From contig JAWAKK010000002.1 in NCBI GenBank assembly GCA_038887515.1, positions 160,001 through 224,000 of the forward strand: 64,000 nucleotides of DNA. Direction: 5' to 3'. How positions within the stretch are numbered: position 1 is the first letter of the stretch; each line of letters starts with the position of its first letter. The notes below the pieces were generated by a model, which was not told the origin of the DNA, ran no database searches, and worked only from the letters and a program-made list of their open reading frames with translations. Shown piece by piece: positions 1 to 64,000 of this stretch. The position numbers and the translations under genes were made by a program. Origin of the DNA: Candidatus Nezhaarchaeales archaeon (GTDB lineage: Archaea; Thermoproteota; Methanomethylicia; Nezhaarchaeales; WYZ-LMO8).

Positions 1-463
1 TTACGGCTACTACGTCACTAGAGGAAAAAGGAACCTAACTGACTTAAGGTCATTAGCTCTAAGTCTAAAAGCCTCAAGGCTTATTGTAATCCAAGCCAGA
101 AAAGGAAATCCCAGCAAACTGGACTTTTATGATACTACTTTGGAGGAAGTACCCCTGATCGGCTCAATAAATATATCTGGCGTGAAGCTCGTGAGAGAGC
201 AACCGCACGTCACAAGAGCTCCTTCTAACGTTAAGATAGCTGTTTGTTATGAACCGGGAACGATTCCTCCGGAAATTAAGAGGTCCATAATGTTAATACC
301 TACATTATTTGATTTAGAAGTAAGTACTTCGCAGGATGATAGGTGGGTTGTAAAGATTTCTTGGAGAGAAAAGTGGCTTGAAATATCGTTTATTGATAGA
401 GAAACAACTTTATTCTTTGGTCCCACTATAAGAGTGAGGAACGTTGTCTTATCGACAACATAG
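1..463 (+). CDS. Brix/Imp4-domain ribosome biogenesis protein (5' end outside window)
   Basis: Frame is open from position 2: YYVTRGKRNLTDL...IQARKGNPSKLDFY carries the Brix RGK and KGNP motifs; lies upstream of pcc1 and prefoldin beta as in the exosome superoperon. Confidence 0.75.
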   Translation, partial: YGYYVTRGKRNLTDLRSLALSLKASRLIVIQARKGNPSKLDFYDTTLEEVPLIGSINISGVKLVREQPHVTRAPSNVKIAVCYEPGTIPPEIKRSIMLIPTLFDLEVSTSQDDRWVVKISWREKWLEISFIDRETTLFFGPTIRVRNVVLSTT

Positions 464-704
464 CGCCACGATAGTTGTCCAGACCGAAAAAGATGATGAG
501 TGCGATCTAAGTAAAGTTTTGTTTTCAGCCCTTAAACCTGAAAGTGAGGAAAGAGGGAAGGGATTCTCCGTGGAGATTTCAATGGAAGGAGAAAAAATAA
601 TAGTAAGACTTAGAGCTAAGAGCTTGAGCAGGCTAAGAGCAGTAATGAATTCGTATTTGAGGTGGATAAAGTCTATATCTGAAATTATTGGTGGAGGGAG
701 GTAA
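444..704 (+). CDS. pcc1: KEOPS complex subunit Pcc1
   Basis: ALKPE and LRAVMNSYLRWI motifs; gene context. Confidence 0.85.
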   Translation: MSYRQHSATIVVQTEKDDECDLSKVLFSALKPESEERGKGFSVEISMEGEKIIVRLRAKSLSRLRAVMNSYLRWIKSISEIIGGGR

Positions 705-1061
705 ATGCAACCTCAAATTCCACAGGAAGTTCAATACAAAATCATGCAGTTTCAGGAATTACAGGAGAGAATTAGGGCGCTAATAGTTCGAAGACAACAG
801 CTAGAAGTCGAGTTAAGGGAAGTTGAGAGTGCGCTCGACGAGCTTAAAACCTTAAGCGGTGAAACGCCTATATTCAAGTTCGCTGGAAGAATCTTAATGC
901 GTGTCAATAAAGATTCTATGATTAAAGAGCTTAGCGAAAAGAAAGAAACACTGGAACTACATATAAGGACTTTAGAGAGGCAAGAAGTGCATGCGCGGAA
1001 GAGGCTCGAAGAGTTAAGACAAGACTTAAACCAAGCACTTTCAGGAATCTCTGGAACCTAA
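705..1061 (+). CDS. pfdB: Prefoldin beta subunit
   Basis: Coiled coil with IFKFAGRILM hairpin, 118 aa. Confidence 0.92.
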   Translation: MQPQIPQEVQYKIMQFQELQERIRALIVRRQQLEVELREVESALDELKTLSGETPIFKFAGRILMRVNKDSMIKELSEKKETLELHIRTLERQEVHARKRLEELRQDLNQALSGISGT

Positions 1062-1302
1062 GTTAGGATAGGAAATACTTATCGCGATATCTTCAAGGGG
1101 TTGTTGGAACGCGTTAAGCTACACGATAAGCTCGGCCTAACATTAAGAAATATATGTAGGTATGGAACTATCACTCAATGAAGAGTTTCTAAGGGTTTAT
1201 GCTAGAGGATTTTGTAGAAGGACCATCTTTAAGAAGTCTAGTGATATGATGAAGCCCGCAAGACATACCGAGCATCATTCAACAAAGCATGGAGGAGGAG
1301 TC

Positions 1303-2298
1303 TTGGACCTAGTCCGCCTATTAAGGTTAATTAAACATGCTAGTAAGATAGTTGTAACCAGTCATCAGAATAGCGATGTAGATGCCGTATTGAGTTGCTA
1401 CGTCATAAAGGAACTTATCAATAGGCTCAACCCTTCGGCCAACATCAATATAGTAACATCAGGGATGAACCTGCAAGCAAAGAAAGTAGTAGAAAGTTTA
1501 GGGATTTCGCTGGAAATCCAGGAGGGAAGCGTGTTACTAGACTATGATGTATGTATTTTTGTGGACGTTAACAATCCAATGCATATAGGTGCGCTGAAGG
1601 ATTACATAATCCACGACAAACCTATAGTTATCATAGACCACCATAAGCCATCTATTAACATGCCTCAAAACGCTCTAACCATAATAGATGAGAAAGCTGT
1701 AGCTGCAGCTGAAGTAGTGTGTGACCTCATACGTTACATGGATTTTAAGCCTACGAAAGAGGAAGCTCAATGCTTGTTAGTTGGCATACTTTCAGATTCG
1801 AGGAGGTTATCTATAGGGTCTATTAAAACTTTGAGAAATATGGCTTTTCTACTTTCTTGCGGCGCCTCCTTATCCGAAGCGATCGCCGTACTCGGTATGC
1901 CTATGAATTTCTCAGAGAAGATCGCAAGGCTAAAGGCTTCTCAAAGAGCTTCAATCTACTGTTTAGGTCAATGGATCATTGCGATCTCTAATGTAGGTTC
2001 TTATGAGGCTTCGGCAGCGAGGGCGTTGATTGATCTAGGCGCCGACGTAGCTGCGGTATGTAATGAATTAAATGGTGAAGTTAGGCTTTGCATTAGGGCG
2101 AGCGAGGACTTTGCTAAGAGAACCAATATACATCTAGGAGAGATTCTAGAGAGACTTAGCTTATCAATGTCCGGCTCGGGCGGAGGTCACGCGACTGCCG
2201 CGTGTGCAACCATACCAAGGCGATACAGTGAAGTCGTAAGTGGGCTCTTGAATTTGTTAAGTGACGCTCTCGGGCATGATGTTAAGAAGATGGGTTAA
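1303..2298 (+). CDS. DHH/DHHA1 family phosphoesterase
   Basis: HQNSDVDA, IDHH and GGGHATAA motifs; start moved to TTG 1303 after GGAGGAG. Confidence 0.85.
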   Translation: MDLVRLLRLIKHASKIVVTSHQNSDVDAVLSCYVIKELINRLNPSANINIVTSGMNLQAKKVVESLGISLEIQEGSVLLDYDVCIFVDVNNPMHIGALKDYIIHDKPIVIIDHHKPSINMPQNALTIIDEKAVAAAEVVCDLIRYMDFKPTKEEAQCLLVGILSDSRRLSIGSIKTLRNMAFLLSCGASLSEAIAVLGMPMNFSEKIARLKASQRASIYCLGQWIIAISNVGSYEASAARALIDLGADVAAVCNELNGEVRLCIRASEDFAKRTNIHLGEILERLSLSMSGSGGGHATAACATIPRRYSEVVSGLLNLLSDALGHDVKKMG

Positions 2299-2347
2299 AG
2301 ATATCGTGTCGAAGCATATATGTAAAACTTTGCCAGCAACTTTTTCC

Positions 2348-3907
2348 TCAACATGAACTCACAATCTTCATGGCTTCCTCGAAGCTTTTTAAGAGAAGCT
2401 TCTTATCGCATCCAACGTTGATTACATCCCATGGGGTTTTAGAATCTAGCGATAAAGAGATTTTAGGCAATCTTCTTACAATAGCGGTCCAAGACTCCAG
2501 TCCTTGCTTCACGAGTTCGACTAGGCGTAATCCAAAGCTTTCATCTCCAAGAGATACTAAAGCTTGGTAAGTTGCATTATAGGGGTTTAAAAAGTCAAGT
2601 CGAATCCTTGAGCTTTTGAAGGCTCTTAAGCAATTTCTGTAACTTTCTTTAATTACAGGGGGTTCAGGAGGCGGAAGCCACTGAAATGGTGTGTGCGGTT
2701 TCGGGATCAAGGGGTTTACCGATAAATGTAATGTCAGTTTGCTTTTAGATGCTAGCTTTAATAGTCTCCTTAACAATTGAGCGCTTTCATTAAAATCTTC
2801 CTTAGGTAAGCATGTGATTAGGTAGACCTTGATCTCGGTAAACCCTTTATCGGCGGCTAACTGCACAACTTTCTCTAGTACATCATCGTCGTACGTTTTT
2901 CCTAAAAACATCCTACTTGTATTTGAGAAAGACTCAACTCCCAGGGCTAAGCTCTTCTGACCTGCTTGTCCGATGAGCTCCAAGAGCTCTTCATCTATAG
3001 CATCTGGTCTAAGAGAGGGCATAGAGAGGGTCATACCCCTCGCTATTATCTCCGAGCATACGTCTTTGAGCCAGGGAACATCGAATATTCCTGCACCTAT
3101 GAGTACGACGCGGTTAGCTTTGCTCTTAGAAAGGCCTTCGTCTAATATCTCCCTTATCTTACTTAGGCTTCTGAACCTTAGAGGACCATTTGTCCACGAT
3201 AATAAGCAGAAGCGACATCTTCTATTGCACGAACGAGATATCTCTAGGTAAAAGGCATTTGGAAATATGGGGTCTACAAGCCCTCTTTCGCTACTTGAAG
3301 TAAGTTGAGCTAGTATGTGGGGGGCACTGTCGAGGTTAAAGGCTATGCATCGCTCGACCTTTTCCTTACCAAAACGGTACATGGGCTTTAAGTTGCTTAG
3401 TTCGTCGAGCTTCTCCTTCTTGCCTCTATTACTTTTTAACACCTCTAATAATTCAGTAAGGTATGGTTCTAGCTCACCAATGAATATACAATCAAATATA
3501 GTTGAGACAGGTAATGGATTAGCAGATACCGCTTGGCCGCCAGCGATCAGTATTGGATCTTTTTCGGTACGCTTTTCCGCTAGAGGGTTTATACCAGCGT
3601 TTATGAGCATCCTTATCGTTTTAACGTAATCTTCTTCGTATTGCAACGTAAAAGCGACAACATCGAAAGCCTTCAGCTCCGCACCGCTTTCTATTGTCTT
3701 TGGGGTTTCACTTAGAAAACACCGTTCACATAAAACATCGTCATCTAAATTAAGTAAAAAGTAGAGTTGCTGAACAGTTAAGCCGGTCATACCAGCCTTG
3801 TAGAAATTCGGGTAGCATAGGGCTATTCTCAACCTGCTTCTTTTCCAGTTCTTCCTTATAACGTTGTATTCTAAGAAAACTACCTTCTTCGTCGAGTTTG
3901 TTTCCAA
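2348..3907 (-). CDS. B12-binding-like radical SAM protein
   Basis: CNRRCRFC motif and PKPHTPFQW. Confidence 0.85.
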   Translation of the reverse strand: METNSTKKVVFLEYNVIRKNWKRSRLRIALCYPNFYKAGMTGLTVQQLYFLLNLDDDVLCERCFLSETPKTIESGAELKAFDVVAFTLQYEEDYVKTIRMLINAGINPLAEKRTEKDPILIAGGQAVSANPLPVSTIFDCIFIGELEPYLTELLEVLKSNRGKKEKLDELSNLKPMYRFGKEKVERCIAFNLDSAPHILAQLTSSSERGLVDPIFPNAFYLEISRSCNRRCRFCLLSWTNGPLRFRSLSKIREILDEGLSKSKANRVVLIGAGIFDVPWLKDVCSEIIARGMTLSMPSLRPDAIDEELLELIGQAGQKSLALGVESFSNTSRMFLGKTYDDDVLEKVVQLAADKGFTEIKVYLITCLPKEDFNESAQLLRRLLKLASKSKLTLHLSVNPLIPKPHTPFQWLPPPEPPVIKESYRNCLRAFKSSRIRLDFLNPYNATYQALVSLGDESFGLRLVELVKQGLESWTAIVRRLPKISLSLDSKTPWDVINVGCDKKLLLKSFEEAMKIVSSC

Positions 3908-3985
3908 ATAAGTTCTAGACCCCCATTATCGAAAGGAAGGCAAACGATATAAAAATTAGTTGGACGCACGATTAACCTTTAAGAA

Positions 3986-4618
3986 CTAAGAGACTTTAAG
4001 TTGAGTCGATTGGTAGACGACCTTAGCCTCTTCGCTTTCCTGTGGAACACCTAAGAGCTTACTTTTCATTGCTTCAACTTTTCTAAGGGGATAAATCTTT
4101 TTAGCCTTGTTATATGCGTCGGATGATATTTTCCCCAATACAAGCTCTTGGACAAAATCTTCAAAGTTAAGTTGAGAGGCTTTCTCTTCCACGACTTGTC
4201 TCATTATAGCTCTTATTGCAGACTTTTGAGATGTCTTAGCCCTCTTGACCGTAACAGCTAACATGAAAACCCTCATTCGATAACCGTCCCTAGTCTCAAC
4301 GTCAAATATGCTGTCTATCCTTGAGGAGCCCCTTCTAACTAGGCTTCTTATATAATCCCTCGCAAGTTCATGGCCTTTGAAGATAGTATAGGCCTTGTCT
4401 CCCTCAACCTTAATTATTTGAAAACGTAGCTTTATGTGTTGGTGGGAAAAATCGTTCGTAATGTTGTAAAGGGTTGTCCACATAGTTCTCTTAATAGCCC
4501 TATCGGGAGATGAAACCAAAGCCTTACCTAATTCGGTAAAACCAAAATACTTAGGTGCCACTACTGTAATCCACGTTTTTGGTTGTGCTTTTAATGGTTT
4601 TGCCCTCTTCGAAGACAT
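3986..4618 (-). CDS. rps3ae: 30S ribosomal protein S3Ae (eS1)
   Basis: RDYIRSLVRRGSSRID and KKIYPLRKVE. Confidence 0.95.
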   Translation of the reverse strand: MSSKRAKPLKAQPKTWITVVAPKYFGFTELGKALVSSPDRAIKRTMWTTLYNITNDFSHQHIKLRFQIIKVEGDKAYTIFKGHELARDYIRSLVRRGSSRIDSIFDVETRDGYRMRVFMLAVTVKRAKTSQKSAIRAIMRQVVEEKASQLNFEDFVQELVLGKISSDAYNKAKKIYPLRKVEAMKSKLLGVPQESEEAKVVYQSTQLKVS

Positions 4619-4722
4619 CCAAGATACCCCTTTACTTACCGTAACGCAAATAGAGTTTTCAGCGTAGCGTAAAATCTCGAAAGCAACAATTTAAACCTTT
4701 TTTGTTATGAGTAGCTTTAAAG

Positions 4723-4974
4723 CTACCCCTTGCTCAGCACCTTCAAAGAAGGTCGCAGACATGCAAATATGTCATTCGCTGTGCTTATAATGGTTCCTAT
4801 ATCATCTGACTCGATAAGTATCTTTAGGCTATCCTCGCTTGTCTCTACGACCTGTAACTTTAAGTTTGAAGGAAGTACCTTATTGTCTGGCTCTAATGCT
4901 TTAGCTAGAGCTTCAACGTGGCCTGGAGCATATACGCAAATCTCTAGCAAAAGACGTATTTTACCTCTTTTCAA
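4723..4974 (-). CDS. Pcc1-like paralog (Pcc2-type)
   Basis: ALEPDN motif; lies between a DHH nuclease gene and rps3ae. Confidence 0.7.
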   Translation of the reverse strand: MKRGKIRLLLEICVYAPGHVEALAKALEPDNKVLPSNLKLQVVETSEDSLKILIESDDIGTIISTANDIFACLRPSLKVLSKG

Positions 4975-6421
4975 GCGCGGCCCCCTGTTGTAAAGCTTTT
5001 TCGACTAAGGTATCTACTAGTTTGAAAAATTTGTCTAGAGCTTGGAGGGGTATCGTAGCCCCAGCTGCGACTTCGTGTCCACCGCCACTCCCACCTACCT
5101 GTTCAGCGGCCGACTTAATTATGAAGCCTAAGTTGACTCCACGTTTCAGCATCGATTCATGCATTCGAGCTGAGACCTTGATTTTACCTCCGCTAGAGAG
5201 AGCTATTGATATTAGAGGTTTAGTTATGTTGCATATGTAAGATGATATCGCTATGGAGGATACAGCACCTAAGATCCTCTCGTCAACGATGTTTTTTAAA
5301 TCCATGACTTGGATGCTCTTGAGAGATCTTATGTAAGATGAATCGTTTCGTATTAGAGAAATGTATTGAGCGAGTCTTCTCCTATATTCTAAGGAGATTG
5401 CCTCTGCTTGCATTAAGACCTTCCTATTGCCTAGACCTATCGCCAGTCCAATACTAGGTCTCTTCAGCCTACCGCACGCGTTTAGCGTTTGCGCAAAATC
5501 ATGAGCATATCTTAATGACGAGTCTTCGAATTCGTATAAAAATTCGTAGATACAGCCGAAGAGAGAGTTAGCTGCTTGGGGGCTAAACCCCTTAATTAAC
5601 ATATGTTTTATTAATGCTGTAGCTAGCTTAGAAACCTCGTCAGCGCTTAGATCCTTGTAAGTCGTCAGAGTACCGTCTGGTTTCTTCGTTGGTATCCCAA
5701 TACTTTCAAGGAAACGGTGGCAGGCCACTTCGTCGTAAGTTAGACCAGGTAACAAAGGATCTATGGTATACATAAGCGATTTCACTAGAGGCTGACGAGG
5801 GACTCCGTAGAGTCTTAGTCCCATGTTCTTTCTGACCCAACCCTTTTCTAAAGAGTCCTGTACTATGGATCCATTTATCCCTGTTAAGCCTTTAGCCCCC
5901 TCTTCTTGCCTATCGCCCACGGCCCCCGCTATAGCTAAGTAGGCCATCAAATGGTCTTCGCACTTCATATTTTTAGCTACAAGGTAAGCAAGCCCAGATG
6001 CGCTAACTTCCTTTCCACCGTTGATTCCAAAGGCATGTGGGTTTAACTCATGAACTCTCCGTTCAATAATGGGCTTGGGTCTCAAGGGTTCATGGTGATC
6101 TATTACGCTGGCAGGCTTAAACCCCATTTCAATGATTTTATCTATGGTTGAACTACCCAAGTCAGTAAATACGTAGTAATCGCCTTTAGGGAGGAGACTT
6201 AAAGTGTCGCCATCTACTTGATCTACGACCCTTATTATGAAAGGTCGATCTTGCTTTACGAGTACTCTTGCTATTATCGATGCTGCAGCTAGCCCATCGG
6301 CATCGTAGTGGGTTATTATAACGTACAGGTTAGCTGAAGAGGCCTCAATGGCCTCAGCTACTTGTGAGGCAGAGGCCTCGAGTAGAGGTAGGCTTTCTAG
6401 CGATCCATGGCTTGAAAGCAT
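4961..6421 (-). CDS. RecJ/Cdc45-like DHH nuclease
   Basis: HYDADGLAA, TDLG, IDHH, NACGR and GGGHEVAAGA motifs. Confidence 0.88.
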   Translation of the reverse strand: MLSSHGSLESLPLLEASASQVAEAIEASSANLYVIITHYDADGLAAASIIARVLVKQDRPFIIRVVDQVDGDTLSLLPKGDYYVFTDLGSSTIDKIIEMGFKPASVIDHHEPLRPKPIIERRVHELNPHAFGINGGKEVSASGLAYLVAKNMKCEDHLMAYLAIAGAVGDRQEEGAKGLTGINGSIVQDSLEKGWVRKNMGLRLYGVPRQPLVKSLMYTIDPLLPGLTYDEVACHRFLESIGIPTKKPDGTLTTYKDLSADEVSKLATALIKHMLIKGFSPQAANSLFGCIYEFLYEFEDSSLRYAHDFAQTLNACGRLKRPSIGLAIGLGNRKVLMQAEAISLEYRRRLAQYISLIRNDSSYIRSLKSIQVMDLKNIVDERILGAVSSIAISSYICNITKPLISIALSSGGKIKVSARMHESMLKRGVNLGFIIKSAAEQVGGSGGGHEVAAGATIPLQALDKFFKLVDTLVEKALQQGAALEKR

Positions 6422-6434
6422 ATTCGAATCAGCT

Positions 6435-6893
6435 TTAAGGTATTACGCTTATTTTTTGGGGTTCATATTTCCAGTCGGGGGGCAAAAGTCCTATTCGCTT
6501 GTAATACTTTATGAGTCTATGTATCTTAGACTCTACCAGCTGAAGGCCTCTTAGCGAGAAGTAGTCCTTTGGGTGTTCTTCCAAATGTCTCCTTATCCCT
6601 ATGGCCTTCTTTATTAAGTTAGCGAGGTCCTCTGGAACTGAAGGAGCCAATCCCTTTTCTGCGAGAATTTGAGTTATCTTCTTGCCTATGACCATCTTAG
6701 TTAGAGCTATTCCATGCTGATCTCTAAGTAGGGTCCCTATCATAGATGGAGGATAACCCTTTTTAGCATAGTCTACTATTAATGATATGACCTCATCCTC
6801 AGAAAACTTCAGCTTTGAAGCAACATCACTCGTTACGGGTCTAGTCGAATGCGACTTACCCTTCTCCTTGCCCTTTCGCAATGCGCCTACCAC
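6435..6893 (-). CDS. rps15: 30S ribosomal protein S15 (uS15)
   Basis: PEDLANLIKKA and ESKIHRLIKYYK. Confidence 0.95.
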   Translation of the reverse strand: MVGALRKGKEKGKSHSTRPVTSDVASKLKFSEDEVISLIVDYAKKGYPPSMIGTLLRDQHGIALTKMVIGKKITQILAEKGLAPSVPEDLANLIKKAIGIRRHLEEHPKDYFSLRGLQLVESKIHRLIKYYKRIGLLPPDWKYEPQKISVIP

Positions 6894-6951
6894 CTTTCAG
6901 TTAGTCTCTATGAGGGTACACATAAATATTACGTACTATCAGAACACTACT

Positions 6952-7518
6952 ATGAAAAAACGCTTAACTTACGTCACCAGCAACCCTCATAAAGCAAGCG
7001 AGAGCTTGTCTATATTAAGGGAACTAGGAATAGATGCTGAGGTCATACATATCAGCGTTCCTGAAATTCAATCTGACGACATAATAGAAGTAGCCAGCTT
7101 CAGAGCAAGAGAGGCTTACAAACTATTAAGAAAGCCCCTCATAGTTGAAGATGCTGGCTTGTTTATTGATGCACTTAATGGGTTTCCGGGACCTTATTCT
7201 TCGTACGTCTTTAAGACCATAGGAATTAGCGGGTTATTGAAACTGATGAAGGGTATAAGGAAGAGAAGTGCTACTTTTAAGTCAGTGGTAGCCTTCAATG
7301 ATGGAAGGAGGCTTCGCATATTTATAGGTCAGGTTAAGGGTAAGATATCGTTTAAACCTAAGGGGTCTTCATGGGGATTTGATCCCATATTTGAGCCTAG
7401 AGGGTTGAACGGGTTAACTTACGCTCAACTACCTTTGGAACACAAGAATAAAGTATCTCATAGGAGAAAAGCGCTTGAGAGAGCGGCCCGTTACTTAAGA
7501 AGATGGCTAAACATTTAA
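6952..7518 (+). CDS. rdgB: XTP/dITP diphosphatase (Ham1/RdgB)
   Basis: TSNPHK, EDAGL, GFPGPYS, GFDPIF and SHRRKA motifs; start set at ATG 6952. Confidence 0.92.
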   Translation: MKKRLTYVTSNPHKASESLSILRELGIDAEVIHISVPEIQSDDIIEVASFRAREAYKLLRKPLIVEDAGLFIDALNGFPGPYSSYVFKTIGISGLLKLMKGIRKRSATFKSVVAFNDGRRLRIFIGQVKGKISFKPKGSSWGFDPIFEPRGLNGLTYAQLPLEHKNKVSHRRKALERAARYLRRWLNI

Positions 7519-7565
7519 AAATAGAAGAGAGCTAATGCTCTTTGACCGAGAAGGGGGTTTAGCTT

Positions 7566-7964
7566 TTGTCTCGAAAACCTGTAGACGCCGGCTCGCTTAA
7601 AGAAGGGTCATTTATAGTTATAGATGAAGAGCCTTGTAGAATAGTTGAGGCTGAAAAGTCAAAGCCTGGAAAGCATGGTTCAGCTAAAGTTCGAATAACT
7701 GCCATAGGGATCTTCGACGGCGTCAAGAGGAGCATAGTCGTGCCAGTAGATCAAAAAGTTGACGTTCCTGTAATCGAGAAGAAGGTCGCTCAAGTTATAT
7801 CGATCACACCAACGACCATACAGCTGATGGATCTGTCAAGTTACGAAGTTTCCGAGGTAGCTAAAGAGACGGTCGAACCCGAAATAGTAAATAAGATTGG
7901 CGTAGGCACTGAAGTAGAGGTCTGGGAAATACTTGGTAAAAAGAAGATTATGCGAACAAGATAG
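7566..7964 (+). CDS. eif5a: Translation factor aIF-5A
   Basis: Hypusine motif KSKPGKHGSAK. Confidence 0.95.
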   Translation: MSRKPVDAGSLKEGSFIVIDEEPCRIVEAEKSKPGKHGSAKVRITAIGIFDGVKRSIVVPVDQKVDVPVIEKKVAQVISITPTTIQLMDLSSYEVSEVAKETVEPEIVNKIGVGTEVEVWEILGKKKIMRTR

Positions 7965-7999
7965 CTTATCTAAAGATATCTTAAATAAGGTGATGAGCG

Positions 8000-8881
8000 T
8001 TAAAGATTCAGCGCGTAGGCATTCTATCAAGGATTGATCTAAAGAGTGCTCTAAGGCTAGTAGAGGATGTAACCCTTTACTTAAGTGAAAAAGGAATTGA
8101 AGTGCTCGTAGACCAAGAAGTAACTAATTACTGTAAAAAGTCTGAAGTAAAAAGTCGTGCTTCAGCAGTTGAGATGTTAAAAGGCGCTGACATGATTATA
8201 ACGATTGGGGGCGATGGAACGATCCTCCGAACGATAAGGAGGCTCGGCCCTCCTCTTAGAATCTTGAGTGTAAACATGGGTTATATGGGCTTCTTATGCG
8301 AAGTAGAACCTGATGAGTTTAAGAAAGTTTTGGACGAAGTTCTCGAAGAGAAATATAAGATACAGAGAGTAAACTTGTTGTCGGCGAAGATCGGAGGTAT
8401 CGAGAAAAGCCTTGCGTTGAATGAAGTATTGACCTTCACCTCTGAGCCAGCCAAAGTCCTGGACATCACCGTAAAGGCTGACGATGTTAAGATATTTAGT
8501 GGTAGGGCTGATGGAGTTCTAGTGGCATCGAATATTGGTTCTACCGCTTATGTGGTCTCGCTCGGCGGTCCCTTAGTTGATCCATATGTCCAATGCTTAA
8601 TAGTCGTCGTGCTAAATCCCCTAAGGCTGGGGGTTAGACCAATAATATTGCCAGCAAATAGCAAGGTCGAGATATTGCTCTCTAGACAAGGCTCAAGAAA
8701 GGCGTTCGTTTATGCCGACGGAGTTCTTGTAGACCGGATCGATCGAAGCAAGACCGTAGAGGTATCAATGTCAACGTTATATGTAGATTTTATCAGGGTA
8801 AAGGACGTTAAAAGCTCTTTCTATAAAAAGTTTTACGAGGTACGTATTCGTGGAGGAAAGGAGGATTACAGAGAAGCATAG
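8000..8881 (+). CDS. nadK: NAD kinase (start codon uncertain)
   Basis: GGDGT, NE and G.ADG...GSTAY motifs; frame is open upstream of GTG 8102 to about 7997 and encodes the expected N-terminal strand and helix. Confidence 0.88.
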   Translation, partial: LKIQRVGILSRIDLKSALRLVEDVTLYLSEKGIEVLVDQEVTNYCKKSEVKSRASAVEMLKGADMIITIGGDGTILRTIRRLGPPLRILSVNMGYMGFLCEVEPDEFKKVLDEVLEEKYKIQRVNLLSAKIGGIEKSLALNEVLTFTSEPAKVLDITVKADDVKIFSGRADGVLVASNIGSTAYVVSLGGPLVDPYVQCLIVVVLNPLRLGVRPIILPANSKVEILLSRQGSRKAFVYADGVLVDRIDRSKTVEVSMSTLYVDFIRVKDVKSSFYKKFYEVRIRGGKEDYREA

Positions 8882-9392
8882 TAGGGCTTGCATAGTTTTA
8901 GATACGAGTGCCCTCCTTACGAATAACCTTGTAGGCATCTTACAAGGTTATCATTGTTTCACGGTACCTGATGTCTTAGAAGAAGTAAAGTCTCTGAGAC
9001 ATATGATCTCTGTAGAGGTACTTCTTGACCTTAAGGCATTAAGGGTCGTCGAACCTGATAACTACTACATCGAAAAGATACTTGAAGCTGCAATGGAGAG
9101 CGGGGATATTACATCTCTCTCACGTACGGACGTGAAGGTGCTGGCTTTAGCTCTTCAACTTCAAGCGCAAGGGTTAAATCCAATACTCATGACCGACGAC
9201 TATTCGGTACAGAACTTAGCCTCGCGTTTCAAGGTAGGATACCGTAGCGTTAAAGTAAGCACCATAAAAAAGAGGATAAAGTGGCGTTATCGGTGTACTG
9301 CATGCAGTGCAATTTATGATAAATACGCAAAGACCTGCGCTATTTGTGGACACAAATTAAAAAGAGAGATTGCAAGATATGAAGATCTATGA
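8850..9392 (+). CDS. nob1: Nob1-like PIN/zinc-ribbon rRNA endonuclease
   Basis: [19 protein letters not shown] and CxxC...CxxC motifs. Confidence 0.9.
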
Positions 9393-10558
9393 TACCTCAA
9401 TACCGACCATCAAAAACTGCCATAAATATTATTCGCTTGATATATGGAGAAGACGTGGACCGAGTTATAAGGGCCTTGTCATCTCCAGGTTCGTGGTACA
9501 CGGTCCGTGTAAATACATTGAAGAGTTCAGTGTATAAGGTTGAAAAGTACTTCGAAGCCTTAGGTTTCGAAGTGAAGGTGTTTGCTGAACTCGATGCTGT
9601 GCTAATTAAAGTGTTGGGTCCCTTCGAGATACCTGAGTTGGGGAAGAAGATAATAGTTGATAAATTGACGGCTGAGTCGGTTATGGTTGGTGCCGATGTC
9701 TATGTGCCGGGAGTGAAGAAGACGGATTTCTTCGAAAGGGGGGATCTCGTAACGATAACGGATCCCAAAGGAACCCCGGTTGCAATTGGAAGGACATTAA
9801 TTAGTTCAAGGGACTTGAGAATTTTAAATAGGGGGTTGGTCGCCGAAACATTGAGATCTATATATAAAATACCGCCTATAAGGAGCCTAGATGTATACTT
9901 GAGAGGAGAAATCTACCCTCAATCATTGCCGTCGATTCTAGCTGTCAGAGCTTTAGAACCGAAAGAAGGAGAACTCATAGTCGATTTGACGGCATCTCCA
10001 GGAGGTAAGCTTACATATGCAAGCCAACTTATGAATAACCGAGGATTAATAGTGGGGATTGATAGGTCATTATACAAAATAAAAACCTTAGACGAAAACA
10101 TTCATCGTTTAGGGGTTAAGAACGTTAAGACTTTGTGTCTCGACTCAAGGTATGCCGACTTAGAGTTAAGGGAGTTAAGGGGTAATGTAGATGCAGTCAT
10201 GGTTGACCCTCCATGCTCGGCGATAGGTGTAAGACCTAAACTTTACGATATGCTCACCGAGAAAGCCCTTAAAGACCTAAGTGAATATCAAAAGCAGTTT
10301 ATTAGAGCAGGATTTAACTTACTCAAGAAAGGGGGCAGAATGTTGTATTCGGTATGTACTGTGAGTGCTGACGAGTGCGAGCACAACATTAATTACGCTA
10401 TAGAGGATCTCGGCATGCGACCACTTGAGGTCCCGCGGTTAATTGGCGATAAAGGGGTAGAAAGGTTCTCAAAGTATGCAGATAAAGTTGTTAGGTTTCA
10501 TCCACATATTCATGATACTCCAGGCTTTTTCTATGCAGTCCTCGTAAAAGATTGTTGA
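9389..10558 (+). CDS. RsmB/NOL1/NSUN RNA m5C methyltransferase with PUA domain
   Basis: ASPGGK, DPPCS and YSVCT motifs; PUA-like region. Confidence 0.9.
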
Positions 10559-10562
10559 ATAA

Positions 10563-10826
10563 CTACAATTTTACCTTCCTGAATAGAGTGCTACCACGGA
10601 CTCTGTCTCTTATGAGTAAGACCCTGTGATATGGAATAATCTTCTCGTCGCCGTCTAAATCCCTAAACTTAAAGCAACTTCTAAGAACCTTAGTTATACT
10701 TTCGACTGGTATCACCTTAATATCGTTGGGCGCACCTCTATGTATGATGTGAACCTCAAAGTCCTTAGGATTTAACTCGCCATGCCACCTTATCTTATTT
10801 AGTAGCGCTCTGATGTGTGACGTCAT
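10563..10826 (-). CDS. DUF504/UPF0248 family protein
   Basis: LNKIRW, HRGAP and IPYHRV. Confidence 0.8.
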   Translation of the reverse strand: MTSHIRALLNKIRWHGELNPKDFEVHIIHRGAPNDIKVIPVESITKVLRSCFKFRDLDGDEKIIPYHRVLLIRDRVRGSTLFRKVKL

Positions 10827-10832
10827 GAAGCT

Positions 10833-11411
10833 TCACTTCGATCCCCCATTCCTCCTAGTAATTAGGTTCAGGGTTTGCTGTCTGCCTAAAATTACTATGT
10901 TGTCAACAGGATCCAATTCTCTTAAAATATAACTTTGTAGCTTAGCTTCGAGCATCCTTACTTCCTTTGACCGCTTAGGATAGCTGAGAACCAATACACC
11001 ATTATTTGATAATACCCGTAAGAGTGACCTGAAAGCCCTTAAAGGATTACAGTTCTGTATGACCGTGAGGCTTACGACTAAATCGAAGGCTTTGGGACGG
11101 AAGGGTAGATATTCGACGTCGCATATCACGAAGTCTACTTCCACTGTTTCGTTTAATTTTTCTTTAGCTTTTTGAATCATACCTTTCGAAAAGTCTACAC
11201 CGACCACAAGAGCTCCCTTGCTCCGAAGCTTCTCAGTGACTAGCCCGGTTCCACAGCCGGCATCAAGAACTACCTTGAATTTTGATTCTTTAAGTATTCC
11301 GAGGTTGAACACGGACGTAAACTTCTTAATCTGTTCATAGCCGTAAAGCTCATCATAAAATTTCGAGGTGATATCATATAAGTAGCGGAGTCTAGCCTTC
11401 TCAGGTCTCAC
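10833..11411 (-). CDS. Class I SAM-dependent methyltransferase
   Basis: LDAGCGTG, GVDFS and LPF motifs. Confidence 0.85.
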   Translation of the reverse strand: MRPEKARLRYLYDITSKFYDELYGYEQIKKFTSVFNLGILKESKFKVVLDAGCGTGLVTEKLRSKGALVVGVDFSKGMIQKAKEKLNETVEVDFVICDVEYLPFRPKAFDLVVSLTVIQNCNPLRAFRSLLRVLSNNGVLVLSYPKRSKEVRMLEAKLQSYILRELDPVDNIVILGRQQTLNLITRRNGGSK

Positions 11412-11621
11412 GAGTTATTTTTCTATCGAACTTAAATATCATTTTTGCTCAAATACGTTATGCAATATAAATAATAACGAAGAGGGCCAGCCCAAATCAG
11501 CGCGAATCTAGGAGTCTATATCAAAGGTTTCTCTCGAAACATTTATTTTCTTGAAGGTTGTCTCCACTCATTCAAAGGGGGTCCTTCGAAGGTTAACCAA
11601 GACTTAAAAGGAGTGATAGAG

Positions 11622-12167
11622 ATGTCAGAAAAATTTGGAAACCCTGCAGCTCTAGGCCTGGCAGCATTCGCACTAACAACATTCCTACTCAGTCTTACTA
11701 ATGCTAAACTTGCACCGCCACATCTCTTATATCTCATTGTTCCCACCGCGCTTATCTATGGAGGAGCAGCGCAGTTAATAGCTGGCATAATCGATCTCGT
11801 TAAAACCGGATCAACGTTTGGTGGAACTGCCTTCTGCTCTTACGGAGCTTTCTGGATAAGCTTGGGGATCGCAGAGCTATTGAAAGCCCGAGGAGTTTGG
11901 TACTACTATGAACATGAAATGGGTCTCTTTCTAATTGCATGGACGATATTTACGTTTTATATGTGGATTGGAACCAGAAAGCTTGGTCGAGAACTTAAAT
12001 CACTATTTACGCTACTGTTACTTACATTCATAGCCCTCGACGTAGGACATGTGCTACATCCATACGTGGAGGTAGCAAATACCATTGGTGGCTACATTGG
12101 AATACTGACGGCCTTCAATGCATGGTATATCTCTGCAACCATTGTGTTAAAAGGGGGCCATCACTAA
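11622..12167 (+). CDS. GPR1/FUN34/YaaH (SatP-like) acetate uptake transporter
   Basis: NPAALGL and SYGAFW motifs; six hydrophobic segments. Confidence 0.9.
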   Translation: MSEKFGNPAALGLAAFALTTFLLSLTNAKLAPPHLLYLIVPTALIYGGAAQLIAGIIDLVKTGSTFGGTAFCSYGAFWISLGIAELLKARGVWYYYEHEMGLFLIAWTIFTFYMWIGTRKLGRELKSLFTLLLLTFIALDVGHVLHPYVEVANTIGGYIGILTAFNAWYISATIVLKGGHH

Positions 12168-12290
12168 GGGAGGGGCCATAGCTCAGTAATGAAGATGGTA
12201 AGATACTACGATCAATTATCTCATTTTATTATTTTATTATGACAGGAGCCAAAGCGATCTCTCTGGTTAAATGAAAATATAACAAAACGA

Positions 12291-12368
12291 TGGTAGCGGG
12301 GGGTGGATTTGAACCACCGATCTCGGGGTTATGAGCCCCGCGGGATAACCTGGCTTCCCCACCCCGCT
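12291..12368 (-). tRNA. Initiator tRNA-Met(CAT)
   Basis: Cloverleaf AGCGGGG...CGGGG-CTCATAA-CCCCG...TTCAAAT...CCCCGCT-A-CCA; A1-U72 pair and G-C rich anticodon stem; no intron. Confidence 0.95.
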
Positions 12369-12506
12369 CTAAAATTTGCGTAACATTAAGTATAGAAGGG
12401 TTTACAAAAACTTTTCCTTCAAAAGATAGAGACTTTCGGATATGATGCTTAACTGTGGGTAAGTTAGGAGCATATTTCATTTTTAGCTTTAAATCGAACG
12501 AGACAG

Positions 12507-12694
12507 ACCCCTCTCTTTCCAGTGGAACTCGCTCTCTTCATTGTAAGGTTAAAGAAGAAATGAAGATAGCTTCTCAAAAATGAGTAAAAGAAAGAGTAAA
12601 ATTTTTTCTAGAGAAGAAAAAACATTTGTACAATTTTTAAGCATTATAGTTTTTACAAAGTGCTAGCACCTTTCTCCAGTGGAAATCCAGGGGT
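12507..12694. other. Putative replication origin: two inverted ORB elements flanking an AT-rich tract
   Basis: Minus-strand GTTCCACTGGAAAGAGAGGGGT (12507-12528) and plus-strand CTCCAGTGGAAATCCAGGGGT (12674-12694) match the archaeal ORB pattern (TCCAnTGGAAA plus G-string); they lie in a roughly 690 bp AT-rich non-coding region. Confidence 0.75.
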
Positions 12695-13060
12695 GTAGGT
12701 GGTAAGTTTCCTTCCCCTTTAATAATATACTTTTTCTACCTGTTTCTTGAACAGAAAGTGACTCGCGAAGAACTCTTTCAGGTCTTCTTTCTTTTAACAT
12801 TTTATGAAAATTATCTTTTTATTATTTAATTATTTGTAGTAAAGAGTGAATTTCTAGTTTTCGGTGGATTCTATTCTAGTTCTCTTTGAAAAATTAGTCT
12901 ACTACTCCCCTAACATTATGTGAAATCCATTTAGAATAGAATTTCGATCCCCTATTATCCCGATATAGGGGGTTACCTTTGTTCATGTAAAAGTTTTACG
13001 ATAGTAAGTTTAAAAAACTGTGAATTGTGAAAGTAAATTGTGAGCTGTAGACTGTAGAAA

Positions 13061-13474
13061 GTGGTATCTATGGCTTTCAACGACTTCAGATTTACAGTGT
13101 CTTTTCCTGACGGCTCTAAGATGATCATAATATTTCAAGGTAAAGACATTCCATGGAAACGCATTCAGATGGTTAAGGACCTCATTGACATAGTGTCATC
13201 AGCTGAAACGCCAAACACTCAAAATGAACCACAAGAACAAACACTTATGGAGAGGTTTAAACAAGTCATAGAAGGAAACTTCGGTGATGGCTCTTGGTTT
13301 ACAAGCAAAGACATCTTAGACGCATATCGAAGAACTTTCAACGAAGACTTGAAGCCGTCCACGGTCTCTACATATTTATTAAGGTTATATAATGGAGGCT
13401 TCTTGGAGAGGCGTGGCGAAAGAAAGAGCAGAATGTATCGTCTTGTAAAGAAGGTTGAAGTTACAAGAATTTAA
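13061..13474 (+). CDS. Winged-helix DNA-binding protein
   Basis: C-terminal WFTSKDI...STVSTYLLRLYNGGFLERRG...YRL wHTH pattern. Confidence 0.7.
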   Translation: MVSMAFNDFRFTVSFPDGSKMIIIFQGKDIPWKRIQMVKDLIDIVSSAETPNTQNEPQEQTLMERFKQVIEGNFGDGSWFTSKDILDAYRRTFNEDLKPSTVSTYLLRLYNGGFLERRGERKSRMYRLVKKVEVTRI

Positions 13475-13512
13475 ATTAAGCGCTAGGATTTAATAGGTGC
13501 CCGCCTTCATCG

Positions 13513-15849
13513 TTGAAGGTTATGAGTGGTCTAGTGAAAGCAGTAATACATGTAATAGGGCTAGTGCAAGGAGTGGGGTTTAGGCCATTCGTATATCGCT
13601 TGGCTAGGTCGTTGAATCTTAAAGGATATGTAGCAAATCTTGGCGATGCTAGTGTAGAAATAGTAGCCGAAGGTTGCAAAGACTCTATCGATGTTTTCAT
13701 TGAGAAGCTTAAGTCAGAGAAACCTGCTCCTGCACGCATTGACCATATCTCAGTAGAATGGTTTAAGTATACCGGAGATTTTAAAGACTTTCAAATTTTA
13801 TCAAGCATATTTAAAGTTAAGCTAAGCGGCTCTTCCGTTCCACCTGACATAGCAATATGTCATGATTGCATAAACGATATCATGAGCAACGATCCTCGTT
13901 GGTCGAACTATCCATTTACATGCTGTGCAATTTGTGGGCCTAGGTTCTCCATAATATTTGATTTGCCTTATGACCGTGAGCGCACGTCAATGGCCAAGTT
14001 CCCCATGTGTAGTTATTGTCGACGAGACTACGAGGATCCTATGAGTAGGAGGTACCATGCCGAGGGCATTTGTTGCAAGTTTTGTGGCCCTAAAAACGAG
14101 CTGTTAGATCGAGCTGGATCAAAGATCTCCTGCGAGGATCCTATCAGAGAAGCGGCGAAGCTAGTCAAAGAGGGTTTTATAGTTGCAGTGAAGGGCGTGG
14201 GAGGCTTTCATATAGCTTGTCTCGCTACAGATGATGACGTTGTTTTAGAGTTAAGAAAGAGGAGAAGGAGACCTCAACAGCCTTTTGCGGTCATGTCTAT
14301 GTCTGTTGACGATGTCGAGAGCTTTGCCTATGTCAATCAAATCGAGAAGGAACTTCTTACGTCTAGAGAACGACCAATAGTAATCTTGAAGGCTAAACGT
14401 GATGGGCCTATATCTCCTTGGGTATATCCAGGTCTTGATAGCATAGGGGTCATGCTTCCTTACACAGGTATACACTTATTGTTGTTAATGCAAGTGGGGG
14501 AACCAGCAATTGTAATGACTAGTGGAAACTACCCTGGAGAGCCTATGGTTACCACGACTGAAGAAGCTTTAAAGAAATTATCAGGAATTGTTGATTATTA
14601 CTTAACTCATGATAGAGATATAGTGAATAGATGTGACGACTCTGTCATACGTGTGTCTAATGGAGTGCCAACCTTCTTACGCCGATCTAGAGGCTACGCT
14701 CCATTGCCTATAGAGTTTCCAGGGATACGCAACAACGACTGTATTGTTGCGTTTGGAGGGGACTTCAACGTAACAGTTTCTATACTTAGAGGAAACAAAT
14801 GTTACATCAGTCAACACATAGGGGACCTAGAAAACTTGGATACAGTAAAGTTCCTAGAGCAAGCCTATGGTTTTCTAAGGAAATCTCTGAGGATAGAGAG
14901 GATTGACGCTGTTGCTTGCGACCTAAACCGCCTCTTCCCCTCAACTAGATACGCTGAAGAGCTTAGCCGCGCATTGAACATTCCTTTAATAAGGGTTCAA
15001 CACCACCACGCGCACGCAGCATCGCTCGCCGCGGAGAGCGGTCTTGGACCCGATGAGGAGGCAATCTACATAACGATTGACGGAGTAGGATTAGGCGATG
15101 ATGGAACTGCTTGGGGCGGAGAGGTCCTATTGGCCTCAAGCCGACGATACGAGAGGGTTGGTCATATAAAGCCATACCCCCTACCTGGAGGCGATCTCTG
15201 CGCGTATTATCCAATTAGAGCTCTCGCTGGGTTGCTGAGCCAAGCTATGGATTTGAGTGAACTGGAAAGCTTGTTGACTGAGAGGTATTCAAAGGCATTT
15301 AAGTATGGAGAGCGTGAAGTGACTGTCGTGATGAAGCAGTTACGTTCAGGGTTAAACGTTGTTATGTCTTCAAGTACAGGTCGTTTCCTAGACGCCATTT
15401 CAGCTATGCTTGGTATCTGTACATATAGATCTTATGAAGGTGAGCCAGCTATGAAGCTTGAGGCCCTTGCCTGTACAAGCAACGACATTATTGGTATCGA
15501 CATCCCTATAATAGATGAAGGAAAGAGAAGCATGATTGACGTCGCTAAAATATCCTTGGAACTCATGAATTATACAAAGAACATGTCTCCTAACATAATT
15601 GCTCGCACCGCTCACGTTGCTTTAGCTAAGGGGCTTGCAGGCATAGCCTGCTCAAAGGCCCTCGAAGAGGGCGTGAAGATCGTAGGGCTCTCGGGAGGGG
15701 CTGCGGTGAACGAAATAATACTTGAGGTCGTCGAAGACGAAGTTTTAAGGTATGGGCTTAAATTTATGAGGCATAAAGCTTTACCTCCTGGAGACGGGGG
15801 TCTCTCGGCTGGGCAAGTAGTTGTCGGTTACTCCTACCTCAATGCTTAA
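13513..15849 (+). CDS. hypF: [NiFe]-hydrogenase maturation carbamoyltransferase HypF
   Basis: VQGVGFRPF, zinc fingers, KGVGGFH, QHHHAH and DGGLSAGQ. Confidence 0.96.
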
Positions 15850-15877
15850 ATCGGAGAGGAATCAGAACAAAATCTGT

Positions 15878-16369
15878 ATGAGCGGAGTTCAAGTTAAAGC
15901 GATTCCAATTGATATACCAAGTGGGTCGAACGTAATAATCGGCCAAGCACACTTTATAAAGACGGTCGAAGACCTTTACGAAGCATTAGCAACCTCCTCT
16001 CCACACATAAGGTTTGGCCTAGCATTTAATGAGGCGTCAGGACCTAGACTTGTAAGGAAGGAAGGTAATGACCCGGAACTTATCGAAGCCGCCGTTAAGG
16101 CATCGTTGAGTATAGGCGCAGGTCACATCTTCGTGGTATTCATAAGGAACGCGTACCCGATAAACGTTTTAAATGCTATAAAGATGATTCCAGAGGTTTG
16201 TAGGATATTTTGTGCTACAGCGAATCCACTACAAGTAATTGTGGCAGAAACGGATCAAGGCAGGGGAGTAATAGGAGTTGTGGATGGTTACACTGTTGTA
16301 GACGTGGAAGATAGAGAAAAAGAGGAGGAAAGAAAGGGATTCCTGAGAAAAATTGGCTATAAAAGGTGA
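15878..16369 (+). CDS. Adenosine-specific kinase family (DUF355)
   Basis: [18 protein letters not shown] and CATANP. Confidence 0.85.
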
Positions 16370-16375
16370 TATCAA

Positions 16376-16939
16376 CTGCATGACATTACGCCAAGCCACA
16401 TAAACACGTTTAAATCTTACTGCTTTGCGTGTGGTGGAGAGTCCCTAGTAAGCGAACTATGCTACGAGTTTCCAGGGTTCGGAAGCGTCTACCTTTTGTC
16501 AATGATATGTCATAACTGCGGGTTCAGGCATAGCGATATTATGGAGATAACCCCTCATCAAGAACCGTTAAGGTTAATCGTTAAGGTTGAGGATCCCACA
16601 GATGTAAACCATATAGTTGTACGTTCAAGTTTTGCCACTGTGAAGATCCCCGAACTAGGGGTAACAATAACTCCTGGCCCATATGCCCAGGGGATTATAA
16701 CGACAATAGAGGGTTTTCTTCATAGAACCAAAGAAATTGTAGAGTTTCTGACGTCAGACGAAACGGACAACGATCGGTTATGCAAATGTCTAGAGACGCT
16801 CGATAAGTTGACAGCTGCAATAGAGGGTAGGCTTAAGTTTACTTTTATAATCGAGGACCCTAGCGGGCTAAGTACCGTAATGCCTAAGTGTGGGCAGGCT
16901 TCAAAGATATTGAAAGAGCCTTTAAATGTAGAGGGCTAA
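16376..16939 (+). CDS. ZPR1-type zinc-finger protein (probable CTG start)
   Basis: First CFACG knuckle lies upstream of the TTG-called ORF, followed by CHNCGFR, TTIEG and IEDPSG; SD AGGTGAT is 5 nt before CTG 16376. Confidence 0.85.
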   Translation: MHDITPSHINTFKSYCFACGGESLVSELCYEFPGFGSVYLLSMICHNCGFRHSDIMEITPHQEPLRLIVKVEDPTDVNHIVVRSSFATVKIPELGVTITPGPYAQGIITTIEGFLHRTKEIVEFLTSDETDNDRLCKCLETLDKLTAAIEGRLKFTFIIEDPSGLSTVMPKCGQASKILKEPLNVEG

Positions 16940-16943
16940 AGAT

Positions 16944-17150
16944 ATGTCCAAAAGAGTCAAGGTTAAGTCCAGCGGCAAGAGTCATAAAGGTAGGGGTAGA
17001 TCCGAGCTTACTCCCATAGCCGGAGCAGGTCTGATAAGGTTTTTCAGAGAAGAGACAGGGGGTCTGTCGATACCGCCTTACCTAATAGTGATCTTATCAA
17101 TTATCCTAATAGCACTTGTGTTATCCCTTCCAGCTTTACTGCCCCTATAA
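16944..17150 (+). CDS. secG: Preprotein translocase Sec61-beta/SecG
   Basis: AGLIRFF followed by a single TM helix. Confidence 0.85.
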   Translation: MSKRVKVKSSGKSHKGRGRSELTPIAGAGLIRFFREETGGLSIPPYLIVILSIILIALVLSLPALLPL

Positions 17151-17169
17151 TGATAGGCGTGGCTTCCCT

Positions 17170-17460
17170 ATGCATATAAGAGAATTTCAAGCACTCGTAA
17201 AGGATATGTATTGGCATAAAGACTCGCAACGTCCTATCGAAGCTAACTTTGTCTATCTAGTAGAGGAAATAGGTGAACTAGGTAGTGCAATAGTCAAGGG
17301 CGATAGGAAGCTTATAGAGGAAGAATTGGCTGACGCTCTTGCATGGCTTGTGTCTGTTGCTAATGCCCTCTCAATAGACATAGAGGAAGCAGCGTTGAGA
17401 CGTTATGGAAAGAATTGTCCTAAATGTGGAGGAAGCCCTTGCCGATGTTTAACGAAGTAG
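17170..17460 (+). CDS. MazG-like nucleotide pyrophosphohydrolase
   Basis: EEIGEL...EELADALAW; C-terminal CPKC..PC.C. Confidence 0.85.
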   Translation: MHIREFQALVKDMYWHKDSQRPIEANFVYLVEEIGELGSAIVKGDRKLIEEELADALAWLVSVANALSIDIEEAALRRYGKNCPKCGGSPCRCLTK

Positions 17461-17464
17461 AGCC

Positions 17465-17692
17465 TTAAATCTTCCTGAACTTAGACTTAAGCTCCGAAAT
17501 CAGTATCTTCAAGTCGGTTTTTAATAGAATGTTGTCCTCTTTTTCTGCTTTTTCCTCGAGTTTACCCATGAATTCATGGATGTCTGAGCTCTCCTTTAGG
17601 GCCCTAGCTATTACTTCTTCAACTTCCCTCCAACATGTCAAGTATGGCTTACAATCCATAATTGCTTCCTTTATCGCTTCTTCGTCCTTCAT
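17465..17692 (-). CDS. Small hypothetical protein
   Basis: 75 aa helical ORF with SD-like GAGGAG, downstream of asd. Confidence 0.6.
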   Translation of the reverse strand: MKDEEAIKEAIMDCKPYLTCWREVEEVIARALKESSDIHEFMGKLEEKAEKEDNILLKTDLKILISELKSKFRKI

Positions 17693-17802
17693 TTCTCCTC
17701 TTCTCGTGCTAACGTCTGATATAGTATCACTAAGACTAATACAATTAGTGGAAGCACGTAAATTAAGTATGAAGAGAAAAGATCAAAATAGTTCATAGCC
17801 CA

Positions 17803-18867
17803 TCACACAAACCCCTTTTTAACCATTAATTCACCTATAAGAATTGAGTTGCCTGCTGCTCCCCTAATAACATTGTTGCCTAAAACTACATACTTCAGCC
17901 AGCCATCCTTCCCGCTCCTTAAACGTCCGATCACCACACTCATTCCCTTCCCCTCTTCTCGGTCAAGTCTCGGCTGCGGTCTATCATTTTCTTCTCTGAC
18001 AAGTACTGGCGTTTCTGGAGCTAATGGCAATCCGAGCTCTTGCGGCAGTCCCTTAAAACTTCTTAGAGCAGCCTTAATTTCCTCAAGATCTACTGGTCTT
18101 TTCAGTTTAACAAAGACATTCTCAAGATGTCCGTCAAGGACGCAAACTCTGTTGCACGAGGCTGAAATAGTTATGTCCGCGTATTTTATTGAGTCTTCTG
18201 ATAATCTTCCCAATATTTTCAAGCTTTCCGTTTGAATCTTCTCTTCCTCGCCAGCTATGAATGGTATCACGTTATCTATTATAGCCATGGATGTAACGCC
18301 CGAAAAACCGGCGCCCGATACTGCTTGCAGAGTAGTTACATGAACAGTATCTATCCCTGCACAGTCCATTATAGGTTTTAAAGTCAATGTAAGGATAATA
18401 GTGCTACAATTAGGGTTAGTAACAATAAAGCCTTTCCAGCCCCGCTTCCTCCTTTGAGGATAAATTAAATGTAAATGATCAGGATTTATCTCTGGCACTA
18501 CTAACGGGATATCGTCGAACATCCTCATAGCGCTAGCGTTGCTAATAACGTTAAAGCCTTCTTGAGCGAATTTAGGCTCTACTTCTCTCGCTACATTTGC
18601 CGGTAATGCTGAAAACACTAGATCGACGCTTTGACCTGTCTTTTTGAGGGCTTCAGGGCTTGTTTCTAGCACTTCTAAGTCCTTAACTACCTCAGGGTAA
18701 TTCGGACCCAATATCCACTTCGTGGCTTCGCAGTATTTCTTGCCAACGCTTTCGCTTGAAGCTGTTAACGCCACGATCTCGAAGAATGGATGGTCAGCCA
18801 ACAGCTTGACAAACCTCTGCCCGACGAGACCGGTCGCACCGAGCAACGCTACCTTAAGTTTATCCAT
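17803..18867 (-). CDS. asd: Aspartate-semialdehyde dehydrogenase
   Basis: [14 protein letters not shown] and QAVSGAG. Confidence 0.95.
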
Positions 18868-20254
18868 GCCAACCACCCACGAAAGCGTCATGCAAAGCCC
18901 TAACGGCTTTAATAGCGTCCTCTCTTTTTACCACTAGGGAAATGTTAAGTTCCGAAGCTCCTTGCGCTATCATTCTAACGTTTACGCCTTTTTCTGCTAC
19001 CGCGCTGAAAACCTTAGCGGCAACACCAGGTCTCCCCCTCATTCCTGATCCGACAACTGCAATCACGCAGACATCACTCTCCCAAGTGATGTCGCAGTTT
19101 CTGGGTAAAATTTCTTTTAGTTTCTTCAAAAGAACGTTTAGCTTTTCTTCTGAGACTACTATAGATATGTTTGTCTGCGATGAGCTTTGAGAAACCATTA
19201 CTGCGTTTGCACTTACGTCATACAATGCTTCGAAGACCTTAGCGACTATTAGTGGTGCCTCGTAAAGCCCTGCTCCGCTAACAGTTATTATGGCTACCCT
19301 AGGTATCATGGAGACGGCCTTAACTATTGCGTCGTTACACGTCTCTCGATGAACTATTGTGCCCGGATTTTCTAGGTTGAAGAAGCTCCTAACCCTTAAT
19401 GGAATGCTTTTTTCTATTAGTGGCTTTAATGCTAATGGATGTAAAACTTTTGCCCCAAAATATGCGAGCTCTGTAGCTTCATCGTAAGATATTTTTGGTA
19501 TAGGCTTTGCATCGGGTACGATCTTTGGGTCAGCGGTCATAATTCCTTCTACGTCCTTCCAAACCCATACTTCGTCAAACTCTAAAGCCGCTCCAATGAT
19601 CGTAGCGGAGTAGTCCGATCCGCCCCTGCCAAGGGTTGTTTCTACGCCCTCTATCGTTTGGCCTATAAAGCCAGTAATGACTGGAACAACGTCTCTTTCT
19701 ATGAGCGGCATTAAGGTCTTCTTTAGAAACTCTTCACATAAGCTCGGTAATGGATTTGCTTGACCAAAATTATCGTCTGTTACTATCCCTGCCTGTCCTC
19801 CAGTAAAGTACTCGGCTTTGATATTCTCAGATAGCAATGCTCTCCATACAACCCTGGTAGCCATTTTTTCTCCAAACGCTAGGACTCTATCTCTTGTTCT
19901 TGCGGAAGCTTCTTTAAGATAAGAAATCACTTTTAACATCGTTTGAAGCTCTTGAACATAGTTCTCGACGTCCTGAATTGCCTCTTTTCTCAGCTTCTCG
20001 TTTTTAATAGCCTCTATACAAGCCTGAATATGCCTATACTTAATGTTTGACAATAACATGTCAATTTCATTGACGTCTCCGAACAATGCTTTATTTACGA
20101 GATTAATCAGCGTGTCCGTTACCCCCGCCATAGCGGAGATGACTAATATTACCTTGTCTCCCTTCTCGACGTGTCTCCGCACAATATCTACAATTCTCAG
20201 TATATTAGCTCCCGATGATGTACAGACGCCTCCGAACTTCATGACGATCTTCAT
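18860..20254 (-). CDS. lysC: Aspartate kinase
   Basis: VMKFGG, TLGRGGSDYSA and ACT domains. Confidence 0.95.
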   Translation of the reverse strand: MKIVMKFGGVCTSSGANILRIVDIVRRHVEKGDKVILVISAMAGVTDTLINLVNKALFGDVNEIDMLLSNIKYRHIQACIEAIKNEKLRKEAIQDVENYVQELQTMLKVISYLKEASARTRDRVLAFGEKMATRVVWRALLSENIKAEYFTGGQAGIVTDDNFGQANPLPSLCEEFLKKTLMPLIERDVVPVITGFIGQTIEGVETTLGRGGSDYSATIIGAALEFDEVWVWKDVEGIMTADPKIVPDAKPIPKISYDEATELAYFGAKVLHPLALKPLIEKSIPLRVRSFFNLENPGTIVHRETCNDAIVKAVSMIPRVAIITVSGAGLYEAPLIVAKVFEALYDVSANAVMVSQSSSQTNISIVVSEEKLNVLLKKLKEILPRNCDITWESDVCVIAVVGSGMRGRPGVAAKVFSAVAEKGVNVRMIAQGASELNISLVVKREDAIKAVRALHDAFVGGWHG

Positions 20255-20267
20255 AGACTCCTCACCA

Positions 20268-20738
20268 TTAACTCTTAGTTTTAAAGGTGTTTGAAATCAT
20301 GAATAACGTAATCGACGCAAAGCCTAAAGGTCCTAAATCGTCTTCTACGTTTATATGCATGGGAATTCCTAGTTCCATCTCCTTGATCGATATCCCTGGT
20401 TCACTCCCTCCAAATATCACTGCTACAGGACCTCTTCTGGTCTCAGAGGTTATGCGTTCAACGTCTAAAGGTTCCTTAGCATACTTCTTTGGCGTGATGA
20501 AGACGATCTGTGAAGGCTTAAATAGTTCAATTAAATCCTCTAGGCCACTAAGCACTATCAAGGCTCTACCTTTCTTAAGTGCAAGCTTCTGAGCCTCGGG
20601 GAGCCCTGCTTGAGCCGCTGCACCACTAGGCTTGCTTATGACTATCGTTTTGAAACCTAGGCCATAGCACAGTTTGGCAAACTGCTTTACTACCTCAGCG
20701 CTGAATACATTATGCAATACTGGTATTACTTCATCCAT
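20268..20738 (-). CDS. DUF2122 family (SPOUT-like, often annotated RecB-family nuclease)
   Basis: LHNVFS...GAAAQAGLPEA...FGGSEPG. Confidence 0.7.
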   Translation of the reverse strand: MDEVIPVLHNVFSAEVVKQFAKLCYGLGFKTIVISKPSGAAAQAGLPEAQKLALKKGRALIVLSGLEDLIELFKPSQIVFITPKKYAKEPLDVERITSETRRGPVAVIFGGSEPGISIKEMELGIPMHINVEDDLGPLGFASITLFMISNTFKTKS

Positions 20739-20759
20739 CTTCAGTCGCTTACTACTTCT

Positions 20760-21725
20760 TCAAGACCTCCTTAATAACTTAAGCGCTTCTTTAGCTATAG
20801 CACTTGAAAGTGGTGGAGGAACCGCTTCCCCTATCACGTTATACTGCATGTCGAATCCTCCTTTAAACACGAAGTTGTCTGGGAAGCCCATCAGCCTCGC
20901 CTGCTCTCTTACTGTTAGAAGCCTGTTTTCGTAAGGATGTATGAACCTAGATCCCCCAAGGACTGTTGGCGCTAATTTAAATGGATGTAACCTCACCCAA
21001 TTAGGCAGAACCTTTCTTCCGGCGCCTTTATACAACACAAGCCCTTCGCCCCACTTCAATCTAGCTATCTTCTTAAGCTTCTTTAGAGGTAAAGGCTTTA
21101 TTACATGGTTGGGCACATCATTTACGTATTCAGGACTTGGAAGACCTGTTAAAGCTTCTTCTACAATTACGAGCTTCCGTATCGGTCTAGGCCTAAGTCT
21201 GTAATTTGATATGAAGACCCTCTTTCTATGCGATGGCGTTCCATAGTTCTCAGCATAAAGCACGTTAAAGTAAACTCTATCGTAACCTACAACTTTAAGC
21301 TCGTACTCTATCGCTTCTCTTAACGACCCTTCAAGTATTGAAGGGACGTTCTCAATTATGAAGAGTTTCGGCCTTAAATCGCCTATAATCCTTATGGCAT
21401 GAAGGAAGAGTCTTCCAACTTCGTCGCTATAAAGTCTATCGAACGCGTTGACTTCCCTTCGAGGATTAGCCCCGGTGAATGGCTCGCATGGGGGACTTGC
21501 TATTACAACGTCGACATCATCACCTATTATTTCCTTTATATCGATGGCGTGAAGATTCCTAACATCTTCGCACAGAACATCTACCTTAAGGTTTTCTCTG
21601 CACGTCTCTGATACCGTTCGATCCACGTCAACTCCCAGTAGAACCCTAAACCCCTCCATGACAAAGCCTAGCGAAAAACCACCTGCCCCACAGAATAGGT
21701 CTAAGACTTTATACGTGTTAATCAC
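20760..21725 (-). CDS. DNA (cytosine-5)-methyltransferase
   Basis: FCGAGG (motif I), SPPC (IV), ENV (VI), R.RVF (VIII), REQARLMGFP and GEAVPP (X). Confidence 0.93.
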   Translation of the reverse strand: MINTYKVLDLFCGAGGFSLGFVMEGFRVLLGVDVDRTVSETCRENLKVDVLCEDVRNLHAIDIKEIIGDDVDVVIASPPCEPFTGANPRREVNAFDRLYSDEVGRLFLHAIRIIGDLRPKLFIIENVPSILEGSLREAIEYELKVVGYDRVYFNVLYAENYGTPSHRKRVFISNYRLRPRPIRKLVIVEEALTGLPSPEYVNDVPNHVIKPLPLKKLKKIARLKWGEGLVLYKGAGRKVLPNWVRLHPFKLAPTVLGGSRFIHPYENRLLTVREQARLMGFPDNFVFKGGFDMQYNVIGEAVPPPLSSAIAKEALKLLRRS

Positions 21726-22122
21726 CTCCTACTAAGTCTTTAACATCAAAGCCCATTTTCCTCAACTCTTCAACAATGAACCTTCTATGGCAAAACTTTC
21801 TATCCCTCTCTAGGCACATCAAACACGTTATTTTATCACGTGCAATTATTGAAAGAACTTCCAACCCCCTTCTAAAGCTCTCTTTCTTCACATAGTTTTC
21901 ATAGCCTTTCTTTCTAAACCCTCCAAGCTCCTTCCCAAGCCATATGTAATCTACACCGCTTCTATTAAGCTCCCCCTCCAATTCATCAAAGCTAAAACCC
22001 TTAATCCTTGATCTAGGAAATGCTCTCACGTCGACAACTACTTGAACACCCTTAGCTTTCAGCAATTTTAGAAATTCATCAATACATTTAAAGGTTCCGT
22101 AACCGACATCGTATACAAACAG
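21718..22122 (-). CDS. DUF488 family protein (probable CTG start)
   Basis: DVRAFP, ELGG and CLE...CHR motifs; N-terminal FVYDVGYG lies upstream of the TTG-called ORF. Confidence 0.8.
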   Translation of the reverse strand: MFVYDVGYGTFKCIDEFLKLLKAKGVQVVVDVRAFPRSRIKGFSFDELEGELNRSGVDYIWLGKELGGFRKKGYENYVKKESFRRGLEVLSIIARDKITCLMCLERDRKFCHRRFIVEELRKMGFDVKDLVGGD

Positions 22123-22295
22123 GGCCTCTCTACCTCAAGACGGAATTACATAAGGAATACTATAAACCTAAGCTTCAGGCTATGACCTTTCTCTATTGTA
22201 GGTTAACGATGCAATAAACCGATCATAAGATGTCGAGTAGAGAAAGTAATAATAAAAGAAGTAGTAATGAGGTAACCACACTTAGATACCTTCAA

Positions 22296-22931
22296 CTACA
22301 AAGACATTAATGGGTGCTGTTGCGTTGTTGAAGGTGGCTGGGCACTATGTTTTCTAATACTATCTTCTAGGGCAACGTAGAGAAGCACCCAAGCTACAAA
22401 CCCTATTATTGGTACGAAGATCGCTATTATGAATAAGACTCCAGCTACTACGTAAAGGGTGCATTGCTCAACTTCACTAAGCCTAAAGCACACTATTATC
22501 ACACCAATATAGCCTAACAATAATAGTATGAGACCGGCAATTACTATCGGCAAGCCAACGAATAGTAAAACCAGCGGCGTTCCAACGATGAGCAATATCA
22601 ACCCCCATATATATCCTACCTTGATTAAAGTGGCTGTCGTTGAGTAGCGCGGGTCAATCGAAGCCAGCTTGGCGGTCCCCGGTATAAAATAAGCATATAG
22701 CCCTACGAGACCTATAATTGACCCAGCTATTACGAGTGCAATCATGGTAATCGCAAGCCCAAATGCCACTGCACTCCTCGCGACGATAGCAAACATTCCG
22801 AAAAGAATAGCCATCAGTCCTATACCCATTAGCAACCATCCAATCATAATGTAGAGGATGCCTTTCCTCATAGAACTATAGGTCTCTATAACTCCTCGGG
22901 GATAAGAAGTCGGCAAACTCGCTAGGCTCAT
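22296..22931 (-). CDS. DUF973-like membrane protein
   Basis: Multiple TM helices; Y.VAGVLFII pattern. Confidence 0.65.
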   Translation of the reverse strand: MSLASLPTSYPRGVIETYSSMRKGILYIMIGWLLMGIGLMAILFGMFAIVARSAVAFGLAITMIALVIAGSIIGLVGLYAYFIPGTAKLASIDPRYSTTATLIKVGYIWGLILLIVGTPLVLLFVGLPIVIAGLILLLLGYIGVIIVCFRLSEVEQCTLYVVAGVLFIIAIFVPIIGFVAWVLLYVALEDSIRKHSAQPPSTTQQHPLMSL

Positions 22932-23110
22932 TTTAACCAATCTATGATATTGCGAAGTAGACACTTAAACCTTTACTTTAAGTCAAGAGGAGTATCTATG
23001 CTAAGTTAGGTCGAGCATCTTTAATAGTTAAATTCTATGTTCCATCTATAAAACAACTTCATTTCAAAATCCATCCGTAGTAAAAGCGGTCAAGCAGACT
23101 ATATGAGTTA

Positions 23111-23198
23111 TGGCGCCGGGTGGGGGACTCGAACCCCCGCTCCCCGGAGGGGAACGGGCTTAGCAAGCCCGCGCCCTACCAATCTAGGCGAACCCGGC
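23111..23198 (-). tRNA. tRNA-Ser(GCT)
   Basis: GCCGGGT...CGGGC-TTGCTAA-GCCCG, long variable arm, TTCGAGT, G discriminator plus CCA; no intron. Confidence 0.95.
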
Positions 23199-23316
23199 CC
23201 CTCTTTAATAATTGATTAAAGAAGGGCGACACTTAAATAAAAGCTTAATTCAAGAAGAGCTTAAGCATGTTAGTCGACTCAACATTTTTATGGCCCTTCA
23301 AATGCTGATAATCTGA

Positions 23317-23389
23317 GCCCCGGTCGCCTAGCGGTTATGGCGGCGGCCTTGTAAGCCGCAGGTCGCGGGTTCGAATCCCGCCCGGGGCT
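23317..23389 (+). tRNA. tRNA-Thr(TGT)
   Basis: GCCCCGG...GCGGC-CTTGTAA-GCCGC...TTCGAAT...CCGGGGC-T; CCA not encoded; no intron. Confidence 0.95.
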
Positions 23390-23553
23390 TCAACCTCTTA
23401 ATTCTATGTTCTCTACATAGTCTCTTCAATTCATTATTCACGCCCGTACTCAATGTTATAGTTAATAGCCATGATGTTTTGCCATAGACCCTTAATAGCA
23501 TATCAAGCACTATCACGCGTTTAAGGGTCATTAATTATCGAGTAAAAATCTAG

Positions 23554-24726
23554 CTAATGATGCGAGTCCTGGGGGTCGAGTTGTCTATTTAATACAATCA
23601 ATATCAGGAGTGATAATGCCTGCGCTAGGGTTGCATAACCTATTGTTACGGGTAAGGATAATTGTAATAGGAGGGTTATTATAAAGCCCCCTATACCCCA
23701 TGATATTCCGTAGAGCATACCGAAGATACCGTAGGCTATTGCCAGCCTACCTCTATCAACTATATCGGCTATTGATGCTCTCATTATAGTCTCCGAGATG
23801 CCCATTGTGATTCCCCAGAGAACCGCCATTACATACGCTAATGCTGTAGACTTTGTAGCTAATAGTAACGTTACCATTAGTGTTGTTATCGGAGCTATAT
23901 AGAGGCTCCTGTACTTCACAACATCGTATAAGTAGCCTACCGGAAAAGCTATGAGAGCATCTACTCCCATTGCTATGGCGTACAACATCGCTATTTCAGC
24001 ATCTCCTATTATCCCCCAACATTTCAGGAAGTAGGACGCTATAGCCCAATGTACAAAACCTAGAGACTGCAGACTCATAGATAACGCGTATAGCCAGAAT
24101 CTCTTACCCAGGCCTTTAAACGAAAGTTTTTTCGGTGAAACTTCAACGCCCCTAATCTTCGGATAAAGAGACCACGCTGTTAATACAAACATCATAGCTA
24201 ACGTTCCTGGAATTAGAAGCACTAGAAATGCTTTGGAGTAATCGTAATGTACAAGCATGTATGCAAAGAAAAGTGGGCCTACTAAAGCACCAACTTGATC
24301 CATAACTTCGTGGAGACCAAACCCCTTCCCTCTACCAACCCCTTCCGTAACCTCGGCTAGAATCACGTCTCTCATAGGTGTCCTCAAGCCCTTTCCAACT
24401 CTTTCCAAGAGGTACAATAATGTCGCGATCTGCCAGGAACCTACGAAGGCAAGGAAAGGTAAAACCATGACGTTCATAGCGTAACCCAATGCCACAAAAC
24501 CCCAGAAAGCGGCCGAGGACCCTAAATAGGACGCTACTACACCGCTTACGAACCTAAGGACGTACCCTACAAATTCACCCACGCCAATAATTGATGAGGC
24601 AATAGGTGGAGCCTTCAAATTCTCTAAGTAAGCCCCACTAGCTGATCTAGCACCCTCATAAACCATATCAGCAGCTAAAGAAATAAGCCCGAGCAACACA
24701 AATACGATCAATATCTTTTTCTTCAT
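23554..24726 (-). CDS. MFS transporter
   Basis: About 12 TM segments; ERVGKGLRTPMRD and GKGFGLHEVMDQVGA. Confidence 0.9.
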   Translation of the reverse strand: MKKKILIVFVLLGLISLAADMVYEGARSASGAYLENLKAPPIASSIIGVGEFVGYVLRFVSGVVASYLGSSAAFWGFVALGYAMNVMVLPFLAFVGSWQIATLLYLLERVGKGLRTPMRDVILAEVTEGVGRGKGFGLHEVMDQVGALVGPLFFAYMLVHYDYSKAFLVLLIPGTLAMMFVLTAWSLYPKIRGVEVSPKKLSFKGLGKRFWLYALSMSLQSLGFVHWAIASYFLKCWGIIGDAEIAMLYAIAMGVDALIAFPVGYLYDVVKYRSLYIAPITTLMVTLLLATKSTALAYVMAVLWGITMGISETIMRASIADIVDRGRLAIAYGIFGMLYGISWGIGGFIITLLLQLSLPVTIGYATLAQALSLLILIVLNRQLDPQDSHH

Positions 24727-24816
24727 CTCTTAACGCCACTACATCAAAAAGGATAGGTATTAATAATCACTTAAGAATGTTATCTTAAACGATACGTAAG
24801 CTCGAAGGCATTTAAA

Positions 24817-25364
24817 ATGAATAGGTACAACGATTTAACAAGTGAAGAAGTTGCTAAGAGGTTCGAAATTTACGGTCTAAATAAGGTCCCCGAAAAGAAA
24901 TAGAGCGTCGCAACATCTTCCTTCAAAGAGCTTACAGGGTTAACGTCGCATACCACGAAGTAACTGCTGCAACATCCTCTATTTTAGGGAAATATGTAGA
25001 CCTTGCAGTAATGATTTCATTACTCCTTGTAAATGCAATTATCGATGTTGTCCACGGATACCGGGCCGGTAAGGTCATTGAAGTACTTAAATCAAAGTTA
25101 AGAGTAACCGTAAAGGTTCTCAGGGACGATAAGTAGACCGATATTTCAGCTGAGCAAGTCGCGTTATTAGCTATAACTTTTGATCGCATGATTGCAACGA
25201 TACTAGTACTAGAAGGCATAATGATACCTCCATTGCCCCCACACGCTGTAGCGTTGGTTTTTCTCTACATCGTTACGGTAACATTACTGGTCACCGATAT
25301 TGCTAAAATCGCAGTATGCAAGTTGTTTGACCTCATATATGCTCTTCTTAACTACGTTGCTTAA
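24817..25364 (+). pseudogene. Degraded P-type (PMA1-like H+) ATPase
   Basis: LTSEEVAKRFEIYGLNKVPEKK* then, after a frameshift, LLLVNAII...RAGKVIEVLKSKL...VLRDDK*, joined directly to a C-terminal TM-like segment; no DKTGT domain. Confidence 0.8.
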
Positions 25365-25498
25365 ATATTAAGCTACTGTAAATAGTGCTTCAATTCATAG
25401 GTACATTATTGATAAGGTATAACCTTAGAAGAACTTTTTTATGCTTCCCACAGACTGCCAAAACTTTTTCTAAACCTCGTTTATAACTTCTAGAAACA

Positions 25499-26926
25499 TT
25501 AATTTCGCATAAAGCGAGGTCTAACGATTTTCTCTTTGAGTCTCCACGGTATCGTACAATCAAGGATCATCTTCACATCCCGAACGTGTTCAGCTAGCCC
25601 TTGCCACGACTTAGTTCGATCTATTACTATGAGGCCATCTTTTGGATTAAACCTTGTTGTAAACGCCCACCACAACTCCATAGGATCAAATATGTCTACA
25701 TCGTCGTCTACAACGATTACACATCTTGCTTCAAGCCTTGTTGCTAGAGCTGTTAAGGCAAGGTTTCTTACCTCTACGTCATCTTTAATGTCATTTTTAC
25801 TTACTTGAAGTACGCACAACAATTTTCCTGCACCGGCTGGCGACAAATACACGTTCTTTAAAAGATCCTTAAAGCCAGCCCTTTGGGCAGCGAATAATAT
25901 CTCCGCTTCGCCTGCAACGCCCACTATCACGTTGTGCTCCTCTCCAGGTGGAATGATGGCTTGATATATTGGCTTCCTCCTATAAGTTACCGCTTTCACC
26001 TTCATTACGCTGGCTATGGCTGCAGCTCCCATGTATCCAGCCATTTCGGGCATTGACCATCCCTTCTTGGTTAACACATCTTCCATAACTGTTATGTTCG
26101 GTTGAATTTCGCCCTCAATAACTATCTCAGCGTTAGCTAAAGCCTCGCAGTCAACAGTCTTGCACGATACGACCTCGATGGGAGATCCCTTCAATGCCCC
26201 TGCTACTGCAAGCTCGTCGAGGTTCGTTGCGGTTGGAGAGGAGAGTCCAGCGGCTAGCGCAATAAAGGGGTCTACGCCTATGTTTACTGAGACTTGAAGA
26301 GGTTTACCCTTTGCCTCGGCTTTTAATAAGGCCTCTTTTATGTGTCTTCGATTGCTTAATAGTATAGTTAACGTGTCCGGGCCTATCACTATCATTCTAT
26401 GAAAAGTCACGTCTCCCAGTCCGGTATCGGGATCTATGGCCCTAACAAGCCCTGCAGTGATGCTTGGGCCAGCGCTATCGTATGATAGTAGAGGTATTGG
26501 TAGCAATTCCAATAGGTTAACGTCCTTATCCACTACGACTTCTTGGCAAGGAGCATCGTTAACATGCTTTGGCGGGAGGGGTTTACGCATTGCTTCAAGC
26601 AGTTTTAAAGGTAAATTCTTCTTATCTACATCGAGGTAGTAGGCAGCTCTTTCCCGACTGCCCAAAATGCCAACCACAACAGGTATTTCGTATTGGACTT
26701 TCCTAGAACCTATACATCGAAAAACGTTCTCGAAAAATACTATAGGACCTATCTTGGTGGGTGGCGGAGAAGGAGTTCCACCCGCATACTTGAGATATTC
26801 CCCAGCAAGTTCGAGCTCAACATTAATTGGCCTCTTTATCCTAATGAGGTCACCCATTTCTTCAACTAGAGAAATAGCATCCCTCAAGTCGTTTATTTTC
26901 TTGCTACTCATAACCTTTTTAGTCAA
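25499..26926 (-). CDS. UbiD family (prFMN-dependent) decarboxylase
   Basis: AEIVIEG, PEMAGY and VVDDDVDIFD. Confidence 0.9.
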   Translation of the reverse strand: MTKKVMSSKKINDLRDAISLVEEMGDLIRIKRPINVELELAGEYLKYAGGTPSPPPTKIGPIVFFENVFRCIGSRKVQYEIPVVVGILGSRERAAYYLDVDKKNLPLKLLEAMRKPLPPKHVNDAPCQEVVVDKDVNLLELLPIPLLSYDSAGPSITAGLVRAIDPDTGLGDVTFHRMIVIGPDTLTILLSNRRHIKEALLKAEAKGKPLQVSVNIGVDPFIALAAGLSSPTATNLDELAVAGALKGSPIEVVSCKTVDCEALANAEIVIEGEIQPNITVMEDVLTKKGWSMPEMAGYMGAAAIASVMKVKAVTYRRKPIYQAIIPPGEEHNVIVGVAGEAEILFAAQRAGFKDLLKNVYLSPAGAGKLLCVLQVSKNDIKDDVEVRNLALTALATRLEARCVIVVDDDVDIFDPMELWWAFTTRFNPKDGLIVIDRTKSWQGLAEHVRDVKMILDCTIPWRLKEKIVRPRFMRN

Positions 26927-27095
26927 TATACTTCAATCCTCCACCAAGTCCTTCATATTATAGTCACCTTTAAAATATTTTGGAGCACTGAAGTTTAGGT
27001 TTCAATAAAACAGGTCTCCCTACAATACTTTATGTCGAGGAGCGTAAAATGCCTCGCTTGCCTAAATAGCCTCTAAGGGTCTTGGAACCAAAACG

Positions 27096-27611
27096 TTACT
27101 GGCGTTTAGACAACGTATCTCTGATGGTTTCAAGTATTTTCTTATGCCTTTCTTCATCTTCAACGATCCAGTTGAGTACGGCCTTAAAGTCATCGAGATG
27201 AACTCCTTCCTCGAAACTAATAAATTCAATCAGCTTAACGTGTAAAACCGTAAGGTATTCCTCGGCAGCGAAACCCTCAATTGCGTACAACGCGTCTATG
27301 ATGGAGTTAAGGTCAGCTAGGCCAATCTTCCGATGTTCAAGGATCCTTTCAGCATCCTTGACGGCAGCTAGCCACGAGTTACCCCAAGCTTCTACACAAT
27401 CTTCGGAGCTAGCATCAACCTCTCGAAAGAGAGCTTCGGCCATCGACTTAAAGCAACTCGCATGCTTAAATGAGTCGTACGCAATAAATTCTAGAAGACC
27501 CCTTATGATTTTATCGTTGGTAAGCTTGGCTACATGTTCATATACCTTCGCGACCTTTTCCTCGAGCAGGCCTGAACACAAGAAGAGTTTTCCTAAGTTT
27601 ATCTTAGTCAA
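27096..27611 (-). CDS. Ferritin-like/rubrerythrin-type diiron protein
   Basis: Paired E...DSFKH and E...DEERH motifs. Confidence 0.75.
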   Translation of the reverse strand: MTKINLGKLFLCSGLLEEKVAKVYEHVAKLTNDKIIRGLLEFIAYDSFKHASCFKSMAEALFREVDASSEDCVEAWGNSWLAAVKDAERILEHRKIGLADLNSIIDALYAIEGFAAEEYLTVLHVKLIEFISFEEGVHLDDFKAVLNWIVEDEERHKKILETIRDTLSKRQ

Positions 27612-27713
27612 GGATCTTCGAGAAGAAGTTGGAACATCTTAATTTATAAATTTAACTTCTAACTTTCTCTCTGTACCAACAAGACCCCTAAAGGAAAGGC
27701 TGTAAGGGTACAC

Positions 27714-27789
27714 TGGTGGGGCCGCCAGGATTTGAACCTGGGTCACGAGGGCCCAAGCCTCGCAGTCTACCAGGCTAGCCTACGGCCCC
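27714..27789 (-). tRNA. tRNA-Pro(TGG)
   Basis: GGGGCCG...CGAGG-CTTGGGC-CCTCG...TTCAAAT...CGGCCCC-A-CCA; no intron. Confidence 0.93.
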
Positions 27790-27817
27790 TTTTACTTGAC
27801 GGAAGGGGAGGGCTAAT

Positions 27818-28588
27818 TTAAGGCTTATCTCTCATAAACGACGTTATCTTCATCTGTTCCTTACTGCCTTTGTCTACATCTTTAACTTTGCACAACTTAA
27901 TCGTCGTAAGCTTCCTAGTTGCTGGAAACGATACATTATATACTTGCGTACCATCAATAGTTACCGCGTGAACCTTACTATTATGTGCATGTCCGTGGAC
28001 AACGATGTGAGGGCCACGCCTCCTTATGACGGTTTCAAATCTGCTAGATCCTAGTTCGGGCCAAGCCCAACGGGGCTCTCCGATAAGGGTTCTAAACGTC
28101 GTAGAGTAGTGAGATAGCAAGACTACGAAGTCCCACCCTTTAAGGGTTGCAGAAGCCAACATCTCATCGATCTTCTTCAATCTCTCTTCGTAAATTTGAT
28201 TTATGTTAACTATGTTCTTTCTTTGCCATGCCGTCGGCCTATCTAAACAGCCTTTAGTTCCGATAATGTTGATGCCGACATCGTTGATATCGATGCTTGC
28301 TTCGGAATCGTTAAGCCACGTGACTTCATTATAGCTCTCCATTATATTAACGATTTTATCTTCGTACTCTTCGTTACCGAAGCACGCTACTATTTTGCAT
28401 TCTCCGTACCTGCTTTTAATAGCACTTAAGACGTTCTCGTACTCTTTTACTTGACCTTTATATATCATATCTCCGGCTAGAAGCATTAAACCTACATCGG
28501 GACTGTTCTTTAACGCCCTCTTAAAGTCTTCGAGATACTTAGGTGAATGAACGTCGGATACGGCTCCAATCATTAGCTCGAGGGTCAA
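27818..28588 (-). CDS. Calcineurin-like metallophosphoesterase
   Basis: SDVH, AGD, GNEE, SH and HGHAH motifs; start set at TTG 28588 after AAGGTG. Confidence 0.88.
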   Translation of the reverse strand: MTLELMIGAVSDVHSPKYLEDFKRALKNSPDVGLMLLAGDMIYKGQVKEYENVLSAIKSRYGECKIVACFGNEEYEDKIVNIMESYNEVTWLNDSEASIDINDVGINIIGTKGCLDRPTAWQRKNIVNINQIYEERLKKIDEMLASATLKGWDFVVLLSHYSTTFRTLIGEPRWAWPELGSSRFETVIRRRGPHIVVHGHAHNSKVHAVTIDGTQVYNVSFPATRKLTTIKLCKVKDVDKGSKEQMKITSFMRDKP

Positions 28589-28706
28589 GTTAGACACCTT
28601 TATTTTGTCCATACGTGATGTTTTTAACGAAGTATATAGCTCAACATAGCCCTCTAAGTTTAAGAAAGCAAAAACCCTAATATAGATCTCTGGCTGTCTA
28701 CTCTTT

Positions 28707-28770
28707 GGCGGATGAAGAAATGACGGTCTTAGAGCTGGGCGCAATGATGGCTGATGGGCGGACTGACGCC
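28707..28770 (+). ncRNA. Candidate C/D box guide sRNA
   Basis: Terminal stem GGCG/CGCC; C-like box ATGAAGA, D'-like TAGA, C'-like ATGATGG, D box CTGA; two guides of about 11-12 nt; intergenic with an upstream A-rich/TATA-like element. Confidence 0.7.
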
Positions 28771-28822
28771 TTAAAATCGTTAGACTTAAACCTTAGCTTT
28801 ACATCAATACGATTTACTTGTT

Positions 28823-30400
28823 TTATGGCCACTCCAACGTCTTAACAACTCTATAAGGCCCATACTTTTCGTATAGGTCTTTTACTTTGTTGGGCCAATC
28901 GTCACAATTAAAGCCGTAATGAGCTAAGAAAGCGGTAGCCCATCTCGTAAGTCCATGACCAACACAGCCGGTCCATATTTCCCTATTTTTAACTTCTTTT
29001 ATCTTAAAGGCCGTTACGTAATGCGTGTAGTGCACGCTAGCAGCGGTTATTTCTAGCCATTCTGCTTCGTCCCTACTTCCCCTATAGGGCAGGTAGCACT
29101 CTACGTCTAAGGTCGGTATCTTCTCCCTTGAAGATATGTCTATCTTCCTCTTGCTGGCTTCTTCGCTTGAAAGGTAGAAGGGGGCTCCAACAACTACCCT
29201 CCACTCAAGATCCAAAACCTTATCAACCAGTTCTATAGTCCTTGAGACGACCCTCTCTCTTATATCAACCACATCCTTTGGAGAGCCTAAATATACCATC
29301 TCCATACGCCAAAACTCGTTTGTCCTAGCCAGGCCTTCGACGCCGCCAGCCTCGTTTCTCCAAGTCCATCCGCCCATGCATTCGTAAACCTTTATCGGCA
29401 AATCTTCAAGCCTTACGGTCTCTTCGCTGAAGAACTGATAGAAAGGTGGGCACTGTACAGCATCGAGGACGTACTCCGGCTCGCCCAGTATCTCCTTTAG
29501 CAGGTCTTTGCGTAATACTCGCTTAAGTGCGTATTCCCTCTTATATTCTTCAAACGCTGAAGGCTCTCTAGGGGGTACGCACACGTAGAACATGCCTTCT
29601 GGTAGGTGTTCTACGTAACTTGATAGCTTGGCTAGGACGTTCATTGGTATGAGCCTTGGAAACATCCACTCTTCAAACCCTAGGGGCCTACAGACATGTT
29701 CTATTATCAGGTCACGTAAGGCCTTTAGTAGGCCGACCATTGGGGCTGTGAAAATCCACTGACCCTTTGCTGGGAACTTCTTGATCCATCCGAGCTTCTC
29801 GGCTTCATTAGCAATTTCAAACTTAACTTTTGCGTCTTTTGGTTTCGAATGTTCCAGGACGTATCCGAAGGGAACTAACTTAGCTTCCTCCTTAACGCCT
29901 TCAATTCCTCCCTCTAGAATCTTCTTTACAAGCCTATCAACAAGTCTCGCTTCAAGGTCCTCCTCCTTCAACTCCATAAGCTTGACTACCAGCTTTCCAT
30001 CGACCTGTTCGACGACACCCATATCACCTACAAGCCTCTTAACGTCTTGGATATTGCCCTTGAAATCAAGCACTTCGATTTCATAAGTTAACACGCCAAG
30101 TCCTCTTATCCCAACCCTAAACTCTCTCCCCAGCGTTAAGCTCAAGCTATTCTTTAACCTAAATAGAGCATCGTGGGCTCGGACGTGTCTACCAGACTTT
30201 ATCTCCAAGTATAGCTTTTCATTATCAATAGACCAGCTAACAATTTGCGCAGCTTCTCCCTCTTTCCCTTTGGGAACCCCCTTTATTAGCAGCTTCTTGT
30301 TGGCTTCAGATATTAGCTCGGATAGCCTCTTAATAGCCTCAGCGTCAAGGGGCTTACTTAGAACCACGTAACCTTTTAAGTGGAACTTCATATTCTCCAC
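28823..30400 (-). CDS. serS: Seryl-tRNA synthetase, methanogen-type (type 2)
   Basis: N-terminal SGRHVRAHDALFR domain; AVQCPPFY, WTWRNEAGG, EFWRME and TGCVGHG. Confidence 0.9.
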   Translation of the reverse strand: MENMKFHLKGYVVLSKPLDAEAIKRLSELISEANKKLLIKGVPKGKEGEAAQIVSWSIDNEKLYLEIKSGRHVRAHDALFRLKNSLSLTLGREFRVGIRGLGVLTYEIEVLDFKGNIQDVKRLVGDMGVVEQVDGKLVVKLMELKEEDLEARLVDRLVKKILEGGIEGVKEEAKLVPFGYVLEHSKPKDAKVKFEIANEAEKLGWIKKFPAKGQWIFTAPMVGLLKALRDLIIEHVCRPLGFEEWMFPRLIPMNVLAKLSSYVEHLPEGMFYVCVPPREPSAFEEYKREYALKRVLRKDLLKEILGEPEYVLDAVQCPPFYQFFSEETVRLEDLPIKVYECMGGWTWRNEAGGVEGLARTNEFWRMEMVYLGSPKDVVDIRERVVSRTIELVDKVLDLEWRVVVGAPFYLSSEEASKRKIDISSREKIPTLDVECYLPYRGSRDEAEWLEITAASVHYTHYVTAFKIKEVKNREIWTGCVGHGLTRWATAFLAHYGFNCDDWPNKVKDLYEKYGPYRVVKTLEWP

Positions 30401-30402
30401 CC

Positions 30403-31494
30403 TTAAGACAATTTAATGCATCCATGATTGTCAACTAAGAATACATCTTCATGTCTTACCCCAAACTTCCCCCTAAAGTAAACTCCAGGTTCCACGGTTA
30501 TGACATTACCCCTCTCTAATATATCTTCGCTTAAAGACGACATCGTGGGCTTCTCGTGAACCGAAAGCCCTATGCCATGACCTAACCCGTGGAGAAATTG
30601 TTCATGAAGTCCTCTCTCCTTTAACAGGCATCTAGCCTTTGCGTCTATTAATGAAGCCTTCGTCCCACTCCTTATCTCTAAAGCACATTCCCTTTGTACA
30701 TCTACGACGCAGGTCAATAAGTCCTCTATCTCACGATTGCTTCCAACAATAAAGGTCCTAGTCAAATCTGAGCAGTAACCTTGAACTCTTACTCCTAAAT
30801 CTATCACGACGCTTTCCCCCCTCTCTATACGCTTAGTCGTGGGTTTGGCATGAGGGTATGACGATCTGTACCCCGAGGCTATTACTATGTCGAAGGCCAT
30901 ATTCTCTACACCTTCTTCTCGCAATACCTTTTCTATTTCCGCGGCGAGGCTAACTTCTTTAATTCCCTCCCGCAAAACCTCCAAACCCCTTTCTAGGCCT
31001 TTCTTCGCCTTTTCGACAGCCTCCTTTATACATGATACTTCATAATCGTCCTTCTTTGCCCTAAGCCCCTCTATGTAAGGATGTATAGATCTTAAATCTT
31101 CGATTCCGAGTTTCCTTCTAATAAAATTCATCAATTCTTGGTTGTGTAGGTCGTCCAAGCATATCGGTCCAAACATCCTCTTTTCTACTAGGAAATCGGT
31201 GATGGCCTCCATCACCCTCTTATCTTTGTTTAAGAGTACTACTTCCGCACTTTCGACTTCATCTAGAGCCTCGTAGTACTCTAGAGCCGGTACTAGGAGG
31301 TACGCTTCCTCGTGTTCCTCAAGGATTAGAGCCCAAGAGCTTTTAGGAGGGTTTCCGACCACGTTGAATCCCGTTACATACTGTACGTTCTCAGGCTGAG
31401 TTAATAAAAGCCCATTAGCGTCTAATTCGAGCATGAGTTCCTTTAACTTCTTAACTCTTGACTTAATTACTTTTTTTGGGACCTTACCCTCCAT
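30403..31494 (-). CDS. Xaa-Pro aminopeptidase (M24)
   Basis: DLG...YCSDLTRT, HGLGHGIGL.VHE, TVEPGVY and RHED. Confidence 0.92.
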   Translation of the reverse strand: MEGKVPKKVIKSRVKKLKELMLELDANGLLLTQPENVQYVTGFNVVGNPPKSSWALILEEHEEAYLLVPALEYYEALDEVESAEVVLLNKDKRVMEAITDFLVEKRMFGPICLDDLHNQELMNFIRRKLGIEDLRSIHPYIEGLRAKKDDYEVSCIKEAVEKAKKGLERGLEVLREGIKEVSLAAEIEKVLREEGVENMAFDIVIASGYRSSYPHAKPTTKRIERGESVVIDLGVRVQGYCSDLTRTFIVGSNREIEDLLTCVVDVQRECALEIRSGTKASLIDAKARCLLKERGLHEQFLHGLGHGIGLSVHEKPTMSSLSEDILERGNVITVEPGVYFRGKFGVRHEDVFLVDNHGCIKLS

Positions 31495-31497
31495 TTG

Positions 31498-32520
31498 TTA
31501 ACACACCCTAGGAGTGGGTTCTCCGAGAGGCGGCTCTAACAACTTTCTGCCACCAACTACAGTCTCAAGAACGACTTTACGTTCGGGTTCTCTCTTAACT
31601 TCACCTATGATAGATGCATTGGCGCCATGTTTGGTCTTCCTTATAGCTTCTAAAACTTCATCTGCAATAGAATAGTCAACTACGAGGATCGCAACGCCCT
31701 CGCATGTAACTTCAAGGGGGTTCAATCCTAACATTTCAGAAGCGGCCTTGACTTCTTCTCTTATGGGCACATCTTTTTCTCTGACCCATATTGAAAGACC
31801 AGATTTTAAGGCCATTTCGTTTAAAGCCATTGAAAGCCCACCCCTTGTGGGATCCTTTGCTGCGTGAACTCCTCCAACTTTCAAGGCTGCCTCGATGACG
31901 TCCCATACCGGGGCTACGTCTGACTTTATGGACGTCTCAAACTCTATCCCTTCCCTTACCGACGCTAACGCTATTCCATGATCTCCGACGAACCCCGACA
32001 CTATCACTTTATCGCCCGGCTTTAAGTTTGAGTCCTTCAAAATCCTACCCCTCTCTGCTAAACCTATGCCGGCTGTGCTTATGACTATCTTGTCTACCTT
32101 GCCTTTAGGCATGACCTTAAAATCTCCATGTATTATGGCCGCACCCACTTCTTCGACCGTCTCGTTCATAGACTTTACGATTTTCTCTAGATCCCTTATA
32201 GGGAAGCCTTCTTCAACTATTATCGAGTCCATTAAGGCTAGGGGTCTCGCACCCATGACTGCTAAGTCGTTTATTGTGCCCGCGGCAGCCAGCTTCCCTA
32301 TGTCTCCTCCTGGGAAAAATATGGGGTCGACCGTGTGCCCATCCATCGTCAAAACGATCTCGTAAGTTCCAAGAGGCACCGTGGCTCCGTCATCCATATC
32401 GTCTAGGCCGATACCGTCAAAAACACTTCTCCGCCTTATATTGTTTAAGATCACGCTCTTAATGAGCTCGACCATTATCGTCCCGCCTGCACCATGAGCT
32501 AAGAGGATTTCGCCGTTCAT
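31498..32520 (-). CDS. hypE: Hydrogenase maturation protein HypE
   Basis: AHGAGG, FFPGGDIG, DPTRGG and C-terminal PRVC. Confidence 0.95.
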   Translation of the reverse strand: MNGEILLAHGAGGTIMVELIKSVILNNIRRRSVFDGIGLDDMDDGATVPLGTYEIVLTMDGHTVDPIFFPGGDIGKLAAAGTINDLAVMGARPLALMDSIIVEEGFPIRDLEKIVKSMNETVEEVGAAIIHGDFKVMPKGKVDKIVISTAGIGLAERGRILKDSNLKPGDKVIVSGFVGDHGIALASVREGIEFETSIKSDVAPVWDVIEAALKVGGVHAAKDPTRGGLSMALNEMALKSGLSIWVREKDVPIREEVKAASEMLGLNPLEVTCEGVAILVVDYSIADEVLEAIRKTKHGANASIIGEVKREPERKVVLETVVGGRKLLEPPLGEPTPRVC

Positions 32521-32610
32521 GCTGTCCTCCCTCATTTGCATAAAGCTTATAACCTCTCGTTTTTGAATTTTCTTCGCAATACGTTTTAACGGTTCGGAGT
32601 GGTCGATCGA

Positions 32611-32994
32611 ATGCCCCAATACCACGGCAGGGATCTGAGGAAACCGACTGGAGGCAAGATAAGACCTCACAGGAAGAAGAGGAAGTACGAGATGGGAAGG
32701 GATCCTATTGAGACTCTGCCAGCTAGTCAGGAGAGTAGAATCAAGAAGAGGGTAAAGGGAGGGAACGTGAAGGTCAGCCTTAAATATGCTACGTACGCCA
32801 ACGTACTAGACCCGGAAAGTAATAAGGTCTACAAACTCAAAATATTGGGGGTGAAGGAGAACCCTGCAAGCATCGACTACTCGCGTAGAGGCGTAATAAC
32901 GAAGGGGGCAGTAATAGAAACGGAGAAGGGTTTAGCAAAAGTTACTTCGAGACCTGGACAAGATGGCGTCATCAATGCAGTGTTGTTAAAATAA
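32611..32994 (+). CDS. rps8e: 30S ribosomal protein S8e
   Basis: RKPTGG and TSRPGQDGVINAVL. Confidence 0.96.
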   Translation: MPQYHGRDLRKPTGGKIRPHRKKRKYEMGRDPIETLPASQESRIKKRVKGGNVKVSLKYATYANVLDPESNKVYKLKILGVKENPASIDYSRRGVITKGAVIETEKGLAKVTSRPGQDGVINAVLLK

Positions 32995-33009
32995 AAAGAT
33001 GGTAAGAAG

Positions 33010-33318
33010 GTGAAGGCGATACTCGGCGATAGAAGTAGGATAATAATTTATCCCTGCTATCTAGATTGCACTAGGAGCGAGACTCAAGGAAGGAAGATCC
33101 CCAAGAAGGTAGCCGTGCCATCACCAAAAATCGACGAAATACTCCGAGCAGCTCAAGAGCTGAATCTCGATCCTTTAATTGAAAAGAAGCCACATCCATC
33201 TTGGTGGTACGAGGAATCTTCTAGGGTTTCGGTTAAAAAAATTGCATCTAAGAGAAAGGTACTAATAATGCTAGCTAAGAAGATTGCGGAGAATAGGAAA
33301 GAGAAGTCAAAGAAGTAA
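33010..33318 (+). CDS. srp19: Signal recognition particle protein SRP19
   Basis: IYPCYLD...GRKIPK...P.WW. Confidence 0.9.
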   Translation: MKAILGDRSRIIIYPCYLDCTRSETQGRKIPKKVAVPSPKIDEILRAAQELNLDPLIEKKPHPSWWYEESSRVSVKKIASKRKVLIMLAKKIAENRKEKSKK

Positions 33319-33330
33319 AGTTGGGCCGCA

Positions 33331-33353
33331 TTTTTTTTTCTTAAGTTCTTTTT
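33331..33353 (+). terminator. Oligo-T terminator after the rps8e-srp19 unit
   Basis: T9 run plus a further T run just after the srp19 stop. Confidence 0.5.
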
Positions 33354-33428
33354 AAGCCGAACCTAGCAGCCCACATAAATACCTCAAGAAACCTTTATAT
33401 TATATTCTTGAGAATAATTCTCCCCGTC

Positions 33429-33698
33429 ATGAGGGGCTCTCTAACCCTTCTAGGCTCTGTGCTTCACACATCAAAGAGCAATAAGCTCGTAGTCAAGTGT
33501 TTTTCTAAGGTTGTTCCAAAAGTTGGCTCCCTAGTTTACGATAACAAAAGTAGGCTTATAGGATCAGTATTCGATGTAATAGGCCCTGTCTCGTCACCCT
33601 ACATATTAATTAAGTTATCAGAGGAGATAGGCCCCGATGAATTAAGGCAAGTCAAGAAAGTTTACGTTAATTCTTCTATGAAAAAAACTGGGAGATGA
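33429..33698 (+). CDS. gar1: H/ACA RNP subunit Gar1
   Basis: DVIGPVSSPY; lies upstream of tfb. Confidence 0.85.
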   Translation: MRGSLTLLGSVLHTSKSNKLVVKCFSKVVPKVGSLVYDNKSRLIGSVFDVIGPVSSPYILIKLSEEIGPDELRQVKKVYVNSSMKKTGR

Positions 33699-33705
33699 AT
33701 ATGGG

Positions 33706-34635
33706 ATGAAGAGTCAACTTGTCGATGAACATGAGTTTAAGTGTCCTGAATGTGGAGGTACGGAGTTCTTCAGAGATTATGATCGTGCTGAAATGGCTTG
33801 CGCCAGATGCGGGCTTGTTATAAGCGAGCGTCTTATAGACCAAGGTCCTGAGTGGAGGGCCTTCGATTCTGAGCAGCAAGATAAGAGAGCTAGGGCAGGG
33901 GCCCCATTAACACTTACTATACATGATAAAGGTCTTTCAACAGTAATAGACTGGCACAGAAACGGTAGGTCCACGAAGAACATGAGTCCAGCGAAGAGGA
34001 TGCAAATATATAAGTTGAAGAAGTGGCAACAAAGATCGAGGGTCTCGAACGCCTTTGAAAGAAACTTGACACTTGCTTTATCTGAGTTAGATAGAATATC
34101 GTCCCAGCTTGGCCTTCCAAGAAATGTAAGGGAGAGCGCGGCCATCCTTTATAGGAGGATGGTGGAAGCGAAGATTATAAGAGGTAGATCCATCGAGAGT
34201 ATGGTCGCCGCCGCAATCTATGCTGCGTGTAGGCAAAACAAGATACCTAGAACACTTGACGAAGTAGCTCAAGCTTCTAACATAAAGAAGCGGGAGATAG
34301 GGAGGAGCTATAGGATTCTCCTGAAGACCCTTTTAGCAAAGATCACACCTATGGCCTCCGTGAACTTCATACCCCGACTCATCAATAAATTGAACTTGTC
34401 ACACGACGTCCAAAGACTTGCTATAACAATTCTCGAAAAGGCTAGGGGTATGGGGTTGACCTCGGGTAGGGGCCCTATGGGTATTGCCGCCGCCTCAATA
34501 TACATAGCTTGCGTACTTCAGCAAGTCAAGTGTACTCAGAGGGATATAGCGTCTTCAGCTAACGTAACGGAAGTTACAATAAGAAATAGGTACCAAGAAC
34601 TTATGCGAAAGCTTGAATTTATAGTTGCAGTATAA
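33706..34635 (+). CDS. tfb: Transcription initiation factor TFB
   Basis: Zn ribbon, GPEWRAF, cyclin repeats and VTEVTIRNRY. Confidence 0.96.
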   Translation: MKSQLVDEHEFKCPECGGTEFFRDYDRAEMACARCGLVISERLIDQGPEWRAFDSEQQDKRARAGAPLTLTIHDKGLSTVIDWHRNGRSTKNMSPAKRMQIYKLKKWQQRSRVSNAFERNLTLALSELDRISSQLGLPRNVRESAAILYRRMVEAKIIRGRSIESMVAAAIYAACRQNKIPRTLDEVAQASNIKKREIGRSYRILLKTLLAKITPMASVNFIPRLINKLNLSHDVQRLAITILEKARGMGLTSGRGPMGIAAASIYIACVLQQVKCTQRDIASSANVTEVTIRNRYQELMRKLEFIVAV

Positions 34636-34643
34636 CTTCTCCC

Positions 34644-35006
34644 GTGGAGCGTAGTCGAAAGGCGCACAACGAAATATACGTGAAAGCCCTCGAAATAATA
34701 AGGAAAGCAGGCCCTCAAGGGGTTTGGCAGCGGGATCTATGGAAAACGTTAAAAGTTAGTAGCCGCGAGGGATCGCGCATAGCTCTAACATTAGAGAAGA
34801 AAGGTTTAATTATAAGGGAACCAGTCATTCAGGGTCGTTTAAAGACCTTCAGACTTATAGCGGTTTCTAACGACCTCAAGGTAAGCTTAGAGGCTATAGA
34901 GGGGTGTCCATGTTTTTCATGTATGAACTTATCGCGTTGCGGCGCTGGGCAACCAATAAGCCCCGAGAACTGTGAGGATCTGACGAACTGGCTATCAAAA
35001 ATGTAG
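34644..35006 (+). CDS. wHTH plus Cys-cluster protein, RPC34-like/TFE-beta
   Basis: N-terminal wHTH; C-terminal CPCFSC...C...PENC...W. Confidence 0.75.
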   Translation: MERSRKAHNEIYVKALEIIRKAGPQGVWQRDLWKTLKVSSREGSRIALTLEKKGLIIREPVIQGRLKTFRLIAVSNDLKVSLEAIEGCPCFSCMNLSRCGAGQPISPENCEDLTNWLSKM

Positions 35007-35021
35007 GTTTAAGGGTACGCT

Positions 35022-35648
35022 ATGTCTAAGAGATGGCGAATGGAGAGGTCAAAGGACCCTTACCACAGGATGGCTAAAGACTTCGGGTTTAGGTCTCGCG
35101 CTGCCTTTAAATTGATTGAGATTAATAGGAAGTTCTGCGTAATCAGGAAGGGAGACGTAGTTTTAGATGTAGGGGCCTATCCTGGAGGGTGGCTACAGGT
35201 AGCATCTAAAGTAGTAGGTCCCAGAGGCTTTATAATAGGTGTAGACATAAAACCCATAAGGGAACTGGGTCTCCCGAATGTCAAGACGATTATAGGCGAT
35301 ATCTGCGATGAAAGGCTTCGTGAGGAACTTGCATGTATAGTGCCCCGCAAAGTCGACGTGATATTGTCCGATGCCTCTCCAAAGCTGACGGGCGTATGGT
35401 CAACAGATATGGCTAGGCATATCCACATAACCTGTTGCGTCATTAAGCTTGCCAATAAACTGCTGAAGGAAGGAGGCGTAGCTGTTATAAAGGCTTTTCA
35501 GGGAAGCGAACTCAAGGACCTTATATCGAATTTACAGCTTGTCTTCAATAAGGTACGAGTATTCAAACCCATGGCATCGCGGCAAAAAAGCAGGGAAGTA
35601 TATTTAATATGTAAGGGTTTCCGCGGAAATAACGACATAAGCACGTAA
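35022..35648 (+). CDS. rlmE: 23S rRNA 2'-O-methyltransferase RlmE/FtsJ
   Basis: RSRAAFKL, GAYPGGW, SDASP and SREVY. Confidence 0.93.
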   Translation: MSKRWRMERSKDPYHRMAKDFGFRSRAAFKLIEINRKFCVIRKGDVVLDVGAYPGGWLQVASKVVGPRGFIIGVDIKPIRELGLPNVKTIIGDICDERLREELACIVPRKVDVILSDASPKLTGVWSTDMARHIHITCCVIKLANKLLKEGGVAVIKAFQGSELKDLISNLQLVFNKVRVFKPMASRQKSREVYLICKGFRGNNDIST

Positions 35649-35669
35649 AGCTCAATGGGTTAACCAGTT

Positions 35670-36839
35670 ATGCACATAAAAGTACCTCTTAAGCTAGTAA
35701 ACGAAGGCCAAGTCAAGATATTATTGCCTGATGAAGAGGTTTTGGGAAAGGACGAGGCTAGGAAAATAGTATTCTATAACGAGGTCATGTCATTTTCGCG
35801 GGACTTCTCCATATGTGTACTTAAGGCCTACGCAAACCTAAGCGGCAGAAAGGACCTACGAGTTATTGAGCCGTTAACAGCTAGTGGGGTTAGGGGGATC
35901 AGGTATGCTAAGGAAGTTGAAGAAGTAAGCAAGGTAGTGATCTCGGACGTTAACCCCATAGCTGTAAATATAGCAAGAATTAACGCAGTACTAAATAAAG
36001 TAAAAGAAAAAATCGTAGTAAGACTTTCTAACGCTAACTCCCTATTGTCTAGGTACGCTGTTAAAGGGAAGAGGCTCGACGCCGTCGATATAGATCCTTT
36101 CGGCTCGCCCGCCCCCTTTGTGGACTCAGCCATTAGAGCAACCTCGATAGGTGGCATCATAGCTCTAACGGCCACGGACATGCCTCCTCTTTGTGGTGTC
36201 TACCCTCAAGTCGCATTTAGGAGATATGGAGGTCTATCGTTAAGGACGGAGTACTGCCACGAACTTGCTGTGAGACTCGTCCTGGGCCTTCTTTATAGAG
36301 AAGCCGGTAAACACAAGCTGTCGATAAAGCCTTTGATATCTCACAGCACGAGACATTACATAAGAGTCTTCGTTCAATTGACAGGGCTTAGGGATCGCAT
36401 GAATAGCATGGGCTTTATATACCATTGTTTCAAGTGCTTAAGCAGGAAAGTCGTAAGCATTGAGGACGTACCTTTAACTAGAGCCAAGTGCGAAAAGTGC
36501 GGCAATCAAATGGATGCCGCAGGCCCCCTCTGGATAGATCCCATATTCGATAGGTCCTTCTGTGAAGAAGTTGCAAAAGTCGCCTCTTCTCTGGACTTGC
36601 CAAATAAAAAGGAACTTAAGAAAACATTAGAGTTGATACTAGCAGAAGCGGATGGTCCTCCAACTTTTTATACCCTAGACGCTATCTCCCATAAGTATAA
36701 GTTGAGACAACCCAAGATACGAGAGTTAATAGAAAAGATGCGTTCTCAAGGTTTTCGGGTATCTCCAACACACTTTAACCCTAAAGGGCTTAGATTCGAT
36801 GGAGAAGTATCAGAGCTTGTTAAGATATTAACTCATTGA
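35670..36839 (+). CDS. trm1: tRNA (G26-N2)-dimethyltransferase
   Basis: VFYN, SGVRGIRY, DIDPFGSP and GPLW. Confidence 0.93.
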   Translation: MHIKVPLKLVNEGQVKILLPDEEVLGKDEARKIVFYNEVMSFSRDFSICVLKAYANLSGRKDLRVIEPLTASGVRGIRYAKEVEEVSKVVISDVNPIAVNIARINAVLNKVKEKIVVRLSNANSLLSRYAVKGKRLDAVDIDPFGSPAPFVDSAIRATSIGGIIALTATDMPPLCGVYPQVAFRRYGGLSLRTEYCHELAVRLVLGLLYREAGKHKLSIKPLISHSTRHYIRVFVQLTGLRDRMNSMGFIYHCFKCLSRKVVSIEDVPLTRAKCEKCGNQMDAAGPLWIDPIFDRSFCEEVAKVASSLDLPNKKELKKTLELILAEADGPPTFYTLDAISHKYKLRQPKIRELIEKMRSQGFRVSPTHFNPKGLRFDGEVSELVKILTH

Positions 36840-37796
36840 TGATACCTCTATTAGCTCTTCTGGACTGCTGATGTCCTCGAGTTTTTTAGCATTTATGACC
36901 CCATCCTCTTTGCGGAGGGTCTTTCGTGCTACAACGAGTCTCCTAACCTTAGCGACCTCGGCTACCCCTTTCAATACTTCTACCCCCTTTCTCGACCTGT
37001 CACTTAGGGTTTCAACAGTCAATATCAGAATAGTTTTACCTCCCTCGCCGTTTTTCTTGGCTATGATATTAAAGGGAGCATCTTTAAACTTAAAAATTGA
37101 GAAACCAAGCCTCGACAACTTCAAAGCAACCTCTTCTTGTAACCTTTGTCTTCCAGCCCCGCCAAGACTCTCCTCCTTCTTAAAGTCCTCAACCGTAACA
37201 TCGCTCAAAATATTTATGGGTTTAAAGGCCTGTATGACCTCCTCTTCGTCTACATACCTTTTAAGAACTTCATAAAGCCTAAAAGCTACGTCGACAGTTG
37301 CATCCATCTCACCCTTTTCGTACTCGTAAACCGCTTTCCTCGTAACTCCAAGCAAATTGGCTAGGCCACCTAACGATAGACCAATTCTTTCCCGTATTTC
37401 TCGTAGCTTCTTTCCATCGATCTTTACGTAGAACCTCCCACCTTTGTAGTAAACGTACTGCTTCCCTCCTTCAAAGTACTCCAGTAGAGCATCTGGGTGA
37501 ACAGCATAGATACCTTGCTTTTCGTAGGCAGCCCCTCTGTCTATCTCGTTATCTGCCTCCTTTTCGCTGACGACTATGGGGTGCGCCCTTAAAGCGTAAC
37601 TTGCCTTCTTTATTTCTAAGGCGCACTGGCTCCTCAAGTTTAAGAGATCTTCAAGCACCTTAATTAAGAATAACTTGCTTCCGCTTCTAGCCACTATGTT
37701 TATGGCGCTTCTTTCATTGATGTAAGGTCTCGAGGTCTCGAACCCCTTATCCTGCAGAACTTCTAAGGTTCTAGCGATAACTTTCTCTATGGACAC
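36828..37796 (-). CDS. Archaeal HTH (Cro/C1-type) putative transcriptional regulator
   Basis: GLSLGGLANLLGVTRKAVYEYEKG between nuclease-like domains. Confidence 0.8.
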   Translation of the reverse strand: MSIEKVIARTLEVLQDKGFETSRPYINERSAINIVARSGSKLFLIKVLEDLLNLRSQCALEIKKASYALRAHPIVVSEKEADNEIDRGAAYEKQGIYAVHPDALLEYFEGGKQYVYYKGGRFYVKIDGKKLREIRERIGLSLGGLANLLGVTRKAVYEYEKGEMDATVDVAFRLYEVLKRYVDEEEVIQAFKPINILSDVTVEDFKKEESLGGAGRQRLQEEVALKLSRLGFSIFKFKDAPFNIIAKKNGEGGKTILILTVETLSDRSRKGVEVLKGVAEVAKVRRLVVARKTLRKEDGVINAKKLEDISSPEELIEVSSMS

Positions 37797-37808
37797 GGAG
37801 TCAATCCC

Positions 37809-38267
37809 TCACTCCATGCCGGAGACGAAGCCTACGACTGTCGTAGTTCTTAGCTTACTCCGAAGAATAGCTACGTAGGGCTTATATAATAAATTTTTAC
37901 CTTTCTCACAATATACAGCTTTATCGTACCCCAAGACCTTGGCTACCACATCTGCCTCTAAATCTCCTCCACATATCATGTAGACACCTTCCCCCATATC
38001 TATCATGCGTAAGATCACTATAGGTAGTCTTAGCTTGTCGTGGTATTGAGCTGGCACTATGTTAGCCAGAAATTCGAGCTCTCTCTTCTCCATTATTAGT
38101 TCTTCCCCCGACCTAGTCAAGACCTTAGGCTCCTCCATATTCAGTAATTCCTTCAAAGTCTTACTCTCCTTAGGCAGGTGATCATTTATTCTCTCTATTT
38201 CTCTTGCTAAAATTCGACTAATCCTATCTATGAAATTCTTCTCGAACCTAGAGAAGCCGTTGAACAA
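37809..38267 (-). CDS. DUF61 family protein
   Basis: INDHLP...TLKELL...LRLPIVI. Confidence 0.75.
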   Translation of the reverse strand: MFNGFSRFEKNFIDRISRILAREIERINDHLPKESKTLKELLNMEEPKVLTRSGEELIMEKRELEFLANIVPAQYHDKLRLPIVILRMIDMGEGVYMICGGDLEADVVAKVLGYDKAVYCEKGKNLLYKPYVAILRSKLRTTTVVGFVSGME

Positions 38268-38273
38268 TAAAGT

Positions 38274-38966
38274 TCACACTCTACGTGCCAATATCATTGC
38301 ATGGTCCACGTCGTATGGTTCTAGGTGTACCACGTTGACTATCTCGAAACCTCCACTTTTTAAGGTCTCCATCTCTCTCCTATATACTTCAGAAGGCTCT
38401 CTAGTGACGTCGATGCTCCTAGCCTTTATTGCTAGGAAGGCCCAGCCATTCTTCTTTAAGTAGAAGTCGGCGTTGTCTATTAGAATCTTGCTCTGATATG
38501 GCTGTGCAACGTCTTGATATATTACGTCGACTTCTTCGACTATGTATGTGTACTCGGCTGGTAGGCGCGCGTCCGCTAATATCGGTACGACGTTCCTTCT
38601 ATATTTGGCTACCCTCTCTAAGAACTCTCTCATAACTCTCGGAGAGAACTCAACGCCATATACTCGTCCTCTATCGCCTACAATATCAGATATATGAGAA
38701 CAAGTAGTTCCCGAAGCAACTCCTAGATACAGCACCTTAATTCCCTCAGTTATAGGAGACGTTTTCAAGCCCTTCATAAAGGCTGCTGCAAGCTTAGACC
38801 TATAAGAATCCCAAAGTCTGAGTTCCATATTCTCGTACTTGAGAAGCGCTTCACCGTAAACTTTGACTCCAGGAACCAAGTTACGGGTTGCTAGTCTAGT
38901 ACTGCCATCATCCATTTCTACAACATATACTCCTTTTATACTCTCATGAGGTTTAATATCCAACAA
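38274..38966 (-). CDS. flpA: Fibrillarin-like rRNA/tRNA 2'-O-methyltransferase
   Basis: RSKLAAA, LYLGVASGTT, DVAQP and KARSID. Confidence 0.96.
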   Translation of the reverse strand: MLDIKPHESIKGVYVVEMDDGSTRLATRNLVPGVKVYGEALLKYENMELRLWDSYRSKLAAAFMKGLKTSPITEGIKVLYLGVASGTTCSHISDIVGDRGRVYGVEFSPRVMREFLERVAKYRRNVVPILADARLPAEYTYIVEEVDVIYQDVAQPYQSKILIDNADFYLKKNGWAFLAIKARSIDVTREPSEVYRREMETLKSGGFEIVNVVHLEPYDVDHAMILARRV

Positions 38967-38969
38967 CTC

Positions 38970-40178
38970 TCACCCTTTTCCTCTCTTCGTCCTCTTAGGA
39001 GGTTTCTTCTCGACAATCTTCTTGGGTGGAGTTTTATACGTCTCTTTTATTTCCCTAATCCTATTCTTTAAGTCCTCTTTTAATTCGTCAGCTACGTACT
39101 CGCCAGTGAAAAAGTCTACTCTAGCGGCTATCGCTATTTTTCCGGCTAAAGCCCTAGCTATCTTCCCTCTCTGCCACCTAGGCGATTTGTGTATTTCAGG
39201 GTATTGGAATATTATACCATGTTTAGGAGGCTTACCTCCAGTCTTCAGGGCTCTAAATAGCGCTTTTTCAGCGCCTAAGAGCTGAATTGTGCTTGCAGGC
39301 ATTTTTGCTAGTCTCTCTAGCCCACCTGCAAGAGCTATTAAGCGGGCTCCTAGGACCGGTCCCACAAGCTCTTTTATGTTGGGAGCAACCTCACCCATAA
39401 CTTCGTCAACATATCTTTTTAACTTCTCGTTTAACTCATAGAGCTTAAGGGTTACAGAAGCCACATCCCTTATCACTTCTACATCCTTTTGAAGGACGTT
39501 AGCCCCGAGCGATGCACCATGCCCTAAGAATTTAGTTATCTTGTCCTTAATTTGATCTAGTTTTTCTAAAACGTCCTGCCTCTTTAGGTTATCTCTATGC
39601 CCTATTATTAATAAGGATTTAACGAAATCCTCGTGATCCTTTATGGCGCTTCCAAGCTCGGGAAAATGTATTCCATACCATTCTCTCAGTCTAGATGCTA
39701 AGATGTTGAGCATCTTCTCTACTTCGTCTATACAAGAAACGGCTTGAGCTACTAGCAAGTCTCTCTTCTCGACCGCTTCAACTATTCTCTTTGCGCTTAG
39801 ATTAAGGGCCACTTTGTGAAGAGATAATGCTGCCTCCTCCTCGCTTTTTGCATAACCAATTTTAACTGCAAGGCTTAACAAGTTGGCTCTCACACTTTTC
39901 GCAATGCTGCTTGGAGCCTCCACCTTAACTTCTTGAAATCCTGAGCTAACGAGTGCTTGCGCAATTTTAGGGTCTTCAACTATAAGTTCGGTGACGCCAA
40001 GCTTTCGAGCTTTTTCGCAAAGCTCCTTTATCTCGTCAAAGCTCTCTCCTTTATTCAACGAGTAAAGCTTTTCTGCTTGGACTTCAAAGTCCTTTGGGAA
40101 CATAACCTTTTCAAGTACTTCTCCTCTATCATCGCATAACAGGAGGCCTATGAAGCTGCCTACGACATAACCTTTCAT
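38970..40178 (-). CDS. nop5: C/D box RNP protein Nop5 (Nop56/58)
   Basis: REWYGIHFPEL, GAEKALF and PKHGIIFQ. Confidence 0.95.
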   Translation of the reverse strand: MKGYVVGSFIGLLLCDDRGEVLEKVMFPKDFEVQAEKLYSLNKGESFDEIKELCEKARKLGVTELIVEDPKIAQALVSSGFQEVKVEAPSSIAKSVRANLLSLAVKIGYAKSEEEAALSLHKVALNLSAKRIVEAVEKRDLLVAQAVSCIDEVEKMLNILASRLREWYGIHFPELGSAIKDHEDFVKSLLIIGHRDNLKRQDVLEKLDQIKDKITKFLGHGASLGANVLQKDVEVIRDVASVTLKLYELNEKLKRYVDEVMGEVAPNIKELVGPVLGARLIALAGGLERLAKMPASTIQLLGAEKALFRALKTGGKPPKHGIIFQYPEIHKSPRWQRGKIARALAGKIAIAARVDFFTGEYVADELKEDLKNRIREIKETYKTPPKKIVEKKPPKRTKRGKG

Positions 40179-40280
40179 AACCTTATGCTCCTCACTTTCG
40201 ATCTTCTTCTAGTTTTCAGGTTTAAGTTACTAATTAAATGGTTACCATGATAATATATAACTGTTTTCTGTTTAACTATT

Positions 40281-41195
40281 ATGGTAATCATGAAACTGGA
40301 TGTAAGGATAGCGTCGCTAACCCTGAAGAATCCCATAATGTTGGCGTCGGGCATAGTCGGTACGACTCCGTCCATGCTTACTAGAGCTTACAGAGCTGGC
40401 GCCTCTGCTGTAGTTACTAAGTCTATAACGGTGAACCCTAGAGAGGGCTACCCTAACCCTGTAATAGTGGAATTGCGCTACGGTCTCCTAAACGCTATAG
40501 GTCTCGCTAATCCCGGAGTTGAAAACTACCTCTCTGAGTGTATTGAGAATAGGAGGACTCTAGCGAAAATTCCCCTGATCTTCAGCATAGCTGGCTCTAA
40601 AGTAGAGGACTACGTAAATGTCGCTAAACTAATCTCTGAGGGGAGCGTGGGCAAAGCTCTAGAACTAAACTTATCGTGTCCTCACGTGCGTGAAACCAAG
40701 CTGTTTTCCGAAGACCCTAGATTGACAGCTCAAGTAGTTAAGGCCGTCTGTGACGTCAGCTTGCTACCAGTCTTCGTGAAGATAGGGCTAACGACGAACT
40801 TTATTGAGGTAGCCGAGGCAGCGATAAAGCACGGAGCTTCGGCTATAACGGCTATAAACTCCATAAAAGCTATGGCAATAGACATAAGCGCCAAGAGACC
40901 AGTGCTTTCGTCGATTTATGGAGGTCTCTCGGGACCAGCCATTAAGCCCATAGCTTTAAGGGTGGTCTACGAGCTCTATGAAAACTTTGATATCCCGATA
41001 ATAGGCGTAGGCGGAATAACGGTATGGCAAGACGTTGTCGAGTTTATGATGGCTGGAGCTACAGCCGCCCAAGTAGGTACAGCACTATACAAGCGAGGCT
41101 TTAAGGTATTTAGGGAGCTCGTGAAAGGATTGAGAAGTTACATGGAGAAAGAAGGTTTAAAGGACGTTAAAGATTTGATAGGTATCGCTCATTGA
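40281..41195 (+). CDS. pyrD: Dihydroorotate dehydrogenase 1B catalytic subunit
   Basis: NAIGLANPG, NLSCPH and GGLSGPAIKP. Confidence 0.95.
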   Translation: MVIMKLDVRIASLTLKNPIMLASGIVGTTPSMLTRAYRAGASAVVTKSITVNPREGYPNPVIVELRYGLLNAIGLANPGVENYLSECIENRRTLAKIPLIFSIAGSKVEDYVNVAKLISEGSVGKALELNLSCPHVRETKLFSEDPRLTAQVVKAVCDVSLLPVFVKIGLTTNFIEVAEAAIKHGASAITAINSIKAMAIDISAKRPVLSSIYGGLSGPAIKPIALRVVYELYENFDIPIIGVGGITVWQDVVEFMMAGATAAQVGTALYKRGFKVFRELVKGLRSYMEKEGLKDVKDLIGIAH

Positions 41196-41205
41196 GGTAA
41201 CGGCC

Positions 41206-42033
41206 ATGTACTACGTCAAGTGCATTTTGAAGGAGAAGAAGGAGGAGGCTAAGCACATTTTCTCTCATACGGTCTACTTCAACGACAAAAGAATTGTCAC
41301 GAAGCTAAAACCAGGACGTTTTGTAATGGTATGGCTTCCAGGGATAGATGAATTCCCCATTTCTCCATCAGGCTATAGTCTAGAACCTCTAACTATGAAG
41401 CTCACGTTTAAGGTTAGGGGTCCTGGGACCGAGGCTCTAGCATCATTAAGACCGGGGGACGTCTTTTTCTTAAGGGGACCTTATGGCAACGGATTTACAG
41501 TACCCAATGAAGTGACTCTAAAGACCAGCAATACCGTACTTATAGTTGGTGGAGGGGTTGGCTTAGCACCACTAATGCCATTGATTGAAAGCCTAATTAG
41601 TAGCTCTCTGAAAATACACGTTGTCTGCGGGTTCAAGAACTCTGGCGAGGCTTTCTTTATTAAAGAGCTATCGAGTCTCTTGGGAGAGGATCTAACTATA
41701 GCGACCGACGATGGAAGCATCGGCTTAAAGGGGACTGCCGTAGATGCCGTTAAGGAACTGCTCAAGTTGAAGCACTTCTCTTACGCTTTCGCCTGTGGTC
41801 CTGAAGCGATGCTTTTTAAGCTTCACTCCATGCTCTTAAGCAATGGGATACCGCATCAGATGCTCATTGAGAGGTACGTTAAATGTGCTTTAGGCGTATG
41901 TGGCTCGTGCGCCGTGGACGGGATACTATTGTGTAAAGAAGGGCCCGTCTTCAACGATGTTGTTTTGAAAAGCTTAAAAGAATTCGGCCAATTCAAGCGC
42001 CTCGCTTCAGGCGTTAGAGAACCAGTAGCTTAG
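41206..42033 (+). CDS. pyrK: Dihydroorotate dehydrogenase electron transfer subunit
   Basis: RGPYGNGF, GGGVG, CGP and CALGVCGSC...C.EGPVF. Confidence 0.93.
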   Translation: MYYVKCILKEKKEEAKHIFSHTVYFNDKRIVTKLKPGRFVMVWLPGIDEFPISPSGYSLEPLTMKLTFKVRGPGTEALASLRPGDVFFLRGPYGNGFTVPNEVTLKTSNTVLIVGGGVGLAPLMPLIESLISSSLKIHVVCGFKNSGEAFFIKELSSLLGEDLTIATDDGSIGLKGTAVDAVKELLKLKHFSYAFACGPEAMLFKLHSMLLSNGIPHQMLIERYVKCALGVCGSCAVDGILLCKEGPVFNDVVLKSLKEFGQFKRLASGVREPVA

Positions 42034-42098
42034 CTTTTTAACCAGTACGTTTATATTGAAGGTTATCTCTATCATCTAGTAAAAAATGGTGATTAAAA

Positions 42099-42263
42099 AT
42101 GCCCTCGCACGGTTCATTAACAAAAGCCGGGAAGGTAAGGTCTCAAACCCCTAAGATCCCTCCCAAGCCTAAGAGGAACCCAGTCCCTCGCGTTAGAAAT
42201 CATAAAGAATACGTGAGAAGGTTTTTAGCTGCACCAAAACAGAAGACTCCATCCACTCAGTAG
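42099..42263 (+). CDS. rps30e: 30S ribosomal protein S30e (absent from the ORF track, 54 aa)
   Basis: [34 protein letters not shown]; GGTGA SD upstream. Confidence 0.95.
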
Positions 42264-42396
42264 ACCTTTAGTTTTTATTATGCGTTCTCTCACATTAAAT
42301 CGTTAAGAGTAAGAGCTTTTACCGAAAGTAGTTATTTAGACTTATTATCCTCTAGCAACTTGTCTTCTTATGACAGCTAGGAGAAAACGATTGGTG

Positions 42397-43713
42397 ATGT
42401 TGTTGTCGGAAGGAGCGCTTGACGTTCCTCGACCTTTAAAGTCACTAAATGTAGAACCTTATGATAGGGTTCGAATAATTAGGGGACACGTAACGTATGA
42501 AGGGCTACTGATGCCCAAGATAGAGGTGCTAGGCGACGATTACGTAATAATAAAGATGGACAACGGCTACAACATAGGCTTTAAGCTTTCCGACGTAAAG
42601 GTCGAAGTTGTATCGAAAAGGCACAACCTTCGAGCTGAAGGTAAAGCATCTTTAGCTTTAAAAGCAGGGTTGCCAATGGTTACAGTCATAGGCACCGGAG
42701 GTACCATTGCATGCAAGGTGGAGTATAAAACTGGTGCGGTGTACCCATCGCTCTCGGCCGAGGATCTCTATGAGGCTATACCCGAACTAAGCGAAATAGC
42801 TGCGATTTCAACACGTACTATCCTAAACATCTTCAGCGAGGATATGAGACCTGAGTACTGGTCCATGATAGCTAGAGCTGTGGCTGAAGAAGTGACGAAA
42901 GATCATGTAAAGGGTATTGTGGTAGCCCACGGCACCGACACCATGGGGTACACAGCGGCTGCGCTTAGCTTTGCAATTCAACAAGCGCCTCTACCCATAG
43001 TCCTTGTAGGTGCTCAAAGATCGTCGGATAGGCCGTCAAGCGATGCGGCCTTAAACATGCTAGGCGCCACACTGATAGCAGCTTATGCACCTTTCGCCGA
43101 AGTGGTTGTGGTCATGCATGAAAGCATAAGTGATGACAGCTTAATAGCTATAAGAGGTACGAAAGCCAGGAAATGCCATACAAGCCGTAGGGATGCATTT
43201 AAGCCGGTTAATGATACACCTATTGCTAGGATAACAAGTGATAGGAAGATCATAATCCTAGCCAAGGACTTGAGACCTCGTAGCGAGGACAGGAGCAGCG
43301 TCAAGGTCTATCCAGACTTTGACGATAGGGTTGCTCTGATAAAGGTTTACCCAGGAATACCTCCAGAAGCGTTAGAGTGGCCTCTTCACGTTGGTTATAG
43401 AGGGGTCGTGATAGAAGGTACCGGGTTAGGGCATGCGCCAAGCTACGTCTTCTCGTCGATTAAGAAGCTGATAGATAACGGTGTAGTAGTTGCTATGACT
43501 TCGCAGTGTTTATGGGGGAGGGTCAACATGAACGTCTATAGGACAGGCGTCGAGCTCTTAAGGATTGGAGTAATACCTTGCGAAGACATGTTGCCGGAGA
43601 CCGCCCTTGTAAAGTTGATGTGGTGTTTGGCTAACGCTAGAGATGAGGACGAAGTCAAGGAGTTGATGTTAACTAACATAGCCGGAGAGATGAAGTCAAG
43701 AACCGAGCGCTGA
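42397..43713 (+). CDS. gatD: Glu-tRNA(Gln) amidotransferase subunit D
   Basis: GTGGTIA, HGTDTM and GAQRSSDRPSSD. Confidence 0.95.
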   Translation: MLLSEGALDVPRPLKSLNVEPYDRVRIIRGHVTYEGLLMPKIEVLGDDYVIIKMDNGYNIGFKLSDVKVEVVSKRHNLRAEGKASLALKAGLPMVTVIGTGGTIACKVEYKTGAVYPSLSAEDLYEAIPELSEIAAISTRTILNIFSEDMRPEYWSMIARAVAEEVTKDHVKGIVVAHGTDTMGYTAAALSFAIQQAPLPIVLVGAQRSSDRPSSDAALNMLGATLIAAYAPFAEVVVVMHESISDDSLIAIRGTKARKCHTSRRDAFKPVNDTPIARITSDRKIIILAKDLRPRSEDRSSVKVYPDFDDRVALIKVYPGIPPEALEWPLHVGYRGVVIEGTGLGHAPSYVFSSIKKLIDNGVVVAMTSQCLWGRVNMNVYRTGVELLRIGVIPCEDMLPETALVKLMWCLANARDEDEVKELMLTNIAGEMKSRTER

Positions 43714-43724
43714 GGCGATCTACG

Positions 43725-45647
43725 TTGGGCATGTATGAAGAACTGGGCTTGAAGGTCGGCCTCGAGTTGCATCAACAACTCAACACTAAGTCAAAGCTTT
43801 TCTGTTCTTGTCCCACCATCCTTAGGGAGGATGAACCAGACATCGTCTTTGTCAGGTACCTTCGTCCAGCTCGTAGTGAGCTCGGAACCATCGATGAAGC
43901 AGCCCTCCTAGAATTCGAGAAGGGTAAGTTGTACGTGTATCAGGCCTACTCAGACACTACTTGTCTCGTTGAAATGGATGAAGAGCCTCCTCATGCGTTG
44001 AACGACGAAGCTTTAGACATAGCCTTGCAGATAGCTCTCATGCTTAAAGCGCAGATACCCGACGTCATCCAAGTTATGAGGAAGGTTGTAATCGACGGCT
44101 CCAATACCACGGGTTTTCAGAGAACGGCTATAATAGCCATCGGTAGTCCTGAGAGTATCATAGAAGACCTCGAAGGCCCGGTCCACATACAAACGATATG
44201 CCTAGAAGAAGATGCAGCGCGCAAGATTTCTGAAAGCGAGGACAAGGTAGTCTTTAGACTTGATAGGTTAGGTATACCCCTCATAGAGGTATCGACGGCC
44301 CCCGAGATAAGGACGCCAGAACAGGCTCAAAGAGTAGCCTTGAAGATAGGCCAGCTCTTCCGGATACTTGGAAAAGTGAAGCGAGGGCTAGGGACCATTA
44401 GACAAGATGTAAACGTTTCGCTGGAAAAGGGAGGGAAAGTCGAGATCAAAGGAGTTCAAGACTTAGAGCTTATATCAAAGGTCGTTGAACTAGAAGTTCA
44501 AAGGCAACTTAAACTTCTAGAGATAAGAGATGAGCTTAGAAGACGAGGCGTAATGGAAGTAAATGGCGAGGTAATTGATGTGACTGACGTATTTCAGCAC
44601 ACTCAGAGCAAGATAATCTTGGAAGGAATTCGAAAGGGTCATAGGGTCATGGCCATAAAGCTCGAAGGCTTTTCGGGCCTACTGCGGCAAGAGCTTCAGC
44701 CTGGCAGGAGGTTTGGGACGGAGCTAAAGGACTACGCTGTCGTGTGGGGAGGCGTTAAGGGCATCTTCCATACAGATGAAATGCCGGCTTATGGGTTTAC
44801 TGATGCGGAGGTCGGAGAGCTCAAGAAGAAGCTTAATTGTGGTCCGAGCGACGCAATAGTCTTCGTTGTCGATGAAGAAGAGAAGGCTCTGAAAGCCCTT
44901 CAAGCAGTCATGAGACGATGTAGAGAAGCGTTGAAAGGAGTTCCCGACGAGACTAGGGCCGCTAACCCTGATGGAACTACGCGCTACATGAGGCCAAGAC
45001 CCGGGGCTTCTAGGATGTACCCTGAGACCGACGTTAGGCCAGTCGTAGTGACTAAGGATAGACTCGATAGACTTTCGAAGCTATTGCCGGAGATGCCCGA
45101 GCAAAAGCTCAAGAGGTTTATTGAAGAGTACGGGTTAAGTAAGGACTTGGCCCTCTTAATGATAAACTCGTACCGCTTAGACGTTTTCGAAAAGATTGTT
45201 TCGACCGTGCCTGAAGTCAGTCCAACCATAGTTGCCACGACACTCGAATATACTTGGAAGAGCTTAAAGAGGGAAGGTATCCCCTTGGATAGGGTTGACG
45301 AGCATAAACTTGTAGAGATGTTTAAAGCCGTTGGGCAGGGAGTTATAGCTAAAGAAGCGATACCGGAGATACTTAAACGCATGGCCGAAAACCCTGACTT
45401 ACCGCTTACAAAGTTGATAGAACAATTAGGCCTTAAGATTGCTTCGCTAAGTGAAATCCGTAGTCTCGTGGATCGCATAATAGAAGAGAACATTGAGCTT
45501 ATCGAGAGCAAGGGCGAAAAGTCCTTTAGCGTTATAATGGGTAGAGCTATGTCCGTCCTTAGGGGAAGAGCCGATGGAAAGCTTGTGAGCGATATAGTCA
45601 AAGAAAGGATAACTCACTTCATGAGATCGAGAGCTGGTGGAAAGTGA
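43725..45647 (+). CDS. gatE: Glu-tRNA(Gln) amidotransferase subunit E
   Basis: GLELHQQL, DGSNTTGFQRT and PGASRMYPETD. Confidence 0.96.
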   Translation: MGMYEELGLKVGLELHQQLNTKSKLFCSCPTILREDEPDIVFVRYLRPARSELGTIDEAALLEFEKGKLYVYQAYSDTTCLVEMDEEPPHALNDEALDIALQIALMLKAQIPDVIQVMRKVVIDGSNTTGFQRTAIIAIGSPESIIEDLEGPVHIQTICLEEDAARKISESEDKVVFRLDRLGIPLIEVSTAPEIRTPEQAQRVALKIGQLFRILGKVKRGLGTIRQDVNVSLEKGGKVEIKGVQDLELISKVVELEVQRQLKLLEIRDELRRRGVMEVNGEVIDVTDVFQHTQSKIILEGIRKGHRVMAIKLEGFSGLLRQELQPGRRFGTELKDYAVVWGGVKGIFHTDEMPAYGFTDAEVGELKKKLNCGPSDAIVFVVDEEEKALKALQAVMRRCREALKGVPDETRAANPDGTTRYMRPRPGASRMYPETDVRPVVVTKDRLDRLSKLLPEMPEQKLKRFIEEYGLSKDLALLMINSYRLDVFEKIVSTVPEVSPTIVATTLEYTWKSLKREGIPLDRVDEHKLVEMFKAVGQGVIAKEAIPEILKRMAENPDLPLTKLIEQLGLKIASLSEIRSLVDRIIEENIELIESKGEKSFSVIMGRAMSVLRGRADGKLVSDIVKERITHFMRSRAGGK

Positions 45648-46324
45648 AGGTAGCTTGCTTGTGGAGTGGAGGCAAGGACAGTGCGTACGCATGCTACCTA
45701 GCTTCTAAAATGGGCTTTAAAGTAGAGAGGATTGTTACCTTTCACCCTCAAGACCCCGAATCAATGCTTTTCCACGTACCGAACGTTGAGTGGACGACAT
45801 TGCAGGCCAAGTCAATTAATATACCTCAAGACCTTGTGCATGTTCCGAAGGGTCTTGAACTCGAGGTTCTAAGTCAAACACTTCTACAGTTAAAGGAGGA
45901 GCATGGAGTTGAAGGCCTGGTCGCGGGCGTAATAGCTAGCAATTATCAGAGAAAAACGCTTGAAGAGGCTTGCAATAAGGCTAAGCTACAGCTCGTAACT
46001 CCATTGTGGGGGCACGATCCTTTTGAGATAGTTTACCGCACAATCCATGAAAATTTCCATTCAATAATAGTTGGGGTCTATGCTGAAGGCTTAACGCGAC
46101 AGTGGCTTGGCAAAGAGATAGATCATGATTTTTTGGATTATATAAGAAAGATCTCGCATCTTTGGAAAGTCCATCCATGCGGAGAGGGGGGTGAGTACGA
46201 AACATTTGTGGTCGATGCTCCCTTCTTCACCAAGAGGATAAGGGTAGTGGAAGGTAAGATTACTTGGCATAGGAATTGGGGGGAATTAATAATCTTAAGG
46301 GCTGAGCTCGTCGAGAAATGGTGA
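45644..46324 (+). CDS. dph6: Diphthine-ammonia ligase (Dph6)
   Basis: SGGKDS PP-loop and GEGGEYET. Confidence 0.88.
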   Translation: MKVACLWSGGKDSAYACYLASKMGFKVERIVTFHPQDPESMLFHVPNVEWTTLQAKSINIPQDLVHVPKGLELEVLSQTLLQLKEEHGVEGLVAGVIASNYQRKTLEEACNKAKLQLVTPLWGHDPFEIVYRTIHENFHSIIVGVYAEGLTRQWLGKEIDHDFLDYIRKISHLWKVHPCGEGGEYETFVVDAPFFTKRIRVVEGKITWHRNWGELIILRAELVEKW

Positions 46325-46330
46325 GAACCA

Positions 46331-47203
46331 ATGGCAGTCGTAGCTTCACTCATGAAGGCACTAAAACCACATGATTATAGGATCCTACAGACGATGGAGA
46401 GACTCCATCTTAGGTACGAATACATTCCCGTCGACATTTTAGCAAGACAATTAAGGAGACCAATAGACTCCCTTTTAGAGGACCTTAGCAGGCTTCACGG
46501 GCTTGGCTTCCTGGGTCGAAGAAAGCAAGATTATTTAGGGTACTCATTAAGGCAGTATGGACGCGATGCGCTAGCTCTTAAGTATTTTGTGGACAGAGGG
46601 GTCCTCGATGCTGTAGGCATAAAGCTCGGCGTTGGTAAGGAAGCTGACGTTTACGATGGTTTATCGCCCTCTGGGTATAGGGTGGCCATAAAGTTTCATA
46701 GGGTTGGGAGATCGAGCTTCAAGCAAACCAAGAGACTTAGGGCTTACGGTGACTCCTCTTCGTGGTATAGGCAGTCTTGTACTGCTGCGAAGAGAGAGTA
46801 CGAGGCCCTCGAAACGCTTTATTCTCTAAATGTTAAGGTACCTAAGCCAATAGCTTACAATAGGCACGCAATCGTGATGGATATAATAATTGGAGACCCA
46901 CTATACGTAGTCACTGACTTACCAGATCCTCAGCAAGTATTCTCGGAGATAATTGAAAATGTAAAGAAGGCCTACCAAGAAGCGTCAATAATACACGCCG
47001 ACTTAAGCGAATTTAACGTAGTTGTGAAGCCAGACTTCGACGTCCTCTTAATAGATTGGCCGCAGTGGATCCCTAGGAATCACCCTAGGGGTTTCGAGTA
47101 CTTAAAGCGCGATGTGACCAACCTGTCGCGCTTCTTTAGTAGGAGGTTCGGCCTAAGTATAGACGTCGATGAAGTGCTAAAGGATATTAGGGGACTCTCT
47201 TAA
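46331..47203 (+). CDS. rio2: RIO2-type Ser/Thr kinase
   Basis: N-terminal wHTH, GVGKEA, HADLSEFN and IDWPQ. Confidence 0.92.
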   Translation: MAVVASLMKALKPHDYRILQTMERLHLRYEYIPVDILARQLRRPIDSLLEDLSRLHGLGFLGRRKQDYLGYSLRQYGRDALALKYFVDRGVLDAVGIKLGVGKEADVYDGLSPSGYRVAIKFHRVGRSSFKQTKRLRAYGDSSSWYRQSCTAAKREYEALETLYSLNVKVPKPIAYNRHAIVMDIIIGDPLYVVTDLPDPQQVFSEIIENVKKAYQEASIIHADLSEFNVVVKPDFDVLLIDWPQWIPRNHPRGFEYLKRDVTNLSRFFSRRFGLSIDVDEVLKDIRGLS

Positions 47204-47263
47204 TTTTATCCTGCTGTAGCTGGGCACTAAGCATTAACCACTTATTATGAGGTAGAGCCCTTC

Positions 47264-49342
47264 TTGGCCCTTAAAGGGACGCAAGACAGGCAACGCACGA
47301 TAATGGGCTTAGACCTAGTTCCATCGCCGCATCACATGCAAGAATATGCTCTGGTCGTAATAAACGAGAGAGGCGCAGTAATAGATCGTAGGGAGAACGT
47401 AGACTGGGACTCTATCTACCGCCTCCTCAGGAAGTATCGAGTAGATACTTTGGCTATAGATAACGTTTACGAAATAGGCGAGACCATAAACGACGTCAAA
47501 AAGCGTCTAGGTAAGGTTATAGATAAGGTAAGGCTTGTAGAAGTAACCAAGGTCGGTGAACAGCACGTAAAGCTGACGGAACTAGCATTTAAAGAAGGGC
47601 TACTTAGCGAGAAGGTATCCCACCTGTCACCTCTACAGGCAGCTGAAGTATCGGCCCTCCTGGCTTTAAGAGGCGTAGGGACGACAATTATTGAGCCTTC
47701 AAACCTCAGAACTGTTGTGCTCATCTCCAGAGGGAGAAGTCCGGGCTCTGGAGGTATGAGCCAAGGTAGGTATGGTCGATCACAACGTTCGGCTATTAGG
47801 CAAGTGACCAACCTAATCCTCGACGAATTGAGGAAGCGCGTTGACGTCAATGATATAGATTGTTACGTTCAAAAGTCCAAATACGGCCTCGAAAGGAGCG
47901 TTTTCGTTGTTAGCTTGCCTCCATCGAAGGTTAAAAGGCTGTTAAAGCCTTTTAGGGAACTAATAAAGAAAAGCGGCGTCAACTTAAGGATAGTAACGAA
48001 GATCTCAACTTTCGACGAAAGATGTATAGAGGATAAACACTACGAAGAGAGACCCCTAATTGTTGGGCTGGATCCTGGAATAGTTGCAGGGATAGCAGTA
48101 ATGGATCTAAACGGCAACCTATTATTCGTAGATAGCGGCTTGGCGCTCGATAGGATGTCTATAGTAAGGATGGCAACAAGGTTTGGAAACCCCGTCGTCG
48201 TTGCCTCAGATGTGAGGTGCGCACCAATGATCGTAGAGAAGGTTGCCTCGATACTAGGTTGCCTCGTCTTTACACCGCCAAGAGACCTTAGCGTCGAGGA
48301 AAAGAGGCGCATGATACAGGAGCACATAGCCAACTTCAAAGAAATCATCAAGAACTCACATCAAAGAGATGCTGTAGCAGCAGCTTTAAAAGCGTACTTT
48401 AACTTCAAGAACAAGTTTATGCAACTTGAAGCTAAGGCGAGAGAGCTAAACCTATCTCGCCTTCAAATAGAGAGGGCGAAGGCCCTCGTCATAAGGGGTT
48501 TGACGATAAAGGAAGTCATAGAAAAGGCCTCGTCGGACCATAAGATTGAGAAGAGCCACCCTGCCTTTCACGTAGACCCTGAAGTTCAGAAACTAAAGCA
48601 AGAACTTTCAAGGCTTAGAGATAAAGTCGAAGAACAGAATAGAGTGATAAGAGAGCTTGAAGAATCTCGTCTAAGGCTACTTCAACAGTTAAAGGAGAAG
48701 GAGACGAAGATAGCAGAGCTTGAAGAATCGCTTATGAAAGCTTCGGTCAAGGCGCAACCGACGTCACAAGAAGATAGTGCTCTAATGAGGAGGCTCGAAA
48801 TGTCCATGAAGACTATAAGCGAGCTGAAAACTAAAGTGGAGAGCTTAGAGTTGTCTATTGAAAGGCTAAAGAACTTTTTAATGGAAGCTGTAAGAGGGGA
48901 CGTCCTGATAATTAAAGAGGTCCGCTCTCTAACTAAGAGGTCTATAGAGGAAGCCGTGAGATACGGGGCGTTGGGTAAGGAGGAGGTGATACTGGTAAAC
49001 GATCCGAGCTCTTCGAACGCTGAAGGCCTTCTCCATCTATTGAAGGTTAAGCCGAAGGCAATAATAACGTCTGTAGAAAAGGTGCCTGAGGAAGTTCGCC
49101 TTCTATTGAAGGAGAACTGTATCCCTTTAGTAGATGTAGAGGAAGTTAAAGTAGAAAGGATATTAGACTTCCTCTACGTACCTTCATCGGTCAAAGAATT
49201 GATAGAGAGTAAGAAGAAAGTCTTAATGATAGAAAGGGATAAGAACTTGAGAGAGAAACTTAAGGAGATATTGCAGAAGTACCGAGAAGAGAGAGTTAGA
49301 GAGCTTGAGGGAAGAACCGCTGGGTCAACGTCAAAGATCTAA
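47264..49342 (+). CDS. DUF460 RNase H-like/coiled-coil protein
   Basis: SRGRSPGSGGMSQ, IVGLDPG, HQRDA and a long coiled coil. Confidence 0.85.
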   Translation: MALKGTQDRQRTIMGLDLVPSPHHMQEYALVVINERGAVIDRRENVDWDSIYRLLRKYRVDTLAIDNVYEIGETINDVKKRLGKVIDKVRLVEVTKVGEQHVKLTELAFKEGLLSEKVSHLSPLQAAEVSALLALRGVGTTIIEPSNLRTVVLISRGRSPGSGGMSQGRYGRSQRSAIRQVTNLILDELRKRVDVNDIDCYVQKSKYGLERSVFVVSLPPSKVKRLLKPFRELIKKSGVNLRIVTKISTFDERCIEDKHYEERPLIVGLDPGIVAGIAVMDLNGNLLFVDSGLALDRMSIVRMATRFGNPVVVASDVRCAPMIVEKVASILGCLVFTPPRDLSVEEKRRMIQEHIANFKEIIKNSHQRDAVAAALKAYFNFKNKFMQLEAKARELNLSRLQIERAKALVIRGLTIKEVIEKASSDHKIEKSHPAFHVDPEVQKLKQELSRLRDKVEEQNRVIRELEESRLRLLQQLKEKETKIAELEESLMKASVKAQPTSQEDSALMRRLEMSMKTISELKTKVESLELSIERLKNFLMEAVRGDVLIIKEVRSLTKRSIEEAVRYGALGKEEVILVNDPSSSNAEGLLHLLKVKPKAIITSVEKVPEEVRLLLKENCIPLVDVEEVKVERILDFLYVPSSVKELIESKKKVLMIERDKNLREKLKEILQKYREERVRELEGRTAGSTSKI

Positions 49343-50554
49343 TGGCGCTTTTAATAGCCAGTCCCGTACATTAACTATGTTATTAAGCTCTGCTTCAACT
49401 ATACTCTCGACTTCGTACTTTATGGACTCTACTCGCAGTCCCTCCTGGGGTATGACCTTAACGTTTACTATTAGAGGCTTATCGATCGGATACCCTATAC
49501 GGCTCAACATGTAGACGTAGACTTCCTTGATTCTCTGCGTCTCTTCGTAAATCCTCTTCGCTATATTAGTAGAAACTACGTTGTATATCTTGCCGACGTG
49601 GCTGACGGGGTTCTTGCCTGCAACTGCTTCTAGGGACATGTACCTGTTCGGGGTTATGAGACCATTAGCCCTATTCCCCCTACCAGTATTACCGTCATCT
49701 CCGGCTTCTGCTGACGTCCCTGTAACGGTCAGGTACACTAGCCCCACTTCAGGTTTATCTGCGGTGTTCACTTTCACATCCACTTCAACGTCGTACTTAG
49801 ACGCTATCTTCAATACATCCTCCCTAACCTCTTCTTTGATATTCAAGTACTCGTCGAGTGAGTTTATGTAGGAACTTACCATTGCGCAGGCTATAGTTAA
49901 GTAGACTTTTTTACCTCTTCTCAACGCTAGGACCTTTATGTCTTCTCCTACGGCAGGGTTCTTCCTTTTATACTCTTGAGAGTTCAACGTTCTCTCAACT
50001 TCTAATACGAGCCTTTCAGTTTCGCTAAACGGGGCATATCCAACTCCGAAGGAGGTATCGTTTGCTAGGGGCACTTCTTTGCCCAACTCGAAGACCTTAA
50101 CGAGATCGACGGATCCTTGCTTAATCTTGTAATCAAAGATCACGTGGTTATCTGGATCTAAGTGCCTAAACGTTTGCTTAATACAGTCTCTCATGGCTTT
50201 TAGCGCTAGCGAACCTATTGGTACCATGTCCATGGAGCTCTCCCTCATTACGTGGGTCACTGCGCGACCAGCAACTATGACGTATATAGGTTCGCAGAGC
50301 ATTCCACCACCAAATTTTGGAACGGCCCTGCCACCTACGATCAAAGCTTTGTCGACATTGTGATGCAGTATCGTACCATAATTTTCCAAGTAGTATTTGC
50401 ATAGCTCTCGACAGACAGCTTCGGAAATGTTATCTGCTAAGGTGTCTGGGTGCCCTTTACCCTTTCTCTCCACCATTTCTACTTCTTGTTCGTATACAGC
50501 CTTTTGGGCAAGCTCTTCTATGGATATGAAACTCTTACAATACAAGACTACCAC
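49331..50554 (-). CDS. mat: Archaeal S-adenosylmethionine synthetase
   Basis: [16 protein letters not shown] and [13 protein letters not shown]. Confidence 0.95.
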
Positions 50555-50587
50555 TCGTCCTTTGCTTTAATATCAAACATGCTGCGC

Positions 50588-50818
50588 TTACTCTTTTAGC
50601 TTTACGAATAAGATATTGCTTCCTCTAATTAGCACTTTGCCGTATTTAGCGATGGGCCCCTTCTCTTCGTTTATTTCTTCGGCATCGTTTAGCAGAAGGT
50701 TCATACACTGATCGCACTTCTCAAGAATGCCACGGCAGCTTCTTCCGTCTTTAAGTCTCACTACGATCTCTTCGTTAATTGCCTTCATTAATAACTTCAA
50801 GGGATCGCTTTTAACCAT
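50588..50818 (-). CDS. Sm-like (Lsm/SmAP) protein
   Basis: G.L...D.CMNLLL.DAEE and IRGSNI. Confidence 0.92.
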   Translation of the reverse strand: MVKSDPLKLLMKAINEEIVVRLKDGRSCRGILEKCDQCMNLLLNDAEEINEEKGPIAKYGKVLIRGSNILFVKLKE

Positions 50819-50945
50819 GCCGTCTCACTTCTCCATCATACACTTTACCCGTTTGTGACGTTTACTAAAAAATTTTATTGCTGATAACTCATTATGAGAA
50901 AGATTTTAGTTGCAAAATTCTTCTTCTATCGCAGGTGTAACTTGT

Positions 50946-52271
50946 TTGGTTACAACGGTTGAAGCGGCTAGGAGAGGAGTTATAGTAGAAGAGTTTAAAG
51001 CTGTTGCATTGAAGGAAGACATCGACGTATCTATAGTTGTGAGGGGAGTAGCTAACGGTAGAATCGTGATACCGAGGAACGTAGCTAGGGAAAACGTTGA
51101 TCCGATAGGTATAGGTGAAGGCCTTAGGGCCAAGGTAAACGCTAACATAGGCTCCTCCGTAGATCTATCGAACATAGACATGGAAGTCGAGAAGGCACTG
51201 CTGGCGGTCAGGTATGGGGCGGATACCGTAATGGATCTCTCGACTTCAGATCAAATGGATGAAATACGCAGAGCTATCATAAAAAGCGTTACGGTTCCCG
51301 TAGGCTCGGTCCCGATATATGAAGCTGCACATAGTGCCCTAAAGAAGTATGGCTCCATAGTACACATGACTGTCGACGACGTATTGAAGGCTATAGAGTT
51401 ACACGCAAAGGACGGTGTAGACTTCATGACTATTCACGCGGGCGTTACTAGGGAATCTGTTGAACTATTAAGGAAGCATACGCGAATAGCCGGAATAGTA
51501 AGTAGGGGAGGGGCTATCATAGCTGCCTGGATACTGCACAATGAACGTGAAAACCCTCTACTTGAGTACTACGACTCTGTGCTAGACATGGCTCGAGAGT
51601 ACGACTTCGCAATAAGCCTAGGCGACGGTCTCAGGCCTGGCTGTCAAGCTGATGCTAACGACGTAGCGCAGATGAGCGAGCTACTTACGGTAAGCAAATT
51701 AGTGAAGGAGACGAGGGCGAGAGGCGTACAAGTCATAGTTGAAGGGCCGGGTCACATGCCTTTAAACCAAATAGAGCACCACGTCAAACAAGCAAAAATA
51801 CTAACGAACCACGCACCTCTGTATACTCTAGGCCCCATAGTGACTGACGTGGCTCCGGGCTACGACCACATAACATTAGCTATAGGGGGAGCCTTGGCAG
51901 TAGCTGCAGGAGTAGACTACCTATGTGCAGTCTACCCCTCTGAACACCTCGGAATTCCGTTGCCGGAAGACATAAAACATGGAGTTATAGCGGCCAGAAT
52001 AGCTGCACATGCAGGAGACATAGTTAGGCTAGGAGAGAAAGCCCTTAAGTGGGACCTTGAGATCTCGAAGGCGAGAGCAAGTCTCGATTGGGAAGCTCAG
52101 TTTAAGTTGTCGCTAGACCCCGAGACGGCTATGAAGATTCATAGAAGGGTGCCTTCTAAAAGCCAAGCTTGCTCTGTTTGTGGCGAATACTGTGTGTACC
52201 TCATCCTTTCTAAATTTCTAGGTCGAGAGGCGAAGCAAGTAAGCGATAAGAAACCATGTTGCTATGAGTGA
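50946..52271 (+). CDS. thiC: Phosphomethylpyrimidine synthase
   Basis: KVNANIG, DTVMDLST, SRGG, EGPGH and CSVCGEYC. Confidence 0.92.
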   Translation: MVTTVEAARRGVIVEEFKAVALKEDIDVSIVVRGVANGRIVIPRNVARENVDPIGIGEGLRAKVNANIGSSVDLSNIDMEVEKALLAVRYGADTVMDLSTSDQMDEIRRAIIKSVTVPVGSVPIYEAAHSALKKYGSIVHMTVDDVLKAIELHAKDGVDFMTIHAGVTRESVELLRKHTRIAGIVSRGGAIIAAWILHNERENPLLEYYDSVLDMAREYDFAISLGDGLRPGCQADANDVAQMSELLTVSKLVKETRARGVQVIVEGPGHMPLNQIEHHVKQAKILTNHAPLYTLGPIVTDVAPGYDHITLAIGGALAVAAGVDYLCAVYPSEHLGIPLPEDIKHGVIAARIAAHAGDIVRLGEKALKWDLEISKARASLDWEAQFKLSLDPETAMKIHRRVPSKSQACSVCGEYCVYLILSKFLGREAKQVSDKKPCCYE

Positions 52272-52273
52272 CG

Positions 52274-52810
52274 TTAGCGGTTTACCATCATTTCTGCGTA
52301 GCTCTTAAGTATTATCTCCTTCTCGGAAATTCCTAGAACCGAGAGGATCTTCGAGATTTCATTACGCGCTCTCTCGACCTCGCTTTCATCTGTTAATATC
52401 TCAATTTCAACGAATGAACCTAGACCTTCTACGTCATCTACATTAATTGTATAGTGGTCGAAGCAAAAGCTTAACCTCCTCTTTCTAATCACTAAGCTCT
52501 CTTTAAATCCTAGGAGGTTCAGGAGCTGTACGAGATTACCAGTGTCTTTCTCTTTAACTTCTACTTCGATCTCTAAGTTCTCCTTGAAGCCGTCGCCAGC
52601 CCTCTTAGTCTTGAAGATAAGCTTAGTTCTACCATTGCTCTTCCGGAGTTTAAGGGTCTTATTGTTTCCGAATGAAGGATCGTTAATGCTAATGAAGAAC
52701 AGGTCCTCTTCCTCATAAGCCTTTTCCATTGAGTTAATCCTTCTAAGCTTCTCCAATATAAGTTGCTTCTCACGCTCGCTGACAGGTACCTTAGCTTCAA
52801 CCTCAATCAA
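52274..52810 (-). CDS. CYTH/class IV adenylate cyclase family (CyaB-like)
   Basis: EVEAK, D.VEGLGSFVEIE and SYAEM. Confidence 0.88.
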   Translation of the reverse strand: MIEVEAKVPVSEREKQLILEKLRRINSMEKAYEEEDLFFISINDPSFGNNKTLKLRKSNGRTKLIFKTKRAGDGFKENLEIEVEVKEKDTGNLVQLLNLLGFKESLVIRKRRLSFCFDHYTINVDDVEGLGSFVEIEILTDESEVERARNEISKILSVLGISEKEIILKSYAEMMVNR

Positions 52811-53067
52811 TCTAAGTTCTCCTCTACTTGATGTAGTAAAGACCATAGGGCCCCTATTTCCCTTCTACTTCTCAACACCTTAGAGAGCCTTTTGGCTTCA
52901 TCCGTTCTTCCCGACCTTTTGAGCATCTTTATTATCCTAACCAAAGCCTTAACGCCATCAGAGTTAAGTTCACCTCGGCTACTTAGGGCGTCAAGCTTGC
53001 TTAGGACATCCCTTACCGACCTCTTGACTTCAACAATGTACTTAGCGTTCTCCTTCATGTCAACCAT
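52807..53067 (-). CDS. Small hypothetical protein
   Basis: 86 aa ORF whose stop overlaps the cyaB-like start (TTGA). Confidence 0.6.
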   Translation of the reverse strand: MVDMKENAKYIVEVKRSVRDVLSKLDALSSRGELNSDGVKALVRIIKMLKRSGRTDEAKRLSKVLRSRREIGALWSLLHQVEENLD

Positions 53068-53151
53068 AAAGTTCTTCCCTTACTTGTTAGTTAAAGCTAT
53101 TTACTTCCATATAAACAATATAGACAGTTGAGAGCGTAGCGGTGGATCTAG

Positions 53152-54969
53152 TTGTGCGGGATTTTTGGTTGTACTTCGCTTAAAGAGGGCGTCTCAAAGT
53201 TAATTTACGTTTCTCTGAAAAAGCTAGAGTATAGAGGGTACGATTCTGTAGGCTTGGCAACCACGTATGGCGGGTATATATTTTTAAAGAAGGATCAAGG
53301 AAAGATAGAAGAAGTGGACAACAAGCTCCGTCTCGATACGTTGCCGGGAAGGTGCGGAATAGGACATACTCGATGGGCTACTCACGGTGCGCCTTCGAAG
53401 GAAAACGCTCATCCGCTAACGGATTGCGAAGGTAAAATAGCAGTAGCTCATAACGGAATCATAGAGAACTGTCTAGAGTTACGTAAAAAGCTAGAGCTTG
53501 AAGGTCACAAGCTCCGCTCTAGAACCGATAGTGAAATTATAGCCCATCTGGTAGAGGAACTAATTGGTAAAGGGTTTACATTAAAAGAAGCTGTTAGGCA
53601 GGCGGCGCTAAGCCTAAGGGGCTCCTCGGCCTTCGTAATCATCTCTGCGCTATTGGAGGATACTATTGTCTGTGTCAGGATGGGAAGTCCCTTGGTTATA
53701 GGTCTCTCGCACGACTTCGTGTGTTGTTCATCCGACGTGCAGGCTCTCCCTCAAGAAGTGGAAGGTATCATAATAATGAATGAAGGGGAACTTGCAGTAC
53801 TTACGCCGAAGGCGGTAATTATCGAGGATCTTGAGTCTGGACGCTCACTACCGCTCAGGACCTTGACTAAAGAAAGCATAGTTTATTCAGCTGATAGAGG
53901 AAGCTTTGCCCACTACATGATTAAAGAAATACATGAAGAGCCTCAAGTTGCGTTAAACATCATTAATGCACCCCATCAATTTGTACAGAACCTAGCTAGC
54001 GAACTCCTAAAGTCTGATAGAGTGTACTTAATTGGCTGTGGAACATCATACCACGCTTGCATCTTCGGCTCTTACGTACTGCGCTTTATGGCCGACATCG
54101 ACGCCTACCCTATAGTGGCGTCGGAGTTTAATGGTAATTACATAAATTTAAGAGGCAAAACGGCCGTGCTAGCCATATCTCAGTCCGGAGAAACGGCCGA
54201 CGTATTGCAAGTCTTGAGGTTACTTCAAGGAAAAGACGTCAAGTTGCTAGCCTTAACTAATGTTATGGGGTCTTCGATAACAAGGCTTGTTTCATCATAT
54301 GTAGGGCTCTATGCAGGCCCCGAAATGGGAGTAGCCGCTACTAAGACCTTTCTAGCTCAACTATTAATGCTCACGAGGATAAGCTTAGAGGCCGCAAAGA
54401 TCAAGGGTCTAAATAATGACATCGTTTTAGGCGCTGAACGATTCTTGATTTCCTCGCCAAGGCTTATAGGGCGAGCCGTCAAGGTCAATGAACCAATAGC
54501 GATGAGCATATCAGCGAACCTATCTTTAAAGGATAGTGCCTTCTTCTTAGCAAGAGGCGTGAACATAGTCACAGCCCTTGAAGGAGCCTTAAAACTTAAA
54601 GAGATAAGCTATGTTCATGCTGAGGGCTATCCTGCCGGAGAGTCTAAGCATGGTCCAATAGCTCTCGTAGACAAGGGCTTTCCATGCATTTTCATTTGCC
54701 CCCGCGACGAGACTTACGGTAAGATTGTAGGCAATATAATGGAGATGAAAGCTAGGGGCGCCTTCACAATTTCATGCGTAGAAGAAGGTGATAAGGAGGT
54801 TAAGGAGATTTCAGATAAAATTTTCGTACTTCCCGAGGTAGACGTTAAAATATTAACACCCATACTTCACGTAATACCACTCCAACTTCTAGCTTATTAC
54901 GTTGCCGTTGCAAGAGGATATGATCCCGATAAGCCTCGAAACCTCGCTAAATCTGTTACAGTCCCTTAA
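53152..54969 (+). CDS. glmS: Glutamine-fructose-6-phosphate aminotransferase
   Basis: CGIFG, LEYRGYDS, GHTRWATHG, SQSGET and PRNLAKSVT. Confidence 0.96.
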   Translation: MCGIFGCTSLKEGVSKLIYVSLKKLEYRGYDSVGLATTYGGYIFLKKDQGKIEEVDNKLRLDTLPGRCGIGHTRWATHGAPSKENAHPLTDCEGKIAVAHNGIIENCLELRKKLELEGHKLRSRTDSEIIAHLVEELIGKGFTLKEAVRQAALSLRGSSAFVIISALLEDTIVCVRMGSPLVIGLSHDFVCCSSDVQALPQEVEGIIIMNEGELAVLTPKAVIIEDLESGRSLPLRTLTKESIVYSADRGSFAHYMIKEIHEEPQVALNIINAPHQFVQNLASELLKSDRVYLIGCGTSYHACIFGSYVLRFMADIDAYPIVASEFNGNYINLRGKTAVLAISQSGETADVLQVLRLLQGKDVKLLALTNVMGSSITRLVSSYVGLYAGPEMGVAATKTFLAQLLMLTRISLEAAKIKGLNNDIVLGAERFLISSPRLIGRAVKVNEPIAMSISANLSLKDSAFFLARGVNIVTALEGALKLKEISYVHAEGYPAGESKHGPIALVDKGFPCIFICPRDETYGKIVGNIMEMKARGAFTISCVEEGDKEVKEISDKIFVLPEVDVKILTPILHVIPLQLLAYYVAVARGYDPDKPRNLAKSVTVP

Positions 54970-55983
54970 GCCTTCTTAGATCTATTGTATCGAAGACCTC
55001 TGGACCGGTGCTGATTATTGTTATTGGAATCTTTAGTTCTTCTTCAACGTTCTCTATCCATTCCTTAGCTTCACGTGGTAGCTTATCGTATTCTCTAACT
55101 CGTGAAGCTCCGGGGAAGAGCGTGTCTATCCTGGTTATGGCTATTTGGGTTGCGCTGTTAGCCATGACAGCCCTTTTGGCTAATTCAAAGTTAAATGGTG
55201 CAACCCTCCTCTTCCTCCCAGTCACGGTTGCAACTTCTATGAGCCCTAGCCTTTGAGCCTCTTCTTCTGAAAGTTCGCCGGGTAGTGGTCCGCTTCCAAC
55301 CCTAGTCACATAAGATTTAAAGACTACAATAACCTCGTCGACCATCTTAGGACCTATACCCACCTCACTGCAGACGGCTGAAGCAGTTGTATCGCGACTT
55401 GTGACATAAGGATAAGTCCCGTGGTAAAGAGATAGATAGTACCCCTGGGTCCCCTCAAGGAGCACGTTATGACCTTGATCAAGTGCCCTCCATACTAGTG
55501 TAGGCACATCATCAAGATAATCCCTTAGTTCTCCTACATCGCGAGCGAGCCTAGCCACCCTCCTGACTCTATCAACTATTGCGGCTCCAACGCCTTGGCC
55601 CGTCGATCCTATCTTGGACATTAAGTGTTCATCTTCCCGCTCCCTCTTTACATGTTCTTCTTCGATTATGGAGGCTTGTGGGTCTATCTTCAACCTGTCT
55701 TTAGCTTTAGTGAGTTCAAGCTCCCTCATTAAAACGTCGATTCTCAAATTGGCTCCAGCCGCTATGCATAATTCGGCTCGAGGGTTTACAAACCCGCAAG
55801 GTATAATCCTCAACTTGTATTCCTTGTTATTGTACATTACAGTGTGGCCTGCGTTAACCGACCCTGTTCTAACAGCTACTCTGACGTCATCTTTAAGTGC
55901 CAAGTAGGCACATACTTTTCCTTCTAGGGGGCTAAAGCCTTTCCCTCGTCCCCGAAAAAGCCTCCTACAACTACCGTCAGCAA
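54956..55983 (-). CDS. purA: Adenylosuccinate synthetase, split by a 17-nt intron; join(55983..55941, 55923..54956), 336 aa
   Basis: Spliced N-terminus MLTVVVGGFFGDEGKGKVCAYLA restores the GDEGKG motif; also NAGHT, EGTQG, YPYVTSRDT and TVTGRKRR. Confidence 0.93.
55924..55940 (-). other. BHB-type mRNA intron in purA (AGGCUUUAGCCCCCUAG)
   Basis: AGGG/CCCU 4-bp helix, bulges AA^A and AG^A, inner hairpin GGC-UUUA-GCC; removal restores frame and motif. Confidence 0.88.
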
Positions 55984-57074
55984 GCCTCTAACCCCCAGAA
56001 TGGTCCTAAAACCTTATCGTAAACTTCTTTTATAACTCTTAGACCGCTTTTCTTCACACTCTCCGACGAGGTTGTGCTGCCTTCTTCAATTATAGGCAAG
56101 TCTATAAGGTACGCAATTATATCGTACACTCCTCTTGCAAGGCCCGGGCCATATCCTCCTTCAAGCACGAACATTATCTTTTTCGTCACACATTCATCCA
56201 TCATTTTCTTGACGAACTTGGCTACCTTTAGGAAGGAGTTTAATGAAAGGTTCATCGATGTTATCGGGTCATCCTTGTGGGCATCAAATCCGGCTGATAA
56301 CAATAACACTTCCGGTCTATACTCTCTAACGACCCTTTCTACAACTTTATCTAGCGCTACTTCGTAGAGGTCGTCACCTGTAAAAGGAGGTAGCGGAACA
56401 TTAATGTTAAAACCTTTCCCCTCTCCTTCACCGACTTCATCAACAAACCCTGTACCGGGATATGCTGTCCTTCCATCTTGATGCGTACTTATATAGAGAA
56501 CGTTATTGTAGCTGTAGAAAATCTCTTGAGTACCATTTCCGTGGTGACAATCAAAGTCGAAGATTGCTACCTTCTTAAACCCGTACTTGTCGAGTAAATG
56601 CGTTGCTGCTATAGCGATATTGTTAAATATGCAAAAACCTAATGTCGGAGCCCCTAAAGCTGCCCCACTCCTACCGGCGTGGTGTCCTGGAGGCCTCTCT
56701 AAGGTGAAGCAGAAGTCGAAGCCTTCTTCTATCAGTTTCTTGCATCCTAATACTGCTGAACCAGCAGCATAAAGTGCGACTTCAAAACTATCCTTTGATA
56801 CGGGCGTATCCGGATCAAGGTACCTCTTGCCATCTGTAATGGTTCTATCTACCCACTTAATGTAATCAATGTCGTGAACTGCAGCTACTTCTTCTATCGA
56901 TGCCTTAATTGCTCTTTCAACCTTAACTTTAGATAGTACCCCTCTCCCCTTTAGCTCATTAATGACTTCAATGAGCCTTTGCGGCCTCTCAGGATGATGA
57001 GGACCCGTGTCATGCCTCAAAAACACATCATCATATATTATGCAGAGTTTAGAAGTCATTAGTCGAAACACCAC
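55977..57074 (-). CDS. Histone deacetylase-family protein
   Basis: HPERPQR, RPPGHHA, GFCIFNN, DCHHGNGTQ and LEGGY. Confidence 0.93.
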   Translation of the reverse strand: MVFRLMTSKLCIIYDDVFLRHDTGPHHPERPQRLIEVINELKGRGVLSKVKVERAIKASIEEVAAVHDIDYIKWVDRTITDGKRYLDPDTPVSKDSFEVALYAAGSAVLGCKKLIEEGFDFCFTLERPPGHHAGRSGAALGAPTLGFCIFNNIAIAATHLLDKYGFKKVAIFDFDCHHGNGTQEIFYSYNNVLYISTHQDGRTAYPGTGFVDEVGEGEGKGFNINVPLPPFTGDDLYEVALDKVVERVVREYRPEVLLLSAGFDAHKDDPITSMNLSLNSFLKVAKFVKKMMDECVTKKIMFVLEGGYGPGLARGVYDIIAYLIDLPIIEEGSTTSSESVKKSGLRVIKEVYDKVLGPFWGLEAC

Positions 57075-57137
57075 TCGTTTTTAAGCTTTAAACTTTAAAT
57101 AATCTTTTCACATCATTGAGAAGTTGGTGCAAATGAG

Positions 57138-57770
57138 TTGAGCTCTAGAGTTGAACTAAAACCTACGCGAATGGAGCTAATAAATTTAAGGCGTAGAAAG
57201 AGACTCGCCGAAAGAGGTCTTACTCTTCTTAAAGAGAAGCGCGACGCCCTAGTTATGGAGCTGTTGTCATTGGCCAAGGAATACCAGAATGTCATGCTCG
57301 AAGTAAGGGAGAAAATGGAGAAGGCATTAAGCTACCTTGCGCTGGCTAGGGCTGATGTAGGCGTATTTAAACTTAACGAGATAATAGCTACTTTGCGGTC
57401 TCAAGTAGCCATAGAAATTAGGACGAGAAGCATAATGGGGGTCACGACGCCTATGTTTAAAGTTGTACAGAAGGTGGAGACAGACGTTCCGCCATATAGT
57501 CTTCCAAGCACCACTACCTACATAGATGAAGCCGCTAAAGCCTTCAGGGAGTTATTTGTAACGATAATAAGGCTTGCAGAGATTCAAGCAGTAGCCAAAA
57601 GAATAGCTGAAGAGGTCGAAAAAGCCAAGAGGAGGGTCAATGCCCTTGAGCACGTTGTTATACCTATGATCGAGAAAAATATCAAGTTCATAGAACTCTA
57701 TCTAGATGAGCGGGCTCGCGAAGATATTTTTAGGTTAAGGCTTCTCAAGAAGAAGCGTGTAAAGAAGTAG
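57138..57770 (+). CDS. atpD: A/V-type ATP synthase subunit D
   Basis: KPTRMEL, LLKEKRDAL and KRRVNALEHVVIP. Confidence 0.93.
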   Translation: MSSRVELKPTRMELINLRRRKRLAERGLTLLKEKRDALVMELLSLAKEYQNVMLEVREKMEKALSYLALARADVGVFKLNEIIATLRSQVAIEIRTRSIMGVTTPMFKVVQKVETDVPPYSLPSTTTYIDEAAKAFRELFVTIIRLAEIQAVAKRIAEEVEKAKRRVNALEHVVIPMIEKNIKFIELYLDERAREDIFRLRLLKKKRVKK

Positions 57771-57776
57771 TTTTTC

Positions 57777-58139
57777 CTACTTGCTCCTCAGGTACAATAT
57801 TGCTCGTGCTAGATCGCCCTTGGTCGCTTTCAATGCCTTTCTAGCCTCTTCAAGACTTACGCCAGCTTGAGATGCAACTAATTGAACGTCCTCCTCTTGT
57901 ATATTCGGCTCCTCTTCAAGTACTAGAGCTCTTTCTTCAACTTCGCCCGTCACTTGGAAAACCGTTTGATCCCCCACCTTCATGCTAGTAACCTGAGGTT
58001 TCCTTACGACCAGCTCTCTATCTCGAAATTTAAATACGACGCTCTCAACGCCTTCGAGCTGTTCAACTGATATTCCAGCCTTCTTAACTGCTTGCAACAT
58101 CCTCTGTAGCTCTCTCGGGCTTATCCCCCTCACCTTCAA
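57777..58139 (-). CDS. nac: Nascent polypeptide-associated complex protein
   Basis: NAC domain plus UBA domain EDVQLVASQAGVS...GDLARAI. Confidence 0.9.
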   Translation of the reverse strand: MKVRGISPRELQRMLQAVKKAGISVEQLEGVESVVFKFRDRELVVRKPQVTSMKVGDQTVFQVTGEVEERALVLEEEPNIQEEDVQLVASQAGVSLEEARKALKATKGDLARAILYLRSK

Positions 58140-58611
58140 TCCCCCTCCTAATTTTCACTGCCACGCCTAAATTAAATGCTAGCATTTCGTAACCAGATAG
58201 TATGGCTCGGCCAACAGCCAACAGATCGTCTCTTTCGTCAACTACGAGGACCTCGTCGCCACATCGAATTTCTGGGTCAACTCTAATTACATGCTTCGCA
58301 AAAACGCTCTTCCCTTTTTTTATGAAATCTTTCACTTCCTCTTTAACGACTACCCTAAGCTTGGGTGGAGGGAAGTGCTTCAATAGGAGCTTAGCCCCCT
58401 CAATCGTTAGTGCCAAGAACCCGTCATTCCATCTAACTGTTGCTAGGAGCCTTCCTTCAGAGTCGTATACGTATCGTGGTTTTCCAGTCCTCTTTGAGAC
58501 CTCCACTCTAAGTCCTCTTGAAGCCAGCGCTTCGCCAGCTCCAGCTCCGAACTGGTAATCGGCACGCATCTTCACCGATTCCACTAAAATTTTCTCGCTT
58601 AAGCAGGCCAC
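58084..58611 (-). CDS. PUA-domain protein (archaeosine TGT C-terminal-like)
   Basis: ADYQFGAG, GKSVFAKHV and GVAVKIRRG. Confidence 0.85.
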   Translation of the reverse strand: MACLSEKILVESVKMRADYQFGAGAGEALASRGLRVEVSKRTGKPRYVYDSEGRLLATVRWNDGFLALTIEGAKLLLKHFPPPKLRVVVKEEVKDFIKKGKSVFAKHVIRVDPEIRCGDEVLVVDERDDLLAVGRAILSGYEMLAFNLGVAVKIRRGIEGEGDKPERATEDVASS

Positions 58612-58666
58612 AATACATTTTAGCTTAAAGTTGTAGATTAATATCTAGCGTTGCGAGGTTTAGAAA

Positions 58667-59134
58667 ATGTTGTGCGAGCTTTGTGGCAAACCAGTAATGG
58701 GGAAACCAGTTAAAGTTTGGATTGAAGGGGCGCAATTAACGGTTTGTCAACGATGTTCCCGCTATGGTTCTATCGTGAAAACCGGGACCGCAACTACTGT
58801 CCGTCCACAGGTTCAATTGAAGCGTAGAGGGGTAAAACTAGGCGTCGAGAACCTAGTTTTGGTTAATAATTACAGTGCCCTCATCCGTCAAGCGAGGGAG
58901 AGCATGGGCTTAACGCAAGCCGATTTAGCGCGTTTGATAGGCGAGAAAGAGTCCATAATACGTAGACTTGAGGGTGGTCGTATGGCTCCTACACTGGAGC
59001 TTGCTAGAAAGCTCGAGAAGCAATTGAAGATAAGGCTATACGAAGAGGTACACGAAACCCAAGAAGTGCCTAGGCCTCAGAGCTTTCAGCTAACTTTAGG
59101 TGATGTAGCAGTAATAAAGGAACGGAACGAGTAA
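58667..59134 (+). CDS. mbf1: Multiprotein bridging factor aMBF1
   Basis: CELCG...C..C Zn ribbon, HTH and TLGD. Confidence 0.92.
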   Translation: MLCELCGKPVMGKPVKVWIEGAQLTVCQRCSRYGSIVKTGTATTVRPQVQLKRRGVKLGVENLVLVNNYSALIRQARESMGLTQADLARLIGEKESIIRRLEGGRMAPTLELARKLEKQLKIRLYEEVHETQEVPRPQSFQLTLGDVAVIKERNE

Positions 59135-59152
59135 ACCCCCTTTATCTGCCAA

Positions 59153-60262
59153 CTAGAATTGTTGTTCAACAATTTCAACTTTCTCGATTATTTTTTTAAG
59201 AAGGAAGCTTACGTTGACGCCCTTCCTAGCGCTGATGGGCACGATGTCGCATTGAGGTGCCAAGTCCTTTATTAATTTTAACGATTTTTCAAGTCGTGAA
59301 TCTCCTATTAAGTCTATCTTGTTGGCAGCTATTATTACGGGCTTGTTGTCGCCTGCTATCTCAGAGATTATCGACAGCGAAGTCGTAAGCTTCCTCTCAA
59401 TTTTTGAGGCAGTCTCGGAAGAATCTATCAACAACGTTACTACGTCAGAGAGCCTTAACTCTACAAGCGTTGCGTGGAACGCATCAAGTATTAAGTGCGG
59501 CATTTCATCGATGAATCCGAGAGAATCTACAACTATGAAGTCCTTACCTTGTGCATTAACTCTCCTAGCGCAAGTCTCGAGTGTTGTGAAGGGCCCGAGA
59601 CCCGTCACCTTGCCCTCCTTAGTTAGGAGGTTAAATAAGGTGGTCTTACCCGACTGAGTGTAACCCGTTAATGTAACTATCGGTAAACTTATCTCCTTAC
59701 GTTGAAAGACTAATTTTTCCTGCCTCTTCTTCAATTCTTCCAGCTTATCTTCTATAAGTTTGATTCTCCTTCGGGCAAAGGAAAGGTAAGCCTTATAAGG
59801 ATAGCCTCCAAGCGACCCGAAACCCATTTTCTCGCTACCAAAGCCCTTTAACCTGACGAGCTCTCGAGCCCAAGGCAATGTATACCTTAGCCTAGCGAGC
59901 TCTATCTGAAGCTTTGCCTCCGAAGTAGAAGCCCTCTTATCGAAGATGTCCAGGATCAACAGTACCCTATCCAAGATGTTCACATCGAGGCCTAACTCCT
60001 TTTGTAGCCTAAAGTATTGTCCGGGCTTTAATTCGTTAGCGAAAACTACGGTCTTTACGCCATACCTTTTTAGCCTTTCCTTTAGTTCCTGAAGCTTTCC
60101 CGGTCCTATTAGGAACCCAGCGTGAGGCCTTTCCCTTATCTGGATTACCTTGTCGACAACTATGAAGCCTCTGTTCCTCGCTAGCTCCTCGACTTCCTGA
60201 AGCCTGAAGTCATCATTTCTCTGGAAAACTCCAATGATTATAGTCTTCTCCAAGTCCGTCAC
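59153..60262 (-). CDS. hflX: GTPase HflX
   Basis: EAKLQIELARLRY, GYTQSGKTT, DSLGF, NKID and ISA. Confidence 0.9.
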   Translation of the reverse strand: MTDLEKTIIIGVFQRNDDFRLQEVEELARNRGFIVVDKVIQIRERPHAGFLIGPGKLQELKERLKRYGVKTVVFANELKPGQYFRLQKELGLDVNILDRVLLILDIFDKRASTSEAKLQIELARLRYTLPWARELVRLKGFGSEKMGFGSLGGYPYKAYLSFARRRIKLIEDKLEELKKRQEKLVFQRKEISLPIVTLTGYTQSGKTTLFNLLTKEGKVTGLGPFTTLETCARRVNAQGKDFIVVDSLGFIDEMPHLILDAFHATLVELRLSDVVTLLIDSSETASKIERKLTTSLSIISEIAGDNKPVIIAANKIDLIGDSRLEKSLKLIKDLAPQCDIVPISARKGVNVSFLLKKIIEKVEIVEQQF

Positions 60263-60792
60263 CTTAAGATCTTGACCTTTTTGCCTCTAGGGCTGGGTTC
60301 GATTTCAATCCTTCCACCCTCAAACTTGAAGTTAAATTCTACTCCATTGTAGAACCAGTCGAGAAACACGGCTACAGCTGCTACTTCGCTATGTGGTTGA
60401 TTTGTTACGGAAACGTTAAAGTCTGCTACTTCGTAGAAGTATTTAGGGACTTTAGGCCCTCCAACAAGCACCATTAGCCTTTCCTTACGTCTAATCTCCT
60501 CTATGATTTGGGGGAGGGGGATGCCGTACATGGTTAAATGTACTATGCAGAAGCCCTCTTCCTTCGCCCCCTTTATGACTTTGTTAATATCGATCCCGGT
60601 CTTCACTACAAATTCTCCGCCGAACATTCTATTTACTTGAATAACCTTCTGCTCCAACTTTTCATCTTTCCCATCAAACCATATCTCGCGGGCCCCAAAA
60701 GCTCTAGCGACAAGCGCCAAGTGCGTACTAACTCTTTTATCTCGAAGGGGTCTATGACCATACCTTACTATCACTATTTTTGGTCGGCACAT
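60259..60792 (-). CDS. trm56: tRNA (C56-2'-O)-methyltransferase
   Basis: GHRP.RDKRVSTH, HLTMYG and NQPHSEVAA. Confidence 0.93.
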   Translation of the reverse strand: MCRPKIVIVRYGHRPLRDKRVSTHLALVARAFGAREIWFDGKDEKLEQKVIQVNRMFGGEFVVKTGIDINKVIKGAKEEGFCIVHLTMYGIPLPQIIEEIRRKERLMVLVGGPKVPKYFYEVADFNVSVTNQPHSEVAAVAVFLDWFYNGVEFNFKFEGGRIEIEPSPRGKKVKILR

Positions 60793-60860
60793 CGGTTATT
60801 AATTTAATAAGCATTTTTTTAAACTTGCTAGGGGCATTATACCTGGGTGGCAGAGAATTC

Positions 60861-61388
60861 ATGGTTTCGGAGCCCTCAGAGCAATACGATAAAGAGTTGA
60901 CAAACGTACTATTGAAGCTGATTGCAGTACTTTGTGGCAAAGACGCCATCGAAGTAGTCAAAGTGTTACTTAACGAGAAGGAGATGAGTGACGAGATACT
61001 AGCCGAGAAAACGGGTATGAGACTTAACCAAGTTCGACGAATCCTCTACGACCTTCTGGACAAGCACGTCGTGACTTACCAGAGAGGGATAGATGAAGAA
61101 AGGGGTTATTACGTGTACACTTGGTCTCTGAATAGGGACGGCCTAAAGGAGATAGTGAAGGAGAGAAAGAGGCTAGTCTTAGAGAGACTGCGCGAGAGAA
61201 TTCGATACGAGGAGCAGAACATGTTCTTCGTTTGTCCCAACAGTTGTACTGGTAGGATGCCCTTTGATAAGGCTTTGGATCAACAGTTTAAATGCTTGCG
61301 TTGTGGCGCAGTACTGCAAAGCTTCGATAACACCAAGATGATTGAGAAGTTAAGGGCAAAAATAGAGGCGTTAGAGAAGGATCCTTAA
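60861..61388 (+). CDS. tfe: Transcription factor E (TFE-alpha)
   Basis: wHTH (VRRILY.L...Y.W) plus Zn ribbon F.C..CG. Confidence 0.9.
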   Translation: MVSEPSEQYDKELTNVLLKLIAVLCGKDAIEVVKVLLNEKEMSDEILAEKTGMRLNQVRRILYDLLDKHVVTYQRGIDEERGYYVYTWSLNRDGLKEIVKERKRLVLERLRERIRYEEQNMFFVCPNSCTGRMPFDKALDQQFKCLRCGAVLQSFDNTKMIEKLRAKIEALEKDP

Positions 61389-61486
61389 GCGTAGTTACGA
61401 TGTAGAGTTACCTCCTAGAGAGCTTAAAGGACAAGATACGTAAGTTTTATCTTACCTTAGGGGTAGAACCAATCCTTGTGGGTTTT

Positions 61487-63176
61487 ATGAAATACATTTT
61501 CATTACAGGAGGTGTTTTATCAAGCGTAGGTAAGGGGGCCGTGACTGCTTCGATAGGCAAGATGCTCCAGGTTAGAGGCTTTTCTGTAACGGCAATAAAG
61601 ATAGACCCATAGGCCTTAGGGGCCGGGTAAACATAAACGTTGATGCTGGAACAATGAACCCATAGGCTCTGAGCTGGAGGCTTAGAGCCGGGTATATATG
61701 CATGGCGAGGTCTTCGTGACGGAGGATGGCGGCGAGGTAGACCTAGATCTCGGTCACTATGAGCGTTTTCTCGATATAGACCTATCAAAGGACAACAACA
61801 TTACGACTGGACAAGTGTACATGGTGGTCATAGAGGCCGAGAGGAGGGGGAAGTACCTCGGCAAGTGCGTACAAATAATACCTCACATAACCGACGAGGT
61901 GAAGAGGAGGATAAGGTTAGTAGCTCAGAAGAGCAACGTGGACGTGACGCTCGTAGAATGTGGAGGCACAACGGGGGACATAGAGGGACTCCCCTTCCTT
62001 GAGGCTATAAGGCAAATGAGACTTGAAGAGGGCTTTTCGAACACGCTCTTTGTTCATGTAGCCTTAGTTCCAATATTGGAAGTAACTGGAGAATTTAAGA
62101 CGAAACCTCTACAACACAGCGTCCAAGAGCTTAGACGCATAGGTATACAGCCCGACATCGTAGTGGCAAGGTGTAAGCAGCCGCTAGACGATGAAGCCAA
62201 GAAGAAAATAGCGCTTTACAGCAACGTCCCTGAAGAGGCGGTGTTCACGTCTTACGATGTGGACTGCATATACGAGCTTCCAATAATACTTGATGGACAG
62301 GGAATGGGCGCTTACATATGTAAGCGGCTTACGCTAGATGGATGTAAAGCCGACTGGTCTTCGTGGAGGGAGATAGTTGAGAGGTATAGAAGTTTTAAGT
62401 ACGAAGTCGAAGTATGCATGTGCGGTAAGTACACGAAGCTAAAGGACTCTTACATAAGCATAATAGAGGCCTTAAAGCATGCGGGCGCAGCCCTTGAAAC
62501 TAAGGTTAACATGACATGGCTCGAGGCAACAACGTTCGAACAAGGAGAGGGCATACCTCGAGAGTTTCAGGATATTTTGAGTTCCTGTGATGGCATAATA
62601 GTACTGCCGGGCTTTGGGGCCCGTGGGGCAGAAGGTAAGATTAAGGTCATCAGATACGCAAGGGAAAACAAGGTACCGTTCCTGGGCATATGCTTTGGAA
62701 TGCAACTGGCAATTGTAGAGTTTGCACGAAACGTTGTAGGTCTCAAAGAAGCAAACACAACAGAACTTGATCCGTCAACGTACCACCCGGTTGTTGACCT
62801 CCTACCGGAACAGCACTACGTTAAGGAAGTAGGTGGTACTATGAGACTCGGGGCTCAGGCAACCGTGCTTGAACCCGGAACGAAAGTCTACGAGCTTTAT
62901 GGAAGGCCGATAATATTTGAAAGGCATAGGCATAGGTACGAGGTCAACCCGACCTACTGGTCTGTACTTCAAAGCCACGGTTTGGTCTTCTCCGGATATA
63001 GCATTGATAAACGGAGGGTGGAGTTCATAGAGCTCAGGGACCACCCATTCTTTGTTGCAACTCAATCGCACCCAGAGTTCAAGTCGAGGCCCAATAGACC
63101 CTCACCCATATATTACGGCTTCGTGAAGGCCTGCCTCGAGCATAGGCTTAAGAGATTATCAGCTCCGAAATGCTGA
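61487..63176 (+). CDS. pyrG: CTP synthase, split by two introns; join(61487..61610, 61631..61663, 61696..63176), 545 aa
   Basis: Spliced product reads [17 protein letters not shown]...[27 protein letters not shown]; also [16 protein letters not shown] and HPEF. Confidence 0.95.
61611..61630 (+). other. BHB-type mRNA intron 1 in pyrG (AGGCCUUAGGGGCCGGGUAA)
   Basis: ACCC/GGGU helix, bulges AU^A and AA^A, inner hairpin GGCC-UUAGG-GGCC. Confidence 0.9.
61664..61695 (+). other. BHB-type mRNA intron 2 in pyrG (AGGCUCUGAGCUGGAGGCUUAGAGCCGGGUAU)
   Basis: ACCC/GGGU helix, bulges AU^A and AU^A, 10-bp inner stem GGCUCUGAGC/GCUUAGAGCC. Confidence 0.92.
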
Positions 63177-63186
63177 TGGTCAAAGG

Positions 63187-64000
63187 CTATGAACGCTTGA
63201 ACGAAGCATAAGCTTCTCGCATCGCTTCTACGAACCTCCTCGTAGCCTCTTCGGGGTTTGAAGACCTTGTTATCGCTGAGCCTACAATTATTATCTTGCA
63301 ACCACTTTTGACCAATTCTCTTATGTGCTCAAGCCTAACTCCGCCGGCTACAGCGACGGGTACCTTCACGGAATTGACTACTTCCTCAACGAGCTTTATC
63401 TTCCTAGTTACGTCCCTCTCCCTCATTTGCGTACTTATGCCCATATGCACGCATATTATATCGCATCCCAACTTCTCAACCTCCTTTGCCCTGGCGAGTG
63501 GATCCTGTACATTTATCAGGTCACACATTATCTTGACGTTGTACTTCCTAGCAGCACCTACAGCATCTTTAATAGTGTAGTCGTCGGTAGCGCCCAACAC
63601 CGTAACTACATCAGCCCCAGCTTCGGCTGCAAGCTCCACTTCGAGCCAACCCGTGTCAAAGGTTTTGAGGTCGGCTACTATAGTAGCATAAGGGAACCTC
63701 CTTCTAAACTCCTTCACTGCTTCTAGGCCAGCGGACTTTATGAGTGGGGTCCCAACCTCGATGATCTCGGCTCCTCCTCTATAGCAGGCCTCGGCTATGC
63801 TTAGCCCATCTTTCATATACCTTTCATCTATTGCTACCTGTAGCTTGGGCCCCGTGTAGAGGGGCTCGAGACCTAACTGCTGGAGCTTCTTGTCTGTGGG
63901 TACTCCGTGATAGTTCCAGCCTCTAATAGCATAATAAGAATCGATTAATCTCGTTAGGTCGACAACTTCTCCCTTGGATGCCCCCTCTCTCAACTTTTCA
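63187..64000 (-). CDS. Fusion of an aldehyde:ferredoxin oxidoreductase-like C-terminus with 3-hexulose-6-phosphate synthase (5' end outside window)
   Basis: EGASKGEVVDL...YYAIRGW...GVPT..KL..LGL (AOR end) runs in frame into PKLQVAID, IEVGTPLIK, ADLKTFDTG and VAGG (HPS/KGPDC barrel). Confidence 0.8.
   Translation of the reverse strand, partial: EKLREGASKGEVVDLTRLIDSYYAIRGWNYHGVPTDKKLQQLGLEPLYTGPKLQVAIDERYMKDGLSIAEACYRGGAEIIEVGTPLIKSAGLEAVKEFRRRFPYATIVADLKTFDTGWLEVELAAEAGADVVTVLGATDDYTIKDAVGAARKYNVKIMCDLINVQDPLARAKEVEKLGCDIICVHMGISTQMRERDVTRKIKLVEEVVNSVKVPVAVAGGVRLEHIRELVKSGCKIIIVGSAITRSSNPEEATRRFVEAMREAYASFKRS

What the first reader, a model, noticed from the sequence alone, without database searches (positions are those of the whole stretch)
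55924..55940. 17-nt BHB-like intron inside the GDEGKG P-loop of purA
Seen (minus strand): GAC G-AGGG-AA^A-GGC-UUUA-GCC-CCCU-AG^A-AGGAAAAG. The exon's AGGG pairs with the intron's CCCU, and each strand has a 3-nt bulge. Cutting after the second nucleotide of each bulge (the known EndA rule) gives GAC GAG GGA AAA GGA AAA GUA = DEGKGKV and a 336 aa PurA from TTG 55983. The unspliced RNA reads GK-ALAP-stop. The outer helix is displaced (CUUUUUC/GGAAAAG), so the motif is a relaxed BHL-like form. The ORF track calls only a truncated protein lacking the P-loop.
Basis: partly seen in the sequence, partly recalled or inferred. Interest (0 to 1): 0.9.

Follow-up and report, generated by a model that had tools for sequence, protein, structure and literature searches.

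The report
Spliced mini-intron inside archaeal purA gene
A 17-base insert that breaks the purine-synthesis gene purA of a hot-spring archaeon looks like a tRNA-type intron cut out of the messenger RNA, a kind of intron so far confirmed in the coding region of only one other archaeal gene.

Summary
On the minus strand, 17 nt (55940..55924) split the GDEGK|GK P-loop codons of the genome's only purA. Removing them gives a 336-aa open frame.

It is neither an artefact nor a pseudogene. All 10 genomes of the family, 24 of 32 genomes of a methanogen family in another order, a Bathyarchaeia clade and three further families carry an insert at the same spot. Lengths run from 15 to 30 nt.

All 39 distinct sequences parsed share one architecture: a 4-bp helix between exon 1 and the insert's 3' end, an AAA bulge, a hairpin, and an A-N-A bulge. 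Cutting after the second nucleotide of each bulge restores GDEGKGK in every case. The helices covary.

The genome encodes two EndA paralogs, one carrying the loop reported to widen specificity, plus RtcB.

Best reading, about 0.9: a relaxed bulge-helix-bulge pre-mRNA intron.

There is no RNA evidence: 0 reads laid.

The same genome shows similar inserts in cbf5, pyrG (two, in this window) and aIF2-gamma.

The parts
55941..55983 (-). purA exon 1: TTG start, 14 codons plus the first base of the Lys codon (..VVVGGFFGDEG-K)
   Evidence: The start position matches ATG and GTG starts in relatives L008 and L009. In the family alignment the only variable columns in the first 24 are 1, 4, 7, 10, 13, 16 and 19, which are third codon positions.
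55924..55940 (-). 17-nt intron: one bulge base, a GGC-UUUA-GCC hairpin (h'), CCCU (3' strand of the central helix) and two bulge bases. The 5' cut falls between 55941 and 55940, the 3' cut between 55924 and 55923.
   Evidence: All 10 family genomes have the same architecture, with lengths of 16, 17 or 18 nt.
55943..55946 (-). Exon strand of the central 4-bp helix (AGGG, from the Glu-Gly codons). It pairs with 55926-55929.
   Evidence: 97.5% of cells paired in the family. In the other lineages the first pair covaries: GC 20, AU 7, GU 2.
54956..55923 (-). purA exon 2, including the stop codon: the last two bases of the Lys codon, then GKVCAYLALKDD... to the end
   Evidence: Pfam Adenylsucc_synt E 2.4e-69. 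It is the only purA match in the genome.
55977..57074 (-). Upstream deacetylase-family gene. Its last codons and TGA stop overlap the purA TTG start.
   Evidence: Pfam Hist_deacetyl, E 3.4e-87.
61611..61630 (+). Context, not part of purA: first predicted intron of pyrG (20 nt, after DP^Y). Helix ACCC/GGGU, bulges AUA and AAA.
61664..61695 (+). Context, not part of purA: second predicted intron of pyrG (32 nt, after NP^Y). Helix ACCC/GGGU, bulges AUA and AUA, 11-bp hairpin.
   Evidence: Removing both inserts gives a continuous 545-aa CTP synthase.

Best explanation
The 17 nt are a bulge-helix-bulge (relaxed HBh'/BHL) intron in the purA pre-mRNA.

Proposed mechanism:
1. In the transcript, the exon bases AGGG (Glu-Gly codons) pair with CCCU near the 3' end of the insert. 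A small hairpin forms inside the insert. The two splice sites then lie in 3-nt bulges (AAA and AGA) on opposite sides of the 4-bp helix.
2. The heteromeric splicing endonuclease EndA cuts after the second nucleotide of each bulge.
3. RtcB joins the exons.
4. The mature mRNA encodes a 336-aa adenylosuccinate synthetase with an intact GDEGKGK phosphate-binding loop.
5. Unspliced mRNA yields only a 19-residue peptide.

Shown here: the anatomy, its conservation and covariation, frame restoration by one rule, and the presence of the enzymes. Inferred: the cleavage and ligation themselves.
For: 1. This is the only purA in a 94%-complete genome.

2. An insert sits at the same spot in many genomes:
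- all 10 genomes of family f1, at 16, 17 or 18 nt;
- 24 of 32 genomes of family f5, at 18, 22, 28 or 30 nt. Two are intact and six gave no readable locus;
- 7 of 26 readable loci around a Bathyarchaeia genome, at 23 nt;
- 6 genomes of three further families in a 401-genome phylum sample.

3. All 39 distinct sequences parse as helix-4 / AAA / hairpin of 3-9 bp / CCCY / A-N-A. The cut after the second bulge nucleotide restores GDEGKGK and a frame open for at least 100 codons in 39 of 39, although the lengths fall in all three frame classes.

4. Covariation in 29 non-f1 sequences: 98.0% of cells are paired against 83.4% in shuffles (0 of 500 reach it). The covariation score is 0.432 against 0.158 (0 of 500). 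Sliding the partners by 1-3 columns leaves at most 68% paired. One helix pair covaries between an exon Glu third base and the intron. RNAalifold recovers both helices unaided.

5. Exon 1 varies only at third codon positions.

6. Enzymes: two EndA paralogs. One aligns without gaps to the A. pernix catalytic subunit 3P1Z_B through its Crenarchaea-specific loop, with Lys at the K44 position (PMC3241643, passages read). RtcB is present.

7. The same rule applied to cbf5 of this genome rebuilds the catalytic GGTLDP motif. cbf5 is the one gene where archaeal pre-mRNA splicing has been confirmed (PMC2738675, abstract, sections 8-9 and reference list read).

8. At 70 C the BHB-containing fold is the minimum-energy structure of this sequence.

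9. The two intron-less f5 genes nest inside intron-bearing clades, as expected for precise intron loss.
Against: - No transcript evidence. The two metatranscriptome runs from the same study gave 0 reads on 6 kb, with about 3% of each run read, so nothing can be concluded from them.
- There is no outer exon-exon helix directly next to the central helix, so the strict hBHBh' form is not met. The 3' site is closed on one side only.
- At 37 C the BHB is not the minimum-energy fold of this sequence (-17.8 against -19.1 kcal/mol). The fold is no better than shuffles (z 0.06).
- Within family f1 alone the helices hardly vary. That alignment does not exceed its shuffles (298 of 500) and shows one compensatory pair.
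- The bare motif occurs 649 times in the genome.
- The intron lies 43 nt from a start codon that overlaps the upstream gene's stop, so ribosomes could compete with folding.
Confidence: 0.9

Rival explanations
1. Programmed translational bypass. The ribosome hops over the hairpin-containing insert, as in phage T4 gene 60 or yeast mitochondrial byps elements, and the mRNA is never spliced.
For: There is a hairpin, and a stop codon lies soon after the take-off region: unspliced frames stop 1-26 codons after GGFFGDEGK in 39 of 39 sequences. Insert lengths are free, as would also be expected for bypass.
Against: Matched take-off and landing codons are missing. In the window the codon before the resumed GGA is GAA, while the take-off codon would be AAG. 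In f5 it is AGA against AAA (read). What is conserved is a 4-bp exon-intron helix with two 3-nt bulges in fixed register. That is the endonuclease's motif and has no role in bypass. Bypass is not known in archaea (recalled, not searched).
Confidence: 0.03
2. Decaying or inactive gene. purA is a pseudogene broken by an insertion, and the organisms salvage adenine nucleotides.
For: Annotation pipelines would read a frameshift or internal stop. The genomes are small (about 1-1.6 Mb).
Against: The break is at the same place in dozens of species across at least six family-level lineages. Both exons are under purifying selection: exon 1 varies only at third codon positions, and exon 2 stays open and 50-86% identical. 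Every length variant keeps a precise way back to GDEGKGK. The hairpin accumulates compensatory changes.
Confidence: 0.02
3. Two-piece or N-terminally truncated enzyme. Translation restarts downstream of the insert and gives a PurA without the first half of the P-loop, or the 19-residue peptide complements it.
For: In the window a TTG at 55903 gives a 315-aa ORF.
Against: The first in-frame start codon in exon 2 lies anywhere from 0 to 98 codons downstream in the 39 sequences and is not conserved. The GDEGKGK loop would be cut in two; it is invariant in the uninterrupted relatives read, apart from a few GDTGKGK and GDEGKGG variants. Exon 1 conservation would have no reason.
Confidence: 0.02
4. 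Assembly or sequencing artefact in this metagenome-assembled genome.
For: The window comes from a metagenome bin. The one DNA run that holds it may be its own source.
Against: In that run the contig carries the 17 nt at word depth 20 with no indel. The insert recurs in independent assemblies from other records, including genomes in one or two contigs (G005, G008, G016, G019).
Confidence: 0.005

Closest known systems
cbf5 pre-mRNA intron of Desulfurococcales and Sulfolobales (Watanabe 2002; Yokobori 2009, PMC2738675)
   Same: A small intron inside a protein-coding frame, with an unconventional BHB at the exon-intron borders. The cut lies between the 2nd and 3rd bulge residues. It is linked to hetero-oligomeric EndA and shows lineage-specific loss (PMC2738675 abstract and section 8 read). 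This genome's own cbf5 shows such an insert too.
   Different: A different gene (purA) and a different site (the phosphate-binding loop). The lineages differ: the Methanomethylicia-class families f1 and f5, a Bathyarchaeia clade, and three more families. The intron is very short (15-30 nt). No cDNA confirmation exists.
Non-canonical tRNA mini-introns with relaxed HBh'/BHL motifs in Crenarchaeota/Thermoproteales (Marck and Grosjean 2003, cited in PMC4090602; PMC3241643)
   Same: The same motif grammar, the same enzyme type ((alpha-beta)2 EndA with the specific loop) and similar sizes. ARAGORN predicts introns in 18 of this genome's 46 tRNA genes, 7 of them 11-18 nt long.
   Different: The substrate is an mRNA. 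The exon half of the helix is made of codons, so it is constrained by the protein.
BHB intron in the 5' UTR of Haloferax volcanii HVO_1309 (PMC7714728)
   Same: An mRNA processed by the tRNA splicing endonuclease (passages read).
   Different: That one lies in an untranslated leader. It does not interrupt a reading frame.
HAC1/XBP1 unconventional mRNA splicing by IRE1 and tRNA ligase/RtcB in eukaryotes (recalled, no call)
   Same: A short frame-changing intron is removed from an mRNA by an endonuclease plus RtcB-type ligation, without a spliceosome.
   Different: A different endonuclease and motif, and a regulated stress response. No regulation is shown here.
Translational bypass of T4 gene 60 (recalled, no call)
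   Same: A short non-coding gap with a hairpin and a nearby stop inside a reading frame.
   Different: It needs matched take-off and landing codons, which are not present here. It has no exon-intron helix with two bulges.

Membership tests
Archaeal BHB-type intron (EndA substrate) | Central 4-bp helix flanked by two 3-nt bulges on opposite strands | tested here: met
   Found in 39 of 39 distinct sequences; 38 have all four pairs and one has an A.C. In the window: AGGG/CCCU with bulges AAA and AGA.
Archaeal BHB-type intron (EndA substrate) | Strict hBHBh' form: helices of at least 2 bp directly outside both bulges | tested here: not met
   The inner helix h' is present (3-9 bp). No exon-exon pair adjoins the central helix in any lineage (read). 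The displaced helix is 80% paired with no compensatory change. This makes it the relaxed HBh'/BHL form, which is known for crenarchaeal substrates (PMC4090602 and PMC3241643, passages read).
Archaeal BHB-type intron (EndA substrate) | Cleavage between the 2nd and 3rd bulge nucleotides gives the correct exon junction | tested here: met
   In silico only. The rule restores GDEGKGK and an open frame in 39 of 39 sequences across seven lengths. The rule itself is quoted from PMC2738675 section 8.
Archaeal BHB-type intron (EndA substrate) | Helices supported by compensatory change | tested here: met
   6 of 9 pairs show changes on both sides, and 0 of 500 shuffles reach the score. One search gives an independent RNAalifold prediction. 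Support is weak within family f1 alone.
Archaeal BHB-type intron (EndA substrate) | Host encodes a broad-specificity EndA and an RNA ligase | tested here: met
   Two PF01974 genes and one RtcB gene. The alpha-like paralog matches 3P1Z_B at E 2.6e-48, with Lys aligned to K44 of the specific loop. The role of the second paralog as beta subunit was not checked residue by residue.
Archaeal BHB-type intron (EndA substrate) | Excision seen in RNA: spliced junction, circular or linear intron | not testable with these tools
   The only RNA runs offered gave 0 laid reads.
Programmed translational bypass | Matching take-off and landing codons flanking the gap | tested here: not met
   Read: AAG against GAA in the window, AAA against AGA in f5.

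The most novel reading that the evidence does not exclude
These mini-introns may be a mobile family that settles wherever an mRNA offers the exon half of its own splice motif.

The same helix, bulge and flank (GGGG-AAA-hairpin-CCCY-ARA-GG) interrupts the Gly-Lys-Gly codons of two different nucleotide-binding loops. One is in purA (f5, the Bathyarchaeia clade, f48; shifted by one base in f1, f22 and f43). The other is in pyrG (all 10 loci read from families f4, f7 and f8). The two pyrG introns of this genome likewise share ACCC-AUA.

If this is true, BHB introns spread by site-specific insertion into conserved codon strings, perhaps by reverse splicing. They might also tie expression of nucleotide-synthesis and translation genes (purA, pyrG, aIF2-gamma, cbf5) to the activity of the tRNA-splicing machinery.

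In-frame variants always carry an in-frame stop. That holds for 12 of 12 distinct ones, plus two read by eye. This hints at selection against translating unspliced mRNA.
Probability: 0.25. Interest if true: 0.92.

Novelty: new member of a known kind. Interest (0 to 1): 0.85.

Why it matters
Archaeal splicing of protein-coding messages by the tRNA endonuclease has rested on one gene, cbf5, since 2002. PMC7714728, published in 2020, still names it as the only coding example besides one 5' UTR (passages read).

A second gene would show that this is a recurrent way of interrupting genes, not a curiosity. Here it appears in purA across several thermoproteotal lineages, including methanogen families, with companions in pyrG, aIF2-gamma and cbf5 in the same genome.

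There is also a practical consequence. Gene callers report purA, pyrG and aIF2-gamma of these organisms as truncated or broken. That would wrongly suggest purine or pyrimidine auxotrophy, distort metabolic reconstructions, and may lower completeness estimates for uncultured archaea.

The finding makes gain, loss and possible mobility of such introns testable with many natural variants. It also offers an archaeal counterpart to HAC1/XBP1-type non-spliceosomal mRNA splicing.

Tried and rejected
RNA evidence. The look-up of sequencing runs listed no RNA holder. It did list two metatranscriptome runs from the same study as the DNA holder. Laying them on 6 kb gave 0 reads in both, so this is no test.

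Rfam. There is no family match at the locus at E up to 1. In the whole window only four tRNAs reach gathering scores.

Repeated element. A search of the genome for further copies with the purA-type helix (RGGG ... CCCY) found 8 loose matches, none with the A-N-A 3' bulge. That script wrongly dropped purA itself because it over-extended the hairpin. The later scan fixed this.

First genome-wide scan. Without a bulge constraint it gave 3139 ORF-joining candidates and was useless as such. With A-N-A bulges it gave 91. I judged four convincing by eye: purA, cbf5, aIF2-gamma and the second pyrG intron. Two I recognised as false, because the supposed intron is real coding sequence of a glycyl-tRNA synthetase and of an ATPase proteolipid. 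One is a gene junction after rpoB. I did not follow up the rest.

Alignments. MAFFT of all 39 sequences together put family f1 one column out of register. I therefore analysed f1 and the others separately.

Rejected models. Frameshifting cannot work, because 15-, 18-, 21- and 30-nt inserts are in frame yet carry stops. Stop read-through would put 5-10 residues into the P-loop. Group I or group II introns are excluded by size.

Literature. Six full-text searches found no paper that describes a purA intron, nor did one on Methanomethylicia plus intron. Subscription journals and supplementary files were not visible, so a mention there cannot be excluded.

I did not use the big protein searches, structure prediction or complex prediction, because no open question needed them.

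Full report
THE OBSERVATION

On the minus strand of the window a TTG at 55983 opens a frame that reads L-L-T-V-V-V-G-G-F-F-G-D-E-G-K, then A-L-A-P and a TAG stop. Downstream, in another frame, lies a 315-aa ORF (54956..55903). It matches Pfam Adenylsucc_synt at E 2.4e-69 but lacks the N-terminal phosphate-binding loop.

The 17 nt at 55940..55924 lie inside the Lys codon of GDEGK|GK. Joining 55983-55941 to 55923-54956 in a script gives 336 codons with one terminal stop. The unspliced frame gives 19 residues.

Exon AGGG pairs with insert CCCU. GGC pairs with GCC around a UUUA loop. The bulges are AAA and AGA. The start codon overlaps the stop of an upstream deacetylase-family gene.

The window is G000:C2:160001-224000 of a 1.29-Mb, 9-contig genome that is 94% complete. 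That genome holds one purA match only.

IS IT MORE THAN CHANCE?

The motif alone is not. A scan of the whole genome for helix-4 / A-N-A / hairpin / helix-4 / A-N-A found 649 instances, and 91 of them could join two open frames. The fold of this one sequence is no better than shuffles (z 0.06). At 37 C the minimum-energy structure is a competing fold, at -19.1 against -17.8 kcal/mol for the BHB. At 70 C the BHB-containing fold is the minimum. The weight of the case lies in comparison with relatives.

COMPARISON WITH RELATIVES

Titles of the nearest named records place the organism among Candidatus Nezhaarchaeota/Nezhaarchaeales, with PurA 78-85% identical. The tool's class holds 62 genomes.

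- Of 41 relatives searched, 39 have purA. I read 30 loci: 13 are interrupted at this spot and 17 read GDEGKGK without a break.
- All 10 genomes of the window's family f1 (four genera) carry an insert of 16, 17 or 18 nt.
- In family f5, which belongs to another order, 24 of 32 genomes carry one: 18 nt in 3, 22 nt in 2, 28 nt in 10 and 30 nt in 9. Two are intact (G022, G036) and six gave no readable locus.
- Families f2, f3, f4, f6, f7, f8 and f9 match the uninterrupted pattern.
- Among 80 loci from named genomes across archaea, 7 are interrupted: six Nezhaarchaeales and one Bathyarchaeia. The other 73 are continuous. They include the 15 that my first regular expression missed and that I read by eye.
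- Around that Bathyarchaeia genome, 7 of 26 readable loci carry a 23-nt insert and 19 do not.
- A pattern scan of 401 genomes of the phylum hit 43. Four of these are intact genes matched by chance. The remaining 39 are f1 (10 of 10), f5 (23 of 32) and six genomes of three further families, with 15-22 nt. The backwards control pattern hit 2 genomes.

ANATOMY ACROSS THE 39 DISTINCT SEQUENCES

Every one parses in the same way:
- four exon bases ((A/G)GGG from the Glu-Gly codons);
- an AAA bulge;
- a hairpin of 3-9 bp;
- CCC(C/U), pairing back to the exon;
- an A-N-A bulge.

Cutting after the second nucleotide of each bulge restores GDEGKGK and a frame open for at least 100 codons in 39 of 39. This holds although the lengths 16, 17, 18, 22, 23, 28 and 30 fall in all three frame classes. 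That cutting rule is the one reported for cbf5 introns (PMC2738675, section 8 read).

Without excision, the frame stops 1-26 codons after GGFFGDEGK in 39 of 39. The 12 distinct in-frame inserts all contain an in-frame TAG (read). The nine distinct 28-nt ones have none in the hairpin loop.

COVARIATION

For the 29 non-f1 sequences:
- 98.0% of cells pair, against 83.4% in shuffles (0 of 500 reach it).
- The covariation score is 0.432 against 0.158 (0 of 500).
- Sliding the partners by 1-3 columns leaves at most 68% paired.
- All five hairpin pairs counted show changes on both sides.
- The outermost pair of the exon-intron helix switches between G-C (20), A-U (7) and G-U (2). A synonymous Glu third base therefore covaries with the intron.

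RNAalifold predicts the same two helices unaided.

Within f1 alone the helices are nearly invariant, so that alignment does not beat its shuffles (298 of 500). It shows one C-G to U-A change with a U.G intermediate.

Two of its pairs are broken in 5 and 6 of 10 sequences, and it shows no compensatory change. Much of its pairing potential follows from Phe-Phe codons facing Gly-Lys codons. No exon-exon pair adjoins the central helix in any lineage. The motif is therefore the relaxed HBh'/BHL form, not the strict hBHBh' form.

Exon 1 varies only at third codon positions in f1, as expected for translated sequence.

THE MACHINERY

The genome has two EndA-family genes and one RtcB gene.

One EndA paralog matches the catalytic subunit of the A. 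pernix heterotetramer (3P1Z_B) at E 2.6e-48. It aligns without gaps through the Crenarchaea-specific loop, with Lys and Lys opposite K44 and R46. That loop, and K44 in particular, were shown to confer cleavage of non-canonical and BHL substrates (PMC3241643, abstract and passages read).

The second paralog is divergent. Its best hit is 5X89_A, and its match to the A. pernix structural subunit is weak. I did not verify its role.

ARAGORN predicts introns in 18 of the 46 tRNA genes, 7 of them 11-18 nt long. These predictions are unverified.

RELATED INSERTS IN THE SAME GENOME

cbf5 (C2:333915-333935, outside the window) has a 21-nt in-frame insert with a TAA inside the catalytic motif. RNAfold gives a near-canonical BHB. 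The same cutting rule rebuilds GGTLDPRVTG, creating the Asp codon across the junction.

pyrG lies in this window on the plus strand and has two inserts, at 61611-61630 and 61664-61695. Removing both gives a continuous 545-aa CTP synthase. Pfam places the flanking pieces at profile positions 1-40 and 54-265. All 10 f1 genomes keep both inserts, with varying hairpins.

aIF2-gamma (C2:24144-24175) has a 32-nt insert with an 11-bp hairpin between DCPGHE and MLMATML. Pfam GTP_EFTU covers profile positions 4-80 on one piece and 84-187 on the other.

All ten bulges in these five introns are A-N-A.

In families f4, f7 and f8, which lack the purA insert, all 10 pyrG loci read carry a different insert in the SSVGK|G codons. 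It has the same GGGG-AAA ... CCCY-ARA-GG frame as the f5 purA intron.

HISTORY

On a FastTree of 134 exon-2 proteins, the insert needs at least 5 state changes; well-supported branches force 4. Label shuffles average 34.6 changes, and none of 500 is as low.
- f1 is one clade, with all 10 rows carrying the insert.
- f5 is one clade of 25 rows. The two intron-less genes are nested inside it, which suggests precise loss as described for cbf5.
- The Bathyarchaeia carriers form a separate clade far away, next to 8 intron-less sisters.
- f1 PurA groups with f5, f6 and Thermoprotei sequences, not with f2 and f3 of its own order. This leaves room for transfer of the gene together with its intron.

The tree is a quick one and unrooted. 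I draw no order of events from it.

ALTERNATIVES

- Bypass lacks matched take-off and landing codons and would not need an exon-intron helix.
- A pseudogene would not keep both exons under selection, nor keep a precise route back to the motif in every length variant.
- A restart product lacks a conserved start (0-98 codons downstream) and would lack half of the P-loop.
- An artefact is excluded by the independent assemblies.

WHAT IS KNOWN

A 2020 paper states that, besides a Haloferax 5' UTR, the only mRNA BHB intron reported is cbf5 (PMC7714728, passages read). Yokobori 2009 notes that no gene other than cbf5 had been confirmed, and that cbf5 introns were known only in Desulfurococcales and Sulfolobales (PMC2738675, sections 8-9 read).

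My searches found no mention of a purA intron. Rfam has nothing at the locus. Papers outside the held library and supplementary files could not be checked.

VERDICT

This is a relaxed BHB pre-mRNA intron, a new member of a kind known from a single gene. It is conserved across several thermoproteotal lineages and accompanied by similar introns in other essential genes. Splicing itself remains to be shown in RNA.

Noticed in passing
window 61611-61630 and 61664-61695 (+): pyrG (CTP synthase) is interrupted twice, after DP^Y and NP^Y, by 20-nt and 32-nt BHB-like inserts. Both use exon ACCC, bulge AUA and intron GGGU. Removing both gives a continuous 545-aa protein. All 10 genomes of the family keep both inserts, with varying hairpins.
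   Followed up: partly
G000:C2:333915-333935 (+), outside the window; locus L178: cbf5 carries a 21-nt in-frame insert with a TAA in the catalytic GGTLDP motif, with a near-canonical BHB. The cutting rule rebuilds the Asp codon. cbf5 introns were reported only for Desulfurococcales and Sulfolobales (PMC2738675), so this would widen that range.
   Followed up: partly
G000:C2:24144-24175 (+), outside the window; L210:845-876: aIF2-gamma is split between DCPGHE and MLMATML by a 32-nt insert: helix CACG/CGUG, bulges AGA and AUA, 11-bp hairpin. Pfam GTP_EFTU covers profile positions 4-80 on one piece and 84-187 on the other. Relatives were not examined.
   Followed up: partly
loci L191-L194, L199-L204 (pyrG of families f4, f7, f8): All 10 loci read carry an insert in the SSVGK^G codons of pyrG. 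It has the same frame as the f5 purA intron (GGGG, AAA bulge, hairpin, CCCY, ARA bulge, GG). These families lack the purA insert. This suggests either insertion that prefers the string GGGGAAAGG or convergent evolution.
   Followed up: partly
phylum sample, genomes G134, G148, G197 (f22), G260 (f43), G328, G418 (f48): Three further families show purA P-loop inserts of 15-22 nt with the same architecture. The two in-frame ones (15 and 21 nt) again hold an in-frame TAG, read by eye from the matched strings. No loci were fetched.
   Followed up: no
loci L163/L177 (G079) and L152/L176 (G088): Two Bathyarchaeia bins each hold two purA copies. In G079 one copy has the insert and one does not. This may be a mixed bin or a real duplication.
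   Followed up: no
window 55938-55983, run X1 record 8: A 285-nt contig at word depth 158 matches exon 1 with 6 differences. It then continues as an uninterrupted P-loop, so a more abundant organism in the same sample has an intron-less purA.
   Followed up: no
whole genome G000: ARAGORN predicts introns of 5-80 nt in 18 of 46 tRNA genes, several of them 11-18 nt long. Some predictions look doubtful, such as the 5-nt introns and the odd anticodons aaa and aga.
   Followed up: no
window 55981-55983 / 55977-55979 (-): The purA TTG start overlaps the last codons and the TGA stop of the upstream deacetylase-family gene. This suggests coupled translation only 43 nt ahead of the intron.
   Followed up: no

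What the first reader, a model, noticed from the sequence alone, without database searches (positions are those of the whole stretch)
55924..61695. A family of tRNA-type micro-introns in mRNAs of nucleotide-biosynthesis genes
Seen: three insertions within 6 kb share one architecture: [4-nt exon helix strand]-NN^A-GGC...GCC-[complement of those 4 nt]-NN^A. All begin AGGC and close their hairpin with GCC. All have lengths of 3n+2 (17, 20, 32), fall after the first base of a codon, hit the most conserved motif near the 5' end, and give an in-frame UAG if retained. The 3' helix strand tracks the host exon (GGGU for ACCC, CCCU for AGGG), which argues for selection on structure and against random error. 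Known: archaeal BHB introns are cut by EndA and ligated by RtcB, mostly in tRNA and rRNA; cbf5 is the classic mRNA case. I know of no description for pyrG or purA. The four tRNAs here have no introns. Inference: this lineage may splice many mRNAs, which would be mis-annotated as pseudogenes, and CTP and AMP synthesis would depend on splicing, possibly as a regulatory checkpoint.
Basis: partly seen in the sequence, partly recalled or inferred. Interest (0 to 1): 0.96.

Follow-up and report, generated by a model that had tools for sequence, protein, structure and literature searches.

The report
Tiny tRNA-type introns in archaeal genes
Three very short insertions that break the genes for CTP synthase and adenylosuccinate synthetase in this hot-spring archaeon have the shape of tRNA-style introns that must be cut out of the mRNA, a kind of splicing so far shown for very few archaeal protein genes.

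Summary
pyrG (+) carries 20-nt and 32-nt inserts (61611-61630, 61664-61695), and purA (-) a 17-nt insert (55924-55940). Each has the layout 4-nt exon strand, 3-nt bulge, hairpin, 4-nt complement, 3-nt bulge. Cutting after the second bulge base restores frame and conserved motifs.

All 10 genomes of the same family (Nezhaarchaeota-like, class Methanomethylicia) keep all three inserts. Stems are kept through compensatory changes, loops vary, and the upstream exons evolve as coding sequence. The genome encodes a two-subunit EndA with the crenarchaeal specificity loop, plus RtcB.

A genome scan found six more split genes: aIF2-gamma, aIF5B, uS5, an IF-2B/MtnA-like gene, hypD and the known case cbf5. 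Other families carry different micro-introns in pyrG and purA.

Best reading: EndA/RtcB-spliced pre-mRNA micro-introns, confidence 0.85. No RNA evidence could be obtained. The 3n+2 rule and the regulatory-checkpoint idea are not supported. My searches found only cbf5 and one Haloferax mRNA described as spliced.

The parts
61487..61610 (+). pyrG exon 1 (ATG start; 41 codons plus the first base of a Tyr codon)
   Evidence: Pfam CTP_synth_N profile positions 1-40, E 6.5e-15. The frame ends at TAG, made of the exon's last base and the intron's first two.
61611..61630 (+). pyrG micro-intron 1, 20 nt, BHB-type
   Evidence: The layout is read. The minimum-free-energy fold is the predicted helix-bulge-hairpin. 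It is present at the same codon in 10 of 10 genomes of the family, with GGCC changed to GACCC/GGGUC in 2 of them.
61631..61663 (+). pyrG exon 2 (33 nt; supplies profile positions 41-53)
   Evidence: In-silico splice gives ..[12 protein letters not shown]... It fills the 13-position gap left between the two Pfam matches.
61664..61695 (+). pyrG micro-intron 2, 32 nt, BHB-type with a 10-11 bp hairpin
   Evidence: Fold is -23.6 kcal/mol, z -3.62, with 0 of 200 shuffles as stable. Present in 10 of 10 family genomes. 96.4% of 140 pair cells are paired, against 14.7-52.1% when partners are slid.
61696..63176 (+). pyrG exon 3 (rest of CTP synthase, stop included)
   Evidence: CTP_synth_N positions 54-265 (E 6.2e-91) and GATase.
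55941..55983 (-). purA exon 1 (TTG start; 14 codons plus one base; G-D-E-G-K P-loop)
   Evidence: In-silico splice. The start is inferred from relatives, one of which has ATG there. No Pfam hit on its own for a 24-aa piece.
55924..55940 (-). purA micro-intron, 17 nt, minimal BHB (3-bp hairpin)
   Evidence: Present in 10 of 10 family genomes. GGC/GCC is changed to GGU/ACC in one and GGU/GCC in another. The BHB is not the minimum-energy fold at 37 C.
54956..55923 (-). purA exon 2 (rest of adenylosuccinate synthetase, stop included)
   Evidence: Pfam Adenylsucc_synt, E 2.1e-70. It aligns to PDB chain 2d7u_A from residue 17 to 336, so the first 16 residues of the enzyme are missing from this frame.

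Best explanation
The three inserts are archaeal bulge-helix-bulge (BHB) introns inside pre-mRNAs.

Proposed mechanism:
1. The last four exon-1 bases before the insert pair with four bases near the insert's 3' end. This forms the central 4-bp helix.
2. The helix is flanked by two 3-nt bulges on opposite strands. The rest of the insert forms the hairpin that serves as one outer helix.
3. The heterotetrameric (alpha-beta)2 splicing endonuclease EndA cuts after the second base of each bulge.
4. RtcB joins the exons. The mRNA then encodes full-length CTP synthase and adenylosuccinate synthetase.

Without splicing, both mRNAs stop at a UAG within or at the end of the insert. So CTP and AMP synthesis, and by the same logic aIF2-gamma, aIF5B, uS5, Cbf5, HypD and an IF-2B-family protein, depend on the tRNA-splicing machinery.

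The introns are old. They were fixed in the common ancestor of this family and behave like tolerated, probably once-mobile, selfish elements rather than regulators.

Shown: geometry, frame and motif restoration, conservation with compensatory change, coding constraint on the upstream exons, and presence of the enzymes.
Inferred: that cutting and ligation happen, by which enzymes, and how the introns arose.
For: 1. Excision at the positions fixed by the geometry, with no free parameter, gives a 545-aa PyrG and the PurA P-loop. Pfam profile coordinates abut across the breaks: CTP_synth_N 1-40 and 54-265, with the 33-nt exon 2 filling 41-53. PurA exon 2 starts at residue 17 of a solved homologue.
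2. Both pyrG introns and the purA intron are present at the same codons in 10 of 10 genomes of the family, in 4 genera.
3. Stems are kept while loops change in length and sequence. 96.4%, 97.8% and 98.6% of pair cells are paired, against at most 52.1%, 60.0% and 71.4% when partners are slid. In all, 5 pairs show changes on both sides.
4. The pyrG exons upstream of the breaks evolve as coding sequence in the spliced frame. There are 1015 synonymous against 128 nonsynonymous codon differences over 45 pairs, and nucleotide differences by codon position are 123/52/1092.
5. Each gene is single-copy in the genome.
6. The same rule restores conserved motifs in six further genes. Pfam coordinates abut for three of them: aIF2-gamma GTP_EFTU 4-80 | 85-187, IF-2B 2-114 | 117-279, and cbf5 TruB_N split at position 17, which is the known positive control.
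7. The aIF2-gamma intron is in 10 of 10 family loci and the IF-2B-like intron in 9 of 9. Both are absent from every other-family locus where my patterns resolved the site, 14 and 5 loci respectively.
8. Machinery. There are two EndA paralogues.
   - One is closest to the catalytic chains 3p1z_B, 3ajv_B and 2zyz_B. It aligns without a gap through the Crenarchaea-specific loop, with Lys at the position of K44 (role of K44 from passages of PMC3241643).
   - The other lacks the catalytic His and the loop.
   - RtcB is present.
9. A tRNA-His intron of the same genome matches the same strict motif.
10. An independent assembly of a DNA run holds the stretch 54800-63300 with 0 differences at depth 20. 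That run may be the source sample.
Against: - No RNA evidence exists. The two metatranscriptomes of the same study laid 0 reads, with about 3 in 100 of each run read, so nothing shows that the organism is in them.
- The two smallest structures are thermodynamically weak at 37 C. The purA minimum-energy fold is a different structure (z -0.52, 61 of 200 shuffles as stable). pyrG intron 1 has z -1.55 (14 of 200). The host lives in a hot spring.
- The exon-exon outer helix is absent or weak for pyrG intron 1 and for purA.
- In some relatives the outermost pair of the central helix is an A-C mismatch: 2 of 10 for intron 2, 1 of 10 for intron 1, 1 of 10 for purA.
- Covariation rests on few events. 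For purA it is not distinguishable from shuffles (87 of 500).
- The motif is not enriched in the genome against a decoy pairing rule: 81 against 79.
Confidence: 0.85

Rival explanations
1. The genes are decaying pseudogenes, or the inserts are sequencing or assembly artefacts.
For: Each insert introduces a stop or frameshift near the 5' end of an essential gene. Gene callers produce truncated models.
Against: - The same inserts sit at the same codons in 10 of 10 genomes of the family, with sequence variation in loops and paired changes in stems.
- The upstream exons show third-position-dominated change: 123/52/1092 by codon position, and 1015 synonymous against 128 nonsynonymous differences.
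- No second copy of pyrG or purA is present.
- A second assembler's contig matches with 0 differences.
Confidence: 0.02
2. Translational recoding: the ribosome bypasses the insert (as in phage T4 gene 60) or shifts frame, without any RNA splicing.
For: A stop codon directly follows the last sense codon (CCA UAG) and sits at the foot of a hairpin. This resembles the gene 60 take-off site; that comparison is from recall.
Against: - In all three cases the conserved residue at the junction (Tyr, Tyr, Lys) is encoded by a codon split between the two sides. Hopping from codon to codon cannot produce it.
- No landing codon matching the take-off codon stands in the right place.
- Inserts of 16-35 nt containing stops are beyond +1/-1 frameshifting.
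- The 4-nt complement tracks the exon in different genes, which bypassing does not require.
Confidence: 0.03
3. The inserts are removed from the RNA by some other nuclease and ligase pair, or the BHB is cut without efficient re-ligation. In the second case it would act as an mRNA decay or regulatory switch: the reader's 'checkpoint', limiting CTP and AMP synthesis according to EndA/RtcB activity.
For: - EndA cleavage of mRNA without shown ligation was first reported for one Haloferax mRNA, and yeast TSEN cleavage leads to decay (passages of PMC10485636).
- The weak outer helices could make cutting inefficient.
- Targets cluster in nucleotide synthesis and translation.
Against: - The enzymes are essential and single-copy, so productive splicing must be the main outcome.
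- The same kind of intron sits in unrelated housekeeping genes (uS5, hypD, cbf5) and at different sites of pyrG in other families. That pattern fits insertion history better than pathway-specific control.
- Nothing measured here bears on regulation.
Confidence: 0.08

Closest known systems
cbf5 pre-mRNA intron of Crenarchaeota (Desulfurococcales, Sulfolobales)
   Same: It is a short BHB-type intron inside a protein-coding gene. It is cut by the tRNA-splicing endonuclease in lineages with an (alpha-beta)2 enzyme, the motif is relaxed, and gene callers mis-predict the gene (abstract and passages of PMC2738675; passages of PMC10485636). This genome's own cbf5 carries a 21-nt intron of the same layout (G000:C2:333915-333935).
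   Different: - Here at least eight genes are interrupted, not one, and pyrG twice.
- The hosts are nucleotide-synthesis and translation genes.
- The lineage is Nezhaarchaeota-like Methanomethylicia.
- Sizes go down to 16-17 nt.
- Splicing has been shown experimentally for cbf5 and not here.
Archaeal tRNA introns at canonical and non-canonical positions (hBHBh' and relaxed forms)
   Same: The geometry is the same: a 4-bp helix between two 3-nt bulges, with cuts after the second bulge base. The presumed enzymes are the same. ARAGORN predicts introns in 18 of 46 tRNA genes of this genome, and the tRNA-His intron passes the same strict motif.
   Different: - The host RNA is an mRNA without a tRNA body.
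- The exon-exon outer helix is often weak.
- The outcome is restoration of a reading frame.
HVO_1309 mRNA of Haloferax volcanii
   Same: An mRNA carrying a BHB that is cut by the archaeal splicing endonuclease. A 2023 review counts it with cbf5 as 'at least two archaeal genes' (passage of PMC10485636; abstract of PMC7714728).
   Different: It is a single case in a euryarchaeon with an alpha2 enzyme. It is not a set of coding-sequence interruptions in conserved motifs.
IRE1/RtcB unconventional splicing of XBP1/HAC1 mRNA in eukaryotes
   Same: It works alike: a very short intron is cut at paired stem-loop sites by a protein endonuclease, the exons are joined by an RtcB-type ligase, and the reading frame changes. 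IRE1 is named as spliceosome-independent splicing in passages of PMC13149111; the details are recalled.
   Different: The nuclease (IRE1) and the RNA motif are different. That system is regulated by stress, and the unspliced form is also translated. No homology is implied.
Translational bypassing of phage T4 gene 60
   Same: A stop codon in a hairpin follows directly after the last sense codon before a short untranslated gap (recalled).
   Different: Matched take-off and landing codons are required there and are absent here. Here the junction residue is encoded by a split codon. This reading is rejected.

Membership tests
Archaeal BHB introns (EndA/RtcB-spliced) | Two 3-nt bulges on opposite strands separated by a 4-bp helix | tested here: met
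   All three inserts, and six more in the genome, have exactly this layout. The central helix is 4 of 4 paired in G000. In relatives it is 3 of 4, with an A-C at the outer pair, in 4 of the 30 intron copies (purA of L034 read by eye).
Archaeal BHB introns (EndA/RtcB-spliced) | Two outer helices flanking the bulges (strict hBHBh' form) | tested here: inconclusive
   The intron hairpin (h') is always present, 3-11 bp. The exon-exon helix (h) is clear for aIF5B (6 bp) and is predicted as 3-4 bp for cbf5, hypD and pyrG intron 2. It is absent for pyrG intron 1 and purA. This amounts to the relaxed form, which needs a broad-specificity enzyme.
Archaeal BHB introns (EndA/RtcB-spliced) | Cuts at symmetric bulge positions give exons whose joining yields the functional product | tested here: met
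   This was tested in silico only. Cutting after the second base of each bulge restores frame and conserved motifs in 9 of 9 introns. Pfam coordinates abut, and the PDB alignment starts at residue 17.
Archaeal BHB introns (EndA/RtcB-spliced) | Host encodes the splicing endonuclease (of a type that accepts relaxed motifs) and RtcB ligase | tested here: met
   - PF01974 gives two loci, both over the cut-off.
- The alpha-like paralogue matches 3p1z_B at E 2.6e-48. It has an ungapped specificity loop with Lys at the K44 position.
- The second paralogue lacks the His and the loop.
- RtcB matches at E 5.2e-181.
Archaeal BHB introns (EndA/RtcB-spliced) | Intron absent from mature RNA; excised (often circular) intron detectable | not testable with these tools
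Structured RNA under selection (general) | Base pairs kept through compensatory substitutions across relatives | tested here: met
   Five pairs show changes on both sides across the three introns. The covariation score is reached by 5 of 500 shuffles for intron 2, 2 of 500 for intron 1 and 87 of 500 for purA. So the feature is met for the two pyrG introns and is weak for purA. Further paired changes are seen in the aIF2-gamma and IF-2B-like introns.
Translational bypass (T4 gene 60 type) | Identical take-off and landing codons flanking the gap; product lacks any residue encoded across the gap | tested here: not met
   No matching landing codon is present. The conserved Tyr, Tyr and Lys are encoded by codons split by the inserts.
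Group I / group II self-splicing introns, inteins | Ribozyme core of hundreds of nt; or an in-frame protein-splicing domain | tested here: not met
   The inserts are 16-35 nt and carry stops or shift the frame.

The most novel reading that the evidence does not exclude
These are not isolated relics. They are a family of mobile micro-introns of 16-35 nt that copy themselves into matching 8-9-nt targets.

Two observations point that way:
1. The two pyrG introns share exon context and ends: ACCCAU^AGGC...GCCGGGUA.
2. One 'GGGG AA^A GG..CC CCCU AR^A' type sits in the G-K-G P-loop codons of two different genes in different families. It is in purA of this family and of three genomes of another family. 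It is in pyrG of ten genomes of three further families.

In addition, a MAG labelled Bathyarchaeia carries a 21-nt intron at exactly the pyrG intron-1 site.

A free intron could pair in trans with such a target, form a BHB, be inserted by EndA cutting and RtcB joining, and reach the DNA through reverse transcription or recombination. If so, endonuclease-type mRNA splicing would be a general, overlooked feature of part of the Thermoproteota, with a gain mechanism that can be studied.
Probability: 0.3. Interest if true: 0.92.

Novelty: new member of a known kind. Interest (0 to 1): 0.82.

Why it matters
If the inserts are spliced, protein-gene splicing in Archaea is not a curiosity of one gene (cbf5). 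In this lineage it becomes a routine requirement for making core enzymes and translation factors.

That matters in three ways:
1. Annotation. Public gene models for this PyrG cluster lack about 50 N-terminal residues. Such breaks can be read as pseudogenes or as assembly errors, and they distort metabolic reconstructions of uncultured archaea.
2. RNA biology. It widens the known substrate range of the tRNA-splicing endonuclease and RtcB. It also makes cell viability depend on them well beyond tRNA.
3. Evolution. It offers a tractable set of datable intron gains in conserved motifs: family-specific, with intron-free sister families. Hints of target-site preference bear on how protein-spliced introns spread and on the old question of introns in coding genes before eukaryotes.

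Tried and rejected
- RNA evidence. The look-up of sequencing runs listed no RNA holder. It offered two metatranscriptomes of the same study as the DNA holder. Read laying put 0 RNA reads on 54800-63300, so this was no test.
- Genome census by motif alone failed. Loose BHB definitions gave as many ORF-restoring hits with a decoy pairing rule as with real pairing: 1069 against 1129, 153 against 130, 1731 against 1888, and 60380 against 64064.
- A codon-usage filter removed known true cases and gave 18 against 16.
- Only the strict motif gave an excess, 17 against 6. That motif requires A as third base of the 5' bulge, A as first base of the 3' bulge, and a compact perfect hairpin. 8 of the 17 hits were verifiable, and the other 9 are unverified or false.
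  - C1:3042-3064 lies inside the open uS5 frame.
  - C2:313565-313584, C2:129387-129418, C1:62815-62843 and C2:343809-343836 showed no recognisable restored motif.
- The census of 9 introns in 8 genes is therefore a lower bound. It misses in-frame introns without stops, long or branched introns, and very short first exons.
- PF00009 on the genome showed aEF1-alpha and aEF2 intact, so no translational GTPase was missed.
- 'Stops inside' flagged for purA in four relatives turned out not to be internal.
- Considered and rejected: pseudogene or artefact, ribosomal bypass or frameshift, self-splicing introns, inteins (see rivals and membership tests).
- Literature searches. None returned a description of pyrG, purA, aIF2-gamma, aIF5B, uS5 or hypD introns, or of mRNA introns in Nezhaarchaeota, Methanomethylicia or Verstraetearchaeota. 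Subscription journals and supplementary files were not searchable. A 2006 book chapter and a 2004 paper cited in PMC2738675 as predicting introns in other protein genes were not seen.

Full report
**What is there**

The window is G000:C2:160001-224000 of a 1.29-Mb, 9-contig genome.

On the + strand an ATG at 61487 opens a frame that reads the first 41 residues of CTP synthase and then stops at a TAG. The long downstream frame, 61698-63176, holds the rest of the enzyme. Between them lie two inserts, 61611-61630 (20 nt) and 61664-61695 (32 nt), separated by a 33-nt exon.

On the - strand the adenylosuccinate synthetase frame is broken by a 17-nt insert at 55924-55940, 14 codons after a TTG start.

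The layout is as described: four exon bases, a 3-nt bulge, a hairpin, the complement of the four exon bases, and a second 3-nt bulge.

**Does excision make sense?**

Cutting after the second base of each bulge leaves no free parameter.
- It gives a 545-residue PyrG without internal stop and a PurA with an intact G-D-E-G-K-G-K P-loop.
- Pfam places exon 1 on CTP_synth_N positions 1-40 and exon 3 on positions 54-265. The 33-nt exon 2 with its two split Tyr codons accounts for the 13 positions between.
- The PurA downstream frame aligns to solved chain 2d7u_A from residue 17 to 336, so exactly the P-loop segment is missing from it.
- In all three cases the residue at the junction is encoded by a codon split by the insert.

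**Is it more than chance?**

The motif by itself is not rare.
- Looser BHB definitions give as many ORF-restoring hits under a decoy pairing rule as under the real one.

The weight therefore rests on function and conservation.

**Conservation**

I searched 40 relatives.
- All 9 other genomes of the same family (4 genera with G000) have a truncated pyrG open frame of 496-504 aa. Other families have 524-577 aa.
- Read directly, 10 of 10 family loci carry both pyrG introns at the same Pro-Tyr codons, and 10 of 10 carry the purA intron.
- Lengths drift: 19-27, 30-33 and 16-18 nt. So 3n+2 is an accident of this genome. Retention still gives UAG everywhere, because the stop is built from the exon's U and the intron's AG.
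- Stems persist while loops change.
  - Intron 1: GGCC becomes GACCC/GGGUC in two genomes.
  - Intron 2: the stem shows U-A to C-G and C-G to U-A changes. One genome has AACC/GGUU, which the alignment displaced.
  - purA: the stem shows GGC/GCC, GGU/ACC and GGU/GCC.
- On the three alignments 96.4%, 97.8% and 98.6% of cells are paired, against 14.7-52.1%, 16.7-60.0% and 33.9-71.4% when partners are slid. Five pairs change on both sides. The covariation score is reached by 5, 2 and 87 of 500 shuffles. Support is thus good for the pyrG introns and weak for the 3-bp purA hairpin.
- The upstream pyrG exons are under protein-level constraint in the spliced frame: 1015 synonymous against 128 nonsynonymous codon differences, and differences by codon position of 123/52/1092.
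- Each gene is single-copy in G000.

This rules out pseudogenes and errors. In addition, another assembler's contig from a DNA run (possibly the source sample) matches 54800-63300 with 0 differences.

**Machinery**

- PF01974 finds two EndA paralogues.
- One is closest to chains 3p1z_B, 3ajv_B, 2zyz_B and 2cv8_A. From recall these are crenarchaeal catalytic subunits; the tool gives no organism.
- That paralogue aligns without a gap through the region that Hirata et al. call the Crenarchaea-specific loop. It has Lys at the position of K44, the residue they show to be needed for broad substrate range (passages of PMC3241643).
- The second paralogue has Gly where the first has the catalytic His, and it lacks nine residues of that loop. 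Its PDB matches include the structural chains 3p1z_A and 3ajv_A weakly.
RtcB is present.

**Folding**

At 37 C the minimum-energy fold of pyrG intron 1 is exactly the predicted structure.
- Intron 2, aIF5B, cbf5 and hypD fold the same way, with an added exon-exon outer helix of 3-6 bp.
- The aIF2-gamma, uS5 and IF-2B-like fragments keep the intron hairpin, with a shifted register around the bulges.
- The purA fragment prefers another fold.
- z-scores range from -5.14 (aIF5B) to -0.52 (purA).

**The rest of the genome**

I ran a strict motif: A as third base of the 5' bulge, A as first base of the 3' bulge, and a compact perfect hairpin. It has 81 hits, against 79 under the decoy rule and 41 and 52 in shuffles. 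However, 17 of the real hits restore an ORF, against 6 for the decoy.

Eight of the 17 are real by motif restoration: pyrG intron 2, purA, and the following six.

| Gene | Position in G000 | Length | Junction |
|---|---|---|---|
| aIF2-gamma | C2:24144-24175 | 32 nt | D-C-P-G-H-E\|M-L-M-A-T |
| aIF5B | C2:21722-21750 | 29 nt | G-A-M\|T-Q-H-I-G |
| uS5 | C1:3238-3267, minus strand | 30 nt | Q-R-Q-T-D\|A-G-E |
| IF-2B/MtnA-family gene | C1:10133-10162, minus strand | 30 nt | T-H-C-N-A-G-A-L-A-T |
| hypD | C3:12273-12294, minus strand | 22 nt | C-G-T-H |
| cbf5 | C2:333915-333935 | 21 nt | G-H-G-G-T-L-D-P |

- Pfam coordinates abut where both sides give a hit: GTP_EFTU 4-80 | 85-187, IF-2B 2-114 | 117-279, TruB_N split at 17, Ribosomal_S5 from 17, HypD from 29.
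- cbf5 is the textbook case and serves as a positive control.
- With pyrG intron 1 this makes at least 9 introns in 8 genes, a lower bound.
- The aIF2-gamma intron is in 10 of 10 family loci and the IF-2B-like intron in 9 of 9, again with paired stem changes. Both are absent from the other-family loci my patterns resolved: 14 and 5, with 6 and 16 unresolved.
- ARAGORN predicts introns in 18 of 46 tRNA genes. The tRNA-His intron passes the same strict motif.

**Beyond this family**

- Named records closest to the window's PyrG are MAGs labelled Candidatus Nezhaarchaeota, Nezhaarchaeales or Methanomethylicota.
- Among 30 pyrG loci from the class:
  - 10 (this family) have the two Pro-Tyr introns.
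  - 10 from three other families instead have a 21-28-nt intron in the P-loop, V-G-K|G, with the layout GGGG AA^A GG..CC CCC[U/C] A[A/G]^A.
  - 10 have none.
- Three genomes of yet another family have a purA intron of that same layout, one base away from this family's site.
- Of 75 pyrG loci outside the class:
  - 72 read straight through.
  - 2 are cut by contig ends.
  - 1, labelled Bathyarchaeia, has a 21-nt BHB insert exactly at the intron-1 site.

The recurrence of one layout at G-K-G codons of two genes, and of near-identical ends at two ACCCAU sites in one gene, suggests target preference and past mobility. This is inference only.

**Mechanism and rivals**

The most likely mechanism is EndA cleavage at the two bulges followed by RtcB ligation, as for cbf5.
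- Ribosomal bypassing is excluded by the split codons and the lack of matched take-off and landing codons.
- Frameshifting, self-splicing introns and inteins are excluded by size and content.
- A regulatory role is neither supported nor excluded. The spread of hosts (ribosomal protein, hydrogenase maturation, pseudouridine synthase) argues for insertion history rather than pathway control.

**What is known**

- Seven full-text searches and passages of two reviews name only cbf5 and the Haloferax HVO_1309 mRNA as endonuclease-spliced archaeal mRNAs.
- Yokobori et al. (abstract and passages) note that introns in other protein genes had been predicted but not confirmed, and that gene prediction suffers.
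- I found nothing on the genes or the lineage treated here. Subscription journals and supplements were out of reach.
- Public gene calls for this PyrG cluster are short. There are 38 members. The full-length models among the 15 listed are 492-504 aa, and four shorter ones were also listed. The spliced product is 545 aa.

**Verdict**

This is a new set of members of a known kind, BHB introns in pre-mRNA. It is remarkable for number, smallness, placement in the most conserved motifs of essential genes, and distribution across a class. The missing piece is direct RNA evidence.

Noticed in passing
G000:C2:21722-21750 and C2:24144-24175 (loci L146, L153); C1:3238-3267 and C1:10133-10162 (L147, L183); C3:12273-12294 (L151); C2:333915-333935 (L144): Six further micro-introns of 21-32 nt interrupt aIF5B, aIF2-gamma, uS5, an IF-2B/MtnA-family gene, hypD and cbf5. 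Each sits in a highly conserved motif.
   Followed up: yes
L012-L015, L020-L025, L065 (pyrG of three other families of the class): A different 21-28-nt BHB intron sits in the pyrG P-loop (V-G-K|G). Its layout is GGGG AA^A GG..CC CCC[U/C] A[A/G]^A, and the hairpins covary strongly between families (GGGAGC, GGAAGC, GGAGGA).
   Followed up: partly
L049, L051, L057 (purA of another family): An 18-22-nt purA intron of the same 'GGGG AA^A GGC..GCC CCCU AG^A' layout. It is one nucleotide downstream of this family's site, in phase 2 instead of phase 1.
   Followed up: partly
L069:1430-1480 (record labelled uncultured Candidatus Bathyarchaeia): A 21-nt BHB insert lies at exactly the pyrG intron-1 site (D-P|Y), outside the class. 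72 of the 75 other non-class loci read straight through.
   Followed up: partly
G000 contigs C5-C9 (6.6-12 kb each): Their G+C is 0.50-0.63, against 0.44-0.45 for the four large contigs. They may not belong to this organism.
   Followed up: no
G000 whole genome; e.g. C2:358795-358905 (tRNA-His): ARAGORN predicts introns in 18 of 46 tRNA genes, although the 4 in the window have none. The 31-nt tRNA-His intron fits the same strict BHB motif as the mRNA introns.
   Followed up: partly
window 61698-63176 (protein cluster): Public gene models for this CTP synthase cluster start just after intron 2. The full-length models are 492-504 aa and carry the name 'CTP synthase' in one source, so they lack the first 50 or so residues.
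   Followed up: partly
window 61698, loose end: A contig of another, more abundant organism in the same DNA run joins ..[10 protein letters not shown] directly to the sequence after intron 2. This is an intron-free pyrG from a neighbour in the same community.
   Followed up: no

Follow-up and report, generated by a model that had tools for sequence, protein, structure and literature searches.

In eukaryotes, HAC1/XBP1 mRNA undergoes an unconventional, stress-regulated splicing in which IRE1 cuts twin stem-loops and RtcB ligates. In archaea, an intron of the cbf5 pre-mRNA was reportedly described by Watanabe in 2002, and Yoshinari is said to have found in 2006 that it is cleaved by a hetero-oligomeric EndA in Crenarchaeota. 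Splicing of tRNA-type introns from archaeal mRNA has been known for more than 20 years from essentially one gene, and archaeal coding-region bulge-helix-bulge (BHB) introns were still stated in 2020 to rest on this one gene, cbf5 (PMC7714728). Yokobori 2009 (PMC2738675) places the intron, in the pre-mRNA of the aCBF5/dyskerin homolog, in Desulfurococcales and Sulfolobales, with lengths of 16 to 44 nt in its Table 1. Two other archaeal systems are close: the non-canonical and multiple introns of crenarchaeal tRNAs, which are excised at relaxed BHB motifs (PMC5829648, PMC3241643), and a BHB intron of HVO_1309 in Haloferax volcanii, located in the 5′ UTR (Schwarz 2020, PMC7714728). Splicing of the HAC1/XBP1 type is mentioned in PMC13149111 and PMC8718801.

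The window analysed here, a stretch of 64,000 nt from a Candidatus Nezhaarchaeales archaeon, contains a pyrG gene with two inserts. The first, at 61611-61630, is very probably an archaeal BHB intron within the coding region of the pyrG pre-mRNA, one of two there. The features are the following:

61487 to 61610, + strand: pyrG exon 1, 41 codons plus base 1 (U) of Tyr-42; Pfam CTP_synth_N 1-40
61604 to 61632, + strand: relaxed bulge-helix-bulge motif 1; in MFE and centroid folds, pairing kept in 10 relatives
Elements of motif 1, 5′ half: G 61604; ACCC 61605-61608; AUA 61609-61611; GGCC 61612-61615
Elements of motif 1, loop and 3′ half: UUAGG 61616-61620; GGCC 61621-61624; GGGU 61625-61628; AAA 61629-61631; C 61632
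61611 to 61630, + strand: candidate pyrG intron 1, 20 nt; excision mends the Tyr codon and the frame
61631 to 61663, + strand: pyrG exon 2, a 33-nt micro-exon of ten whole codons, preceded by bases 2-3 of Tyr-42 and followed by base 1 of Tyr-53
61664 to 61695, + strand: candidate pyrG intron 2, 32 nt; fold and conservation in relatives
61696 to 63176, + strand: pyrG exon 3, bases 2-3 of Tyr-53 followed by 492 codons and a stop codon; Pfam CTP_synth_N, GATase

A sequence-only reading of this DNA had proposed, for intron 1, a 4-bp ACCC/GGGU helix, two 3-nt bulges and one outer G-C pair. Checked letter by letter, all elements are present at the coordinates claimed for them, and the same structure is found in the minimum-free-energy and centroid folds, where the hairpin gains one extra U-G pair. 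The central helix is bordered by the bulges AU^A and AA^A (^ marks the predicted cut), 3 nt each and on opposite strands, which are flanked in turn by an inner GGCC(U) hairpin helix of 4-5 bp and by an outer helix made of a single G-C pair. Motif 1 does not have the strict hBHBh′ form, in which both flanking helices measure at least 2 bp: as its outer helix is one G-C pair, with both bases fixed by coding, it is of the relaxed HBh′ type. Intron 1 lies directly 3′ of CCA-U, and its start gives an in-frame UAG. Over a 51-nt folding window its energy is −12.4 kcal/mol (z = −1.13), 29 of 200 shuffles being equally or more stable; taken alone, this energy is not exceptional. The significance of intron 1 comes instead from how exactly its excision mends both the reading frame and the Pfam profile, from its conservation with compensatory changes, and from the codon-position pattern in 10 relatives. 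Intron 2 has a matching anatomy, ACCC-AU^A, an 11-bp hairpin and GGGU-AU^A, and folds at −23.6 kcal/mol (z = −2.66; 2 of 200 shuffles as good).

With translation table 11, the pyrG region comes out as one ORF of 44 aa and another of 492 aa. Exon 1 begins with MKYIF, the standard start attributed to it beforehand, and matches CTP_synth_N positions 1-40 (E 6.5e-15); exon 3 matches positions 54-265 of the same profile (E 6.2e-91) and GATase (E 1.3e-36). In the spliced product, the 13 profile positions absent between the two ORFs are filled by a Tyr, 10 further residues, a second Tyr and a Met. When both inserts are excised, with each cut placed 3′ of the second bulge base, a CDS of 1638 nt is obtained, encoding a 545 aa CTP synthase with zero internal stops, and keeping either insert leads to early stops. 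The unspliced frame from the ATG at 61487 ends at TAG 61610-61612 after 41 codons, which is the stop that the sequence-only reading had announced for intron 1 retention. Its exon and intron boundaries, with the intron at 61611-61630, and its cut sites also hold: deleting these bases joins GAC CCA U^AC AUA AAC, and reproduces the D-P-Y-I-N junction and the peptide predicted from it. At the RNA level, junction 1 is predicted to read GACCCAU followed directly by ACAUAAAC.

How does this locus compare with the described systems? The pyrG and cbf5 genes (PMC2738675) have in common a short BHB-type intron in a coding region and an exon-intron helix set on conserved codons, and the pyrG host, like that of cbf5, probably has a two-subunit EndA. 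Unlike cbf5, which encodes an RNA-modifying enzyme, pyrG is the gene of a metabolic enzyme; it has two introns 33 nt apart, with an 11-codon micro-exon between them, and its host lineage, by the closest named records, is Ca. Nezhaarchaeota/Nezhaarchaeales. With the tRNA introns of Crenarchaeota it shares the relaxed motif, the cut rule and the clustering of introns within a single transcript, and probably also the need for an EndA of the (alpha-beta)2 or epsilon2 type; the pyrG substrate is however an mRNA, and the readout of excision is the reading frame, not the tRNA fold. The likeness to HVO_1309 is that EndA acts on an mRNA, as predicted for pyrG, whereas the HVO_1309 intron (Schwarz 2020) sits in an untranslated leader, leaves codons uninterrupted, and belongs to a euryarchaeon with a homodimeric EndA. 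As in HAC1/XBP1, splicing would be protein-only, with a very short, frame-changing intron and a predicted ligation by RtcB, but the motif is a BHB and not the twin stem-loops of IRE1.

Each of the 10 family genomes, which represent 4 genera, carries both inserts at identical codons, and none of the 20 pyrG loci retrieved from other families has them. Among these relatives intron 1 measures 19, 20, 21, 22 or 27 nt and intron 2 30-33 nt, so that the lengths span every residue class modulo 3; under the fixed BHB cut rule, the 18-residue junction peptide comes out the same in all 10. The ten relatives are kin, and their counts are therefore not independent. Exon 1 keeps its ATG and peptide in all of them. 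Eleven exon columns vary across the 10 sequences, distributed 0/0/11 over the codon positions of the spliced frame, and all changes are synonymous. For exon 2, variation affects 7 of the 10 whole codons, each time at the third position and synonymously. Purifying selection evidently acts on the spliced pyrG frame.

Pairing is also retained: 95.6% of 250 cells are paired, compared to 14-48% once the partners are displaced by 1-3 columns. The helix cells of motif 1 are paired in 97.5-100% of the 10 relatives (97.5% for the central helix), and the inner-stem cells of intron 2 in 97%. At its first base pair, the central helix shows an A-C mismatch in one relative of 10 for intron 1, and in two of 10 for intron 2. 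Four compensatory pairs were counted, two in the inner stem of intron 1 and two in intron 2. On 4 of 5 covariation measures, the covariation score included, 0 of 500 shuffles reached the observed value; the fifth, which scores further pair types, was not above shuffles (460 of 500 reached it). Over a total of 21 interrupted pyrG genes, the cut rule gives a stop-free 53-codon segment in every case, with a unique solution in 19, and in all 21 the frame-repairing cuts fall precisely where EndA canonically cleaves. Sister lineages carry another pyrG intron, placed in the P-loop codon, and a Bathyarchaeia-labelled MAG has a pyrG intron at the same Tyr codon.

Two EndA paralogs (PF01974) are present in this genome, at C1:132427-133002 and C3:63664-64200. 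One resembles the crenarchaeal EndA chains 3p1z_B, 3ajv_B and 2zyz_B at ∼1e-47, and the other has weak matches to the partner chains 3p1z_A and 3ajv_A, to NEQ261 and to Sen54; this likeness to PDB chains suggests the subunit role that each would have. An RtcB ligase is encoded as well, at C1:94319-95629 (PF01139, E 5.2e-181, open frame of 492 aa), and 18 of the 46 tRNAs called by ARAGORN in the genome have introns. We infer that splicing occurs, and that EndA and RtcB are the acting enzymes. The exon ACCC (codons GAC-CCA) would pair with GGGU at the 3′ end of the intron to form the 4-bp central helix, the 5′ bulge AUA being closed by the GC-rich intron hairpin and the 3′ bulge AAA by the lone G-C pair. 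The two-subunit EndA would then cut after the second bulge base, between U61610 and A61611 and between A61630 and A61631, and the exons would be ligated by RtcB. With the intron at 61664-61695 also excised, the mRNA would encode one 545-aa CTP synthase. In the metatranscriptome runs X3 and X4, which come from the study that also yielded the run containing this DNA, 0 reads fell on the window with ∼3% of each run sampled, a result that weighs neither for nor against splicing.

A translational recoding would account for the insert with no RNA processing, if the ribosome passed it by read-through and frameshift, or by a bypass of the T4 gene 60 type. The succession of CCA, UAG and a stable hairpin superficially resembles the gene-60 take-off site, and for intron 2, in this genome only, a landing shifted one base upstream would yield an identical protein. 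However, lengths of 19, 20, 21, 22 and 27 nt would demand a different frame change in each genome, when a programmed ribosomal frameshift needs a constant offset. Nor do take-off and landing codons match around the gap, as no second CCA is available for landing upstream of the 3′ exon; no Tyr codon is present at the landing site of intron 1, the invariant Tyr arising only from the joining of U and AC. The same anatomy is moreover found in 6 other genes and in all three codon phases, and recoding is in our view highly improbable. The two table 11 ORFs of 44 and 492 aa could also point to a broken gene, or to a gene split into a 41-aa peptide and a 492-aa protein without 12 residues. We hold this for extremely unlikely: the 11-codon micro-exon lies outside both ORFs, yet shows only synonymous third-position changes in 4 genera, the absent segment belongs to the conserved CTP_synth_N profile, and a single pyrG match was found in the genome. 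As to an assembly or sequencing artefact, which a metagenome-type assembly in 9 contigs might bring to mind, its probability appears almost negligible, for the inserts are found in 10 separate assemblies. When the insertion was sought in independent DNA, contigs of run X2, from a different study and a close relative, were found to carry the inserts and to span intron 1 gap-free, with strain-level differences. Variable lengths, compensatory stems and synonymous-only exon changes together lead us to reject frameshifting, bypassing, pseudogene and artefact.

Excision from RNA could still be the work of factors other than EndA and RtcB, for instance another structure-specific nuclease and a ligase, and a relaxed motif with an outer helix of just 1 bp is compatible with such a scheme. 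It is nevertheless very unlikely, given that the canonical EndA cut positions repair the frame in 21 of 21 genes and that the cbf5 intron of the same genome shares the anatomy. A group I, group II or other Rfam intron was rejected too: no ribozyme core is present, a search of 61400-61800 against Rfam yielded no match at E up to 1, and the 20 nt of the insert are too short for a ribozyme. Twenty bases are, to our knowledge, unable to hold one of group I or II. The preferred reading is a BHB intron cut by EndA.

This genome also has the known cbf5 intron (21 nt, CCCU-AG^A ... GGGG-AA^A), which serves as an internal positive control, and a screen of the whole 1.29 Mb gave candidate introns of pyrG-type anatomy in the genes of uS5, aIF2-gamma, aIF5B, an IF-2B-family protein and HypD; cbf5 included, these 6 genes cover all three codon phases. 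BHB-like motifs obtained with loose criteria number ∼33,000 in 2.6 Mb (both strands). The screen went from 5,337 loose ORF-merging candidates to 599 after length filters, and to 411 after the read-through filter, and these lists are mostly noise, validation being possible for GC-rich, long-stem candidates only. Three candidates were rejected because they read through unspliced: C1:118653-118672 in carB, C1:208239-208266 in a P-type ATPase, and C2:203867-203888. Of the two pyrG introns, the second was wrongly discarded by the antisense-ORF filter, and the first was missed because it adjoins another intron. As the screen is blind to introns longer than 100 nt, to weak-stem introns and to introns adjoining another one, the count of mRNA introns in the genome is a lower bound.

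We found no literature linking pyrG/CTP synthase or Nezhaarchaeota to BHB introns; the supplements of PMC2738675 and PMC7714728 may list more predicted mRNA introns. By its sequence, pyrG is a second, unrelated, essential gene predicted to need BHB splicing, and it provides the first case that we have found of a single mRNA with two putative BHB introns, which enclose an 11-codon micro-exon. Its introns appear as part of a larger unreported set, at least five other genes of this 1.29-Mb genome being candidates as well. Gene callers split or truncate such genes, and MAG completeness estimates, metabolic reconstructions and marker-gene phylogenies are affected as a consequence.

A bolder proposal, which we regard as possible but rather doubtful, is that BHB mini-introns are mobile and multiplied in a burst specific to this lineage. 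In one archaeal family, at least 8 essential protein-coding genes would have been colonised at conserved motif codons, the introns spreading between sites and lineages, e.g. by EndA/RtcB reversal followed by reverse transcription or recombination. Introns 1 and 2 have a common boundary signature, found nowhere else in the genome; this signature, the intron of the Bathyarchaeia-labelled MAG and the independent P-loop intron of the sister lineages fit such mobility. Repeated gain at different conserved pyrG codons makes archaeal mRNA intron gain directly testable, and as cultivation of Methanonezhaarchaeia is reported (PMC12700198), a cultured relative may be available. In the host, a hot-spring archaeon, production of CTP synthase would require that both introns be cut from the mRNA. 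If these introns are indeed mobile, protein-coding splicing would be routine in these archaea, and the expression of core genes would be tied to the capacity for tRNA splicing.

The bases at 61604-61632 are, letter for letter, those that the sequence-only reading had assigned to intron 1 of pyrG, the CTP synthase gene, and its flanks (G, ACCC, AUA, GGCC, UUAGG, GGCC, GGGU, AAA and C). The claimed fold was recovered as well: in ViennaRNA the MFE and centroid structures coincide, with the ACCC/GGGU helix, a 3-nt bulge and a hairpin carrying one extra U-G pair. Energy alone does not single this fold out (-12.4 kcal/mol, z = -1.13; 29 of 200 shuffles are no less stable).

Under table 11, the pyrG region is made of two ORFs. 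One, of 44 aa, ends at TAG 61610-61612, which is the stop predicted to follow from intron retention; the other, of 492 aa, starts at ATG 61698. The 44-aa ORF matches positions 1-40 of the Pfam profile CTP_synth_N, and the 492-aa ORF matches positions 54-265, followed by a GATase domain, so that 13 profile positions are missing between the ORFs. Two further elements lie in this interval:

61631-61663, + strand: micro-exon of 11 codons (33 nt), separating pyrG introns 1 and 2
61664-61695, + strand: pyrG intron 2 (32 nt), same anatomy as intron 1, kept in 10/10 genomes of the family

Taking out 61611-61630 (20 nt) and 61664-61695 (32 nt) yields a CDS of 1638 nt, encoding 545 aa with no internal stop, while stops arise within a few codons if either insert is kept. 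The 33 nt between the inserts encode Tyr, ten residues and Tyr which, together with Met 61698, exactly fill the 13 missing CTP_synth_N positions.

The two inserts resemble each other. Both are placed after base 1 of a Tyr codon preceded by CCA, and both have an exon ACCC paired with a GGGU at the insert 3' end, a 5' bulge AUA, a GC-rich inner hairpin and a 3-nt 3' bulge. The fold of intron 2 reaches -23.6 kcal/mol (z = -2.66, 2 of 200 shuffles). A pattern search of the genome placed the boundary signature ACCC-AUA-GGC ... GCC-GGGU at the two pyrG introns and nowhere else. This likeness fits a common origin of the two putative introns, part of it being forced by the shared exon bases.

Relatives of pyrG were searched with the 492-aa ORF in 41 genomes, the window's own included, and 39 matched. 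In all ten family genomes, from 4 genera, the frame stops being open close to where the query begins (496-504 aa); it is 524-577 aa long in other families. Among 30 pyrG loci whose 5' regions were fetched, each of the 10 from the family is interrupted by the two inserts, at identical codon positions, 10 from three other families have one different insert, in the P-loop, and 10 have none. Within the family, intron 1 measures 19, 20, 21, 22 or 27 nt and intron 2 30-33 nt.

A prespecified structure of 25 pairs was then tested for covariation on the alignment of the 10 family sequences. Paired cells amounted to 95.6% of 250, versus 14.3-48.4% when partners were slid by 1-3 columns, and four pairs of the two-intron structure showed double-sided changes. 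None of 500 shuffles matched the observed paired cells, compensatory pairs, compensatory cells or covariation score; a fifth measure, further pair types, gave no excess (460 of 500 shuffles reached the observed value). The outer G-C pair is invariant, both of its bases being codon-fixed, and the central helix opens with an A-C mismatch instead of a pair in one of the ten sequences for intron 1 and in two for intron 2.

The exons behave as coding sequence across both junctions. Over 18 codons of the spliced frame, 11 columns vary among the ten sequences, all at third positions and all synonymously, and the junction peptide is identical in every family member. The 11-codon micro-exon falls in neither table-11 ORF. 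Since intron 1 starts a stop codon and varies in length modulo 3, protein-level constraint on the micro-exon has no explanation unless intron 1 is taken out ahead of translation. We also applied a fixed cut rule (4-bp helix, 3-nt bulges, cut after the second bulge base), which gave a stop-free segment of 53 codons in 21/21 interrupted pyrG genes and was the sole solution in 19; the two alternative solutions require a mismatch and give unrelated peptides.

Presence of the insertion in DNA, on which the original claim was said to depend, was borne out by sequencing runs. In DNA run X1 the stretch is identical, but the window may derive from this very run, which is hence not independent. In run X2, from another study and a related strain, one contig spans 61483-61670 with 17 differences and a second spans 61587-61652 with 3, both with 0 gaps across intron 1, which therefore exists in DNA elsewhere. 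About 3% of each of two metatranscriptome runs was read, with 0 reads on the stretch, which is no test either way.

Several other readings of the pyrG inserts were considered. Frameshifting is excluded by the variable insert lengths. No landing codon exists for a bypass of the type of phage T4 gene 60, with ribosome take-off and landing, nor could one produce the invariant Tyr of site 1. A pseudogene or split pyrG is excluded by the synonymous-only pattern together with the finding of a single pyrG copy in the genome, an assembly artefact by the ten assemblies and the independent contigs, and a ribozyme by insert size and the lack of an Rfam match. The finding itself is genuine, and the evidence supports its interpretation as a probable bulge-helix-bulge (BHB) mRNA intron.

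The genome (1.29 Mb, 94% complete, 9 contigs) encodes two proteins with a tRNA_int_endo domain, as well as RtcB, the proposed joiner. One of these EndA paralogs is near the crenarchaeal chains 3p1z_B, 3ajv_B and 2zyz_B (E 2.6e-48 to 2.2e-46); the other has 5x89_A and 1a79_A as its nearest chains, with weak matches to 3p1z_A, 3ajv_A, NEQ261 and Sen54. From the roles of these PDB chains, the two are a putative catalytic and structural pair. That enzymes besides EndA and RtcB excise the pyrG inserts seems to us very improbable. ARAGORN called 46 tRNA genes, 18 of them with introns. Five short contigs (C5-C9, 6.6-12 kb) have 50-63% G+C, versus 44-45% for C1-C4, and may be foreign to this organism.

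The cbf5 gene, carrier of the one archaeal mRNA intron established in the literature, served as a positive control for the pyrG reading:

C2:333915-333935 (locus L033, 1691-1711): cbf5 insert, 21 nt; contains a TAA in frame; anatomy CCCU-AG^A, GCCC hairpin, GGGG-AA^A

The Pfam TruB_N match restarts at profile position 17 directly past this insert. A cbf5 intron of the known type in Nezhaarchaeales goes beyond the orders listed in PMC2738675.

A screen of the genome for a BHB combined with ORFs returned five further interrupted genes, with Pfam matches collinear over each insert:

C1:3238-3267 (L040, 738-767), minus strand: uS5 insert, 30 nt; S5 domain restarts at position 17; ACGG-AC^A ... CCGU-AC^G
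C3:12273-12294 (L039, 1273-1294), minus strand: hypD insert, 22 nt; BHB; Pfam match restarts at position 29
C1:10133-10162 (L146, 1133-1162), minus strand: insert in an IF-2B-family (MtnA-like) gene, 30 nt; BHB within the HCN motif, between HC and N; profile 2-114, then 117-279
C2:21722-21750 (L147, 722-750): aIF5B insert, 29 nt; BHB; GTP_EFTU 4-31, then 61-183
C2:24144-24175 (L147, 3144-3175): aIF2-gamma insert, 32 nt; BHB immediately past the GHE codons in the G domain; GTP_EFTU 4-80, then 85-187

Inserts in this genome are located in conserved motifs, with all three codon phases represented. In 25 genomes per gene, the uS5 insert occurs in 14, members of one sister family as well as of the window's own, and is absent in 11; the aIF2-gamma insert is found in 10/10 family members and 0/15 others, and the IF-2B-family insert in 9/9 family members with a match and, at that site, 0/15 others. 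Compensatory stem changes were seen by eye, uncounted, for these three inserts. Two genomes of a sister family have a stop elsewhere in the IF-2B-family gene. Separately, the window holds on the minus strand (63187-63993) an ORF with an OMPdecase/HUMPS-family domain, whose upstream part lies beyond the window and whose initial 41 residues match the AFOR_C profile at its C-terminal end.

Inserts were also found in pyrG of other lineages:

L014-L017 and L022-L027, Lys codon of the P-loop GKG motif: different BHB insert, 21-28 nt; GGGG-AA^A ... CCCY-AR^A
L049, ~130-110 nt upstream of match start 601: insert of 21 nt; BHB with similar ends, placed at the Tyr-42 site that intron 1 also occupies

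The P-loop insert is present in all ten fetched loci of the three other families, which belong to the same class as the window's, and the cut rule repairs the frame in every locus. L049 is a MAG contig labelled Bathyarchaeia, only 3.6 kb long, whose pyrG has 66% protein identity; its Tyr-42 insert could reflect shared ancestry, transfer, parallel gain or mis-binning. Altogether 110 pyrG loci were examined (5 duplicates of others, 2 without anchors), and 82 had no insert in this region.

PMC7714728 (2020) gives the cbf5 mRNA intron as the sole reported case besides that paper's own, in a 5' UTR, and PMC2738675 (2009) gives splicing as unconfirmed in any gene but cbf5. The word "intron" is absent from PMC12700198, on cultivated Methanonezhaarchaeia, as are "intron", "pyrG" and "CTP synthase" from PMC8211752, a review of archaeal recoding. 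A search of full-text literature, with subscription journals and supplements outside its reach, found no link of pyrG or this lineage to BHB introns.

From their sequence, the pyrG inserts are thus best supported as BHB introns in an archaeal mRNA, a kind already known. What would go beyond routine is an essential gene with two introns and a micro-exon, an independent third pyrG intron site in sister lineages and at least eight interrupted protein genes in one small genome.

Follow-up and report, generated by a model that had tools for sequence, protein, structure and literature searches.

As the closest described system for an intron in an archaeal message, a bulge-helix-bulge (BHB) intron in the crenarchaeal cbf5 pre-mRNA was reportedly described by Watanabe in 2002 and by Yoshinari in 2006. 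According to excerpts of a 2009 paper (PMC2738675), most cbf5 introns show a relaxed form of the motif, which is cut by hetero-oligomeric EndA, the cut falls after bulge residue 2 and before bulge residue 3, and no gene besides cbf5 had been confirmed. A 2020 study (PMC7714728) names cbf5 as the single further BHB intron on record for archaea, and a 2023 review (PMC10485636) puts the number of archaeal genes at two, namely cbf5 and, in its 5' UTR, HVO_1309, with more expected. Among protein-coding sequences of archaea, cbf5 has stood as the sole known case for more than twenty years. For the gene considered below, a full-text search of the literature, with supplements and subscription journals outside its range, returned no report of a pyrG intron, nor of introns in Nezhaarchaeota, Methanomethylicia or Culexarchaeia.

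The gene in question is pyrG, encoding CTP synthase, at the right end of the window, by which we mean the whole analysed stretch of 64,000 nucleotides from a hot-spring member of Candidatus Nezhaarchaeales (contig JAWAKK010000002.1, positions 160,001 to 224,000 of the forward strand). It lies on the + strand and is split over three reading frames, and our analysis makes it highly probable that the 32-nt insert at 61664-61695 is a genuine BHB intron in the pyrG mRNA. The features on which the argument is built are listed here in window positions.

61487..61610, + strand: pyrG exon 1, start codon ATG at 61487; 41 codons, then the U of Tyr42; covers positions 1-40 of the Pfam model CTP_synth_N (E 6.5e-15)
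61611..61630, + strand: putative pyrG intron 1, 20 nt
61605-08 with 61625-28: central helix of intron 1, ACCC paired with GGGU
61609-11 and 61629-31: bulges of intron 1, AUA and AAA; the hairpin has 4-5 bp
61631..61663, + strand: pyrG exon 2, a 33-nt micro-exon holding the AC of Tyr42, ten codons and the U of Tyr53
61664..61695, + strand: putative pyrG intron 2, 32 nt
61658..61661, + strand: 5' strand of intron 2's 4-bp central helix, exonic ACCC, pairs with 61690-61693
61662..61664, + strand: bulge 1 of intron 2, AUA, invariant in 10 genomes; predicted cut after 61663
61665..61689, + strand: hairpin of intron 2, a 10-bp stem in which 61665-74 pairs to 61680-89, capped by a variable loop
61665-61674, + strand: 5' arm of that hairpin, GGCUCUGAGC
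61675-61679, + strand: loop, 5 nt
61680-61689, + strand: 3' arm of that hairpin, GCUUAGAGCC, with one G-U
61690..61693, + strand: 3' strand of the central helix of intron 2, intronic GGGU
61694..61696, + strand: bulge 2 of intron 2, AUA; predicted cut after 61695
61696..63176, + strand: pyrG exon 3, the AU of Tyr53 plus the 492-aa ORF with its stop; covers CTP_synth_N positions 54-265 (E 6.2e-91) and GATase
61698-63176, + strand: the 492-aa ORF within exon 3

The reading frame gives the simplest view of what the insert does to the gene. If intron 2 is retained, the message reads CCA UAG with the stop at 61663-61665, which is the immediate UAG that the original prediction had pointed out, and stops within the insert close all three frames in the window's genome as well as in 4 of 9 orthologues. 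If the cuts fall after 61663 and 61695, U and AU join into a Tyr codon and the peptide N-P-Y-M-H results, while excision of intron 1 gives D-P-Y-I-N at the first junction. The CTP synthase so spliced would measure 41 + 1 + 10 + 1 + 492 = 545 aa, and exon 2 together with the two rebuilt Tyr codons makes up exactly the 13 missing Pfam positions (41-53) with no gap, so that the in-frame join and the total length proposed earlier are both confirmed by the coordinates and the Pfam coverage. Since all frames are stopped in the insert and the window's genome (94% complete) holds only a single pyrG match, pyrG needs the excision.

An insert that stays in the mRNA, with a ribosome that hops over it or frameshifts programmatically, is a rival to be weighed at this point, for the stop codon stands directly after the last sense codon and is followed by a stable hairpin, an arrangement that we take to be superficially like the take-off site of phage T4 gene 60. 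We regard this reading as very unlikely. The resumed frame is not directly preceded by a codon matching the take-off CCA, and the Tyr codon arises only by the joining of U to AU; moreover, the closure of three frames recurs in the orthologues just mentioned, the gap length ranges over 30-33 nt across species, and the ribosome would need two events within 85 nt besides comparable events in at least six further genes.

Turning back to excision at a folded motif, the elements of intron 2 follow each other from 5' to 3' as helix, bulge, hairpin, helix and bulge, which is the archaeal BHB geometry, and two 3-nt bulges stand on opposite strands around the 4-bp helix, an arrangement kept in 10 of 10 orthologues. 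When the segment is folded by RNAfold, both the MFE and the centroid structure give the helix, the bulge and the hairpin at -23.6 kcal/mol; shuffled controls average -14.4 kcal/mol (z -3.44), with 2 of 200 shuffles folding equally well, and the program lengthens the stem to 11 bp with a loop of 3 nt. The original prediction had described a 4-bp helix, two AUA bulges and a 10-bp stem with one G-U, and in this it agrees with the sequence and with the MFE fold. The outer helix beside bulge 2 consists of at most one A-U pair, which is A-C in 4 of 10 genomes, and the strict hBHBh' form, with helices of at least 2 bp on both outer sides, is thus absent from intron 2. The motif is a relaxed BHB, which depends on an EndA of broad specificity. 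Within pyrG we saw only two such structures, at 61611-61630 and 61664-61695; three had been announced, and a third BHB-like structure was not found in the gene, exon 3 running through both Pfam domains without a break.

Regarding the relatives, the 492-aa ORF served as query in 41 related genomes and pyrG was found in 39 of them, all genomes compared being metagenome assemblies. The order is represented by 15 species genomes, and the family of the window by 10 of these, Nezhaarchaeales-like MAGs of 4 genera. Both pyrG inserts stand at the same codons in every one of the 10 family genomes, and neither is present in the remaining 5 genomes of the order, where the sequence is continuous. Intron 2 measures 32, 32, 32, 32, 31, 31, 31, 33, 33 and 30 nt in the 10 genomes, and intron 1 measures 20, 21, 20, 19, 20, 19, 20, 22, 19 and 27 nt. 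Because the lengths of the inserts vary, the frame relation of the exons differs between species, and excision by the bulge rule nevertheless yields one identical junction peptide in 10/10 genomes.

The variation within the exons is concentrated at the third codon position. Counted over the 10 genomes, variable sites at first, second and third positions number 9/5/36 in exon 1, 0/0/7 in exon 2 (11 sites at each position) and, over the opening 182 nt of exon 3, 9/5/57. As the third-position variation appears in each exon's own frame, all three pieces would be translated in the spliced register, and the pattern shows purifying selection at the level of codons, read in the spliced frame, on the exons to either side of intron 2. 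This evidence bears on the suspicion that pyrG is a decaying pseudogene or that the insert is an artefact of assembly or binning, a suspicion which arises since a naive reading shows a gene broken by stops and frame changes and since every genome is a MAG. Such an origin is extremely unlikely: besides the strong third-position bias, both inserts are found in 10 independently assembled species genomes belonging to 4 genera, the window's genome holds only one pyrG match, and the stems of both inserts are conserved while the neighbouring synonymous sites are nearly saturated.

Within intron 2 itself, 16 of the 32 positions are invariant and a further 8 reach a conservation of 90% or more, and the loop varies freely in both sequence and length. 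Conservation of the pairing in orthologues had been set beforehand as a check on the original prediction, and it was borne out: the insert stands at one and the same codon in 10 of 10 family genomes, 96.4% of 140 cells are paired, against at most 52% when the partner strand is slid, and compensatory changes occur. In the hairpin helix 97% of cells are paired and two pairs changed on both sides, which are also the two covarying pairs among the 14 of the intron; only one shuffle in 500 attains the percentage paired in the real alignment. In the central helix 3 of the 4 pairs are invariant in the 10 genomes and the A-U pair is lost in 2 of them. A possible third compensatory change in intron 2 (G-C to C-G, in genome G007) is masked by a one-base alignment bulge and was read by eye. 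In intron 1, 98.9% of 87 cells are paired, with two pairs changed on both sides. The structure rather than the sequence of intron 2 thus appears to be conserved, with a modest covariation signal, and the shuffle controls overstate the significance because the 10 genomes are related. The indels combined with exact restoration of the protein are a stronger argument than the covariation.

The genome of the window also encodes the enzymes that such an intron would call for. Two genes with PF01974 (EndA) are present, of 191 and 178 aa. The 191-aa protein is closest to the PDB chains 3p1z_B, 3ajv_B and 2zyz_B (E 2.6e-48), which we take to be catalytic subunits of crenarchaeal two-subunit enzymes, and the 178-aa protein is divergent and shows weak matches to 3p1z_A and 3ajv_A, the partner chains, too; we infer that the two subunits form a heterotetramer. 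RtcB is encoded in the genome as well (E 5.2e-181), and ARAGORN predicts introns in 20 of its 46 tRNA genes. A hetero-oligomeric-type EndA fits the relaxed motif of intron 2 with its weak outer helix. As for RNA, a search of sequencing runs listed none of RNA that contains the stretch, and three metatranscriptome runs, all from the same study and sampled at 3-5%, gave 0, 0 and 1 partial read on 61300-62300.

The missing outer helix of the strict motif would allow another agent than EndA and RtcB, be it a different nuclease or ligase or self-cleavage, to remove the insert. We consider this unlikely, for the genome encodes EndA of the hetero-oligomeric type and a search of the window against Rfam raised only tRNA to the threshold. 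To our knowledge, every self-splicing intron is much longer than 32 nt. In addition, the geometry of a 3-nt bulge, a 4-bp helix and a 3-nt bulge is that of the cbf5 introns cut by hetero-oligomeric EndA, as given in the excerpts of PMC2738675. A self-splicing intron or an intein was considered separately and rejected, given a length of 32 nt that is not a multiple of 3, the stops inside, and Rfam matches in the window to tRNAs only.

With EndA and RtcB as the preferred agents, the following course may be proposed. In the transcript the exonic ACCC would pair with the intronic GGGU into the 4-bp central helix, flanked by a 3-nt bulge on each side, with the remainder of the intron forming a hairpin of 10-11 bp. 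The two-subunit EndA would then cut after the second base of each bulge, that is, after 61663 and after 61695, and RtcB would ligate the exons so that the Tyr codon U|AU is rebuilt and the 492-aa exon 3 continues the frame of the 33-nt exon 2. Removal of the sister intron (61611-61630) as well would then leave the message for the 545-aa enzyme. On the sequence evidence, splicing very probably removes intron 2 from the mRNA, and both the cleavage and the ligation in the cell would be the work of EndA and RtcB.

To see the pyrG introns in the context of their genome, the BHB geometry was scanned genome-wide with the reversed sequence as the control. With hairpins of at least 9 bp, the real genome gave 5 matches and the reversed control 0. 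The loosest scan gave 1124 ORF-joining matches and was uninformative. A scan for compact hairpins found 37 matches, against 52 for the reversed control, with no overall enrichment, or 34 and 30 when the rule on G-U pairs was revised, so that only the hairpins of at least 9 bp set the real genome apart; the scan that added an A at intron position 1 and at position 1 of bulge 2 gave 15 and 9. The matches of the short-stem scans are mostly due to chance and were left uncounted. Intron 1 of pyrG lies too near intron 2 for filters based on ORF length, and it was found by eye and by comparison of orthologues. One extra motif match was noted on C1, around 304723 on the minus strand.

Besides pyrG intron 2, the matches with at least 9 bp interrupt an IF-2B-family gene (presumably MtnA-like, judged from a motif) and the genes of uS5, aIF5B and aIF2-gamma, and two matches with shorter hairpins interrupt hypD and cbf5. 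At least six further candidate introns of this kind therefore appear to lie in core genes of the genome. Where the hairpin is long, in four genes, the pieces either align to neighbouring parts of a single Pfam model or agree with the layout that the model leads one to expect; exon 1 of uS5 has no Pfam match. In five of the six genes, all except cbf5, the junction presumably lies inside a well-conserved stretch, as judged from consensus motifs. The junction in cbf5 splits an Asp codon after the first letter (G|AT), and it serves as a positive control since it stands at the position published in the consulted part of PMC2738675. Among the genomes, the aIF2-gamma insert occurs in 10 of 10 of the family and in 0 of 5 others of the order, and the uS5 insert in 14 of the 15 of the order, with compensatory changes in both the hairpin and the central helix. 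The eight introns, namely two in pyrG and one each in aIF2-gamma, aIF5B, uS5, the IF-2B-family gene, hypD and cbf5, all start with A, and the first base of bulge 2 is likewise A in all eight.

The pyrG gene itself seems to have been targeted more than once. Scoring was possible for 107 of the 110 pyrG loci fetched: no interruption at these sites is seen in 81, introns 1 and 2 are both present in 14 (the 10 genomes and 4 duplicate records), and 12, recognized by their excess length, have another insert, 21-28 nt long, which lies inside the G-K-G motif of the P-loop. This P-loop insert comes with a GGGG/CCC(C/U) helix, bulges and a hairpin of its own, and it occurs in further families of the class, with a Culexmicrobium record among its bearers. 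The two pyrG introns of the window share the target ACCCAU|A and have the same ends. When both were searched against the genome by blastn-short, nothing was found beyond each other's shared ends, a result that points to neither a repeat family nor a donor among tRNA introns. Taken together, these observations invite the tentative proposal, in our view possible rather than probable, that Nezhaarchaeales-like archaea carry lineage-wide at least eight BHB introns in core genes, each within a most-conserved motif, and that pyrG was invaded at three sites. If this were true, BHB introns would be mobile in mRNAs and would settle where the exon sequence cannot drift, and as a side effect CTP synthesis and translation initiation would have become dependent on the tRNA-splicing machinery.

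Several consequences follow for the reading of such genomes. Gene callers will truncate genes of this kind or label them as pseudogenes, and here the truncation loses the nucleotide-binding N-terminus of CTP synthase, which leads to distorted metabolic reconstructions of lineages known only from MAGs. The genes also offer a natural system for the gain, movement and retention of introns spliced by protein enzymes in coding sequences, and the question of intron gain and retention bears on the origin of interrupted genes. A class of this lineage has reportedly been brought into cultivation of late (PMC12700198), and the splicing prediction is thus directly testable.

In comparison with known systems, pyrG shares with the bypass of phage T4 gene 60 a stop codon and a hairpin right after the last decoded codon, and it differs from it in having no matched take-off and landing codons, a gap of varying length and a split codon. 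The splicing of HAC1/XBP1 mRNA in eukaryotes is likewise unconventional and removes a short intron defined by stem-loops. As is proposed for pyrG, a protein endonuclease cuts a stem-loop intron, RtcB seals the exons and the reading frame changes, an action of RtcB in XBP-1 splicing being stated in the consulted portion of PMC8718801; there, however, IRE1 takes the place of EndA as endonuclease, and the splicing is a regulated stress switch, whereas pyrG gives no sign of regulation. The BHB introns of archaeal tRNAs, including multiple and non-canonical ones, have the motif and the presumed enzymes in common with pyrG, yet the host in pyrG is an mRNA, in which no tRNA body or anticodon stem provides the outer helix and the frame must survive.

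Among archaeal mRNAs, the BHB intron that Haloferax volcanii HVO_1309 has in its 5' UTR resembles what is proposed for pyrG in that an mRNA is processed by EndA at a BHB, so far as the excerpts of PMC7714728 and PMC10485636 describe it. That intron, however, lies in an untranslated leader of a host with homodimeric EndA, whereas the pyrG introns lie in coding sequence. The nearest likeness is with the cbf5 intron of Crenarchaeota, which is, in the text of Yokobori 2009 at hand (PMC2738675), short and placed in the coding sequence, with a relaxed BHB and the same cut rule; the codon it interrupts belongs to a highly conserved motif, its host has a hetero-oligomeric EndA, and its gain or loss is lineage-specific. 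The differences are that pyrG encodes a metabolic enzyme and cbf5 an RNA-modification enzyme, and that pyrG has two introns around a 33-nt micro-exon in a Nezhaarchaeales-like lineage. What pyrG very probably adds is an essential metabolic gene with two BHB introns and a 33-nt micro-exon throughout a family, where until now, within archaeal coding sequences, only cbf5 was documented.

The gene for CTP synthase, pyrG, carries another putative intron upstream of intron 2, which shares its identical ACCCAU^A context at the split Tyr codon (predicted cut at ^) as well as its ends, AGGC...GCCGGGUA, and the two introns may be paralogues.

Window 61611-61630, + strand: pyrG intron 1, 20 nt, interrupting the Tyr codon of D-P-Y-I-N

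Intron 1 was found in all 10 genomes of the family, with lengths from 19 to 27 nt. At the same gene, one read of the metatranscriptome run X3 gave a lone partial match at window 61703-61741 (90-95% alike), which begins at about the start of pyrG exon 3, and then the read continues into unlike sequence.

In other families of the class, a third insert of the bulge-helix-bulge (BHB) type, 21-28 nt long and distinct from introns 1 and 2, splits the codon for Lys in the G-K-G motif of the P-loop in 12 of the 107 scorable pyrG loci.

L012:3060-3085, L014:1365-1388 and L020:1363-1388: BHB-type insert in the P-loop Lys codon
L013, L015, L021-L025, L040 and L044: insert at the corresponding sites

Beyond pyrG, inserts of this type occur in two further genes that were followed through the order, as listed here for G000, the genome of the window, and its contigs C1 and C2.

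C2:24144-24175 (locus L035:3145-3176), + strand: insert in aIF2-gamma, 32 nt, with an 11-bp hairpin
C1:3238-3267 (locus L034:939-968), - strand: insert in the ribosomal protein gene uS5, 30 nt

The former lies within the D-x-P-G-H-E motif and is present in 10/10 genomes of the family versus 0/5 of the other genomes of the order. The latter is present in 14 of the order's 15 genomes, and compensatory changes are seen in its hairpin and its 4-bp central helix alike.

Three more BHB inserts were seen in one genome, namely G000.

C2:21722-21750, + strand: insert in aIF5B, 29 nt, a strict motif because its outer helix spans 6 bp
C1:10133-10162, - strand: insert in an IF-2B-family gene, 30 nt, interrupting the Asn of T-H-C-N-A-G
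C3:12273-12294, - strand: insert in hypD, 22 nt

The IF-2B-family gene is presumably MtnA-like, judging from its motif. A pattern search also returned a further CCC-UAG-hairpin-GGGU-A motif of 27 nt at about C1:304723 (- strand). The last genome-wide BHB scan was run with contigs C5-C9 excluded; these are five short contigs of 6.6-12 kb whose G+C content is 50-63%, compared with 44-45% in C1-C4, and they may be mis-binned.

All eight mRNA introns of G000 have A as the first intron base, which is the third base of bulge 1, and all eight have A as the first base of bulge 2. As read from these sequences, A at both sites may reflect a recognition preference of the splicing endonuclease EndA of this genome.

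The last of the eight is found in cbf5.

C2:333915-333935, + strand: BHB insert in cbf5, 21 nt

It interrupts the catalytic Asp codon between letters 1 and 2, and the crenarchaeal cbf5 intron likewise splits its Asp codon just after letter 1 (PMC2738675). The two positions are identical, and the known crenarchaeal cbf5 intron is now extended to the Nezhaarchaeales-like lineage.
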